A DNA stretch of 64,000 nt from Heptranchias perlo (GCF_035084215.1 NC_090338.1:40114001-40178000), one strand, 5' to 3'. Shown: positions 1 to 64,000, counted from the first letter of the stretch. Translations and numbers: made by a program. The notes: generated by a model not told the origin, from the letters alone.

Positions 1-364
1 AGGACACTGCCCTGAGGAACTCCTGCAGCAATGTCCTGGGGCTGAGATGATTGGCCTCCAACAACCACGAACATCTTCCTTTGTGCTAGGTATGACTCCA
101 GCCACTGGAGAGTTTTCCCCCTGATTCCCATTGACTTCAATTTTACTAGGGCTCCTTGGTGCCACACTCGGTCAAATGCTGCCTTGATGTCAAGGGCAGT
201 CACTCTCACCTCACCTCTGGAATTCAGCTCTTTTGTCCATGTTTGGCCCAAGGCTGTAATGAGGTCTGGAGCCGAGTGGTCCTGGCGGAACCCAAACTGA
301 GCATCGGTGAGCAGGTTATTGGTGAGTAAGTGCCGCTTGATAGCACTGTCGACGACACCTTCCA

Positions 365-2023
365 TCACTTTGCTGATGATTGAGAGTAGACTGATGGGGC
401 GGTAATTGGCCGGATTGGATTTGTCCTGCTTTTTGTGACAGGACATACCTGGGCAATTTTCCACATTGTCGGGTGGATGCCAGTGTTGTAGCTGTACTGG
501 AACAGGTTGGCTAGAGGCGCAGCTAGTTCTGGAGCACAAGTCTTCAGCACTACAGCTGGGATGTTGTCAGGGCCCATAGCCTTTGCTGTATCCAGTGCAC
601 TCAGCCGTTTCTTGATATCACGTGGAGTGAATCGAATTGGCCGAAGACTGGCTTCCGTGATGGTGGGGATATCGGGAGGAGGCTGAGATGGATTATCCAC
701 TCGGCACTTCTGGCTGAAGATGGTTGCAAATGCTTCAGCCTTGTCTTTTGCACTCACGTGCTGGACTCCGCCATCATTGAGAATGGGGATGTTTGCAGAG
801 CCTCCTCCTCCCGTTAGTTGTTTAATTGTCCACCACCATTCACGACTGGATGTGGCAGGACTGCAGAGCTTTGATCTGATCCGTTGGTTGTGGAATCGCT
901 TAGCTCTGTCGATAGCATGTTGCTTCCGCTGTTTAGCATGCATGTAGTCCTGAGTTGTAGCTTCACCAGGTTGGCACCTCATTTTTAGGTACGCCTGGTG
1001 CTGCTCCTGGCATGCTCTTCTACACTCCTCATTGAACCAGGGTTGATCCCCTGGCTTGTTGGTAATGGTAGAGTGAGGAATATGCCGGGCCATGAGGTTA
1101 CAGATTGTGCTGGAATACAATTCTGCTGCTGCTGATGGTCCACAGCGCCTAATGGATGCCCAGTTTTGAGCTGCTAGATCTGTTCTGAATCTATCCCATT
1201 TAGCACGGTGGTAGTGCCACACAACACGTTGGATGGTGTCCTCAGTGCGAAGATGGGATTTCATCTCCACGAGGACTGTGCAGTGGTCACTCCTACCAAT
1301 ACTGTCATGGACAGATGCATTTGCGACAGGTAGATTGGTGAGGACGAGGTCAAGTAAGTTTTTCCCTCGTGTTGGTTCGCTCACCACCTGCCGCAGGCCC
1401 AGTCTAGCAGCTATGTCCTTCAGGACTCGGCCAGCTCGGTCAGTAGTGGTGCTACCGAGCCACTCTTGGTGATGGACATTGAAGTCCCCCACCCAGAGTA
1501 CATTTTGTGCCCTTGCTACCCTCAGTGCTTCCTCCAAGTGGTGTTCAACATGGAGGAGGACTGATTCATCAGCTGAGGGAGGACGGTAGGTGGTAATCAG
1601 CAGGAGGTTTCCTTGCCCATGTTTGACCTGACGCCATGAGATTTCATGGGGTCCAGAGTCAATGTTGAGGACTCCCAGGGCCACTCCCTCCTGACTGTAT
1701 ATCACTGTACCGCCGCCTCTGGTGGGTCTGTCCTGCCGGTGGGACAGGACATACCCAGGGATGGTGATGGAAGAGTCTGGGACGTTGGCTGAAAGATATG
1801 ATTCTGTGAGTATGGCTGTGTCAGGCTGTTGTTTGACTCGTCTGTGGGACAGCTCTCCCAATTTTGGCACAAGTCCCCAGATGTTGGTAAGGAGGACCTT
1901 GCAGGGTCGACTGGGCTTGGTGTTTTGCCGTTTTCGTGTCCGGTGCCGAGTGGTCCGTCCGGTTTTATTCTTATTATGACTTTTCGTAGCGAGATTTTAC
2001 AACTGAGTGGCTTGCTAGGCCAT
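365..2023 (-). pseudogene. Endonuclease-linker-RT ORF of the tRNA-headed LINE (disrupted)
   Basis: 501-aa ORF from the ORF track. An in-frame upstream ATG at 2023 is followed by two stops in this copy but is open in the copy at 61641. Frameshift at ~437. Confidence 0.85.
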
Positions 2024-2252
2024 TTCAGAGGGCAATTAAGAATCAACCACATTGCTGTGGGTCTGGAGTCACATATCGGCCAGACCAGGTAAGGGCGGCA
2101 GGCTTCCTTCCCTAAAGGACATTAGTGAACCAGATGGGTTTTTACGACAATCCGGTAGTTTCATGGCCATCATTACTGATACTAGTATTTTAATTCCAGA
2201 TTTTTATTTAATTAATTGAATTTAATTAATTAATTGAATTTAAATTCGCCAG

Positions 2253-2341
2253 CTGCCGTGGTGGGATTTGAACTCATGACTCTGGATTTTAGTCCAGGCC
2301 TCTGGATTACTAGCCCAGTAACATAACCACTATGCTACCGT
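2253..2341 (-). promoter_or_regulatory. tRNA-derived (Thr-AGT-like) internal Pol III promoter at LINE 5' end
   Basis: Minus strand reads CGGTAGCATAGTGGTTATGTTACTGGGCTAGTAATCCAGAGG...GAGTTCAAATCCCACCACGGCAG. A box TAGCATAGTGG at 2327-2337, anticodon-loop-like CTAGTAA, B box GAGTTCAAATCCC at 2263-2275. Confidence 0.85.
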
Positions 2342-2342
2342 G

Positions 2343-2626
2343 CCTTAAACCCATCCCAGACGGTTAAATGATCTCAGTGCTGGTCTATCCACCAGTTTCT
2401 GTCCCTCCATTGTTCCTTTTAATCTCCAATATTAGCATACCTTAGAAGACATGAGATGCCTTCCACACACTATGTGGAATGGGGCTGGTCCGCCTGCTAG
2501 TTGTGGGAAAATACTGACTCTCTGTTTGAAAAACACTAAATGCTGGATACATGACTGAATAAATGCAGTAACTTAAACTAAACTTCCAGTACATTTAAAA
2601 ACCCTTATAAAAGATATTCTCTTACA
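2343..2626 (-). repeat. ERV 3' LTR (U3 part), interrupted by LINE copy 1
   Basis: Begins TGTAAG at 2626 on minus, preceded by purine-rich AAGGTAGGGAGT (PPT, 2627-2638). Aligns to 11215-11522 with many substitutions. Confidence 0.88.
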
Positions 2627-2699
2627 ACTCCCTACCTTGAGAGTGCGGCACTGGCAATGCCAAACTCTGATATTCATCATTCCCCTCATCGTAATAACT

Positions 2700-4700
2700 G
2701 TGTATAAGAGTGTATAAGAGTGTTGGCTTCCCAAGTATATTTGCAATCTCACTTCCATAGCCAATTTGTTGGTCTCTTTATGCGCCTTCCTCATCCAAAA
2801 GCATTAAGACTACCAACATTATTTGTCCAATCAGCAAGACAACTATGGGATAGAATAGTAAATTAAGTATTCTAGTTGCAGAGGGACACCATCCAAGAAT
2901 ATCTCCTACCAATGGTATTCCACTAGGGTCAACTCGCTCGAGAACCTTCTGGATCTGCATTCCATCACGATGGACAGTTATGACCATCGCCTTCTACTGT
3001 ATGCAAGTTCATTCCCAATACTACAGGTTCTATGTGTTTATACAAAGTATAATTCTGAATTATCAACTGTTGAGCCCATAGTGGCGTAGCCATTTTAAAA
3101 TCACATCCCCGCATCATAGTTACATTGCAGACACAGACATTGCTCCCAGTCAGGTATTCTATTAACTTCATTAATAGTTATGTTGGGACAGGTGGTATGT
3201 ACACACATACATCCCTTCTCTACATACATGCCTTTAGTCTGTCTTTCCCTATCAGATTTATGCTCAAAATGACACCTATCTCCTGTCCCTTCTGGGGTTA
3301 AACAAAGATCACTATTCTCAAGTGTACTTCCTTCACAGATAAATCCAAGACCTCTTTTCTGTATGCATTTGTGTCTGGGAGTATTTCCCAATCTGTGATG
3401 TACAATTCAAACTAAAAGTCAGAACCTGACCATCTGGAATCACCATCGTGATATTATCGCTTGGCCCATTTAATTTCTTTGGTCCTGCTTGACTATATCG
3501 TACTTCTATATTAAGGTTCTTATCGAGTTTTGCATATAAGTTTTGCTTGTCGAGTTTTGCATCTATGTTATAAAATGACATTTATAATCCACGGCTACCC
3601 AAATGTCAATCAATTGTCCACATATTTTCAAGTGCCATGTCCCTGACAATTTCGAATTGTTTGCCATCGCCGTACCCTCGCACTAGTAGACATCATAACC
3701 TGTGGTGTATGTAGTTGGTGGGTCAAAGACCAGTCCCGAACAATGTCTGGACACCCGAATGTGAAGCTGCCTGACATCTGTTCCTTTTCTCTGAAGGCAT
3801 AGGCATATTGCCAAATAAGAACATAAGAAATAGGAGCAGGAGTAGGCCATACTGCCCCTCAAGCCTGCTCTGCCATTCAGTAAGATCATGGCTGATCTTC
3901 AACCTCAACTCCACTTTCCTGCCTGTTCCCTATATCCCTTGATTCCCTTGGAGTCCAAAAATCTATCGATCTCAGTCTTGAATATAATCAATGAATGAGC
4001 ATCCACAGCTCTCTGGGGTAGAAAATTCCAAAGATTCACCATCCTCCGAGTGAAGAAATTCCTCCTCATCTCAGTCCTAAATGTCTGACCCCTTATCCTG
4101 AGTTCCTTGTTCTAGACTCTCCAGCCAGGGGAAACATCCTTTCAGCATCTACCCTGTCAAGTCATCTTAGAATCTTATATGTTTCAATGAGATCACCTCT
4201 CATTCTTCTAAACTCCAGAGGGTATAGGCCCATTCTACTCAACCTCTCCTCATAGGACAACTCTCTCATCCCAGTAATCAATCTGGTGAACCTTCGTTGC
4301 ACTGCCTATAAGACAGCTATATCCTTCCTTAGGTAAGGAGACCCAAACTGCACACAGTACTCTAGGTGTGGTCTCATCAAAGCCCTGTACAGTTGCAGCA
4401 GTACTTCCCTACTCTTGTACTCCAACCCCTTCGCAATAAAGGCTAAATTATAGAGGTGTTTTGCCCTTCGTAATCTGTCAAGGTTATTCCACCCCCCCCC
4501 CCCCCCCCCAGGGGATGCCTCTCGCCTCCAAATGATGATGGTCACCTGGGTGGTGTTGGTTTCAAATCTTCATTGTGCCAAATCAGGCCAGAAGGTATAC
4601 TGAGTCTCCCAAATCCAGCCGTGGGTCACAGCGATAGACTCATGAATATCCGTAACATCTTTCTTCACCAGAGTAAATTGCTCTCTGTAAAATCAAGCAC
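2700..4700 (-). pseudogene. env: ERV env-like glycoprotein gene (fragmented; CR1 inserted at 3815-4445)
   Basis: Fragments CIQKRGLGFICEGSTLENSDLCL..CHFE..KGCMCVHTTC, SNVCVCNVTMMRGCDF..NYTLY..LGMNL and VITVHRD..VLERV..ILGWCPSATRILNLLFYPIVVLLIGQIMLVVLMLL (TM anchor), lying between IN and the PPT. Confidence 0.8.
3815..4445 (-). mobile_element. CR1 LINE 3' fragment inside ERV env
   Basis: GLEYKSREVLLQLYRALMRPHLEYCVQF, (TTCTTATG)n tail at 3815-3830, imperfect TSD GCCAAAT/GCTAAAT. Confidence 0.92.
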
Positions 4701-4739
4701 AGTGTCTGACTATCATTCAGTTTTATCTTCTGCTGCTAC

Positions 4740-7500
4740 CGATTTGAGCTGGTTAATATGGTACCATTTAGTAACCTTTTTGTTTCCCTTCCCTGTATAC
4801 TGTATTAAGTACACAATCGAACTAGCTCTGTCTACTATGGGAAAGGGTTCTATCCATTTAGGCTCAAATATGTGTTCTCATTTCCCATTATTCAGAACCA
4901 TAACTACATCTCCTACCTCATACTCAGCGGGGTTTTTTTTGCCAAAATACTTTTTCATTTGATTTTTAGATTTCCGAATGTTACGTGCCACAAATCGGCT
5001 AGTTTCGTTTACATATTCCACCATCTGGTTTAACCGTTTACTTTTGATCATTCCCAACAACAAAGAAGTTACTGTGGACACTAAAAGGTGTCCTGGTGTA
5101 CACATCAGTCTTCCTGTCATAGCCTAGTATGGTGAGATACCTGTGGTGGCATGAGGAGTTGATCAAATTGCCATAAGACACATGGGTAGCACGTTTGCCC
5201 ATTGAGTGAGGTGATCTGCACAAAACTTTTTTAACATAGTTTTTAACGTCCGATTTCCTCTTTCTACCACACCCGACGATTGTGGGTGATGTGAAATGTG
5301 TAGTTTGTGCTCTATTTTCATGAGCTTTTGGAGTTCAGTAAAGATTTTGCCTGTGAAATGTGACCCTTGATCACTGTCTACTTGTATTGGTACTCCCCAC
5401 CTGCAGATCATCTCACTCAACAATATTCTAGCTGCAGTAAAAGCGGTGTTAGTCCTATGCGGGAATGCTTCCATCCACTTTGTGAATTTATCAATAATGA
5501 CCAAACAATGCAAGTAACTTAAAGGCACCTGGTGTAAAGGGTCTATGAAATCAATCTGTAAATGTGTCCCTCAGGGGGAGGTGCACTTTGAAGGAAGGCA
5601 CGATTGGTGTGTAAGGCTGGATTGTGTTGTAGGCATACTAAACATCTCGCTATGCGGCGAATGATGTCGTCTTTGCTTTTGGATTTTATGCAGAACAATA
5701 ACCACCATGGCATGACTGTGGAACATGTCAGATAATTCTTCAGCCACAGTAGGAGGAATACACACAATTGAGAATGATTTGGACTTGGGTTGATACATAA
5801 TAAGGACTGCCCATTATCGACAAGCCTGGTTTCGTGATCCCATGGTGTAGGTTGAGGTAGGGGTTTATTTTCTTGGTGCCGAGCCATGGATCGCTCATAC
5901 GGTGGCCAGAATATTTGTAAGCCATGATGTGGAGATGCCGGTGATGGACTGGGGTTGACAAATGTAAGGAATCTTACAACACCAGGTTATAGTCCTGGTG
6001 TATTTGTAGGGTGTGTAAGTTGAACTTGACGGGATAACTAGCTATGGCACACACACGGCCATTGGAGAATGGACCAAAAGGATACCCAGTGTGGGCAGTC
6101 CCTTTGGCAGCCTTGTCGGCTTGGGAATTACTGACTGAGTGTGGATCGGTACCTTTGGTTTGGGCCTTTACCTTACCGATGAAGCATGGCTGTCTTCTAT
6201 CTCTTATTCTTCCCACAACATTGTAAATAAATCACCATGTACCAATGATTTCCTATCGGAGGTGTGGTAGTTATTCTCACAATAGGAAGTGACAACATAG
6301 TAGTGATAGCTTAGGCACTGTCAGACCAAACATTGTTGGTCGGAGGTTTCAATTACAGCTGTCAAGAGTGCTGCGATTCAGCATATTGTGCTGAATGTGG
6401 CACGCACTTGTGCTGGATAATTTGTTCAGGGGCGACCACTGCAAAACCCGTAAATGATACCCACTTTTGGTGAAATGAGGAACCATCAATGTAGACATCT
6501 CTAACATCCTTCAGTGGCGTCTTCTGAACTGGGTTATTAACGAAATCTAAAAGCGGTAGGGGACACTCATGTCTGCCATTCGTTTGTAGAAGATAGTTGG
6601 AGCATTATGAAATCCCTGGGGCAGACAAGATCATGTATAACTCTGATCTTCAAAAGTAAAAGCAAATTAATACTGATCATCTTTTCTTACGGGTATGCTC
6701 TAAAGTCCATTAGCTATGTCTAGGGTTGAAAACTATTTGCCTCTGGGTGGAATTTGGGATAACAACGTTAGTGTTTCCCTCACCACGCATGAGCAATTGG
6801 GAGTGACTGAATTTAACTTGCGATAATCAATAGTTAATCGCCAACTACTGTCTAGTTTCTTAACGGGCCAAGTAGGAGAACTTGTAGTAAACGTGCAACT
6901 CTAACAATACCTTGCCACACTAATGACTGAATTGTAGCCTCCACATACGGATGCCTTTCCTTGGGAATTGCTTACTGTTTTGCGAATGGATGTTGGTATT
7001 TGTTCTCCTTCCATCTGTCCACAATCATATTTACTGCGAGCAGACGCAGATTTTTGAAGCATATTTTGTACCTCTGGGTCCTGATGGACCGGAAATCCAT
7101 ACACCTCCTCTTTCTTAATCGTGAATTCTGAACGCATATCTGAAATCTCTACAACCGACTTACTATTACTCATGCCAAACCGTAGACGTTGGTTAGAATA
7201 GTCAATAATGACACCGTAATGATCTAAAACATCAGTTCCCAATATACTTCGCCCTTCGCTAGTTTGCATTGCTACCGCAGTATGTAGTTTACACTATGCA
7301 CCTTGCAAAGATATCCGAGCTAAGCTCAACTGATAAGCACAGTGTGATGATCCTTCAAAACCTTTTAAAAATGTGCGTTTCCCTCCGGCTGCAGCGTGGC
7401 GTTTGGTGTTTGGAGTATGAATGATGGTTACCGCTGACCCTGTGTCTATTAACATCATCTGTCATTGGCCCCCATCAATAACAACAGAGACTACAGGTCT
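4740..7500 (-). pseudogene. pol: ERV pro-pol (PR, truncated RT, RNase H, integrase)
   Basis: IDTGS (~7436-7450), ILGTD, FAFTF..CLPQGFHNAP (~6597-6665), HEC then VYIDGSS (~6478-6497), SAQYAE, NSQADKAAK, CLVC, IIDKFTKWMEAFP, VDSDQGSHF, PQSSGVVERGN, YEVGDVVMV, WYHINQLK. Multiple frameshifts. Confidence 0.92.
5924..5995 (-). mobile_element. Penelope-like element terminal fragment inside ERV pol
   Basis: ATGTGGAGATGCCGGTGATGGACTGGGGTTGACA..TTACAACACCAGGTTATAGTCC, shared with 39740-39810, 57245-57312 (rc) and 60771-60803. Confidence 0.75.
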
Positions 7501-7562
7501 GGCATGGCCATCACGTTGTAACTCCACTACCGACTATGTCGGGGGAACCGACTCCCTTCATG

Positions 7563-8790
7563 TTAGCCCGGATTCTGTCCTTCAGGTGAAGCTGAAGGAG
7601 TGGTAGCTGTGACAATTGCCTCCACTTGTTCAGGTTGGCCCGTGATGTTACTGGTTGTCAGGAGTGCCAGTAATTTAGCCAATTTATCCTTGGTAGTATA
7701 TGACCGTGTCTCCAGTTTTTCGGAGTACCGAGGTGGAGGAAAGGCTGGGTAGTGGCTCCTTCCCTGTCTACAATCTCTGGCAAAATGTCGCATTTTGCCA
7801 CAATTGTCGCATTTTGCCACAATTGTAGCAATTTGGTCCCCTATTTCCTGATCCCAGCCCTTTATTTGGTCTCCAGTTAATCTTATCCTTCCGTGGTCCC
7901 TCAACCACTGACACTGTTCTTGAATTATGCAATGGGTCTGGCGATGTGTCCTTTTACGTCACCCCTGAATCGGGAGACTCAAAATTTCATTCCACCTATC
8001 ATTTTTACAGATGGAGTTTTCACTAACGGCTGCAACTGACATAAACATTTGTTTAAACAAGGTATCGTTTTACTGACCAGGCGGCGCTTGGATTGGTAGC
8101 GCATGTCCCCATCCAGGGCGGCCAATAAAATAGTTTTTAAATCACCATCTTCTAGCTCACCATGACCCTGTTTAAAATCTCCCCAAGCTCGAGTGAGCAT
8201 AATAGGGTCAGTCCCTCCTTAATGGTCCCTAATTCTCTAGCCAAAGCAGCTGCATCATCTGGTTTGATTGATTTACTGTCATTGTGTCGTGATGTAATCG
8301 CACCTTGTTGATTACGTCTCACACTGGCGGTAATCACATTTACGGGCTGGCTTTTCCAATCACCACAGTCGGGATTATTATAACATGCTGCTCCTCATTC
8401 GAACGGGTCATAATCTACTCTATCTCCTCCGCCGGTCGCAATAAATGACACCAGGGCTCTTTGTTGACCCAATTTTCCCCGTAGCTCATATATTTTTAAC
8501 TCACACTTTGTGTGATCTGTATTGCGAGCAGGTCTATTCACCATTTCCCTAAGGGCTCCTCACGCATCTTCTAGTTGTTGCCTCAAAACATCATTTTCTT
8601 CCAGCAACTCATCAATCTTATACTCATCTGCTGCGCTCCTAACCCCTAGGCAGCTGCCATAGCAGCTCCTGCCTGTGGTTGAGCGAGCACACAGGTCAGA
8701 TCCCTTTTCCTATTCTTGAGTTCCTCACACTGTTTTTCCCTTTTTTCTTTACCTTCCATATACTCTTGATCTTTCTTTTCCATCAATTCC
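7563..8790 (-). pseudogene. gag: ERV gag (C-terminal part; N-terminus at ~10420-10610 beyond a CR1 insertion)
   Basis: Zinc knuckle CDNCGKMRHFARDC in ORF 7563-7904, fragmented capsid-like ORFs 7979-8337, and a charged coiled-coil-like stretch at 8500-8790. Confidence 0.8.
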
Positions 8791-8799
8791 ACATGCTGT

Positions 8800-10414
8800 A
8801 AATGAAAATAAAGAAATGACAGACATGTTAAATAATTACATTGTGTCGGTATTTATAGTAGAGGAAGAGGATGGCTTGCCAAGGAAACTACTTTTGAATC
8901 AGGGACGGGGACTCACCATAATTAATGTAAGCAAATTATCAGTAATGAAGAAAATAATGGCTGTAAAGAGTGACAAATCCCTAGGACCAGATGGTTTCCA
9001 TCCCAGGATTTTAAAGGAAGTAAATGATAACATTGCAGAAGCCCTAACTATAATCTTCCAAAGTTCTCTCAATTCAGGAACCATTCCTTTAGATTGGAAA
9101 ATTGCACATGTCACTCCGCTATTTAAGAAAGGTGAGAGAGGGAAACCAGGGAATTATAAACCAGTTAGCCTAACATCTGTTGTCGGGAAATTACTATCGT
9201 CTAAAATTAAGGATAGAGTGACTGAACACCTTTAAAATTTTCAGCTGATCGGAGAGACCCAGCATGGATTTGTAAAGGGTAGATCCTGACGAACCTGATT
9301 GAATTTTTTGAAGAGCTGACTAAAGTAGTGGATGGGGGAATGTCTATGGATGTTGTTTATATGGACTTCCAGAAGACACTGTCAGCTAAAGTTGAAGCTC
9401 ATGGAATTGAGGGCAAATTATTGCCCTGGTTAGGAAAATGGCTGAGTGGTAGGAGACAGAGAGAAGCGATAATGGGTAGGTACTCAAATTGGCAGGATGT
9501 GACTAGTGATGTCCCACAGGGATCTGCGTTGGGGCCTCAACTATTCACTGTATTTATTAACGATTTAGATGACGGTATAGAGAGCCACATATCCAAGTTT
9601 GCTGATGACACAAAGATAGGCAGCATTGTAAACAGTGTAGATAGAAGCTTAAAATTACAGAGAGATATTAATAGATTAAGTGAATGGGCAAAACTGTGGC
9701 AAATGGATTTCAGTGTAGGCAAGCGTGAGGTCATCCACTTTGGAACTATAAAGGATAGATCAGAGTACTTTCTAAATGGTGAAAAGCTGGAAACAGTGGA
9801 GGTCCAAAGGGACTTTGGGGTCCATGTACATAGATCATTAAAATGTCATGGACAGGTACAGAAAATAATCAAAAAGGCTAATGGAATGCTGGCCTTTATA
9901 TCTAGAGGACTAGAATACAAGGGGGTAGAAATTATGCTATAGCTCTACAAACCCCTGGTTAGACCACGCTTGGAGTACTGTGTTCAGCTCTGGGCACCGC
10001 ACCCTAAGGATATATTGGCCTTGGAGAGAATGCAGCGTAGATTTGCTAGAATGATACCTGGACTCCAAGGGTTAATTTAGAAAATTAAGGGGTGATTTGA
10101 TCGAAGTTTTCAAGATATTAAGGGGAACTGAGAGTCTAGGAATAGGGGACATAACCTAAAGATTAGAGCCAGGACATTAAGGAGTGAAGTTAGGAAACAC
10201 TTCTATACGCAAAGAGTGATAGAAGTTTAGAACTCTCTTCAGCAAACGGCAGTTGATGCTAGCTCAATTGTTAATTTTAAACCTGAGATTGATAGATTTT
10301 TATTAACCAAAGGTATTAAGGGATATGGAGTTAGATCACAGTTCAGGCATGATCTCATTGAATGGCAGAACAAGCTCGAGGGGCTGAATGGCCTACTCTT
10401 GTTCCTATGTTCAT
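8800..10414 (+). mobile_element. CR1 LINE, 5'-truncated, inside ERV gag
   Basis: KSLGPDGFHPRILKE, DVVYMDFQK, KFADDTK, (TTCCTATG) tail, TSD ATGCTGT at 8793-8799 and 10415-10421. Confidence 0.95.
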
Positions 10415-10811
10415 ATGCTGTTGTTTCCTTTCTTCCTATTCTTTGTCTTTCTTTGCTAAGAGTTGCTCACTTCTGTGTGCACAGAAATGGACTGCATAGA
10501 CTAGCCGTTGTCTGCCTTTGTCCATTTTTATTTTTTATCATCTATCTTCTCCTGAATCCATTGCACGGCAGACTCAAATGTTCTGCTGTCTCCTGCATTT
10601 AAGATGGGGACTAGATCCATTACACAGACCTTCACTAACTTCCTTTGTGAGGCCATTTCAACCTCTGTTATCTCTGCCATAGTTAGTTACTAGATTACTG
10701 GTAGGAGGCACAACCTGCTACACTCCCTAAGGTTCCCTTCCTGAACCTACTAAGTGTGCTGCTAGTTTGATCCTAGGACCTTCCTGGTTTGCCATAGTCA
10801 GACAATTTTGA

Positions 10812-10821
10812 CCTGACACCA
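10812..10821 (-). promoter_or_regulatory. Primer-binding site, tRNA-Leu-like (partial match)
   Basis: TGGTGTCAGG 2 nt after the LTR end CA matches the start of the tRNA-Leu(CAG) PBS (TGGTGTCAGGAGTGGGAT). The remainder has diverged. Confidence 0.6.
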
Positions 10822-10823
10822 AT

Positions 10824-11522
10824 TGGTTATAGTGACGATCTTTTATTTGAACAAAAGCAAGGATTAATATATGCAAGTAGTTAAGCTATAATTATGAAAC
10901 AACAAGGAATTATATTACCCCGTTGTCCTCTGGACAGAGATTGTAACTTTGTTATTGCCTTGAATCCTGCCTGTTTCCTTCTCGCTAAGTTGTCTTCTTT
11001 CTCCACACACTGTTCTCTAAAACTAGGTGTTGGTTTGTTCAGGGTTCGTCTATACCCCTTTTAGAAACCCGACCCCTGAGCCATCAAAACTGATGCGGTT
11101 AGCACTTCCCCAATTTCATCTCCCTTCAACAGATAATGGCCATCCAGTTTGTCTCTGCTAATCATTTTAACCTGATGTTCCCTGCCAGGCATTCCAAAGG
11201 AACATGAGATATCCTAAACCTATCCCAGGTGGTTAAATGTGACTTCCGCGCTGGTCTATCCACCAGTTTCTGTCCTTCCATTGTTCCGGCTAATCTCCAA
11301 TATTAGCATATTTTAGTATACACGGGATGCCTTCCACACGTTATGTGGCATGGGGCCGACCCGTCTGCTCGTTGTGGAAAAACACTGCGTCTCTGTTAGA
11401 AAAACACTAAATGCTGGATAGATGACTGAATAAATGCAGTAACTTAAACTAAACTTCCAGTACATTTAAAAACCCTTAGTCTACATTTAAAAAACCCTTA
11501 TTATAAAAGATATTCCCTTACA
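10824..11522 (-). repeat. ERV 5' LTR (~700 bp)
   Basis: TGTAAGGG...ATAACCA on minus, AATAAA at ~10842-10847, followed after 2 nt by the PBS. Confidence 0.85.
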
Positions 11523-11871
11523 ATCTCTAATCGTTTCTACCTGTCCTCATTACTAGCACAGAATTTTAATGATCTCCCCATGCATGTTTTCAATTTTTCC
11601 TGGGCAGGTAAGAGATCTTGAATGTGGCTCAAGTGTTTGCTGTGCCCCAATGTCAACATCAGCCACTTTTATTGGCCAACCATACTCCAGATGCACTGTC
11701 TGTGACGTGGGCTTCCCCCACAATTCACAGTTGGGCCTAAAGGCAGATGCTTCTTTCTCTCTCGCTCCATTTAGAACATAGTTTCAGCAACTTTTATACA
11801 GCTTTTATCATCCCAGTACTTGAATGCAATTAAAACGGCAAAGAAATTACTGGGTTACATTAGCAGAGGTA

Positions 11872-11956
11872 TAACAACAACTTGCATTTACATAGCGCAT
11901 AGCGTAGTAAAACGTCTCAAGGCGCTTCACAGGAACGATTATCAAATAAAATTTGA
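11872..11956 (-). mobile_element. L2-type 3' tail
   Basis: Reverse complement CCTGTGAAGCGCCTTGAGACGTTTTACTACG..ATGTAAATGCAAGTTGTTGTT. Same tail at 44175-44284 and ~52280-52408. Confidence 0.75.
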
Positions 11957-12516
11957 ATAGAATACAAATCAAAAGGTGAATTTCTGCCAGGGTTCTCCTG
12001 CTCATTGACCTTAACTTTGGGACAAGTTTTCTTACTTTTAGATATAGTGCTAAAAATACCAGTGTTAAAAAAGATCTGTTTGTTGGATGGATCCACAGTG
12101 ATGAGTTCAGCTGCATTTTGTGTGGCAGCAGTGCCAAAATAAAGTTTTAAAAAAATCTTTAAAATCAAATAAGTTGGTATTGTATGTTCTGTTCTCTGGC
12201 ATTCTTTTAAATTCAAATTGCTGCTGTGCTTTCAGGAATTAATATTCCTTTATAGCAGGATTTTATTTCCCCCAACTGTAGATTTTTCAAGTAGGCTAAT
12301 TACCTGTAACAGCATGTTCTGAATGCTCACCATTATTTGACAAAATGAACTTATACTAAAACACATCTGATAAGTGCTGCAGCATTGACTTTTTCAATGT
12401 ATCATTTTTGATTCAATTTGCAAGTCTTACCTGTTTTGTTTAAAAGTCAGTGGAGCATAAAAGTTTCCCGTTCTTCAGGTCATATCATGCATTCCAGTGA
12501 AAATTCTACTGATATT

Positions 12517-14246
12517 CATAGAATCATAGAAAGGTTACAGCACGGAAGGAGGCCATTCGGCCCATTGAGTCCGTGTCGGCCCTATGCAAGAGCTAGACCC
12601 ACTCCCCCATCCTATCTCCGTAGCCCTTCAATTTTTTTCCTTTCAAGTACTAATCCAGTTCCCTTTGGAAAGCCACGATTTGAATCTGCCTCCACCACCC
12701 GCTCTGACAGTGCATTCCAGATCAGAACCACTAGCTGCGTAAAAAAGTTTTTCCTCATGTCACCTTTGGTTCTTTTGCCAATCACCTTAAATCTATGACC
12801 TCTGGTTCTTGACCCTTCTACCAATGGGAACAGTTTCTCTCTATCTATTCTGTCTAGCCCCTTCATGATTTTAAATACCTCTATCAAATCTCCTCTCAAT
12901 CTTCTCTGTTCCAAGGAGAACAACTCCAGCTTCTCCAGTCTGTCCACATAACTAAAGTCCCTCATCCCTGGAATAATTTTAGTAAATCTTTTCTGAACCC
13001 CCTCTAAGTCCTTCACATCTTTCCTAAAGTGCGGTGCCCAGAACTGGACACAATACTCCAGTTGTGGTCCAACCAGTGTTTTATAAAGGTTCATCATGAC
13101 TCCCTTGCTTTTGTAAACTATGCCTGTATTTATAAAGCCCAGGATCCCGTATGCTTTTTTAACAGCTATCTCAACCTGCCCTGCCACCTTCAATGATTTG
13201 TGCACATGTATCCCCAAATCTCTGATCCTGTACCCCTTTTAGAATTGTGCCCTTTAGTTTATATTGCCTCTCCTCGTTCTTCCTACCAAAATGTATCACT
13301 TCGCATTTTTCTGCATTAAATTTCATCTGCCACGTGTCCGCCCATTTCACCAGCCTGTCTATATCCTCTTGAAGTCTATCACTATCCTCCTCACTGGTTA
13401 CTACCCTTCCAAGTTTTGTGTCATCTGCAAATTTGGAAATTGTGCCCTGTACACCCAAGTCATTAATATATATCAAGAAAAGCAGTGGTCCTCATACCGA
13501 TCCCTGGGGAACACCACTGCACATCTCCCTCCAGTCTGAAAACAACTGTTCACCACTATTATCTGTTTCCTGTCCCTCAGTCAATTTTGTATCCAAGCTT
13601 CTACTGCCCCCTTTATTCCATGGGCTTCAATCTTGATGACAAGCCTATTATGCGGCACTTTATCAAACGCCTTTTGAAAATCCATACACACCTCATGAAC
13701 CGCATTGCCCTCATCTGCCCTCCCTGTTACCGCATCAAAAAACTCTATCAAGTTAGTTAAATACGATTTGCCTTTAACAAATCCATGCTGCCTTTTCCTA
13801 ATCAGTCCACACTTGTCCAAGTGACTGCTAATTCTATCCCAGATTATCGTTTCTAAAAGTTTCCCCACCATCGAGGTTAAACGGACTGGCCTGTAGTTGC
13901 TGCGTTTATCCTTGCACCCTTTTTTGAACAATGATGTAACATTTGCAATTCTCCAGTCCCCTAGCACTACCCCCGTATCTAAGGATGTTTGCAAGATTAT
14001 GGCCAGTACCTCCACAATTTCCGCCCTTACTTCCCTCAGCAACCTAGGATGCATCCCATCCGGACCAGGTGACTTTTCTACTTTAAGTTCAGCTAGCCTT
14101 TCAAGTACCTCCTCTATCAATTTTTAGCCCATCCAGTATCTCAACCACATCTTCCCTTACTGAGACTCTGGCAGCATCTTCTTCCTTGGTAAAGACAGAT
14201 GCATTGTACTCACTTAGTACCTCGGCCATGCCCTCCGCCTCCATGA
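12517..14246 (-). mobile_element. CR1 LINE, 5'-truncated
   Basis: ORFs 13581-14120, 13171-13476 and 12612-13217 (RT motifs, FADD), with (ATTCTATG)n tail at 12517-12530. Confidence 0.96.
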
Positions 14247-14249
14247 TAG

Positions 14250-14888
14250 AGAATAGAGGGTATGGGGGCAGGGCAGGAAGAGGTAATTAGCTTTGGAGGA
14301 AGCTTGTGTGAAGTATAAACATTAGCGTAGAACAATTGGGCCAAATGGCCTGTTTCTGTGCTGTAGATTCTCTATGTATACTCACATATTTTTGAGGCCA
14401 TTCTGATAAAAGGTCCATACCTGAAACTTTGATTTTTCTGTTCTCTCCAACAGAGGTTACATGATTTCCTGAGTGTTTCCAGTATTTTCTGCTTTTGTTT
14501 CAGCTTTTCACCATCTGCAGTATTTTGATTTTTGCTTCTGAAGCAGGTGAATCTTTTATGTCAATAATGATCAACCAGAGATTGACTCTGGATCTTACAT
14601 AGTGATCACTCGGAAACAATGTTGTGCATGGACTCCCTTACGACTGCTTCCTCCACCCGCGGTAAACATTGGTAATTGATGTGGTAAAAACAGAGTGGGA
14701 CATCCATCAACTGAAATTGAGGGTGGTAAGTTGGCTCAGTAGCATTTCTTTATCTTGTATACATAGAGAATCTACAGCACAGAAACAGGCCATTTGGCCC
14801 AATTGTTCTACGCTAATGTTTATACTTCACACAAGCTTCCTCCAAAGCTAATTACCTCTTCCTGCCCTGCCCCCATACCCTCTATTCT
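14250..14888. repeat. Perfect 132-bp inverted repeat (14250-14381 / 14757-14888), 375-bp spacer
   Basis: Base-by-base reverse-complement identity of both arms. The arm sequence is a diverged CR1 3' UTR. Confidence 0.93.
14401..14535 (+). mobile_element. Old Penelope-like terminal fragment with degenerate hammerhead
   Basis: CTGATAA-AAGGTCCATACCT-GAAAC followed by ..TTTCCAGTATTTTCTGCTTTTGTTTCAG..CATCTGCAGTATTTTG, typical of PLE ends. The core CUGANGA is mutated. Confidence 0.55.
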
Positions 14889-15362
14889 TTTTTGCCTCCT
14901 GTATACATCAAGTCTCTCCTTAAATGAATCAATACAATCTGCTTCAACCAGTTAAGTGGCAGCCAGTAAAGAAATTCCTCCTAAATTCTTTATTTGATCT
15001 GTTAGTGGCTATCTTTTGTTTATGCTCCTTTGTTCTGGACTCACCTATAAGTGGAAGCAGTTTCTCCATGTCCACCCTATGAAACCACTTGTTAATTTAA
15101 AGACCTTTATCAATTCTCCTCTTAGTCTTTTCTTTTCCAGAGAAAAGAACACCAGCCTGCTCCATCTTTCCTGATAGTGCGGAAAAGATTTCCCGGATGT
15201 TACGAGAATTGAGAGGATGCAACTTTCTCCAGTGCTTCAATATCTTTATTGTAGTAAGGAGAATAGAACCACACACAATACTCCAAGTGTGGTCGAATCA
15301 AGGTTCTACATAAATTGAACATTACGTCTCTGCTTTTGTATTCTATTCCTTTAGAATTCCTT

Positions 15363-17148
15363 TAAAAAGGGCAAAAGAGTAACTAGGGAGAGAGTAGGGC
15401 CTCTTAAGGATCAACAAGGTCATCTATGTGCGGAACCACAAGAGATGGGTGAGATCCTGAATGAATATTTCACATCTGTATTTACGGTTGAGAAAGGCAT
15501 GGATGTTAGGGAACTTGGGGAAATAAATTGTGATGTCTTGAGGAGTGTACATATTACAGAGAGGGAGGTGCTGGAAGTCTTAACGCGCATCAAGGTAGAT
15601 AAATCTCCGGGACCTGATGAAATGTATCCCAGGACGTTATGGGAGGTTAGGGAGGAAATTGCGGGTCCCCTAGCAGAGATATTTGAATCATCGCCAGCTA
15701 CAGGTGAGGTGCCTGAAGATTGGAGGGTAGCAAATGTTGTGCCTTTGTTTAAGAAGAGCGGCAGGGAAAAGCCTGGGAACTACAGACCGGTGAGCCTGAC
15801 ATCTGTAGTGGGTAAGTTGTTCGAGGGTATTCTGAGAGACAGCATCTACAGGCATTTGGAGAGGCAGGGACTGATTAGGAACAGTCAGCATGGTTTTGTG
15901 AGAAGAAAATCATGTCTCACGAATTTGATTGAGTTTTTTGAAGGGGTAACCAAGAAGATAGATGAGGGCTGTGCAGTAGACGTGGTCTACATGGACTTCA
16001 GCAAAGCCTTTGACAAGGTACCGCATGGTAGGTTGTTACATAAGGTTAAATCTCACGGGATCCAAGGTGAGGTAGCCAATTGGATTGACGACAGAAGACA
16101 GAGGGTGGTTGTAGAGGGTTGTTTTTCAAACTGGAGGCCTGTGTCCAGCGGTGTGCCTCAGGGATCGGTGCTGGGTCCGTTGTTATTTGTTATTTATATT
16201 AATGATTTGGATGAGAATTTAGGAGGCATGGTTAGTAAGTTTGCAGATGACACCAAGATTGGTGGCATTGTGGACAGTGAAGAAGGTTATCTAGGATTGC
16301 AACGGGATCTTGATAAATTGTTCCAGTGGGCCGATGAATGGCAGATGGAGTTTAATTTAGATAAATGTGAGGTGATGCATTTTGGTAGATCGAATCAGGC
16401 CAGGACCGTTAATGGTAGGGCGTTGGGGAGAGTTATAGAACAAAGAGATCTAGGAGTACAGGTTCATAGCTCCTTGAAAGTGGAGTCACAGGTGGATAGG
16501 GTGGTGAAGAAGGCTTTCGGCATGCTTGGTTTCATTGGTCAGAACATTGAATACAGGAGTTGGGATGTCTTGTTGAAGTTGTACAAGACATTAGTAAGGC
16601 CACACTTGGAATACTGTGTACAGTTCTGGTCACCCTATTACAGAAAGGATATTATTAAACTAGAAAGAGTGCAGAAAAGATTTACTAGGATGCTACCGGG
16701 ACTTGATGGTTTGACTTATAGGGAAAGGTTAGATAGACTGGGACTTTTTTCCCTGGAGAGTAGGAGGTTAAGGGGTGATCTTATAGAAGTCTATAAAATA
16801 ATGAGGGGCATAGATAAGGTAGATAGTCAAAATCTTTTCCCAAAGGTAGGGGTGTCTATAACGAGGGGACATAGATTTAAGGTGAGAGGGGAGAGATACA
16901 AAAGGGTCCGGAGGGGCAATTTTTTTACTCAAAGGGTGGTGAGTGTCTGGAACGAGCTGCCAGAGGCAGGTACAATTTTGTCTTTTAAAAAGCATTTGGA
17001 CAGTTACATGGGTAAGATGGGTATAGAGGGATATGGGCCAAGTGCAGGCAATTGGGACTAGCTCAGTGGTATAAACTGGGCGACATGGACATGTTGGGCC
17101 GAAGGGCCTGTTTCCATGTTGTAACTTCTATGATTCTATGATTCTATG
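15363..17148 (+). mobile_element. Young CR1 LINE, 5'-truncated (RT only)
   Basis: 538-aa open RT ORF, (ATTCTATG)n tail, near-identical to 22867-24797 and 36322-38066. Confidence 0.97.
15445..17061 (+). CDS. CR1 ORF2 reverse transcriptase C-terminal half (open; endonuclease missing)
   Basis: KSPGPD, NYRPVSLTS, QHGF, DFSKAFD, GVPQGS, KFADD, HLEYCVQFW, with three small in-frame deletions relative to sister copies. Confidence 0.88.
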   Translation: MGEILNEYFTSVFTVEKGMDVRELGEINCDVLRSVHITEREVLEVLTRIKVDKSPGPDEMYPRTLWEVREEIAGPLAEIFESSPATGEVPEDWRVANVVPLFKKSGREKPGNYRPVSLTSVVGKLFEGILRDSIYRHLERQGLIRNSQHGFVRRKSCLTNLIEFFEGVTKKIDEGCAVDVVYMDFSKAFDKVPHGRLLHKVKSHGIQGEVANWIDDRRQRVVVEGCFSNWRPVSSGVPQGSVLGPLLFVIYINDLDENLGGMVSKFADDTKIGGIVDSEEGYLGLQRDLDKLFQWADEWQMEFNLDKCEVMHFGRSNQARTVNGRALGRVIEQRDLGVQVHSSLKVESQVDRVVKKAFGMLGFIGQNIEYRSWDVLLKLYKTLVRPHLEYCVQFWSPYYRKDIIKLERVQKRFTRMLPGLDGLTYRERLDRLGLFSLESRRLRGDLIEVYKIMRGIDKVDSQNLFPKVGVSITRGHRFKVRGERYKRVRRGNFFTQRVVSVWNELPEAGTILSFKKHLDSYMGKMGIEGYGPSAGNWD

Positions 17149-17268
17149 AAATGAACCCCAGTACTTTGAACTCTTAATGGCCTTATCAAATTGCATTGAT
17201 ATTTTTAGCGATTTATGTATGTGTATTCCCAGATCTCTTTGCTCCTCTACCCTATTTAGTTTCTTACC

Positions 17269-18745
17269 TGTGGGGAATTCCTTATTTTGTGTGATTCTTG
17301 GTCACTGGGCAAATGGTCAAGCAAAGAAAGCCACCCTGACTCATGATAGTTTCGTTAATCAAAAGTAATTATTTAATGATGTTATCATTCATATGAGCAT
17401 TCATGAAGCAAAATCAAACCGTACAAATGACTTTCCTTTATAATATACCACTCTGGAGTTGAAAAGAATGAGAGGTGATCTTATTGAAACATATAAGATC
17501 CTGAGGGGACTTGAAGCGGTAGATGCTGAGAGGATGTTTCCTCTTGCGGGAGAGACTAGAACTAGGGGACACAGTTTAAAAATAAGGGGTCTCCTATTTA
17601 AGATGGAGATGAGGAGATTTTTTTTTCTCTCAGAGGGTCATGAGTCTGTGTAACTCCCTTCCCCAGAGAGCGGTGGAGGCAGGGTCATTGAATATTTTTA
17701 AGGCTGACTTAGATAGATTCCTAATTAACAAGGGAGTCAAAGGTTATAGTCGGTAGACGGGAAAGTAGGGCTGAGGTCACAATCAGATCAGCCGTGATCT
17801 TATCAAATGGCAGAGTAAGCTCGAGGGGCCGAATGGCCTACTCCTGCTCCTAATTCATAAGTTCGTGTACACTTAATAATTCACAATGTTATTATGTAAT
17901 GACTTAACAATTCAGTCACACATCAGGCAAATCATTAATACATACACAACCTTTAAACCAAGGCTTTTGCTCATCGGGCCTGAAGGTTGATCAGTTCTTC
18001 AGAACTCGAGGTCCTCTTCTTCTTGCATGATGTTCAACTGCAGTGTGTGTTCCTTTTGACTGCCGGATGGTCAAGAAGACTGTTCTCTCAAAGTCTTCTT
18101 TTTATATTGTTTTTTTACCAATAGGATGTAGGACTGGGACATGTCAATCTTTTTGTCCAAATGCTCCCTGTTGCTATGCCTCAATCATTAACATACTTCA
18201 ATGATTGACAGTTTAGGCTTTGATCATTTAACTGGAGACCCTTTGATGTAGAAAAGACCATTTGCTCGAACTATGGATTGTAAAAGGTCACTTTACTGTC
18301 TCTGTTTATGGCCTTTCATGTAGAGATAGCCCCTTTCATTTCTATGCACAGACGTACTTAATGGTCCTGACGTCTCCAATTTTGATTGCTTCAGTGGCTT
18401 CAAATCCATTCCTTATACCATTTGACCAGAGACTGGATGCAATACTATTTGATGTTTTACAAATCCCAGTTCTTTGAATAGACTACCAGATAGGAATGAA
18501 AGAGCCAATGCCTTTTCACACCATCATTGCTTTCCTGATCCGAAGCCTTTGATGTATGTCCTTGTTGCCTTTTCTTACATTACCCCCTGCTGTGTTGAAA
18601 AGATTGTGCTTCCAAAAGCCTATGTGTTTTGAAAGCCTGACAACGCTTTAAGCTCAATATTATCCATCCAGTTTATTTATTTAAAAATCTAGATATCTGT
18701 CCGCAGTACAATTTCTTCAATCCCAAAATTCATACTTCTCCATCA
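17269..18745 (-). mobile_element. Probable solo LTR (contains CR1 fragment 17452-17870)
   Basis: Starts TGTGGGGAAT and shares CAAAGAAAGCCAC..TAGTTT..AATC..TTATTTA with 61868-61980. It interrupts the old CR1. The right boundary is uncertain. Confidence 0.4.
17452..17870 (+). mobile_element. CR1 3' fragment
   Basis: RMRGDLIETYKIL..TRGHSLKIRG, with 3' UTR GGCCGAATGGCCTACTCCTGCTCC. Confidence 0.9.
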
Positions 18746-19043
18746 GCGTCAGGGAGGGTAAAACAGGATTTGCGAGAACACAGTTTACCACATTACCGTG
18801 TTTGCAGGTTTTCAAATGTCTTTGTTTAAAAGTGGTATAGTTAACCCTTTCCTTCAAATGTCTTTTGTTAAAGGGGTTTTGACCCCACAACCTTCTCCCT
18901 TTTTATATTCCTCAAGCTCTGGTGGAAATCCACAATTACTCCAATAAGCTCCCATTGCAACAACGTTACCTTTTTAATTAATGCCGCTTACTTAGTGCTT
19001 TTCATTAGGAGCAATGAAAACAGCTAAGATTGTTGGAAATAAT

Positions 19044-19820
19044 GGGGCAGAAATCGCTCAGGATAATGGAGAGCTCAACAGCGCTCTCCGTTGTTAGTGC
19101 CGAAATGGAGGAGCAAGTTCCGGCGTTCGCACATGCGCAGTGAAACGTGGAAATCTGGAATTTGCTCCTATTGGTTCACCGGTGATATGACAGCTTTGAA
19201 TTAAAGGCCTATCTGATGCTGCAATCAGAGAAATCATTGAAAAAGTGCAAACTTGCTTATCTGCCCAGCTGGAAAGTAACTAATTACGCCACAAAACAGG
19301 TATGCTTAAAAATGCAGGTCTAAACTTTTAACAGCGCGGTAAGTCTAAATGACTGCCAAACAACTAAAAATTAACTTTTAAAAATGTGGAGTCTCATTAC
19401 TCCATATTTTAATAGTTTTTGGTCATTAAGAAAACTTTTTTAAAAATTAAAAGAATTTTTTTTTTACTTTTCCCTTCTGTCTCTTTTATTTAATTCATTT
19501 ATTTCTTACCACCTTTTTTTCGCTGTCTATAAACTGTTTTTACATTGATTTTAATGTTGTACCTTTCACTTCCTGGTTTAACAATTCAAGCCAGCAGAGA
19601 CAGTGAATGCAGCTTGTCAAAAATGCTGCGTTCTAATTGGTCGAGGGGAGAGATCGGTCCTCTCACTTCTCCCAAGGTCCTAGCTTCACTTGAACTAACG
19701 CTGGGCCCTTCTCCTCTTCCTATTAGAGGAAGTAGCCACCGAAAAGTTAGTGGGTTAGTCTAAATCTACGGAGTGGCGAGCAGTGATGGTGCCCATTGTT
19801 TTTTGCACAAGTGCACAAAA
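19044..19820. mobile_element. Old Harbinger-type non-autonomous element/MITE
   Basis: GGGGCAGAAAT start like other shark-type MITE ends, with a CpG-rich CGCACATGCGCAGT motif. The right end is unclear. Confidence 0.4.
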
Positions 19821-19975
19821 TTCATCTAGCACATCCACAGCTTGTGGGTAAAACATGACCCTATGGTAAATAGGGTCTTATGGCATGTTTACACTACAAC
19901 TAGTCATCTACACTACTAGTAAAGAAACAAAATGGCTGTGAAGGTCCTAAGCACACTGATTTATTTATAGTCACT

Positions 19976-20082
19976 GGGGATAATTTTGACTTCAAATGGA
20001 AACGAAAATCAGGAGATGTTTAACGGGTTGCCGAGCCAATATCGCGTGTTTTACACTATTGGCCAAAGTCAAAATTACCCCC
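19976..20082. mobile_element. Short MITE (PIF/Harbinger-type, 3-bp TSD)
   Basis: TIRs GGGGATAATTTTGACTT / AAGTCAAAATTACCCCC, TSD ACT. A related partial copy lies at ~29815-29914. Confidence 0.8.
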
Positions 20083-21370
20083 ACTGTGTTTTGGGAAGAA
20101 AAGCAGGGAATCTAAGAACTAAAAATATTGAAATGAATTGGTGTTTGATTTTGTAGACTAGTTTGCAACCTTAAAATTTTGCATTGCGGTAATTGGACAG
20201 TATTGGATAATTTTGTAGGCATTTTTTCTACAGCTCCTAAATTGGGTTTGATCTTATCAGTTAATCTTTTATAATGGATTTGTTGTTCATCAAGGTGAGG
20301 GATGTTAATGTTGGGGAATTCAATACTTTCCCATTTCAGGCACCCAATGTCAACATGAAGCACTTTCAGCTCAGGTAAAGATAGTTAAATTCATAGTAAA
20401 GTTTTTTCAACTCTGCTTCAATAATATGCCTTAATGTAAGTTCAGCATTAAATGAGCATCACTCTCTACCAGTGTGGCATTTTCCATTTCCCATACCAGT
20501 CATACTGTGGATCTTCGAATGAAACTTACAATTTAGTGCGATTAGTACCAAACTAAGAACATCTTTGTATTGTGGAACCATGTCCACCAGGAACTGAGCT
20601 AAGACTTAACAAATTAATTTCACGTAGTACCGTTACAATCACAGTCCAATGTTTTATTGATTAATGAACAAATTAAAATGTCCTTTATTCACAAATAAAC
20701 ATTTTTACATGATTTTTAAAAAAAAATTATATATTTAAGGTTCTATATTTCAGATTCAGCAAGTCTCAATTCAATATGTTCATAAAACTATTAATTTCAT
20801 TGCTGTATGTTTAATCAACATGTTAAAACTATTACCTCCAAAATAGTTATCAATGTGTACGAATAGACCATCAGTATAAAGAAACCTTCAAGTTTTTTTT
20901 ATGTGTAAATGTATAAAACATTTTTTTTAAGTCCCATCTTGTTGATTTTCGATGTATGCAGCAGCCAAAAAACATGTGTAAGTTTGTAAATTGGAGACCA
21001 GTGTTCATAAATTAGCATACTTAACTGTAATCTCAATATTTTTGTGATTTGACAAATTACATTCTCACTGTTCATCATGGTACAGCTGTAAAATGCTTTA
21101 CACCATGAAGATGTTATACTTTTCAGTCTGTGTGCCTAAAGTAGTAAAGTGTTACATGATAAAAAAAATTCAAAAATGGCTGAGGTGAGAACTGGACTAA
21201 GAACCCAAAGTAACCCAATTGGATGATTTTTGTTTATTCATAAATAACACGGCTAAGCAAAATTTAGACCACTTTGGGATCTTTTCAAAAAGTACAGCAT
21301 TTTTATTCTGCTCCATTATTAGTTGTTGTCATTTTGGTGACACAAGGTTATCTGTGACAGTTTTAAAAAA

Positions 21371-24300
21371 TTCGTTCATGGGATGTGGGCATCGCTGGCG
21401 AGGCCGGCATTTATTGCCCATCCCTAATTGCCCTTGAGAAGGTGGTGGTGAGCCGCCTTCTTGAACCGCTGCAGTCTGTGTGGTGACAGTTCTCCCACAG
21501 TGCTGGTAGGAAGGGAGTTCCAGGATTTTGACCCAGCGACGATGAAGGAACGGCGATATATTTCCAAGTCGGGATGGTGTATGACTTGGAGGGGAACGTG
21601 CAGATGGTGTTGTTCCCATGTGCCTGCTGCTCTTGTCCTTCTAGGTGGTAGAGGTCACGGGTTTGGGAGGTGCTGTCGAAGAAGCCTTGGCGAGTTGCTG
21701 CAGTGCATACTGTGGATGATACTCACTGCAGCCACTGTGTGCCGGTGGTGAAGGGAGTGAATGATAGGGTGGTGGATGGGGTGCTTTGTCCTGGATGGTG
21801 TTGAGCTTCTTGAGTGTTGTTGGAGCTGCACTCATCCAAGCAAGTGGAGAGTATTCCATCACACTCGTGACTTGTGCCTTGTAGATGGTGGAAAGACTTT
21901 GGGGAGTCAGGAGGTGAGTCACTCACCGCAGAATACCCAGCCTCTGATCTGCTCTTGTAGCCACAGTATTTATATGGTTGGTCCAGTTAAGTTTCTGGTC
22001 AATGGTGACCTCCAGGATGTTGATGGTGGGGGATTCGGCGATGGTAATGCCGTTGAATGTCAAGGGGAGGTGGTTAGACTCTCTCTTGTTGGAGATGGTC
22101 ATTGCCTGGCATTTGTCTGGCGCAAATGTTACTTGCCCCTTATCATCCCAAGCCTGGATGTTATCCAGGTCTTGCTGCATGCGGGCTTGGACTACTTCAT
22201 TATTTGAGGAGTTGCGAATGGAACTGAACACTGTGCAATCATCAGCGAACATCCCCATTTCTGACCTTATGATGGAGGGAAGGTCAGTGATCAAGCAGCT
22301 GAAGATGGTTGGGCCCAGGACACTGCCCTGAGGAACTCCTGCAGCAATGCCCTGGGGCGGAGATGATTGGCCTCCAACAACCACTACCATCTTCCTTTGT
22401 GCTAGGTATGACTCCAGCCACTGGAGAGTTTTCCCCCTGATTCCCATTGACTTCAATTTTACTAGGGCTCCTTTGTGCCACACTCGGTCAAATGCTGCCT
22501 TGATGTCAAGGGCAGTCACTCTCACCTCACCTCTGGAATTCAGCTCTTTTGTCCATGTTTGGACCAAGACTGTAATGAGGTCTGGAGCCAAGTGGTCCTG
22601 GCGGAACCCAAACTGAGCATTGGTGAGCAGGTGCTGCTTGATAGCACTGTCGACGACACCTTCCAATCACTTTGCTGATGATTGAGAGTAGACTGATGGG
22701 GTGATAACTGGCTGGATTGGATTGTCCTGCTTTTTGTGGACAGGACATACCTGGGCAATTTTCCATATTGTCGGGTAGATGCCAGTATTGTAGCTGTACT
22801 GGAACAGCTTGGCTAGAGGTGCAGCTAGTTCTGGAGCACACGTCTTCAGCACTACAGCCGGGATGTGGATCCCTTGAAGAGTATAGAGATTGCCGGAGTA
22901 GAGTTAAGAGACAAATCAGGAGGGCAAAAAGGGGACATGAGATTGCTTTGGCAGATAAGGCAAAGGAGAATCCAAAGAGCTTCTACAAATACATAAAGGG
23001 CAACAGAGTAACTAGGGAGAGAGTAGGGCCTCTTAAGGATCAACAAGGTCATCTATGTGCGGAACCACAAGAGATGGGTGAGATCCTGAATGAATATTTC
23101 ACATCGGTATTTACGGTTGAGAAAGGCGTGGATGTTAGGGAACTTAGGGAAATAAATTGTGATGTCTTGAGGAGTGTACATATTACAGAGAGGGAGGTGC
23201 TGGAAGTCTTAACGCGCATCAAGGTAGATAAATCCGATGAAATGTATCCCTGGACGTTATGGGAGGTTAGGGAGGAAATTGCGGGTCCCCTAGCAGAGAT
23301 ATTTGAATCATCGCCAGCTACAGGTGAGGTGCCTGAAGATTGGAGGGTAGCAAATGTTGTGCCTTTGTTTAAGAAGGGTGGCAGGGAAAAGCCTGGGAAC
23401 TACAGACCGGTGAGCCTGACATCTGTAGTGGGTAAGTTGTTCGAGGGTATTCTGAGAGACAGGATCTACAGGCATTTGGAGAGGCAGGGACTGATTAGGA
23501 ACAGTCAGCATGGTTTTGTGAGTGGAAAATCATGTCTCACGAATTTGATTGAGTTTTTTGAAGGGGTAACCAAGAAGATAGATGAGGACTGTGCAGTAGA
23601 CGTGGTCTACATGGACTTCAGCAAAGCCTTTGACAAGGTACCGCATGGTAGGTTGTTACATAAGGTTAAATCTCACGGGATCCAAGGTGAGGTAGCCAAT
23701 TGGATACAAAATTGGATTGACGACAGAAGACAGAGGGTGGTTGTAGAGGGTTGTTTTTCAAACTGGAGGCCTGTGACCAGCGGTGTGCCTCAGGGATCGG
23801 TGCTGGGTCCGCTGTTAATTGTTATTTATATTAATGATTTGGATGAGAATTTAGGAGGCATGGTTAGTAAGTTTGCAGATGACACCAAGATTGGTGGCAT
23901 TGTGGACAGTGAAGAAGGTTATCTGGGATTGCAACGGGATCTTAATAAATTGGGCCAGTGGGCCGATGAATGGCAGATGGAGTTTAATTTAGATAAATGT
24001 GAGGTGATGCATTTTGGTAGATCGAATCGGGCCAGGACCTACTCCGTTAATGGTAGGGCGTTGGGGAGAGTTATAGAACAAAGAGATCTAGGAGTACAGA
24101 TTCATAGCTCCTTGAAAGTGGAGTCACAGGTGGATAGCGTGGTGAAGAAGGCATTCGGCATGCTTGGTTTCATTGGTCAGAACATTGAATACAGGAGTTG
24201 GGATGTCTTGTTGAAGTTGTACAAGACATTAGTAAGGCCACACTTGGAATACTGTGTACAGTTCTGGTCACCCTATTATAGAAAGGATATTATTAAACTA

Positions 24301-25240
24301 GAAAGAGTGCAGAAAAGATTTACTAGGATGCTACCGAGACTTGATGGTTTGACTTATAGGGAGAGGTTGGATAGACTGAGACTTTTTTCCCTGGAGAGTA
24401 GGAGGTTAAGGGGTGATCTTATAGACATCTATAAAATAATGAGGGGCATAGATAAGATAGATAGTCAAAATCTTTTCCCAAAGGTAGGGGAGTCTATAAC
24501 GAGGGGCATAGATTTAAGGTGAGAGGGGAGAGATACAAAAGGGTCCAGAGGGGCAATTTTTTCACTCAAAGGGTGGTGAGTGTCTGGAACGAGCTGCCAG
24601 AGGCAGTAGTAGAGGCGGGTACAATTTTGTCTTTTAAAAAGCATTTGGACAGTTACATGGGTAAGATGGGTATAGAGGGATATGGGCCAAGTGCAGGCAA
24701 TTGGGACTAGCTTAGTGTTATAAACTGGGCGACATGGACATGTTGGGCCGAAGGGCCTGTTTCTATGTTGTAAACTTCTATGATTCTATGATTCTATATT
24801 GTCGGGGCCCATAGCTTTTGCTGTATCCAGTGCGTTCAGCCGTTTCTTGATATCATGTGGAGTGAATCGAATTGGCTGAAGACTGGCTTCTGTGATGGTG
24901 GGTATATCAAGAGGAGACCGAGATGGATCATCCACTCGGCACTTCTGGCTGAAGATGGTTGCAAACGCTTCAGCCTTGTGTTTTGCACTCACGTGCTGGA
25001 CTCCGCTATGATTGAGGATGGGGATGTTTGCAGAGCCTCCTCCTACCGTTAATTGTTTCATTGTCCACCACTGGATGTGGCAGGACTGCAGAGCTTTGAT
25101 CTGATCCATTGGTTGTATTTTAATTCCAGATTTTTATTTAATTAATTGAATTTAAATTCCCCGGCTACCGTGGCAGGAAGTGAACTCATGACTCCGGATT
25201 ATTAGTCCGGGCCTCTGGCACATAACCACTATGCTACCGT
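21371..25240 (-). mobile_element. tRNA-headed LINE copy 2 (3' end to 5' head; endonuclease deleted; CR1 inserted at 22867-24797)
   Basis: RT ORF 21923-22666 (FADD), 3' end ..CCCACATCCCATGAACGAA, linker 24798-25115, head 25116-25240 matching 2186-2341. Confidence 0.92.
22867..24797 (+). mobile_element. Young CR1 LINE, 5'-truncated, nested in LINE copy 2
   Basis: RT open from ~22867 to a frameshift near 24505, (ATTCTATG)n tail. The host LINE resumes at TTGTCGGGGCCC. Confidence 0.97.
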
Positions 25241-25605
25241 ACCCATTTGGAGACCGGACAACAAAGATAGGCAGTGGACTTTTTCTAAAAGAGAATTTAT
25301 TTTTCTTAATTTATAAATATTGTCCTGCTCTGTGTTGTGGGGCTTCTGGCAGTTTAGTGTTAAATGTGTATCTGGTGCCACTCTATCTGGTGGGGGAATT
25401 GGACGTAGCTATGCTCTCATGAGGAATGCTCATCAAGGGGTGGAATTTCCTCTGGGGGTGTAATTGGGAACTTATATCCGAAATTATGCCCATTCATGCA
25501 ACCATTTTGCCGATATCAATTTACACCTAAATTCCTGCAAATCTCAACAGGATACGCCGGAACGTAAGATTCAGTGTAAACAAGCAGAAATAATGTAAAC
25601 AATTA

Positions 25606-25848
25606 CGGGGTGATTTTAACCCCGAAGAACTGGTGGGTTGGGAGCGGGTGGGAGTTGAAAATAGTTGTTTTTTTGGGTCGCAACTGCAAAATTTTCAGAC
25701 TTTGCATTCCCAGTGGGAAGCCTGTACTTTTATGCACCCAAGTTAAACCTGGAAATAAAGCCGGGTTGCGGTCGCGACCCAAAAAACAACTTTTTTCAAC
25801 TCCCACCCGCCCCCAACCCACCCGTTGTTGGGGGTTAAAATCACCCCC
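25606..25848. mobile_element. Hairpin MITE with ~75-80-bp TIRs (Harbinger-type)
   Basis: GGGGTGATTTTAACCCC..GGGTGGGAGTTGAAA..GTTGTTTTTTTGGGTCGC versus its reverse complement at 25772-25848, TSD TTA. Confidence 0.88.
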
Positions 25849-26176
25849 TTAGCGTCTGAGGAAAATGTGGACCTCATAACCATATAATCCTTTATTAAAT
25901 ATGAAAATTAAAGTTTCAAGCCATCTAAGTATCAGTCATGCCCATTAAGCACAGCATGTTTAACTACATCTTAAAAGCTTTTCAGCTTTAAATGTGACTC
26001 ATACTGAAGCCATAAAAATGCATTTAAAGAAACAGAAAATACAATGCAGGTATCAGTGAGGATAAATTTTTAAAAAATTAAATCATGATAAAACACCAAC
26101 AAAATGAGTTTGTTTCCTGCTTCTCCTAAAATTATGGCCTTAGTTTTATCCCCATTTTGAACCAGTGTAACTCAAA

Positions 26177-27792
26177 TCATAGAGAGGCTACAGCATGGAA
26201 GGAGGCCATTCGCCCCATCGAGTCCATGCCGGCTCTATGCAAGAGCAATCCAGCTAGTCCCACTCCCCCACCCTATCCCTGTAGCCCTGCAATTTTTTTC
26301 CATTCAAGTACTTATCCAGTTCCCTTTTGAAAGCCATGATTGAATCTGCCTCCACCACCCCTTCTGGCAGTGCATTCCAGATCCTAACCACTCGCTGCAT
26401 AAAAAAGTTTATCCTCATGTCACCTTTGGTTCTTTTGCCAATCACCTTAAATCTATGTTCTCAGGTTCTTGACCCTTCTGCCAGTGGGAACAGTTTCTCT
26501 CTATCTATTCTGTCTAGATCCTTCATGAGCTTAAATACCTCTATCAAATCACTTTTCAATCTTCTTTGTTCCAAGGAGAACAACCCCAGCTTCTCCAGTC
26601 TATCCATGTAACTAAAGTCCCTCAACCCTGGAATTATTCTAGTAAATCTTTTCTGCATCCTCTCTAAGTCCTTCACATCTTTCCTAAAGTGCTGTGCCCA
26701 AGAACTGGACACAGTACTTCAAGGTTCATTGTGACATCCTTGCTTTTGTACTCTATGCCTCTATTTATAAAGCTCAGGATACCGTATGCTTTTTTAACCG
26801 CTTTCTCAGCCTGCCCTGCTACCTTCAACGACTTGTGAACATATACCCCCAGATCTCTCTGTTTCTGTACCCCTTTTAGAATTGTGCCCTCTAGTTTATA
26901 TTGCCCCTCCTCATTCTTCCTACCGAAATGTATCACTTCGCATTTTTCTGCATTAAATTTCAACTGCCACGTGTCCGCCCATTTCACCAGCCTGTCTATA
27001 TCCGCTTGAAGTCCATCACTATCCTCCTCACTGGTCACTACACTTCCAAGTTTTGTGTCATCTGCAAATTTGGAAATTGTGCCCTGTACACCCAAGTCCA
27101 AGTCATTAATATATATCAAGAAAAGCAGTGGTCCTACTATCGATCCCTGGGGAACACCACTGTACACCTCCCTCCAGTCCGAAAAACAACTGTTCACCAC
27201 TACTCTCTGCTTCCTGTCACTTAGCCAATTTTGTATCCATGCTGCTACTGACCCCTTTATTCCATGGGCTTCAATTTTGATGACAAGCCTATTATGTGAC
27301 ACTTTGTCAAAAGCCTTTTGAAAGTCCATATACACCACATCAACCACATTGCCCTCATCTACCCTCTCTGTTACCACATCAGAAAACTCTATCAAGTTAG
27401 TTAAACACGATTTGCCTTTAACAAATCCATGCTGGTTTTCCCTAATCAATCCACACTTGTCCAAGTTACTGCTAATTCTGCCCCGGATTATCGTTTCTGA
27501 AAGTTACCCCATCACCGAGTTTAAACTGACTGGCCTTTTATCCTGGGTTTATCCTTACACATTTGCAATTCTCCAGTCCTCTGGCATTACCCCCATATCT
27601 ACGGATGTTTGGGAGATTGTGGCCAGTACCTCCACAATTTCCACCCTTACTTCCCTCAGCAACCTAGGATGCATCCCATCCGGACCGGGTGACTTATCTA
27701 CTTGAAGTACAGGTAGCCTTTCTAGTACCTTCTCTTTATCAATTTTTAGCTCATCCAGTATCTCAACTACACCTTCCTTTACTGAGACTCTA
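26177..27792 (-). mobile_element. CR1 LINE, 5'-truncated (same subfamily as 12517-14246)
   Basis: ORFs 27555-27827, 26673-27464 (FADD), 26461-26712 and 26254-26445. Confidence 0.96.
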
Positions 27793-28509
27793 ATTGCAGG
27801 AAATTCACTCGTACGGCTATTTAGCATGGGGGTGGAGCAATTATACTGAGCAAAGATATGTTCGGACGCGAGGATCGATAAATTGGAGTAAAAGCTCGAG
27901 GAGGTTTGTGCGTAACGTAATTACTTGCTTAACACACTTGTGCCTGAGTTTGCTTGATGCCTTGATTATTTGCTTTATGCCTTAATTCTGTTGTCTCTGG
28001 GTGCAAATACACCGGAACCCCCCCTCCCCAAATTCTTGCCAGTGGTGGCAAGTATATGCATCGTTGTCCCTGGTAATGTTATGGCAGACTTAATTTTAGT
28101 ATCAGACTTCACCAATCTTAAGTTCACAAGGTACTGAATTTCGGTGTTTATGAAACTGGTGTCTAAATAAATCTGAATCCTAAAAATATTCTACCTGCGA
28201 GTATGGAAAATTGCTTTATTTCCAATATTTGTAAGAATACGAAAATAAGGTGCGATGTGCAAGTACTATTGGTGCCAGCCAGCGTATTGGAAATGTTGTA
28301 TTTCAGACTTATTTACGATTCCCTTTATGAAATGCTAAGTTTGTTTAAGTTTCTGATTGTTGAAAATAAATCATAGCTCAGTTGTCATACTGTTGCAGCA
28401 CTGATATTCTGCCAAATGTTCTTGAAAATCATTATCCTAACGAAGATTGCTAGCACCATTCATGAGGTAACTGTCATGTTTTTGGCTTACCGTTCCTTCT
28501 CTAGTCTTT

Positions 28510-28868
28510 CATACAAAATTCTAACAGGACTCGACAGACTAGATGCAGGGAGGATGTTCCCGATGGCTGGGGAGTCCAGAACCAGGGGTCACAGTCTCAG
28601 GATACGGGGTATGCCATTTAGAACCGAGATGAGGAGAAATTTCTTCACTCAGAGGGTGGTGAACCTGTGGAATTCTCTACCACAGAAGGCAGTGGAAGCC
28701 AAGTCATTAGATGTATTCAAGAAGGAGATAGATATATTTCTTAATGTTAAAGGGATCAAGGGATATGGGGAAAAAGCGGAAACAGGGTACTGAGTTAGAC
28801 GATCAGCCATGATCATTTTGAATGGCGGAGCAGGCCCGAAGGCTCCTATTTTCTTTGTTTCTATGTTT
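28510..28868 (+). mobile_element. CR1 3' fragment
   Basis: YKILTGLDRLDAGRMFP..RRNFFTQRVVNLWNSLP, with 3' UTR. Confidence 0.92.
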
Positions 28869-29439
28869 GATATCTATCACCTTCATTTGACATTTAGCTA
28901 AAGCAGCATGTTGCCATTTAGAGGTTTATTTTTATGATAATAAAGTTAGAGCTTGTAGAGTTATTTGTTTGACAGTAAAATTAATGTTTTAAATGGATTT
29001 GCATATATACTTGTACAATTAGAGAAAATTAAGATTTAAATTATATAAATGAATGGCAAGATACAGCAGATATAATGTTTGGTCAGTAAATCTGTGATGG
29101 TAAGTTGCGATTATTCAATTCTGGCATTGCCCTGAAAATACATTTGCAATTTGACCTCATGGCTAGCTAGTAGTTTCTGTCACTTAACGTCTTCGATATG
29201 CTGTTCTGAATTTTAGATTCACAAGTGTATGAGCTAAAGTACTTTTGGTTCAGAATAAAACTGCCATTATGTTGCACTTTTTTGTTATTTATGTGATCAC
29301 ACAGACTAGTTGTAACCTTTAGTTATATTATACAACATTAGTATCAGCTGAATCTGCACAAATAAAGAATCGACTGTAGTACTGCCATTTGAGAGTTTAT
29401 TAGCATTAGATATATTTGCAAAGAAATATGTAGTACTTT

Positions 29440-30100
29440 TAACCCCCTGAGACATAGATTAGCTTGCTCTGTCAAAACAGTTGATCTGATAGCAATACAG
29501 GAGACCGAAGTTGGAGGACCAGAGAGCATGGTATGGGTTTAGGGCTGGAGAGGTTGCAATTTGTAGATTGTGTGGTGTTATAGAGGCATTTGTAAATGAG
29601 GTTGAGGATTCTGAGTTTGATATATTAGGGGACAGGAAACCAATGGGATGATGGGTGGAACAGGATGCAGGCAGAAGAGTGTTGGACTAATTGGATTTTG
29701 TGTAGGTTAAAGCTTGAGAGGATGGCAAGAAGGACATGGGAAAAGTCAAGTCTAAGGTAATAAAAGCTGGGATAAGGGTTTCAATGTTAGAGCTGAGATA
29801 TGAGTTAGGCAGGCAATACTGCGGAGATGGAAACAAAATCGGGTGGGGTATAAAATGGGCGGCTGATCCGCTACTACACATTTTCCGCCTTGCAGTAAAA
29901 GTGAAAATTCACCCATGGTGTCTGACAGTCTGACAACACAAATGTGGTTGTGGAGTCAAGGGTGGTCGTGAAGAGTTAGAGTTGAGTATTGTCAGCATAT
30001 AAATATATAAACTAACTATATGCCTAAAGATAATGTCGTTGAGGGACAATATGTAAACAAAAAATAGGAGGGGATGAAGGATGGAACCTATAGACCAAGC
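29440..30100 (-). mobile_element. Degenerate L2 RT fragment (with MITE piece inside)
   Basis: Minus-strand remnants resembling GSILHPLLF, YADNTQL, ETLIPAFIT.RLD and QNTLLP. Confidence 0.65.
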
Positions 30101-30117
30101 TTGTGCAGAAAAAAAGC

Positions 30118-30378
30118 CATAGAACCATAGAAGCTTGCAGGAGGCCATGTGGCCCATTGTGTCTGTGCTGGCTCTTTGCTGCAGCTAACAAAAATAGGAT
30201 GGGGGAATTGCAAGGATTTGTAGACAAGGGTGAGAAATGTAAAACATGATGTGCCTTTAACAAATCCATGCATGCTGTCCTAAATTATACTGTGTATCTC
30301 TAAATGTTCATTAATTTTATTTTGAATTATGAGTTTGCCCACAACTGACATTAAACTAACTGTCTATAGTTACCCACT
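30118..30378 (-). mobile_element. CR1 remnants (3' tail + HGFVKG segment)
   Basis: CATAGAACCATAGAA tail on plus, and MHGFVKGTSCF. Confidence 0.6.
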
Positions 30379-31649
30379 TTACAGTAGCATAGGCAGGATT
30401 TTTTGATGGGGAGGTGTTTGGACATGAGCTTGCCAGACCGAACAAAACTGCTTCAAAAAGTCTTTTTTTAAATAGGAATTTCGCAATAAGGTTCAAATAG
30501 AAAGATTATAACACCTATTAATCTAACAATTCAAATAAAGCAAATGAAAAGAATAAAGTAGTCTTGTCGGACAAAAACCCTGAAGCACAAAGTTCACGCA
30601 CGAGTTATATGTCGCTAGTCTAGCAATAACTTTGCTACTATTCACTGCAATATCCCGGTGAATGTTTAGAGGTGCAAGCCCAACTAATCATGTTTTACTG
30701 GTTGAATTGAGGAACTGACTACCTCTGGAAGAACATCTGTTGTTTCTGTGTTTTATCAAGTGATCTTTCAAAAGAAGCAGTGATCCGACTTTTTAAGAAA
30801 TCATAGAAATTTCGGGAGGTGTTTGAAAACCCTGAAGACCCGTCCCCCACACCTACACCACTGCCAGTTTATCCTTCTCACCTTTCTTGAACAGAGCATT
30901 GACTACTCTCCAACTCCCTCGCACATTTTGCATAATTAAGAAGAATTTAAAAATTGTAGTTAGAGACTTTGCAATCTTCTCTTCCCCACTCCTTTCCCAT
31001 CCCGATTTGGTCAATTACAACTTTAAGTTGCAGGCGGCAAGGAGACCCACCTGAAGCCATCTGGGTCATTTTAAATATGCAGATAGGGCTCCGATGACAT
31101 CATTAGGGCACGATCTGCTATGTTAACCTGAGGCCTCAGCAGAGGAGCTCTGGTGACTTCCCCGCTTGACCAAAACTGCCGGGAACAGCAGCCCGAGCCA
31201 GAAGAGTATCAAGGGATCATTGCTTGTTGCTCATTTATCAACATCATCAGAAAGCCTGGTTTGGAATGGACACATGTTGCCAGGCCCTCCAAGAGGCAAG
31301 ATTCTGCTTTGCACCAGTGATTTCATACCAGTATTTCCAAATCTGGTGTTGTGAAAATATTTTCTTTATATTTCTCCATATGCATACATAGCTGAGAATG
31401 ATCAAAACAAGCATAGGAGTAATTAAATGTTACGATGCTTTTTAATTAAGGTATGTATATAGACATGAATTCACCAAAGAAATATCAAGAAAAATCTTGT
31501 AGTATGTAAGGATTGTAACATTATTAAAATCTCGCTTCTGCATCTGAGAAAGTGGACAGTAAGAGATCTGCGATGTGATTGAAGCATTCCCTGAGCCTTT
31601 TGAAGGTTGTGAAGACTGTGGACTTCAAAGCCTGACTGGCACTATTTTG

Positions 31650-34600
31650 AGCTTAGTTAAAAGCTGCAGGAGCTGGTGACACGGTCTGAGGTGGCTGCAG
31701 TAACCATAGAGGTAACCACACGCTCCATGGTAGATTGAAGAGTGCTAATGCCTTTAACTGAATACCACACAAGCTGGAAGCAGTCTGGAACCATGGCGGG
31801 CATTGGTTGAGGGGGTGGTGAGGGAGCAGGTGTGATGTCATTCTGAGTGACATGGGGCACGATTTTAACTTTGAAGTCCGGGCGGGGTGGGGCAAAGAAA
31901 ATCAGGATTTTCTGGAGCGGGAAGGAATCCCGGCTCCAACCTGCCGAAAAACGCGCATGACCTGGAGCTATCTTGGTGCGCACGCTGTTCCCGAACCCAG
32001 AAGTCCTACCGGCAATTAAAATTGGCGGGATGATATTTAAACCAGCAATTCGAGTATTTGAAGTACTTGAAATGTGCATAAATTTAATTAACAATGATTG
32101 CAAGCAATTTTAACGCTGCCTCAACGCGTTTCCCATGCTGTGTGAAGCATAGCAGCGGAAACTCGGCGGGTTGCAGCCGGCAGCTATTTGGACATTTAAA
32201 TCCCTGTTTGATAAATGGGGATTAAAGATGAGTTATTGCAGCAGGGCACTCAGTTCTCTCAGACAAACTTTTGGCTGGGAGTTCTTTGTGTTTAGACTGA
32301 AAATTCATGGTTTACACTCAGAATTGTTCTGTTTACACATATTTACCTACTTTTTGGACCCCCTCAAACTGACGACATCAGGATGATGGGCGCAATGGCT
32401 GCATTTAGCAGTACATCTGAGTTCCCCCTCTTGCAGCTCCACAACACAGAGGTGCGCCACAGGCACCTGCACAAGAGCACAGAGGGGAACAACAGAGGGA
32501 CCGATGTCGCAGGAGACAATACCCTCATGAGAGGGTCTACAGACCGAGGCTGAGCTTCCTGGACCTCTCTGAGGAACAGTGCCAACGGAGGCTGAGAGTG
32601 AGTCGCCAGGTGGTCACAGACATCTGCAGCCTCCTTCATGCTGAGCTGCTCCCGGCTGGGCCTGGTGGCATTGCATTGCTGGTCGTAGTTAAAGTGACCA
32701 CTGCCCTTAACTTCTTTGCCTCCGGATCATTCCAGGGCGCCAACGGTGACATCGCTCCACCTGCGCCTGTGCAGGGGCAGATTCGGTCAACTGGAGAGGA
32801 GGCAGCATTGCGGTTATTAGATGAGAGGTGGGCAACGGGTGAGACGTGGGAGCACTTTGAATGGCGTCCCCTTTCGCCATGTCTCCTTTCGCCATCATCC
32901 CTCCCCTGGGCCAGGCCCACATCACTCCTACCACCCTGCTGGAGAACAGTTTGGAGGACATGTATAATGCCTTGCTAGCCTTGTTGTAAAGTTTCTGGCT
33001 GCCTGTTTAAGGCGGTAGAATGTTGCTCACCCTGAGTCCGGACGGCTGTTGTCAGGGCCTGAATGGACTCATTTGTGAGCCGTGCTTGTAGCTCAATGGA
33101 GGCTAGCCTTCTCTCAATCGCAGACATTGTCGCACTTACCTGCGCCACCATTCCACTCATGCAGGAGTTGGACTCCTCCATCCTCTGCACTGTGGAGAGT
33201 GTGCGTGGCACCTCTTCTAGTACCTCGCAAATGTGCTGCTGCCTCTTGACCATTCTCCTTTTAAAGGATGGCCCCCAAGGTTCAGCATCTGCATCCAGCT
33301 GAGCAGAGCCTGGAGAGGAGTGTGCCCACCTTGTACACTTATGCAATCATTGAATGAGCTTGGTGGAAGAGTACAGCTGTGTTATCAGCCACAAGGACAG
33401 CAACACCATCCATGCCTGTTCCACACCTACTCCACTAATAGGCAATGTCTTAACACACCCACTGATCTGCAACAGAACAGATCCAGTGAGAGCACTGAGC
33501 TTATTGAATCCCCTTTTAATGGTTGTTTCAACATGATTTCCCAGCCTTTTCAAGGAGGATGGGACAGAGCAACCCAAGCCCTGCATAGCAACAGCACGAG
33601 CATTCTAAAGAGATGCTATGAACGGCATTCTGGCTCTGTCATGAGGGGAGGGACTTTCTGCTGTGGCTGACTCTGGAGTTGCCATGTGCTGCATGGTGGA
33701 CTTCAGAAATTTTATCCCATGCATCAGAACACCACACATGTGGATTGTGTATCCTCCACAGTTGCTGATGTGGTGAAAGGTCCTAGGCGTACACTCTAAT
33801 AACTGCAGCTTAGTAAGCACCCTTCTTTTAAAAGCAAAGTCCCTTAGATCAACATCTATACCTAATCAGCCGAGAATAGATGTGACATCTGGTTTCTGTT
33901 CCTCTTCATCTGCTTCTTCTCATTCATGCTTTGTTTAGCATTCAGTGCACTCTCCTCAAATTCACTGACAAATCCTGCAGGGTAATGTTCTTGAGCCAGG
34001 ACTTTGCAGAGTTCGAGGGAATGACAGTGATTGTTCCTGTGTTCCTGCATTCTTGCAGCAACAACTCTCTGGCTCCTGTTCTGTTTCATGTCCCATTCGT
34101 CAAAAAAGAGAAGAGAAACAAGTGTTACAGTGCTGCTTTGATGGCAACTTAGTTTACTTTCTGCAGAATGACTGAAAAGAGATCGATCTTCAATGTCTGC
34201 TTTGGTTCCAGTAAGGCTTGAGTGAGTAAATAAATAGGCTAAGAAAAAGAGAGCAGCAAATGTTGAGCACAAACCTGAATTGGGGTCTGATATTCTGCAT
34301 CCCCATCCTATACTTCCTTCATATTCTCCATGCATTAGGTCTCTTCGACTGACTCTTTAACAGGTGTAAGGAGATAGAGGTTGGGAGTCTTCCTCCTGTG
34401 TGGTTTCTGTCTTTCTTATTATATGCAGTTTTCTCTTTCAAAAACAAGAGAAGGAATTGAATTATTGATGTTGGCAGAAGGACAGTCATATCATCCTCCT
34501 GCCCATAGTGGATATGATTGTAGGAATAAGCACATTCTATTACAGAAGTTGTCAGGGGCAACAGCAGTTCAGGATGTCAGGCAAAAGTGAGATGCAGCAA

Positions 34601-34900
34601 AGTCTTCTCTATTACATAACGGAAAAATATGGGAAGCTTTCAAGTTAGTTAATACTGTGGATGCGAGGGTACTGCTCATGGACTTCATAATTGATACATT
34701 GCATTAATGTGTAATTTGGATGGGGATACATTGAAACTTCATGAAACTTTTTCCAACATTGCAGCCAGGTCCTCAGAACAACATTGAATTGGTTTACCAC
34801 CGCCTGCCAGGCATCCTGACCCATTCAGTGTGAGCACCTACAGAGAATAGGACCTCCTTCCTTTGCTGCACTTGCTCCGATATAATTTCCACAATGTCAT
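31650..34900 (-). mobile_element. Old Harbinger-type element, Myb/SANT partner gene remnants
   Basis: Minus-strand WQAVVNQFNVVLRTWLQCWKKF (~34740-34815), KEKTAYNKKDRNHTGGRLP (~34385-34445), and Ser/Thr/Pro-rich downstream fragments. Confidence 0.5.
31854..33345. mobile_element. PIF/Harbinger internal-deletion derivative (transposase N-term +, Myb-protein C-term -)
   Basis: Left TIR-like GGGGCACGATTTT. Plus strand YRPRLSFLDLSEEQCQRRLRVSRQVVTDICSLL..VKVTTALNFFASGSFQ (HARBI1-like HTH), and coiled-coil ORF 32975-33346 on minus. Confidence 0.8.
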
Positions 34901-36298
34901 TTGAAAAGCAAAGCTCTTCCCATAATTGTAGACTTGGTTGTGTAGTCACATTCCACCTTTGTGAGCTTTCTCAACTCCTGCAACAGTGCCCCTTTCAACG
35001 ACTGCTGGTCTTTCAGTGCTGCAGCATCATGTGATTTAAATGATGAGCTGCCAATCCCAGGTGTGACTCACACTTGCAGCTTGCTTATAATATTTAATTA
35101 GGCTGAACCAAGAAACTCAGGTGGGTGCTATTCTGCTGTGCCTGCCTCCAACACCTGAAGCAAAGATTGGCCCCCTTGTGTCTTATGAAAAGAAGGTTGT
35201 ATATTTTACAACTAGCCTCATTTGTTTGTCGATTGCATCCTGCTTTATTGTCAGCTAGGTGGGTGCCAGTCCCGAGATGTGTCCAAAGGCCATTCCACAT
35301 GACCAGTACTTTCTTTTTGGGGTAGCCTGAGCCAAGATAGCTGGAGTACAGCTACTTTTTGTAATCTGTAGTAATCTGTTTGATTTAACTGCTGAGCGAA
35401 ATTAATTTTGACATAACTATACTAACCTCTGCTCATTGCAGACAGATAAGGCCGACCGATTCCCTGACAGTTATTACTGTGGGAGAGTTAACTTGGGCAC
35501 ATTAAGTGTACTGAATTAAAAAAAAGGGAAGTAATCACCATCAGGTGCAACAGTCATAATTCTATGACCGAAGAAGCAATACGTGTTCTAGAATTCCTCC
35601 CTCCCTCCACTATGGACGAATCTGATGGGTGACACTAATCTGTACAAGCATAATCCTGTTGTAGTGTTCAAGGCTCCAAATTTCTAACATTAAAAATGTT
35701 TCAACTATTTAGTTTTATATATGTTAACATACCCTTGTTCTCACTTTAAAAAAATATTGTTTGCAGTTAGCGCAGCAGTAAATTGATTTAATATATAAAA
35801 TAATGTATTTTGTTAACATTTAAATTTTTCAGATTTGTGTGAAGGATATTTTCTTATCCTTCCTAAGTGTCATAAAGACAATAGGACTAAACAATCTCGT
35901 CGCTAAGGCATGCTGAGCTGGCTGAAGGGCTGAAGGTGGCTGCCTGAGAGGGCATTCTTTTCAGTTAAAGAAGACCATGTGGATTCTAGTCAAAGTCTTT
36001 TGAAGGGGCAGATAGCCCTCTGATTTTTACCAGTTATTTCATGTACTTTATGTTATGTGGAATATAACCTTTATTTGAAGAATGGTGCCTACTACATACA
36101 AAGTTGAGTAATCTTATCAGTATATATTTAAAGTTTAAATACTAAATATTAGCGATTGCTTCAAAACACTAGAAAAAAAATTATTCCAAGATTGCAAAAT
36201 GTTTAGAAGTAACATAAGGAACTACTTCCTAATGTTAATGTGATGATGAAATAACTTCATGTGGAGTAATTTCACTTCATTTGGAAAAGCAGAGAATT

Positions 36299-38215
36299 GT
36301 GTGGTGCAGTGGGGCACTTTTTCATAGAATCATAGAAGTTTACAACAGGGAAACAGGCCCTTCGGCCCAACATGTCCATGTCGCCCAGTTTATACCACTG
36401 AGCTAGTCCCAATTGCCTGCACTTGGCCCATATCCCTCTATACCCATCTTACCCATGTAACTGTCCAAATGCTTTTTAAAAGACAAAATTGTACCCGCCT
36501 CTACTACTGCCTCTGGCAGCTCGTTCCAGACACTCACCACCCTTTGAGTGAAAAAATTGCCCCTCTGGACCCTTTTGTATCTCTCCCCTCTCACCTTAAA
36601 TCTATGTCCCCTCATTATAGACTCCCCTACCTTTGGGAAAAGATTTTGACTATCTACCTTATCTATGCCCCTCATTATTTTATAGACTTCTATAAGATCA
36701 CCCCTTAACCTCCTACTCTCCAGGGAAAAAAGTCCCAGTCTATCCAACCTCTCCCTATAAGTCAAACCATCAAGTCCCGGTAGCATCCTAGTAAATCTTT
36801 TCTGCACTCTTTCTAGTTTAATAATATCCTTTCTATAATAGGGTGACCAGAACTGTACACAGTATTCCAAGTGTGGCCTAACTAATGTCTTGTACAACTT
36901 CAACAAGACATCCCAACTCCTGTATTCAATGTTCTGACCAATGAAACCAAGCATGCTGAATGCCTTCTTCACCACCCTATCCACCTGTGACTCCACTTTC
37001 AAGGAGCTATGAACCTGTACTCCTAGATCTCTTTGTTCTATAACTGTCCCCAACGCCCTACCATTAACGGAGTAGGTCCTGGCCCGATTCGATCTACCAA
37101 AATGCATCACCTCACATTTATCTAAATTAAACTCCATCTGCCATTCATCGGCCCACTGGCCCAATTGATCAAGATCCCGTTGCAATCCTAGATAACCTTC
37201 TTCACTGTCCACAATGCCACCAATCTTGGTGTCATCTGCAAACTTACTAACCATGCCTCCTAAATTCTCATCCAAATCATTAATATAAATAACAAATAAC
37301 AGCGGACCCAGCACCGATCCCTGAGGCACACCGCTGGACACAGGCCTCCAGTTTGAAAAACAACCCTCTACACCCACCCTCTGTCTTCTGTCGTCAATCC
37401 AATTTTGTATCCAGTTGGCTACCTCACCTTGGATCCCGTGAGATTTAACCTTATGTAATAACCTACCACGCGGTACCTTGTCAAAGGCTTTGCTAAAGTC
37501 CATGTAGACCACGTCTACTGCACAGCCCTCATCTATCTTCTTGGTTACCCCTTCAAAAAACTCAATCAAATTCGTGAGACATGATTTTCCTCTCACAAAA
37601 CCATGCTGACTGTTCCTAATCAGTCCCTGCCTCTCCAAATGCCCGTAGATCCTGTCTCTCAGAATACCCTCTAACAACTTACCCACTACAGATGTCAGGC
37701 TCACTGGTCTGTAGTTCCCAGGCTTTTCCCTGCCGCCCTTCTTAAACAAAGGCACAACATTTGCTACCCTCCAATCTTCAGGCACCTCACCTGTAGCGGT
37801 GGAGGACCCGCAATTTCCTCCCTAACCTCCCATAACGCCCTGGGATACATTTCATCAGGTCCCGGAGATTTATCTACCTTGATGCGCGTTAAGACTTCCA
37901 GCACCTCCCTCTCTGTAATATGTACACTCCTCAAGACATCACTATTTATTTCCCCAAGTTCCCTAACATCCATGCCTTTCTCAACCGTAAATACCGATGC
38001 GAAATATTCATTTAGGATCTCACCCATCTCTTGTGGTTCCGCACATAGATGACCTTGTTGATCCTTACTTCTGGGATCTGAGTTTGAATCCTACTCATAG
38101 CAATGAAAGAAAATGTCTCTCACTGTCCCAGTGCTAGCTGTAGGGGTCGTACTTGAGTTTGACAAGTTTGACCTAATTCATTGTGGGTGTGAAAAACGCC
38201 CACCAATAGTAAGAC
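36299..38215 (+). mobile_element. Old tRNA-SINE (LF-SINE-like) split by the CR1 (36299-36321 + 38067-38215)
   Basis: A-box-like GTGGTGCAGTGG before the CR1, and B-box-like CTGGGATCTGAGTTTGAATCC right after it. Confidence 0.45.
36322..38066 (-). mobile_element. Young CR1 LINE, 5'-truncated
   Basis: ORFs 37764-38027 and 36403-37785 (460 aa RT), with tail TCATAGAATCATAGAA at 36322. Confidence 0.97.
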
Positions 38216-38487
38216 AGAAATGGAAAAAACAAGTGCAGTAGAATGTATGGGTTAAGGCATCAGAAATGTTCTTGCAGCAGTATAAAGGGAGCTTCAGTCT
38301 ACATTTGCCAAAGCTAGGACTGCTTGATGTTGACATCCCTTTCCTTTGAATAACACAAAAGTTGACAACCACCTCCAAAACATTACAGAAAAGAAAAGAA
38401 AATTGCCATAGGCAAGTTTAGATCATGTTGTACACTGAACTTAATTTTATTCAGTGAGATGTTTACACCCTCGTCTGTTTTTTTTTT

Positions 38488-38657
38488 ACTCGTTCATGGG
38501 ATGTGGGCGTCGCTGGCGAGGCCGGCATTTATTGCGCATCCCTAATTGCCCTTGAAAAGGTGGTGGTGAGCCGCCTTCTTGAACTGCTGCAGTCCGTGTG
38601 GTGACGGTTCTCCCACAGTGCTGTTAGGAAGGGAGTTCTAGGATTTTGACCCAGCGT
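38488..38657 (-). mobile_element. 3' end of the tRNA-headed LINE family
   Basis: Matches 21371-21538, with a poly-A tail (T run at ~38478-38487 on plus). Confidence 0.9.
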
Positions 38658-39740
38658 GATAGGTAACATAGTAGGTACAGCACAGGAGGAGGCCATTCAG
38701 CCCATCGTCCCTGTGCTGGCTCTTTGAACGAGCTATTGAATTAGTCCCATTCCCCTGCTCTTTCTCCACAGCCCTGTAAATTTTTTCCCTTCAAGTATTT
38801 ATCCAATTATCTTTTGAAAGTTACTATTAAATCTGCTTCCACCACCCTTTCAGGCAGTGCATTCCACAGCATTACAACTCGCTGAGTAAAATAATGTTTC
38901 CTCATGTCGCCTCTGGCTCTTTTGCTGATCACCTTAAATCTGTGTCCTCTGGTTACAGATGTTAATTGTATCATGTGATTTATATCAATTAGTGTTAATT
39001 TCATCTGGAATGTGTCTTCCCATTTCAGCAATCTGTCTATGTTCTCCTGAAGTCTGTTACTATCCTTCACATTGTTTACTACGTTTCCGAATTATACCCT
39101 CTTTGCCCAAGTCCAGGTCATTATTATATATCAAAAAGAACCGTGGTCCTAATACTGACTCCTGGGGAACACCGCTGTATATACTTCCCACCAGTCTGAA
39201 AAACAACAGTTCACCACTAGGGGGCGGTGGCAACGCGGATACAGAATTGGCTAAGTAACAGGAAACAGAGAGTAGTGGTGAACGGTTATTTTGCAGACTG
39301 GGGGGAGGTGTACAGTGGTGTTCCCTAGGAGTCGGTGCTGGGACCACTGCTTTTCTTGATATATATTAATGACTGGGACTTGGGTGTACAGAGCAAAATT
39401 TGCAGTTGACACGAAACTTGGAAGGGTAGTGAACAGTGAGGAGGATAGTGATAGACTTCAAGGGGACATAGACAGGCTGGTGGCATGGATGGATACGTGG
39501 CAGATGAAATTTAACGCAGAAAAATGCGAGGTGATGCATTTCGGTAGGAAGAATGATGAGAGGCAATATAACCTAAAGGGCACAATTCTAAAAGTGATAA
39601 AGGAATAGAGGTATATGTACACAAATCTATGAAGATGGCAGGGCAGGTTGAGCAATGGTTAAAAAAGCATACGGGATTCTGGGCTTTATAAATAGAGGCA
39701 TAGAGTACAAAAGCACGGAAGTCATGTTGAACCTTTATAA

Positions 39741-39935
39741 TGTGGAGATGCCGGTGATGGACTGGGGTTGACAATTGTAAACAATTTTACAACACCAAGT
39801 TATAGTCCAGCAATTTTATTTTAAATTCACAAGCTTTCGGAGGCTTCCTCCTTCGTCAGGTACCTGACGAAGGAGGAAGCCTCCGAAAGCTTGTGAATTT
39901 AAAATAAAATTGCTGGACTATAACTTGGTGTTGTA
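39741..39935. mobile_element. Penelope-like insertion forming a perfect 148-bp palindrome (39788-39935)
   Basis: Centre CAGGT|ACCTG, TSD GAACCTTTATAA at 39729-39740 and 39936-39947, hammerhead cores on both arms. Confidence 0.9.
39862..39897 (+). ncRNA. Minimal type I hammerhead ribozyme core (stem I truncated at palindrome centre; mirror copy on minus 39826-39861)
   Basis: CTGACGA-A-GGAGG AAG CCTCC-GAAA-GCTT-GTGAA. Confidence 0.75.
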
Positions 39936-41634
39936 GAACCTTTATAAAACAGTGGTTTAGCCACAGCTGGAGTTTTGTGTCCAGTTTTGGACACTGCACT
40001 TATGAAAGGTGGCCTTAGAAAGCGTGCAGAAGAGTTTTCTGGAATGATTACAGGGATGAGGGACTTTAGTTATGTGGATGGACAGGAGAAGCTGGGCTTG
40101 TTCTCCTTGGAACAGAGAAGGTTGAGAGGAGATTTGATAGAGGTGTTCAAAATCATGAAGGATCTGGACAGAGTAGATAGAGAGAAACTGTTCCCATTGG
40201 CAGAAGGGTCAAGAATTAGAGGGTATAGATTTAAGGTGATTGGCAAAAGAACCAAAGGTGACATGAGGAAAAACTTTTTTACATAGCGAGTGGTTATGAT
40301 CTGGAATGCACTGCCCGAGGGGGTGGTGGAGGCAGATTCAATCATGGCCTTCAAAAGGGAACTGGATAAATACTTGAAAGGAAAAAAATTGCAGGGCTAC
40401 AGGGCTAGGGTGGGGGCGTGGACTCGATGGGCTGAATGGCCTCCTTCCGTGCTGTAACCTATGTATGATTCTATTCTCTGCTTTCTGTCCCTTAGCCAAT
40501 TTTGTACCCACACTGCCACTGTCCCTTTAATCCCATGGGCTTTAATTTTGCTAACAAGTCTATTATGTGGTACTTTATCTAATGCCTTTTGAAAGTCCAT
40601 ATATACAACATCAACCGCACTATCCTCATCAAACCTCTCCATTACTTCATCAAAGAACTCAATTAAGTTAGTCAAACTCGATTTTCTTTTAACAAATCCA
40701 TGCTGACTTTTCCAAGTGCCGAATAGTTTTGTCCTGGATTATTGCCTCTAAAAATTTCCCCACCATTTTTTTTCTTAATAATGTAGGGTCAATTTTAATT
40801 TTAGTTTATCTTGCATCAAGAGCAATCTTGTGTGCAGTAGATAAAGACTCTCTGCTTATGCATAAATATAGTTTACTACAGCCCCAAAATTTCGTGAATC
40901 CCTCTTCACTGGCAGAAGTTCAGTGGAGTGGAACTCCCAGCCACCCATACCCATGGACAGAGCCCTGTCCCAAATTGCAGGAAAGGGGTTATTTACACAA
41001 TAGGAATGTGCAGCCCACATCTGTAAGGGCACATCAGAGATACTCGCCCCAACAGCTTCCAGGAAATCAGAACTGCGCCATGCCACTCCAATGTTGGAAC
41101 AAAGGCCCAAGAAGGGACAAAGAATAAATTATGCCATCTTTTTAAAGTGCTTCTATAGAAGTCAATGGCCATGCTCAGAAAGAGAATCAATTATCTTTTC
41201 CTGGTGCAGTCCTGGCGTCTCCTCAGTGGAACTCATGCCAGTTCTCAGCTGCCAATTGTTCAATTGGGCTGTACCAGGGTGTAATAGGTGGAGTTCCAGG
41301 AGTACCCTGAGAACTCCCCCGAATGTGCCCTCTTGATATAGGGAGGGTGGGTGGAAGCCTGGAATTTTTTGCGCTTTTTGTACTGGACAGAAACCTGCTC
41401 TGTATTCCGGACCCCAATGGGAGACCCACCCTCTTACTGCCCTCCCCGGCCCCTGGAATTTTGGGGCTCAAATAAAAATACACACATGAATTGTGCATAA
41501 TTTTGCTTACACTCAATTATACATGGAAATTTGGGCACTTTTAATAGTTACTGTAGGATACCTGACCCCTCTGTAGTTTTCTGGATCATCTATAACATAT
41601 GATTCACATTTATGAACCAACAACTGGTATATAG

Positions 41635-41780
41635 TTTTAAAATGAAGCAGAGGAAAGTTATAGGGCTATGGGGAGAGAGTGGGCAGTGGAATTATTTTTG
41701 AATTGCTCTAACAGGGTCGGCATAGATATAATGTGTTGAATGGCCTCCCCCTTTGCTGTAATCTCCTATGGTTCTATGAC
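41635..41780 (+). mobile_element. CR1 3' tail
   Basis: GGGCTATGGGGAGAGAG..GAATGGCCTCC..CTATGGTTCTATGA. Confidence 0.75.
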
Positions 41781-43045
41781 TGAATTGCCTTTGGAAACAT
41801 ATTGACATCCATACTGAATAGGCAAGACTGATTTGCTTTCTACTTATTTCAGTAGTGCGTGAATCTGAGTTAAAATTACTTGCTCCAACTTGCAAGTAGT
41901 ATTACATAATGAAATTGTTCAACATAAGCTATGGAGAAACAGGGCAGCAACATCTGTAAAATGAATGGAACATAAAAGCTTCCTATTGTATTTTATTCTT
42001 GCAGTAAATAACTGTTGTATGTCACACTATACTTATAGTGATACTTCAAAATGTTTCAAGAGTGATTTTTTATTTCAGAGTAAAACATGATATAGTAGTG
42101 ATAGACCTAGGACTCACCATACACCAGATACCATAAATTATTTGTTTAATTATTTATACCCATTACTTTGAAGTTAGAACTCAACTGAATCCTGATTCCA
42201 CACATCATGACTGGTGACAGCAGGAAGGGATGCTACCTGTAGTGAGAGAGTGAACCAGTATATCTATTCTGAACAACCAGGAGTAAAATCAGGAAGCTGT
42301 GTTTGGTATATAATGTCATTAATATTCTAATCGTGAATTCAAATTTGAGGGAGGGGTGCATTAAATCAAACATGAGCCAGTTTAGTTTTTCTTTATTCCT
42401 CAAAAGTTATTTGAAATTAATACAGTTAGATTTAGATAAAATAGTTTCAGTTGATCAGGCCATAGGATCATATACCTAAATAAGAAATTGATCTTATTAA
42501 AAATGAATATTATGTTTCATTGTACTTCAACTCAACATTTGCAATGGTTCAAGTTGCAGACATATTTCACATGTTGCTGTATAGGTATTATTGCATCAGA
42601 CAAAATGAGAGTTTGTGTAGCTTACACTACTGAAATGTCTCAGGACAAAGATTTATGAGTACATACAGATAGTAGTGTACTGTGGCACTAATGAATATTA
42701 AGGAAAGGAGACTCTGAGAAAGTGGTAAGATCAGTGCTAGCATTCTCGCTTATCAACATGTTACTATGAATTTAAATAACTCGTTGCTTTCTAAGATTTG
42801 GAGACCATTATTTTCATGATGAGTTCATCACTTTAACAGGTCGTAATTAATGAGAAACTCCATTGCTGTGAAAGAGGAACGATGGTCTTTAATAGATTCC
42901 AGTCAGACAAGTGCTTGTTTCAAATGAATGGGAGGGGGTGGGGGATGGCGGGACAGAGAGCAATGTTAAAATAAAACATGCTTTAAATTGTAATCCTGTG
43001 TTTTGTTAAAGTCCGTTGGATAAAAATTTTGGAATGGGTACTGCC

Positions 43046-43933
43046 TTGGGTTCCCAACCCTCCTAGTTTCATCTGGAGTCTCCCGAAATCAGCAGTTCCT
43101 CTCCCGAGCGTTGCTGCTGGCAACTTGGGAGAAATGTTGGTCGTATTGCCAGTTTGCGCATGCACGTTGGCATTGCAGTCTGTCCCTGTGCAGGGTGAAC
43201 GAACTGTTGGATACCGCTCTACTCACCACTTCAGTTTTCATTCAGGCACCAGTTACATGAGGCTCCACTGTGTGGTGTAATTTCCCGCCTCTGGCCCAGT
43301 GATGTCACTCCCACCACCGCAGAGAACTGGGAAGGGCTGGAACATCGGGAACAATCGAGCGTTGGGAATCAGGGGGGAACTCAGGACTTGGGATTCAGGG
43401 AGAGATGGAGACAGGGGAATGGGGGCTTGGGGGGAGGGCTGGAGACTGGGGAATGGAGGGGTTGGAGGGAAAGATGGAGTCTGAGGGATGGGGGCATCGG
43501 GGAGAGAGGGAGACGGAAATGGGGGCTCGGGAGAGATGGAGACTGGGGAATGGGGGCTCAGGGGAGAGAGGAAGACTGGAGGCTAGGGAATGGGGGCTTG
43601 GGGAGAGTGGGAGAAGGGAATGGGTGCTTGAGGGAGCGATAGAGACTGCGGAAGGGGGGCTAGGGAAAAGGAGACTGGGGAATTGGGGCTCGAAGGGAGA
43701 GATGCAGACTGGGGAATGGGGGCTCGGGCAGAGAGATGGAAACTGGGGAATCGGGGCTTGTGAGGAGAGTGGAGACTGGGGACTCGGGGAGATGGGAATG
43801 GGAGTTCAGGGGGAGAGATGGACATGGGAATGGGGGCTGGGAGAGAGATGGAGCCTGGGGAATGAGGTCACGTGGTCAGAACATCATGTGATCAAACCTC
43901 TAGGAATGCCTCCAACCAGAGTTGGCAACCCTA
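43046..43933. mobile_element. hAT-like MITE with internal G/A-rich minisatellite
   Basis: TIRs TTGGGTTCCCAAC / GTTGGCAACCCTA, imperfect 8-bp TSD GTACTGCC/GCACTACC, and degenerate GGAGACTGGGGAATGGGGGCT units at 43390-43865. Confidence 0.72.
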
Positions 43934-44174
43934 GCACTACCATGCAGGATATCCACACAACACACTGCAAATGACTGTCCCTACTGCAACATCCATCTTG
44001 GCCCCTAATTACTTATACATACTGAGCTAGCAACCTACTCCTGGGAGTTTGTATCTACAAAGAGGGATTTTTGAGTGTTGCAGCAACAAAGTGTTTTCCT
44101 TCTCCTCCCCCTCATCTCAAATGCATTCACTGTAGGATTGGATACTTCGACCACGTTTTTCGTCACCCCTCCTA

Positions 44175-44284
44175 ATGCCTCCTTTGGCTCAGTGTCAATT
44201 TTTGTCTGGTTACGCTTCTGTGAAGCACCTTCGGATGTTTTTCTATGTTAAAGACGCTATATAAATGCAAATTGTTGTTGTTGT
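44175..44284 (+). mobile_element. L2-type 3' tail
   Basis: CTGTGAAGCACCTT..TATATAAATGCAAATTGTTGTTGTTG. Confidence 0.8.
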
Positions 44285-44699
44285 AAAAATTGGTGTCAGA
44301 CAATACAGTTGGATAAAAAGTGCACAAAGAAGTGAAGGAAGTGTGCAGTTTTTCCTGTATTAAAGAATGGCAGTTCACAAGGTTACAGAAACAATGAATG
44401 TAGGCATTTTACATTGTAATGATGGTTAAATGACCTGTTTGCCTTTTGCACATTCAGGATCTGTTTCGGTTTGAAATTTGTACACTGAGACTTTACTACA
44501 AAGCAGCTTCTATAAGTTGTAAAGACAGTGGTAAGCAAGCTTCAACAAAGGTCTTATTTAAGGTCTTTCATAAATTACAAGTGAAATACATTGATTAAAG
44601 AAATGAAAGCACCATTTTAAAATTCAAGTTAATGAATCCTCTGAATTTAATTCTCATTTCATATGAACTGAAGGGAAGGGATTTAAACATTGATACTGT

Positions 44700-45720
44700 T
44701 TCTCACCAATGGAGGATTCCTGAAAGAGCATGGGCGTATTTGCAATGGTACCCTGGAGATAATGATGCATGCAGTGAACCAAAGAGACTTGCCCTGATTG
44801 CCCATGTTATCTTTCCCAGAAAAGAACTGTTCAAAAGGTTTGGCAGAAGATATCTGGTGGGGTCATTGCTCTCTCAGTAGATCTGGCTGCAAAAGTGGAA
44901 GTGGCAAACCTGAAGGAAGGTGCCAAGATAATGCTGCCCAGAAAATTCCTAGAGTAAATAGCAAATGTCTGTCCCAAGTATGAATGCCACAAAGAACCCC
45001 ATCTCCCATCCAATAGCTGTTATGCAGTCTTACAGCTTGGCCAGATATGTGGGATGCAAGTTCCTTTTGAAACTTGTCACACTGAATTTTGAACAGTGAT
45101 TCATTCAGCAAATCTTTCCAGCACACTTGAGGTGCATGGTGCATGTTTAGTTACTGACACACAGGAAGGGATGCAGGATGGTCATATGAATGTCACCAGT
45201 GATACCCTATATTTTGTGAAATGCAGACGTGTGGTACAATTGGGCAGCTTGGTCTTACTACAGTTGATATTCAATAGAAAAATAAATGGAAGTGCTGGCC
45301 CTGCTGAGAAATACATCAGTCATTTTTGATACATCTGTGGGTAGTAGATAGGCTGACACTGCAGATGATCCCTATGCGAGCCTGGAAGAAGAGGGAGGGT
45401 AACAGATGAGAGAGGAGATGATCTTGTTTGCCACTGGCAGTTTTGCCTGTACTGTAGAGGTTGGCTGCAGGTATCCTTACAGGAGATGGCGCAGCTCTGA
45501 ACTCCATCTGTGCTGACCAGGAGATGAAGGAGGCAGTTCCCCATAGTCTCTGTCTGAGCTTGCAGAAATGGTTGATGGTATAAAAGTGGTTGTGGCAAAC
45601 TTGCCTCTGATGTCAGTTTATCTCCCTGGCATGCTCTCTGATATTTTTCTTTGAGAATAAAAACCTGTGTGAGGGGCACTTTGAAAGCAAGCCCCTTCCC
45701 CACGTGCAATAATGTTGCTG
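44700..45720 (-). mobile_element. Highly decayed Harbinger transposase remnant
   Basis: SLFFQARIGIICSVSLSTTHRCIK resembles HARBI1 GSFQ..GD.C.ISQ..AHRCI. Boundaries are uncertain. Confidence 0.4.
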
Positions 45721-46099
45721 TCATTTAATGCCCATTTTCAATGGGCTGACTTAAAACATAGAACAACGAAAGCTTTATCACAATTCCTCATTGACATAAA
45801 TTATGCACACATAATAAAGGCCTCATACATTTTTGGGTGAGCAAAAATCACCAGTAGGCAAAGTAAAGGAAAATAACATGGTTTATATCACTGTGTCCCC
45901 ATTTACCGTCCCACTGATTGAAAACTATACTCTCTTCTCTTTGATTTGTTTATTTGGCGCAAAAGAATTGTGTTCATGTACGATTTGACATCTTATCAAA
46001 TGAAATATCTGTATTATGTAATTTGACTTGTGCTGTAGCTGATTTTATTTCAATTTCATCACTTCACTATTTATACTGCATTTATAGGTCTAAATATCA

Positions 46100-46392
46100 C
46101 TGTGGCTCAGTGGTAGCATTCTCACCATTGAGTCAGGAGGTTGTGGGTTAAAGCCTCACCCCACTACTTGAGGGCACATCCAGGCTGACTCAGTACTGCA
46201 CTGGGGTGTGCTGTATTGACGGATGTGCTGTCTTTTGGATGAGATGTTAAACCAAAGCCTCATCTGCCTGTTCAGGTGGATGTAAAAGAATCCATGGCAC
46301 TTTTTCAAAGAAGAGCAGGATGTTTTCTTGGAGTCCTGGCCAACATTTATCGTATTTATAATATTACCAAAACAGATTAACTGGTTATTTGT
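46100..46392 (+). mobile_element. tRNA-derived Deu-domain SINE (SacSINE1/AmnSINE1-like)
   Basis: A box TGGCTCAGTGG, B-box-like GGGTTAAAGCC, and Deu-type core GTCTTTTGGATGAGATGTTAAACC..CAGGTGGATGTAAAAGAATCCATGGCAC..GAAGAGCAGG..GTCCTGGCCAACATTTATC. Confidence 0.82.
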
Positions 46393-46793
46393 TCACCCAT
46401 AGAATCAACCTGGTCTATTTTAGATTGCCCACATAGTGCATATCCATCATGACAGGACCTCTTCTGTCTTTACTGCTGATATCCTTAATTGCCTGGGGAG
46501 GTAAGGTATTTTTAACGAGTGTTGTTAATTGTTTTCTTCAGCTTGGTGCAGGCCCTAATTGATTTTCATTCTGAATACATGAGAACCAATTTGGTAGCCA
46601 TTTTTTGCTGATCATCTGTTGTACTGGTTTAATGGAATCAATGTATAAAAATATTGATTTTTTTTTTAGAGGTACTGTAAAAAAATACTGGACAAGTGTT
46701 CACCCAAATTGGTGCTAGCACTAGCATAAATGTAGGATGAGGAAAGTGCATTTTTATTGCAAAGCAAAGAATGGATTCCACTCCCCACATTAG

Positions 46794-47654
46794 GGGTTCG
46801 ATTTTACAATGGTGGCGGGTTGGCAGCAAGGGGGTGAAGTTGCACGTGGCAAACCTGCACAAACAAAACTTACCATTTCCGACGCGATTGCATGGTGATT
46901 GCTGATGATTGTCCTTGCCGGGTTTCGCGCCCGGCAGCCAGCCTGATTAATAGGCTGGCTGCCGTCAGGAGCTGCAACACGAGGAGGGGGGAGAGAAAGA
47001 GAGAGAGCGAGACGTCATCTGTGCTGGAACGGAAGATCGGGGCGGGGGAGAGTGGAAGATCGGGGGGTGAAGAGGGGAAGATCGGGCAGGTGAAGGGGGA
47101 ATATCAGGGGGTGCAGAGGGGGACATCGGGGGGGTGAAGAGGGGAAGATCAGGCGGGTGAAGGGGGAATATCGGGGGGTGCAGAGGGGAACATCGGGGGG
47201 GTGAAGAGGGAGAGATCGGAGAGGGGGACATCGGAGCAGGGTGGAAAGGTAGGTTGATTTTGTGTTTTAACTTCCTTCTATGGTTTTTAATTTAATTTAT
47301 TTTGTTTCTTTTTCCTTGATCCGGCCCTTCACGCCTGGTTACACCAGATGTGAATCATAAGCGGTGGGCAAGCTGCCCGGGTAAGTTAAAAATCGTTACA
47401 CTCACTTAATCTGTCACAGGTAAAGTGCCTTAAGTACCTCAATGAGGTACATTTGGCTCTTTAACTGTCATCCCGCCAACTTTAATTGCCGGCGGGACTT
47501 CTGGATTTGGGACGCCCGCGAGCACACGGGTGGGTCCCTGGGAAACTCGGAAGTCGGCGGGTTGGAGCCAACTTCCGAGCCCGAATGGGATTTCCGCGAT
47601 TTTCGGAGCCCCCCACCCTGTATGCACCTGCAATTTCCCCCTAAAATTGAGCCC
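46794..47654. mobile_element. Harbinger-type MITE with internal GGGGAAGATCGGGG tandem repeats
   Basis: TIRs GGGTTCGATTTTA / TAAAATTGAGCCC, TSD TAG. Confidence 0.88.
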
Positions 47655-48847
47655 TAGATGTCACTTTAATAAGTATCGGATGTAAATGCTGCTACTATAT
47701 AAGAAAACTATCGTGCTTCATTAAATAGCGTTTTTTAAACCTAGGAATAGATTCATGATTTTCTGGGGATAGAAATCATATATTTGAACTTGTGATACGA
47801 AGCTTTTAATTATTATCTTTTTTGTCACTGCTGCCACTTAGTCTTTTGCATATGGTTTTAGTGTTGCAAAGTGTGTGGTAATCAAGTGACAGCTGCAAAA
47901 CAGGGCAACCCAATCTTTTAACTATTTTGTCATGATGATTGCTGCATAGGATTAATGTTGGAACAAGGTAAAAATACCTTTCAGCACAGAGGCTGATAAA
48001 AAGCATTCATTTGTAGTGGTGCTAATGGGGCCAAACTTGTACTGTTGTGCCAGGGTGAGAATTGGTTGGAGACTAGTACGAGCTGTAGAATTAAACACTA
48101 ACTTTGATTTGCCAGAAGTATTATAAGGTTTTAAGTGGCTCTTGTGTTGATTAAATACTGATGTTGAAGACTTTAACAGGAATTTAATGTCATAGAAATA
48201 AATGGGTAAAATATGCACATGAATCAAACTTGCACTTATCGGACTTGCTTAAGTGGATTAGCCTGCAGTTTAAAATTATATCAAGCAGATCAAACACAGT
48301 CTAATGTAATTGAATCAAAAGCAGTTATGGGAATTATATGATGGAATTTTCTAGGATAAGATTTTGTTTAAAGAAAATATAAACGTGTCACTTGCGTATA
48401 TATGCTCATTCTTCACCAATTATTTTTAAATAAAGTTCCAATTCAAATATTTGTTCAATGAACATAAATTAAGAAGCAAGGCTTTGGCTCGTGCTGATCT
48501 CAATGGATAAATAGTTCTTTAAAAACAAAAGGTTTTAACTTTTTTTATGGAGATAACTTTCCAAAACAGCTGAAGTTTGGTTTGAAGGTATTACCAGGAA
48601 AAATGATCATCATTTGATACAGTTGTAGAACGAATCAAAAATAATAGGAACATTGATTCTAGCAGAGAGGACCAGATCTCGGCAGTGAACTGGCTTAACA
48701 GTAATTTGTTAAAGCAGCTGCTGGAAAACTGAGAAGTTATGGATCAAGACCTTTCAAGCCTTGAACAATACATTCATAGCTAAGTTAGGCAAATCAATTT
48801 CCTTCTGTAATATATCATTTTTAAAATCATAAAATCAATCATTCAAA

Positions 48848-49485
48848 CATATGAAAACGACAGACAGGAAAGAAACAGCTGGTCCGTTCACCCTGTCTCA
48901 TTAAATTTAGTATTATGATCCCCAGTGCCCTGTAAACTCCTGGAAGAGGCAAAAAAACAGATTAAAAAAAACCCTAGGCCAATTCAGGAAAAAAAGATCT
49001 GAGATTCCTCTCCAACCCCTGAAAATGACCAAAACGAGTTCCAGGAGACTACAGTAACCGTGAGTCACATCGCCCAATGTCCCACCTACCTTTTACATGC
49101 TGTGATACCAGTCACAGCCAGGAACTCATTCATCTTCCTTTTGAATGATTCCAGCGAATCTGCACTCACTATAAGTGCCGGCAACTTGTTTCACCTTCTG
49201 TGAACAGTAAAACCTCCTAACATCTAATCTAGTTGTATGCTTATGTAACTTCTGCGTATGTCCCCTGGTTCTATTTAATTCAACATGGACACAATCTAGT
49301 GTCTTCATTATTTGAAAAACCTCAATCAAATCTCCCCGAAGTTTATACTCTTCTAAAGTAAAAAGACGTGGCTATCGTAGTAACTAAAGGTTTTTGAGCT
49401 GGGCATCTATCTCATAGCCCTCCTGTGAATCTTTTCCAGGGCCTCTATATCATCCACCACATGAGGAGACCAAAACTGTGCCACA
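48848..49485 (-). mobile_element. Old CR1-like 3' fragment
   Basis: LIEVFQIMK..RTRGHT.KL..RLDVRRF, QFWSP. Confidence 0.75.
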
Positions 49486-49984
49486 GATTGCACTGCACAT
49501 ATATGCTATATAGTATTTACTAATTTCCTGAAAAAGTGTGATTTACTTTGCCAGTAGCAGAAAGATAGGGATTCATCTTTTAAATGTGGAATTCTGTGCT
49601 ATAAGAATCCCAACCTAACCTTTCGCAGAGTGATAGATGGATTTATGTGTAAGAGCCTGAGGAAGTGTTTGATGAGAGCCTACCTTTTACCAGTAGTTAG
49701 TGTTTAAGGAACAGTCTAAGATGCAATGTACTGAACCATGAAATCAATTTCTAATCATGAGTGAACCATAAGGCAAGAAATTGCCATTAAATACAAAAGG
49801 CTGTACAGGTTATGTGAAAATCAATCCTTCTATGTGCTAAACATGTGTTAGCTATAAAATGGGTAAGTATTTACAGATACTTTGAAGTGTATCCTTTTTT
49901 TGAAATAATCTGTTGCATTTTTTGTAGTCAAGGAATGAAGTTCATGCATTAAATGTAGAATTAAAAAAAGTACAAAATAGAATA

Positions 49985-50770
49985 TACAAAAGGGTTACAC
50001 TGTAGAATACGAAACGATAAGTACTGGGAACCCTATTGCAAATATTTTGTAATACCCTTAATGAAACTATGTAAGTAGAATTTCCAGGTTTGTGAATTAC
50101 ACCGATTTTAAAGTGATTTAGTTGAGAGAGATCTGCAGTGGCTAATGAACTCAGCAGGTAGTATATAATATTGAGAAATAAGGTAATGCAAATTGATGCT
50201 AACAATATTAAATATGATTCATTGACAGGTATATTAAAGTAGAACGGGGAAAAGTAAATAGGTGACTGAAGGATTAATACAATGTGTAGTAACCATTGCC
50301 AAAGCAATTACAGTGTTAGTATATAAATAGGTCCATAGATGACCAAAGACACGATATTAACACTATAATGTACTGGTGAGACTCCGCATGGAATGTTGCG
50401 TCCAGTTTTGATATAGCCAAGATACTTTTAAAAAGATAAGAGGCAGTGAGCAAGAGTCCAAGAAGGGCAACACGGAATGCCCCAGTCTACGTTCGCATTA
50501 GAAAAAAATAACCTTAGGGGTAAGGTCCATTTTAAAAAAAATCATGAAGGGAAGTGATATAGTGAACTTGGAAAAATACTTAATAGAACCAAGAAGCAAT
50601 AATATAACTAAAGAAGCCACAAGCTAAATATAACTTCAGAAGTACAAATTTGGAATTATTAATTTATGGATAGACAGCGCAGTCCTTACTAATTCAAGTG
50701 AAGAATTAATAAAGAAAATGGCTTGATTCCTAAATCAAAAGGGAATGCTTAAATTTAAGGGGATAGTGAT
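49985..50770 (+). mobile_element. Very old CR1-like RT remnant
   Basis: Remnants resembling VLGTLL, YKTLVRLRMECCVQF and RVQRRAT. Confidence 0.5.
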
Positions 50771-51639
50771 GATCAAAGTTCTTTTCCAATTTTTTAATGT
50801 TTTAAACAAATTGATGAAGTGGGTTTGGAGAAGTATTTAGCAATCAGAGATGGTAGTGTAAACTAAAACAAAAAGGAAAAGAAGTTTGGAAGAAAGGCAA
50901 GAACTAGTTAAAAATAAGTTGTGAATCAAGGATTTAAATGAGACATCAAACTGGATAAGGTATATAACCTTTTTTGTACCTTATATTTTTCTAGCATATA
51001 TTTCATATATTTTCTAGCATGAAAAAAATCATTACCAGTTCTGTTAGTGAAACTCTTCCAAATGGACTCACCAATAATCTACTCAGGTGTATGTCTTTGC
51101 ATTGTGGATCATTAAAATAGAGGTTCTTATGACAACAATATTTGTGATCTTTATTAATAACCAGTGTCACTGGACAATTGTGGCTACAATTTTATTTTAG
51201 AATCAGTGAAAGTTATACATCTCTCGTCCCCAGCCCATGAAAATTGTCTCGCTCCATTCTCTGACTAACCCCTCATTGCTACTCCCAACTTTTATCTAAT
51301 AATTCTGCTGCTCCAGAGGATCACACTGTGCTCATTAATTCCTCATCTCACAAAACTATTGTAAGATTCTTGACCACAGCATGCTGCATAATTTGATCTC
51401 TTATGGCAATAGCAACTTGAGGTAGGAACCAGAGCAGTGGTGAGCAGCTAATCGGAGAAGACTGGCTTTGTGAAATGGGTAGGAGAAGGAGGAGGGAGAG
51501 TGGTGCAAACATAAACTGTAGGGGAGAGGAGAGAGGATGCCAGTCTGAAATGGAGGGAGGAGAGAAGAGTAATGATGTGAACTAGGGAACCTGGGGGAGA
51601 AGACTGTGGACATGAATTGGGAGGGGAAAGAGTGCCAAC

Positions 51640-53050
51640 GTGAAGTATCCAAGTTTGTTGATGATACAAAGCTAGTTGGGAGAGTAGGCTGTGAGGAGGA
51701 TGCAAAGAGGCTGCAAAGGGACATAGAGAGGTTAAGTGAGTGGGGAGAAGGTGGCAGATGGAGCATAATATGGGTAAATGTGAAATTATCCACTTTGGTA
51801 GGAAGAATAGAAAAGCAGAATATTTTTTAAAAGGTGAGAGACTAGAAAGTGTTGGTAGTCAGAAGGATTTGGGTGCCCTTGTATACGAATCACAGAAAGT
51901 TAACATGCAGGTACAGCAAGCAATTAGGATGGCAAACGGTATGTTACCCTTTATGCCGTTGTTACTTCCAGACTGTACTATTCCAATGGTCTCCTGGCTG
52001 GCCTCCCATCTTCCACCTTCCATAAACTTGAGCTCATCTAAAACTCTGCTGCCCGTTTCATTACTTGCACCAAGTCCCTTTCACCCATCATCCCTATGCT
52101 CGCTGACCTACATTGGCTCCCAGTCCAGGAACGCTTCGATTTTAAAATTCTCATCCTTGTTTTCAAATCCCTCCATGGCCTCGTCCCACCCTATCTCTAC
52201 CCTCCTTCAACCCTATAACCCTCATAAACCTCTCCGCTTCTCTACCTCTCCTCCTTTAAGACGTTCCTTAAAACCGACCTCTTTGGCCTAGCTAATACCT
52301 CCTTATGTAGCTCGATGTGAAATTTTGTTTGATAACGCTTCTGTGAAGCTCCTTGGGACATTTTATTATGTTAAAGACACTATATAAATGCAAGTTGTTG
52401 TTGTTGTTATTGCAAGGAGGTTGGAGTATAAGAGAAAAGAGGTCTTGCTGCAAATATATAGGGCTCTGGTGAGACCACCCCTGGAATAGTGTGTACAGTT
52501 TTGGTCTCCTTATCTAAAGAAGGATATACTTGTCTTAGAGGGAGTGCAACAAAGTTTCGCTAGATTGATTCCTGGGATGAGAGGGTTGTCCGATGAGAGG
52601 GTTGTCCTATGAGAAGAGATTGAGTAGAATGAGCCTATATTCTTTGGAGTTTAGAAGAATGAGAGGTGATCTCATTGAAACGTATAAAATTCTTAGAGGC
52701 TTGACAGGGTAGATGCTGAGAGGCTGTTTCCCCTGGCTGGAGAGCCTAGAACTAGAGGGCATAGTCTCAAGATAAGGGATCGGCCATTTAGGAACGAGAT
52801 GAGGAAAAAATTATTCACTGAGGGTTGTGAATCTTTGGAATTCTCTACCCCAGAGGGCTGTGGATGCTCAGTCGTTGAGTATATTCAAGACTGAGATCGA
52901 TAGATTTTTGGACACTGAGGGAATCAAGGGATATGGAGATAGGGCGAGAAAGTGGAGTTGAGGTGGAAGATCAGCCATGATCTTATTAAATGGTGGAGCA
53001 GGCTCGAGGGGCCAAATGGCCTACTCCTGCTCCTATTTCTTATGTTCTAA
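51640..53050 (+). mobile_element. CR1 3' portion with nested L2 fragment (~51955-52408)
   Basis: VSKFVDDTKL, with the CR1 resuming ATTGCAAGGAGGTTGGAGTATAAG after the L2 tail. The L2 segment has PMLADLHWLP..RFDFKILIL and a (TTG)n tail. Confidence 0.9.
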
Positions 53051-53684
53051 GTGAGGGTGAGATGGAAGAATGCCTACATGAACTGACGGAAAGTGGGGAG
53101 TAGAGTGACCAGGTAAACTGGGAAGGGAGGGGAATTAATAAAGATTTTTAAAACAATTTAACAATCAATAATAATTTAATATTAAATGATTTAGCAATAT
53201 TTCTACAAATTCTTCACAAGAAGTGAGAAGAAATCCTTGTAATTTTTGCCATTGACTTCTGCAATTTTCAGTGGCCTTGTTAATGATCAGAAGATCTTAA
53301 AACTATCCAATTTTTAATATTCTGATGTGTAAAATTTAGCTTCTAGTATTTTTATTTTTAATACATTACATCAAAATAGCAATTATGACTTGATAAAGAA
53401 AGCATTATCCTACTAACGTTATTCCATTATAATGCAATGATAACCTGCCCCACAGAATCAAAGCAATGCTAGAAATGGTTTTGGTAAAATTTGAAGCCCA
53501 TTGAAGTACCTAGGTTGTGTCAGATGTGCCTTAGAAGTGACTAGGATATCATTACTAATCTTAAAATACTTACTGCATATTACTGTAATCACAAATTTGA
53601 CTCTACCCTGCTTCTTCACCCTCATGTCCAACAATAAGTGCAAGGAGCGCATGTAAGGTGTGACTAAGGTTGAGCATCTGTTCA

Positions 53685-54030
53685 CTGCCTTTGCTGCTTC
53701 GCCACCTTCCCCTTACTCACCAAGCCCAACCTCTCCTCAGGCTGCCCTAATCCTGATACCGTGTCTTGCGTTTCTCTCCCATTTCCCCTCTTAGCTCATC
53801 TCATCCATGAGGCCCACCTACTGTTCCCTGGACCCCATTCCCACTAAAATGCTAATGACCCAACTTCCCTTCCTGGCCACCAAGCAACCTGAAATTGTAA
53901 ATGGTACTCTCCTCAGGTTCTGTCCTCCTCCCTTTCAAAACTGCATTCACCACCCTTCCTCAAAAAAGTGCACTTGATCCTTTTTGCCTTGCAAACTGCC
54001 ACCCGAACTCCAGTTTCCCTTTCCTACAAT
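53685..54030 (+). mobile_element. L2 RT fragment
   Basis: SSMRPTYCSLDPIPTKML..PFKTA..LKK remnants. Confidence 0.7.
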
Positions 54031-54643
54031 AATATTTTCTCCATTGAAAATGAGACCTATGGAAGCCTGTGCCTATCTGAGGCTACTGATCCCAAAGTTG
54101 TCACTCTTGTCAGCTGAAAAGACAACAGCAAGCATCTGTGTGTACTGTTCCGAGCATATTACATTCTAAGTGTACAAACTCCCAGTTCTGAAACTGTGAA
54201 GCCAGACAGATTATAGAAGTAATTGTGAGTTTGTTTTTCCTAAAAGCTTCAAAACAAACATAATATTTTGAGGTAAGTTTCAACAGGAAACTATTTTCCA
54301 GGCTTATTTTTACAGAGACAGATCGTAAAGTTAAAGAAACAGAAGTAGACAGTGTGAGTTAGTTTGAGTGAGAGACAAACATTGGGCCCGATATTACCAT
54401 GGCGGCGGGTTCGCGGTGGGGGGTAGATTGGGCGTGTGGGTAACGCGCCCGGTGAAATCAGTCTGCTCCGCATGCAATCGCAGGCTGATTGGATCCACTT
54501 ACCTGTTCTTCCGGGTTCCCCGCTGCTAAGCTGCGTGGCGGGCGGACTGCGCATGCGCAGTAAGGTCTGTCAGCTAGAGGAGCCCTATTTAAAGGGGCAG
54601 TCCTCCACAGACTGATGCTGCAAGAAATAGGAAAAATTACAAC

Positions 54644-54887
54644 ATGGAGCAGCCCGGGGGAAGGCTGCTCCCAGGTTAATGATGCCTCACTCCAGCTCTT
54701 ATTGGATGGGGTGAGGAGGAGGGGGAGGACAGAGATCTTCCCCCTGGTGGGTGGGAGGAAGCGGCCTGACTCTGCCACCAAGAATGTCTGGCACGAGGTG
54801 GCAGAGGAGGACACCTGCACCACCAACATATTGCCCACCTGCTTACAGTGCAGGTGGCGCTGCAATGACCTAAGTAGGTCAGCCAAA
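54644..54887 (+). pseudogene. Myb/SANT-like DNA-binding exon of Harbinger ORF1
   Basis: DASLQLLLDGVRRR..W.EVAEE..LQCRWRCNDL followed by GTGAGT donor, TATA-like TATTTAAA upstream, frameshifted start. Confidence 0.78.
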
Positions 54888-55413
54888 GTGAGTACACTTA
54901 CTCATTCCCCTACACTCCGTCTGCCACATCACCGCCCCCACCCCACATCTCCTTCTGCACAGCCAACACTACTCTGTCACATCACCCCTCACACCCACTC
55001 AAAGCTCATCCTCATCTTACCTGCACTTACTCACCTCACCAGTACTCATCCCGCCACTACCACTCAACCCAATCCTCATACAATCTCATGGCTCTATCTC
55101 ATACTCACTCTCTCATGCATCTCTTTCACAGTCAGCCTCACTCAACCTGCCACTAGCTGTGCTGCAGCCACAGGGCATGCATCACATATGTGCAGTAGGC
55201 AGCGTAAGGCAAACGTGTCATGAGCGTGAAGGGGATGCACAAGGGTGTTTGAGGGTTTGTCATGGTTTATACTTATATTTAATTTCTGATCAACTCACAT
55301 TACATATATTGGCACCACTACTGCCACGTCTTTGCGAATCTTGTCCGGTTTGTGCAATAATGCCCTTTCCTGAGGATCACAATGAAGACCCACAACTGAT
55401 GCCACCCATTGTG

Positions 55414-55890
55414 TCACTGCAGAGTGGGTGTAGGTGTATTTGCAGGGCTCTTTTTTGCAGACGACTGAGAGACGTCGGCGATGTCCCCGGTGGCACCCTG
55501 GAAGGATGCGGAGGAGAAGTTGTTGTGGGTAGTGGTGACTTTGACAGCGACAGGTAAGAAGATGGTGCTTGGGCCAGCCGGGAGTAGCTCGGCATGAAGG
55601 AGGCTGCAGATGTCCACGACTACATGTCGAGTGACTCTGAGCCTCCGTGTGCACTGCTGCTCAGAGAGGTCCAGGAAGCTGAGCCTCGGTCTGTGGACCC
55701 TGTGGCGAGGGTAGTGCCCCCTGCAACGCATCTCTCTCTGTGGTAGCCCTCCCTCCTGCTGTGCAGGTGGATGTGTCAGAGCACTCTGTTGTGGAGCTCC
55801 ACGTGTCAGAGGTGGACGGCGTGAACGGCGAGGCTGGTGATGCTGTTCGCCCTCCGAGGAGGTCATGACTGCAGCTACGGCGGCCCCCAT
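55414..55890 (-). pseudogene. Harbinger transposase N-terminal (HTH) fragment; DDE domain absent
   Basis: HRPRLSFLDLSEQQCTRRLRVTRHVVVDICSLL..LPVAVKVT..FQGATGDIADVSQSSA. Confidence 0.82.
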
Positions 55891-57018
55891 CCGGAAGATG
55901 TACATTTGAGGGGATTCGCAAGGTAGGTAAATGTGTCTGGACACTGGGGTAAGTGTGCAAGTTGGTGAATTTTGTTGTTAGGAGGAGGGTGGTGGAGGCC
56001 AAACTTTGTCCAAAGTGACAGAGTGGCCTCCTGCAATGAGTGAGGGTCTCCCCCCACCCCCCCAACCTGTCAAATGGACCTTTGCAGCTGCTACAGGCTG
56101 ATGGCGGCAACAAGTCCATTTGAACTGGGAGTGTTTCCCCCAGTACGGGAAACAATCTCAGTCAGTTGCAAAATCCCATCCCTGCTAAAATAACAGGTCA
56201 ATCAGGTCTGTAAACTACCTGAAGTACCTGTTTAAGTCTTTAAGTGGCAGCCCGCCGGCTTTAACTGCCGGCGGGAGTCCCACATGCGGGGACTGCGTGC
56301 GCATGTGAGCGTGTCAGTGGTGAACCCGGAAATGGGGCGGGTTGGAGCTGGGCTCCGGACCCGCCCCGGGAATCCCCGACTTTCGCAGCCCTCCCGCCAC
56401 GAACGCACCCGATCGCGGGTGCGAAAATCGAGCCCATTGTCTGAGTGAGAGAGGGACAGAGATACACAGTATGTGAGGAAGAGAAACGTAGAGAAGTGTG
56501 CAAGAGAGATAGAGAGTACCAGACATAATGAAAGAGAGAAGAAAAGGCATAAACACAGAGAAAGAGATAGTAAATGTGAAACATATAGAAGAAAGTAGAC
56601 ACAATCAAGGAGAGACTCACACAGGAGACAAGGAGATCAGATCAGAAACCTAATTTTAATTAGTTGTATGTTTTAAAATGCCTCTGTTTTGCCTTTCTTA
56701 GCCTGCCTTACATTGAAGTAGATTTGCAATTGGTTACTATAACAACTGGCCATAGAGTCAACAATCGCAGCTCAGAGGCAGTGTTTAAAGTGAACTTTTG
56801 ATTAAATTGCCAGTAAGTGGAGCCTATGCTGACTGTACAAGCTGCTGTCACAGTAACTAACTGGAAACTATCTTCACTCTTTGGGAGGCAGAACATCAAC
56901 AAGTTAAAACATATTACTGCCTCAAATTAAAGTTTCATGATATAATGCTCCTCTCATTATAAAACAATTGTAAACAATTTTACAACACCAAGTTGTAGTC
57001 CAGCAATTTTATTTTAAA

Positions 57019-57057
57019 TTCACAAGCTTTCGGAGGCTTCCCCCTTCGTCAGGTGAA
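57019..57057 (-). ncRNA. Minimal type I hammerhead ribozyme (mirror copy)
   Basis: Exact reverse complement of 57188-57226. Confidence 0.82.
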
Positions 57058-57187
57058 CGATGTGAAATGAAATCCTCGAAATGAAATCGCATTGGCAACG
57101 GGCAGTTGAAAAAACTGTCTGTACTCACCAAGCATTGTTCTGTGAATTATAAATGCGATTTCATTTCGAGGATTTCATTTCACATCG

Positions 57188-57226
57188 TTCACCTGACGAA
57201 GGGGGAAGCCTCCGAAAGCTTGTGAA
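57188..57226 (+). ncRNA. Minimal type I hammerhead ribozyme (PLE-type)
   Basis: Stem I TTCAC/GTGAA, core CTGACGA, stem II GGGGG-AAG-CCTCC, GAAA, palindromic stem III AAGCTT, cleavage triplet CUU. Confidence 0.82.
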
Positions 57227-57679
57227 TTTAAAATAAAATTGCTGGACTATAACTTGGTGTTGTAAAATTGTTTACAATTGTCAACCCCAGTCCATCACCG
57301 GCATCTCCACATCATTATAAAACAGTGTATTCTTGGAGCAAGCAATGCCACAGGAGACCATAGGATCATTGAAACATACAGCACTGAAGGAGGCCATTCA
57401 GCCCATCGTGTCAGTATCAACTCTTCGAAGAACTATCCAATTAGTACCACTCCCCTGCTCTTTCCCCATAGCCCTGCAAACCTGCTAGTTTATGTATTAC
57501 AGTTTTTGAGCTGCATCCATTATACCTTAGATTATATACTGTCATACATGAAAGGTTCTGTGTCATAATTTTTTAAAAAAGCCTAAAAGAAAGGAAAGGA
57601 AAACCAACCATTTCCAATGCATAGAGAAATCCCCCGCCAATAGAAAATATCTTCTAATTGACTTTTTAAAAATAATTAT

Positions 57680-58143
57680 TCATTCATGGGATGTGGGCTT
57701 CGCTGACAAGGCCAACATTTATTGCCCATCCCTAATTGTCCTTGAGATGGTGGTGGTGAGCCGCTTTCTTGAACCGCTGCAGTCCATGTGGTGAAGGTAT
57801 CCACACGGTGCTGTTAGGTAGGGAGTTCCAGGATTTTGACTCAGCGATGATGAAGGAACGGTGGATATGTTTCCAAGTCGGGATGGTGTGTGACTTGGAG
57901 GGGAACGTGCAGGTGGTGGTGTACCCATGCGCCTGCTGCCCTTGTCCTTTTAGGTGGTAGAGGTCGCGGGTTTGGGAGGGCTTGAAGAAGCCTTGGCGAG
58001 TTGCTGCAGTGCATCTTGTAGATGGTACACACTGCAGCCACGGTGTGCTGGTGGTGGAGGGAGTGAATGTTTAAGATGGTGGAGGGGGTGCCAATCAAGC
58101 AGGCTGCTTTGTCCTGGATGGTGTCGAGCTTCTTGAGTGTTGT
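57680..58143 (-). mobile_element. 3' fragment of the tRNA-headed LINE family
   Basis: Matches 21371-21820 (NIHSLHH..VAAVCTIYKMHC, 3' UTR). Confidence 0.92.
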
Positions 58144-59375
58144 ACCTATCTTTCCTGAGAGGTATAACCTCTCAGTTCTGACATCATCCTGCTAAATCTT
58201 TTTTGTACTTTCTCCAGTGCCTCTATATCCTTTTTATAATATGGAGACCAGAACTGTTCACAGTACTCCAAGTGTGGTCCAACTAAAGATTATACAATGG
58301 GCAGATGAGGCCCAGCAGTTAGAAGTGCCCGGGTCTAATGCTGCCAACATCGGGTGGATTTGGCGCTCGGTTTATGCCAAGAGTGTGCCGTTTGAGGTAC
58401 AGATTTTTGGTCCCTAAAACATTTTATGAGTAAGCTTTCCCCCAGTACACCCTAGAAATGCATTCACCAATGGTTAACAGCATTTAGAGGGAGTATGTAA
58501 AGTTCAAAATTTGCTGCCTACACCACTGCAGAGTGTATATTTATCCAGATGGTATTGGAAACTAGAATATTTTATTTGTATTGCCACTTATTACATTTTA
58601 AACACTCCCATGTCAGGTATGATACGGCCACAGCATCAATCTTAACATTAGAAGAACACAGTACCACAGCAGTGTGATTTGGGAGTCCTGCACATTCACA
58701 GAGTAACATAACTGAATGAATTGCTGCTTTGGGTACTATAGTGCTGAAATTCATATCTGTTGGGAGCAAGATTAGTAACACTGCCAGAACCTAGTCTCTT
58801 GTGATGCATAACAGCTTGCAGAGATAGAAGAACCTTATCTATCTGTCTAGGTTGGATGTGAATTGTAACAAACTCTGACACAAACTCTCACGCTGGAGTC
58901 TTAGAATGAAACTTGGCAGGTATAATTAAGTCACTGTTGTTTAAAAATAAAGGCTAATGATAAAGCACTAGCAACTGTTTTAAATGAATAATATCAGTGT
59001 CACTGATCAAAGCTGAGTTTTTTTTTGGTGCAACAAATAATAAAGGCATGTCCAAGTACAAAGAATCAAGCTCAGTGTAGGTGGGTAGGAATTCAATTTG
59101 ATCTTTCTTTCTACTTGTGAGGCTTACAACTATTTCATGCTTACACCGAAATGCAGCTTCCATAAGCAGGCCTGTGTCTTTTATGAACCAAAATTTAATC
59201 TTATGCATGTAGTAAGTGGGCTGTAGAATCATCAGGGCTACTTTTATTGCTGGATTATACCAGAAATATACAGGATATTACTCTAATTCTGATCACTCCG
59301 ATAGGCAAAAAGCACCATGCTAATAGAGCAAATATGCCAGACTAAACTACAAATTGTTTATTCCGAGACAATAGT

Positions 59376-61857
59376 TCATCTTGTAGATGGTACACACTGC
59401 AGCCATGGCGCGCCGGTAGTGGAGGGAGTGAATGTTTAAGGTGGTGGATGGGGTATCAATCAAGCGGGCTGCTTTGTCCTGGATGGTGTCGAGCTTCTTG
59501 AGTGTCGTTGGAACTGCACTCATCCCGGCAAGTGGAGAGTGTTCCATCACACCCCTGATTTGTGTCTTGTAGATGGCGGAAAGGCTTTGGAGAGTCAGGA
59601 GGTGAGTAACTTGCTGCAGACCTGCTCTTGTAGGCACAGTATTTATGTGGCTAGTCCAGATAAGTTTCTGGTAAATGGTAACCCCCAGGATGTTGATGGT
59701 GGGGAATTTGGTGATGGTAATGCCGTTGGCTGTCAAGGGGATGTGGTTGGACTCTCTCTTGTTGGAGATAGTCATTGCCTGGCACTTGTCTGGCAGTAAT
59801 GTTATTTGCCACTTATCAACCCAAGCCTGGATGTTGTCCAGGTCTTGCTGAATACGGGCAAGGACTGCTTCATTATCTGAGGGGTTGCGAATGGAACTGA
59901 ACACTGTGCAATCATCAGCGAGCATCTCCACTTCTGAACTAATGATGGAGGGAAGGTCATTGATGAAGCAGCTGAAGATGGTTGGGCCCAGGACACTGCC
60001 CTGAGGAACTCCTGCAACAATGTCCTGGGCTGAGATGATTGGCCTCCAGCAACTACTAACATCTCCCTTTGTGCTAGGTATGACTCCAGCCACTGGAGAG
60101 TTTCCCCCTGATTCTCATTGACTTCAATTTTACTAGGGCTCCTTGATGCTACACTCGGTCAAATGCTGCCTTGATGTCAAGGGCAGTCACTCTCACCTCA
60201 CCTCTGGAATTCAGCTCTTTTGTCCATGTTTGGACCAAGGCTGTAATGAGGTCTGGAGCTGAGTGGTCCTGGCAGAACCCAAACTGAGCATCGGTGAGCA
60301 GGCTATTGGTGAGTAAGTGCCGCTTGATAGCACTGTCAACGACACCTTCCATCACTTTGCTGATGATTGAGGTAGGCTGATGAGCAATAATTGGTCGGAT
60401 TGGATTTGTCCTTTTTGTGGACAGGACATACCTGGGCAATTTTCCACATTGTCGGGTAGATGCCAGTGTTGTAGCTGTACTGGAACAGCTTGGCTAGAGG
60501 CGAAGCTAGTTCTAGAGCACAAGTCTTCAGCACTACAGCCGGGATGTTGTCGAGGCCCGTTGCCTTTGTTGTATCCAGTGCCCTCAGCCGTTTCTTAATA
60601 TCACATGGAGGGAATCGAATTGGCTGAAGACCATTGGCTTCTGTAATGGTGGGGATCTCGGGAGGAGGCCGAGATGGATCATCCACTTGGCACCTCTGGC
60701 TGAAGATGGTTGCGAACGCTTCAGCCTTGTCTTTTGCATGAGAATACTGGGCTCTACCATCATTGAGGATTGTAAGGAATCTTACAACACCACGTTATAG
60801 TCCAACAGTTTTATTTGAAAATCACAAGCTTTCGGAGGCTTTCTCCTTCGTCAGGTGTGTGTGGGATTCCTTGAATGTTACCGTGTTTATAGTCAGAGAA
60901 CAATGCCTGGTGATTACAGATAATCTTTCCAACTGCCTGTTGTCAATGCAATAAAAGTGTTCAGACAGAGAGATGTTACCCACAGGACCACTGAATATAC
61001 AAACGGCCAGAACAAAAGACAGAGAGAGAGAGAGTCAGCAGAGGTGCTACCGAGCCACTCTTGGTGATGGACATTGAAGTCCCCCACCCAGATTATATTC
61101 TGTATCCTTGCTACCCTCAGTGCTTCCTCCAAGGGGTTCTCAACATGTAGGAGTACTGATTCATCAGCTGAGGGAGGGCAGTAGGTTGTAATCAGCAGGA
61201 GGCTTCTTTGCCCATGTTTGACCTGATGCCATGAGACTTCATGGGGTCGGGAGAAAATGTTGAGGACTCCCAGGGCCACTCCCTCCTGATTGTATATCAC
61301 TGTACCGCCACCTCTGGTGGGTCTGTCCTGCCGGTGGGACAGGACATACCCAGGGATGGTGATGGAGGAGTCTGGGACGTTGGTAGGTATGATTTTGAGT
61401 ATGGCTATGTCAGGCTGTTGCTTGCCTAGTTTGTGGGACAACTCTCCAATTTTGGCACAAGTGCCCAGAAGTTAGTGAGGAGGACTTTGCAGTGTCGACT
61501 GGGCTTGGTTTGCCCTTGCCTTTGCCTTTGCCTTTGTCGCGTCCGGTGCCTAGTGGTCTGATGCCGGGTGGTCCATCTGGTTTTATTTTTATTGTGACTT
61601 TCTGTGGCTGGATTGTACAACTGAGTGGCTTGCTCGGCCATTTCAGAGGGCAGTTAAGAATCAACCACATTGCTGTGGGTCTGGAGTCACATATAGGCCA
61701 GACTGGGTAAGTACGGCAGGTTTCCTTCCCTAAAGGACATTGGTGAACCAGATGGGTTTTTACGACAATCCGGTAGTTTCATGGTCACCATTAATGATAC
61801 TAGCTTTTTATTCCAGATTTTATTTAATTAACTGAAATTAAATTCCCCAGCTGCCGT
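59376..61857 (-). mobile_element. tRNA-headed LINE copy 3 (head truncated; Penelope insertion/deletion at 60771-61033)
   Basis: EN ORF 60914-61441, RT ORFs 60336-60686, 60149-60439 and 59347-60093, and 5' UTR 61620-61857 matching 2001-2258. Confidence 0.93.
60771..61033 (-). mobile_element. Penelope-like fragment with hammerhead (60823-60857)
   Basis: Reverse complement CAC-CTGACGA-A-GGAG AAAGC CTCC-GAAA-GCTT-GTG, followed by GGACTATAACGTGGTGTTGTAAG. Confidence 0.8.
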
Positions 61858-61867
61858 ACTTCAGGGC

Positions 61868-62400
61868 TGTAGGGAATTTAGGGTCTTTTCCAGAGATTCA
61901 TGGGCATGGACGATCGTTCAGACAAAGAAAGCCACTTAACACAGTAGTTTTGTGAATCGAAGTGATTCTTTATTTAGTGATTTAAAAGGAGCATATAGCA
62001 AGCATAAAGCAACTCAATCAATTCAAGGATTACTCTACCCGACAATACAAGTGGAGGTTCGCAACGTTCCTTATTTAATGATTTAAAAGAGCACATGAGC
62101 AGGCACAAAGCAAAGCGAGTAAGTAAAGGATACAATCTTATGCATAAAGCAGTCATCTAGGTCAAAGCAGTTGTTTAGATCCAAAAGTAGGAAGTTGATT
62201 ACTGTGGTAACAGGTGATGTGTCGAATGATGTGTCAGGTATTAGGTCGAGGTACCTTGGCTCATCAGCGTTTTCCTCTTTGTCCCATATTTTCTGAGTAT
62301 ACACTGGTGGCAAGGAATCTGGCCCACAGCCAGGGTATTTTGAAAATAATAGGCTCCTGTGATTCTTCTGATATCACACGTACCAACCCTCGCTGTTTCA
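61868..62400 (-). mobile_element. Probable solo LTR
   Basis: TGTAGGGAAT...TTTCA termini, AATAAA on minus at ~61959-61964, internal ~42-bp direct duplication, similarity to 17269-17380. No TSD found. Confidence 0.4.
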
Positions 62401-63299
62401 TGCTGAAAGTGTTTGTGGTGTTGTCAACATTTGCTGACAAAAATCATCACTTCCAGTGCTGCTTAGCTGGTCTTCCAAGGTCACACCAGAATGCTCTGCA
62501 AATTTTCTTCTGCAAATGTGCGCACCAGGGCTAGTGCACATGCGCACAACTGTGTGCCTGCACTGACTTGCCCATAATCTAAGATAGGCCTGGAATACCC
62601 TACAGTTCTCTTCGGTGCTTACTTGTATTGGAGCTTATATGCACATTTGCATAGGTGTTGCGCTGGCTTGGGATTAGACAGGCACCTGGCGGCAGGTAAG
62701 CAAAGCATTGTTCCCGCTGTATTAAATGTTTAATTAGGAGAAATGGAAGATTTCTGTGATCAAACTATGGTGAGCTCAACTTTTTTTTCCAGTAATCTTA
62801 CTAGGCAAAGCAGTAAACAATTATTCATGAAGATATTTCATCAAAAGTAGCCTATTTGTATGAGAATTTGGGAAATGAATATTCCTTGGTATTCACCTGA
62901 TACAACCCTTCAATTACCCAGGATCCTTAACATGGGTGAAACTATTCTAGTTTTCATGCCAACCATTAATATTACATGCTGGTACTGTTTGTAGAGTTGT
63001 ATCTTTGTATTAGCATTTGCTGACAAAAGTCCTGGCTGCTTGGTCAGTCTTCTGAGATCACATCAAAACGCTTAGCAATATTCTTCTGAGCCCATAAAGA
63101 CCAGAACTTGCACATGTCACGTGGGTCATGCTCTGGCTCATAATGAAATGACATCTGGTGCTGCGTAAGTACTTCAAACTTTCAGATGCAGATATACTGT
63201 AGAGACTGTTCATAGAAATTGTACTGGAGAGACTAAATGATGTAAAATGTATCCAAGGGTGATATGCAACGGATATTGAAGTAAAATACATAAGACAGT

Positions 63300-64000
63300 G
63301 ATTTAAAATGTAAAATCAGGGACATGATATACAGAGCTTACTTGTCAGCATATGACTACTGCTCTAGGCAAGAGGGAAATGGCATTAGACTTGGAGAACA
63401 GTTCTAGGATCTATTGACTTGTCTTGGAGCTACATCTTTTAAGACTGGTGAATAGGATTCTGTTTGAGGTGTGCATACTGTCAGTGTCCCGGTGTTCAAT
63501 GTAGTTTCTATGCATAGTGAGGGGATCCCAGTGCACCTGAATCGTGCAGAAATCTGTAGTTCTTCAGAGTGTTGTGGCATGCAAATTGGATGCTTTGGAA
63601 TGAGAAAGGAACAGGCTACATTTTGGTTGCATGAGGAATGCATAGAATATTTATCGCTTTGTATAAAATCACAGAGCATCATGAGGCTAAGGAGAATCCC
63701 CCTTGTTTTGTTTTCATCGATTTTAGTAAGGCTTTCAGTTGTGTGCCTCATGTGACCCTTTTGAAGAAGCATCAAATAATGGGAGTACATGGCCAAATCA
63801 TGGATATTATGCAAGCTTCAAGATCCATGTTAGGACAGATTGGAACCTCAATGAACTTATCATACTTGAAAGAGGAATGAGGCAAACTTGTCCACTGTCA
63901 CCTAACCTATTCAGTGTCTTTATTAATGATGTGTTGGATGGCATCGAAATTGACAGACTTCAGAGTTTCTCTTCTGAGAAAATTGCAGCACTCCTTTTCA
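63300..64000 (+). mobile_element. Decayed RTE/RTEX-like LINE RT
   Basis: CFVFIDFSKAFSCVPH and RQTCPLSPNLFSVFIND (RQGCxLSP-type motif, unlike CR1 PQGS). Confidence 0.65.

Follow-up and report, generated by a model that had tools for sequence, protein, structure and literature searches.

The retrotransposon at the start of our window (the whole 64,000-nt stretch of Heptranchias perlo DNA analysed here) is a Zenon LINE, and we see slightly better than even chances that RNA polymerase III (Pol III) transcribes it and that it is translated by AUG-independent internal entry through a hairpin that mimics an anticodon. The initial annotation of this DNA had noticed that the sense strand of the element lacks TTTT, had proposed selection for Pol III read-through as the cause, and had asked how an uncapped RNA would be translated. 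This last question turned out to lead further than the rest: no usable AUG opens the ORF, and an anticodon-like hairpin lies before it.

The element is an elasmobranch Zenon LINE of 3.3 kb with one ORF and a poly-A tail, an assignment obtained by comparing by eye its 5’ 400 nt with published consensuses. In the accessible part of the supplement of PMC13343379, in fact, the first 400 nt of the elasmobranch Zenon consensuses closely resemble the leader of copy 1, and the family name rests on this match, our own RT tree having contained no named Zenon reference. Zenon is defined by the absence of ORF1 and by a poly-A tail (Stuart et al. 2026, PMC13343379); here a single ORF carries the APE and RT domains, there is no ORF1, and an A-tail is found in 39 of 40 copies, the exception being L036, which is interrupted before the tail. 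The features identified in the window are reported in Table 1.

Table 1. Zenon elements of the window and their parts, with positions counted from the first letter of the window
Feature	Position	Strand	Details
Zenon copy 1	1..2344	-	full length 3.3 kb; ~960 bases more to the left of the window, to the poly-A tail
Single ORF, copy 1	1..1990	-	Pfam PF14529, PF03372, PF00078
ORF order, copy 1		-	basic N-terminal extension 1990-1889; APE endonuclease from 1888; then reverse transcriptase
tRNA-like head	2254..2344	-	ARAGORN; Rfam tRNA only 18.7 bits, below cut-off; 5’ GGG in 32/54 copies
Pol III A box	2327..2337	-	commonest letters constant over age classes except one CpG-adjacent site
Pol III B box	2264..2275	-	unchanged across age classes; canonical form in three published shark consensuses
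Leader, predicted internal ribosome entry site	1991..2171	-	~180 nt, near-fixed length, non-coding
Hairpin, predicted anticodon stem-loop mimic	2007..2023	-	7-nt loop 2018-2012, central AGC 2016-2014
GCT-ACG codon pair	1985..1990	-	coding constraint begins; inferred non-AUG start
Zenon copy 2	21365..25244	-	head fragment 25244-25115, mid-ORF 25116-24796, 3’ half and tail 22866-21370
Zenon copy 3	59390..61857	-	older, 5’-clipped; insertion at 60771-61033; private T4 at 61254
Zenon 3’ fragment	57676..58143	-	
Zenon 3’ fragment	38482..38656	-	

When the shark’s own genome (3.25 Gb) was searched with the head-to-ORF junction, 40 places were scored, all 97-100% identical; all 40 best matches carry the head joined to the ORF (97-98% identity), all 40 fetched copies begin at the tRNA-like head, nearly all are ~3.3 kb long with an A-tail, and 10 of the 40 have open frames of 965-970 codons. 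A protein search added 47 further places, 40 of them without internal stops, and the 30 that were fetched belong to the same family. Altogether 170 copies were projected on one natural copy, and 169, falling in several age classes, remained once L058 (a duplicate of L052) had been dropped; these are the best matches of targeted searches and not a random sample, and many of the older ones are partial. Target-site duplications are short or absent, with no 4-nt match in 32 of 43 cases by a crude search. Copy 1 has one 1-nt frameshift near 430-440, and in copy 2 the head is joined to mid-ORF through an internal deletion; a CR1 copy (window 22867-24795) also sits inside copy 2. The genome contains short head-plus-tail elements with variable junctions (29 exact pattern matches, plus more), as expected of internal-deletion derivatives. 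Related headless families were not found in the shark’s own genome, where a distant protein query led back to the same family and an endonuclease scan to CR1, and the viral and prokaryote collections returned no relatives beyond distant RTs.

Other observations were made along the way. Some full-length copies (L046, L052, L054) show an inverted head duplicate at the 5’ junction, and one segment of P0008, a shark aldo-keto reductase gene model, is 80% identical to the Zenon ORF, an annotation that likely absorbed a Zenon copy. The window also holds broken remnants of an LTR retroelement at 5163-7958 (minus strand), in which gag/protease-like pieces accompany an integrase core (PF00665), and two transposase-like ORF fragments (32421-32978 and 55414-55977) that are 77% related, one of which gave no Pfam match at 0.001.

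The case for Pol III begins with the tRNA-like 5’ end of the element, which contains an A and a B box, called here with what we take to be the consensus of these boxes, and in which the 5’ end is fixed ~8-12 nt upstream of the A box. In 45 of 54 copies this end is TAC with 0-4 G at one place, and the prevailing three-G start lies directly before the tRNA acceptor position. Both boxes stay constant while spacer positions change across age classes, although these changes are too few for a test, and the same head and start are kept in copies ~8% and 11% diverged. Among the published Zenon consensuses, as far as their supplement is accessible, the tRNA head was recognized by eye in 7 of 7 from sharks and rays, none of which has TTTT in its first 400 nt, and one base is missing from the B box of the ray; two hagfish and one coelacanth consensuses have a headless start and several runs of four or more Ts, even though their 5’ ends may be incomplete. 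Because all seven shark and ray consensuses begin with it, the head would predate the shark-ray split. Its folding energy (MFE) was no better than that of shuffled sequences. A tandem duplication of the anticodon arm (window 2318-2282) was also seen in the head, and it adds ~20 nt to the A-to-B box distance. On the whole, we consider transcription of this element by Pol III to be probable.

What the initial annotation had counted was confirmed. AAAA is absent from the plus strand of 1-2340, hence no sense-strand TTTT, and the 20 plus-strand TTTT agree with the more than 15 that had been claimed. The stretch of copy 2 described as free of sense T4 (21371-22860) has 0 AAAA, with a sense T6 at 21365-21370, in the mutated poly-A tail, just beyond that boundary. 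The T4 of copy 3 is also present and, because no T4 occurs near that site in 130 projected copies, does look private, as had been suggested. The CR1 copies of the window, said to contain several sense-strand T-runs, have nine T4 each in three young copies and five and seven in two older ones, numbers that are at expectation. Whether zero is remarkable for 1-2340 depends on the null: shuffling bases gave 3.4 expected (P=0.033), shuffling dinucleotides 1.5 (P=0.20), and shuffling synonymous codons in the two ORF pieces of copy 1 gave 0.84 and 0.36 (P=0.38 and 0.67). Taken alone, the absence of T4 in 1-2340 is weak evidence. The codon-preserving comparison that the annotation had called for, performed on intact 968-codon ORFs, gave a borderline result that falls within the nulls (0 T4 vs 2.0-2.9 expected, P=0.05-0.10), and therefore the T4 count by itself does not provide the independent proof of Pol III transcription that had been read into it. 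Over a whole 3.3-kb copy, 0 T4 compare with 4.3 expected (P=0.013).

Selection for Pol III read-through, the other part of that proposal, draws its support from elsewhere, namely TTT depletion, codon context, the lack of weak terminators, the boxes and the fixed 5’ end. T4 runs in the family consensus would have spoken against it, and no T4 is common to more than four copies (at most 3 of 130 copies in one set and 4 of 29 in another share a site); any T4 is lacking in 69 of 81 copies of the young class, 12 of 22 of the middle, 14 of 26 of the old and 17 of 40 of the oldest, and only seven TTT sites are shared within the young family. A comparison of fixed with private T4 was powerless, as 0.4% of substitutions make a T4 and 193 are fixed. 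With protein and third-position composition held fixed, the ORF shows 0 T4 against 2.1-2.3 expected (P 0.08-0.10) but 5-6 TTT against ~17 expected, a deficit reached in 0 of 3000 nulls, while in the same nulls runs of the other bases were near expectation (A3 38 vs 46, P=0.04; C and G P>0.4). Synonymous T is used at 5-6 of 41-43 sites at which it forms a run of three, compared to 189-194 of ~478 elsewhere (odds ratio 0.20-0.25, p 0.0002-0.0008). The motifs T3VT2 and T2VT3, which are weak terminators of Pol III (PMC5381342), occur 0 times in the sense and 3-5 times in the antisense strand, so that neither an internal T4 nor a weak T-rich terminator is present, even if the significance of the T4 count alone is borderline; Pol III is also able to skip T4 (PMC5381342). 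TTT is no terminator itself, and its depletion may reflect selection against weak terminators, or against those one step away, in a very long Pol III template.

Among control ORFs (three CR1 from the window and 18 metagenome ORFs of 400+ codons drawn from 49 loci), 20 of 21 have T4, and the nearest relative of the shark element, L121, a sister group in our tree with 42% amino acid identity and no tRNA head, has seven in its ORF. Phe makes up 2.0-2.1% of the Zenon ORF vs 3.0-5.7% in relatives. T-run under-use is not diagnostic, however, since two headless relatives show it: L138 (0 T4 vs 6.1 expected, odds ratio 0.23) and L130 (3 vs 11.5). L123, a sister 85% identical to the fragment L138, has eight T4 in its full ORF and an odds ratio of 0.59. 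The headless L138, whose ORF likewise under-uses T-runs, also carries at 940-980, in frame and upstream of the endonuclease (as translated by eye), DVESNPGP, which we take to be a 2A/StopGo-like motif.

Two mutational patterns were seen among the copies. The variability of TpA, and most of all of CTAG, is 2-9 times the average and about that of CpG (copies L031-L319; reference columns 34, 326, 504, 937, 1167, 2256 and 2343), with the T varying in the 5’ sites and the A in the 3’ sites. A-rich tracts and poly-A tails recurrently become TTTTAAAA-type palindromes after insertion (window 21365-21370; L033, L034, L046, L068, L173, L178), changes that create private T-runs in the tail and in the AT-rich spacer.

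As for translation, the leader contains nine AUGs, none of which opens the ORF, and within the ORF itself no in-frame Met is reached until downstream of the endonuclease. The last leader ATG (2023) is in frame and is followed by a TAG (2017-2015) in 85 of 125 copies and by a TAA (1999-1997). The stretch from stop to endonuclease measures 100-120 nt and is coding; the length classes common to at least three copies are all multiples of 3. Comparing the oldest with the young lineage, with L437 left out as young-like, 7 of 8 changes downstream of GCU are synonymous (neutral fraction 0.30, p=0.001), as opposed to 0 of 5 in the three codons directly upstream of it (Fisher p=0.005 vs downstream); in the main frame of the leader the ratio is 4 synonymous to 7 non-synonymous. 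From this evolutionary constraint we infer that the ORF starts at the non-AUG GCU-ACR, GCU being also the typical start codon of ORFs behind type 6 IRESs. In the whale-shark consensus, read by eye in the accessible supplement, the spacer is 8 nt and not 9, and GCU is still in the ORF frame. As a point against such a start, L121 and P0003 also have a Met shortly before the endonuclease. An internal start independent of AUG is, in our opinion, very likely.

The leader has no shared indels in reference positions 176-346, and the AT-rich spacer upstream is freely variable. Its hairpin has a 4-5-bp stem and a loop of the form C-N-AGC-N-A, with AGC, at the anticodon positions, complementary to the in-frame GCU 21 nt downstream; the stem is closed by A-C in young copies, by G-C in those of the oldest lineage and by A-U in the consensus of the ray. 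The AGC:GCU pairing hypothesis was set down before headless relatives were examined. In two of these, the metagenome loci L121 and L142, the loops read CCAGCUA and CUAGCGA on stems of 11-12 bp that are unlike the shark stem in sequence, and GCU-ACA follows in frame 23-24 nt past the loop, ahead of a basic extension of ~30 codons. When four hairpin sequences, which form two related pairs, were aligned, pairing held in 35 of 36 cells, with both sides changed at two stem pairs; between loop and codon, the three pairs, the only 3 bp available, are invariant in all four. The motif was defined once shark and L121 had been seen; control strands totalling 303 kb contain it six times, L121 and L142 included, and the two strands of the window once, at the ORF start. 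It was not found in other, more distant metagenome loci; 2 of 49 loci carry it, and many of the 49 lack their 5’ ends. Measured against PKI of type 6 IRESs, the stem is compensated and the loop and GCU are conserved, but three pairs that never vary leave the pairing itself a prediction; the hairpin likely works like PKI; that it is a mimic of a tRNA anticodon seems to us reasonably likely. The leader gave no IRES match in Rfam, its MFE folding was no better than shuffles (z=0.25), and a simple helix search identified neither a PKII/PKIII equivalent nor nested pseudoknots; for these reasons it is not filed here as a member of type 6, for whose ribosome-binding domain (PKII/PKIII, L1.1, SLIV/SLV) these searches gave no counterpart. 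Upstream of the hairpin, L121 (450-660) and L142 (360-503) share a conserved structured leader of ~140 nt without an Rfam match, a candidate ribosome-binding domain or ribozyme.

These data could be read differently. The RNA might be made by Pol II, from a leader-internal promoter or by host read-through, with the head as a passenger or a TFIIIC-binding helper and with T-runs avoided on other grounds, for instance because of slippage or of U-rich signals for processing, in which case an internal, AUG-independent start would still be needed. LINEs are generally regarded as Pol II transcribed (PMC5786205), there is an AATAAA ~40 nt upstream of the tail, L138 and L130 under-use T-runs without a head, and the headless L121 combines the hairpin-GCU module with its seven T4. 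We nevertheless find this unlikely in light of 5’ ends that fall at the tRNA start both in LINE copies and in the short deletion derivatives, which begin at the same position, of A and B boxes that persist in sharks and a ray, and of the TTT content of the shark ORF, the lowest observed/expected ratio of 22 families or fragments (~0.3; next 0.41). The T-run deficit could also stem from composition and mutation only, a polymerase-neutral account built on a T-poor, Phe-poor sense strand (T is 19.5-20.7% of it) and on the hypermutability of TpA noted above, and in agreement with T4 P values of 0.03-0.2. Such an account seems very improbable: none of the 3000 nulls with protein and third-position composition fixed reached the observed TTT count, the effect is specific to T and to codon context and survives dropping TpA and CpG sites (odds ratio 0.18, p=0.01), and CR1 of the same genome shows no such context-specific avoidance.

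Pol III transcription could, instead, be right and the start wrong, with translation beginning at the ATG at 2023 followed by stop read-through, by re-initiation once a short ORF upstream has been read, by a frameshift out of an upstream ORF that overlaps, or at a near-cognate codon, and with the hairpin doing another job. That ATG is in good context in most lineages, UAG-CAA is a leaky stop context, the T of the TAG is variable in 25 of 77 young copies, and the codon after GCU is ACG in the young family. Against this, 75 of 77 young copies, and the dogfish consensus too, keep the second in-frame stop, TAA; the ATG is GTG in 21 of 36 oldest copies, the codon after GCU is ACA, not ACG, in older lineages, and 17 of 33 oldest copies have ACG in place of the upstream AUG that overlaps. 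In the whale shark, the upstream ATG is out of frame because the spacer has lost a base relative to the usual length, and coding constraint is absent upstream of GCU. A start of this kind is, in our judgement, quite unlikely.

If the start is at GCU and the promoter in the head, TFIIIC would bind the head and Pol III would transcribe the whole element, presumably stopping, as SINE transcription does, where the flanking DNA offers its first T-run. The uncapped 3.3-kb RNA might then load ribosomes at the leader in a factor-independent manner, with the hairpin setting the frame at GCU via AGC:GCU pairing, and the ORF protein would prime reverse transcription at the tail. The entry site appears to be older than the head because headless relatives with T4 runs have it; the Pol III head could thus have been captured later, in the shark-ray ancestor, and the T-runs purged afterwards, a sequence of events in which a pre-existing entry site would make the switch to an uncapped Pol III transcript viable. 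In its boldest form, the proposal is an autonomous 3.3-kb Pol III mRNA with a factor-independent, tRNA-mimicking IRES, kept since the shark-ray ancestor and with an IRES module that predates the head, to which we can give only tentative credence, somewhat short of even chances. If true, initiation of the dicistrovirus type would exist in animal genomes, in an IRES shared with headless Zenon-like LINEs, and such a module would have let a LINE become a self-sufficient SINE.

The family itself is already published. Elasmobranch Zenon as described by Stuart et al. (2026, PMC13343379) has the same single APE and RT ORF, lack of ORF1, poly-A tail and ~3.3-kb length; the accessible portions of its main text and supplement contain 0 mentions of tRNA or start codon and do not describe the head, the T-run avoidance or the AUG-less start. 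These three are what appears to be new, with no prior description in the full-text literature searched, a body of text that covers few subscription papers or Repbase reports, where the head may have been noted. Persaeus, a SIDE derived from Zenon, has no Pol III promoter (PMC6740152), unlike the element studied here. DeuSINEs and SacSINE1, a label at first considered for the leader, were rejected as a match, the Deu central domain being absent from it: the published Deu alignment, in the available part of the supplement of PMC7245038, is by eye unlike the leader, and a search allowing three mismatches did not detect the Deu motif. With tRNA-derived SINEs (SINE2) the element shares a head with internal A and B boxes, the lack of an internal terminator and the A-tail, but it is autonomous and protein-coding, unlike SINEs. 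It suggests, moreover, that SINE-like elements arise by deletion from a LINE already carrying a head. The usual assumption is that Pol II makes LINE transcripts whereas what Pol III makes is short and non-coding, and a 3.3-kb Pol III mRNA occurring in nature would break this divide.

R2 and L1Tc/ingi likewise have RNAs left uncapped by ribozyme cleavage, for which internal initiation is assumed; these RNAs derive from co-transcripts of Pol I or Pol II, and we know of no Pol III head or anticodon mimic in them. For the debated start of translation of LINE ORF2-type proteins, AGC:GCU gives a concrete prediction of three base pairs. Luke et al. (2013, PMC3894237) raised IGR IRESs in LINEs only as a possibility, one that would force a revised ORF2 start. 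Intergenic IRESs of dicistroviruses (type 6) are 165-190 nt long, start mostly at GCU, with one class at ACA, and use PKI as an anticodon-codon mimic (PMC10275262, PMC12221177). The Zenon leader resembles them in length, in its predicted non-AUG GCU or ACA start, and in an anticodon-like loop complementary to an in-frame codon after a variable linker; it differs in having only three potential pairs, none co-varying, no SLIV, SLV, PKII or PKIII that we could find, and no Rfam match, and in lying within a cellular retrotransposon. The origin of type 6 IRESs has been termed unknown (PMC12221177), and it is on this origin that the Zenon module bears.
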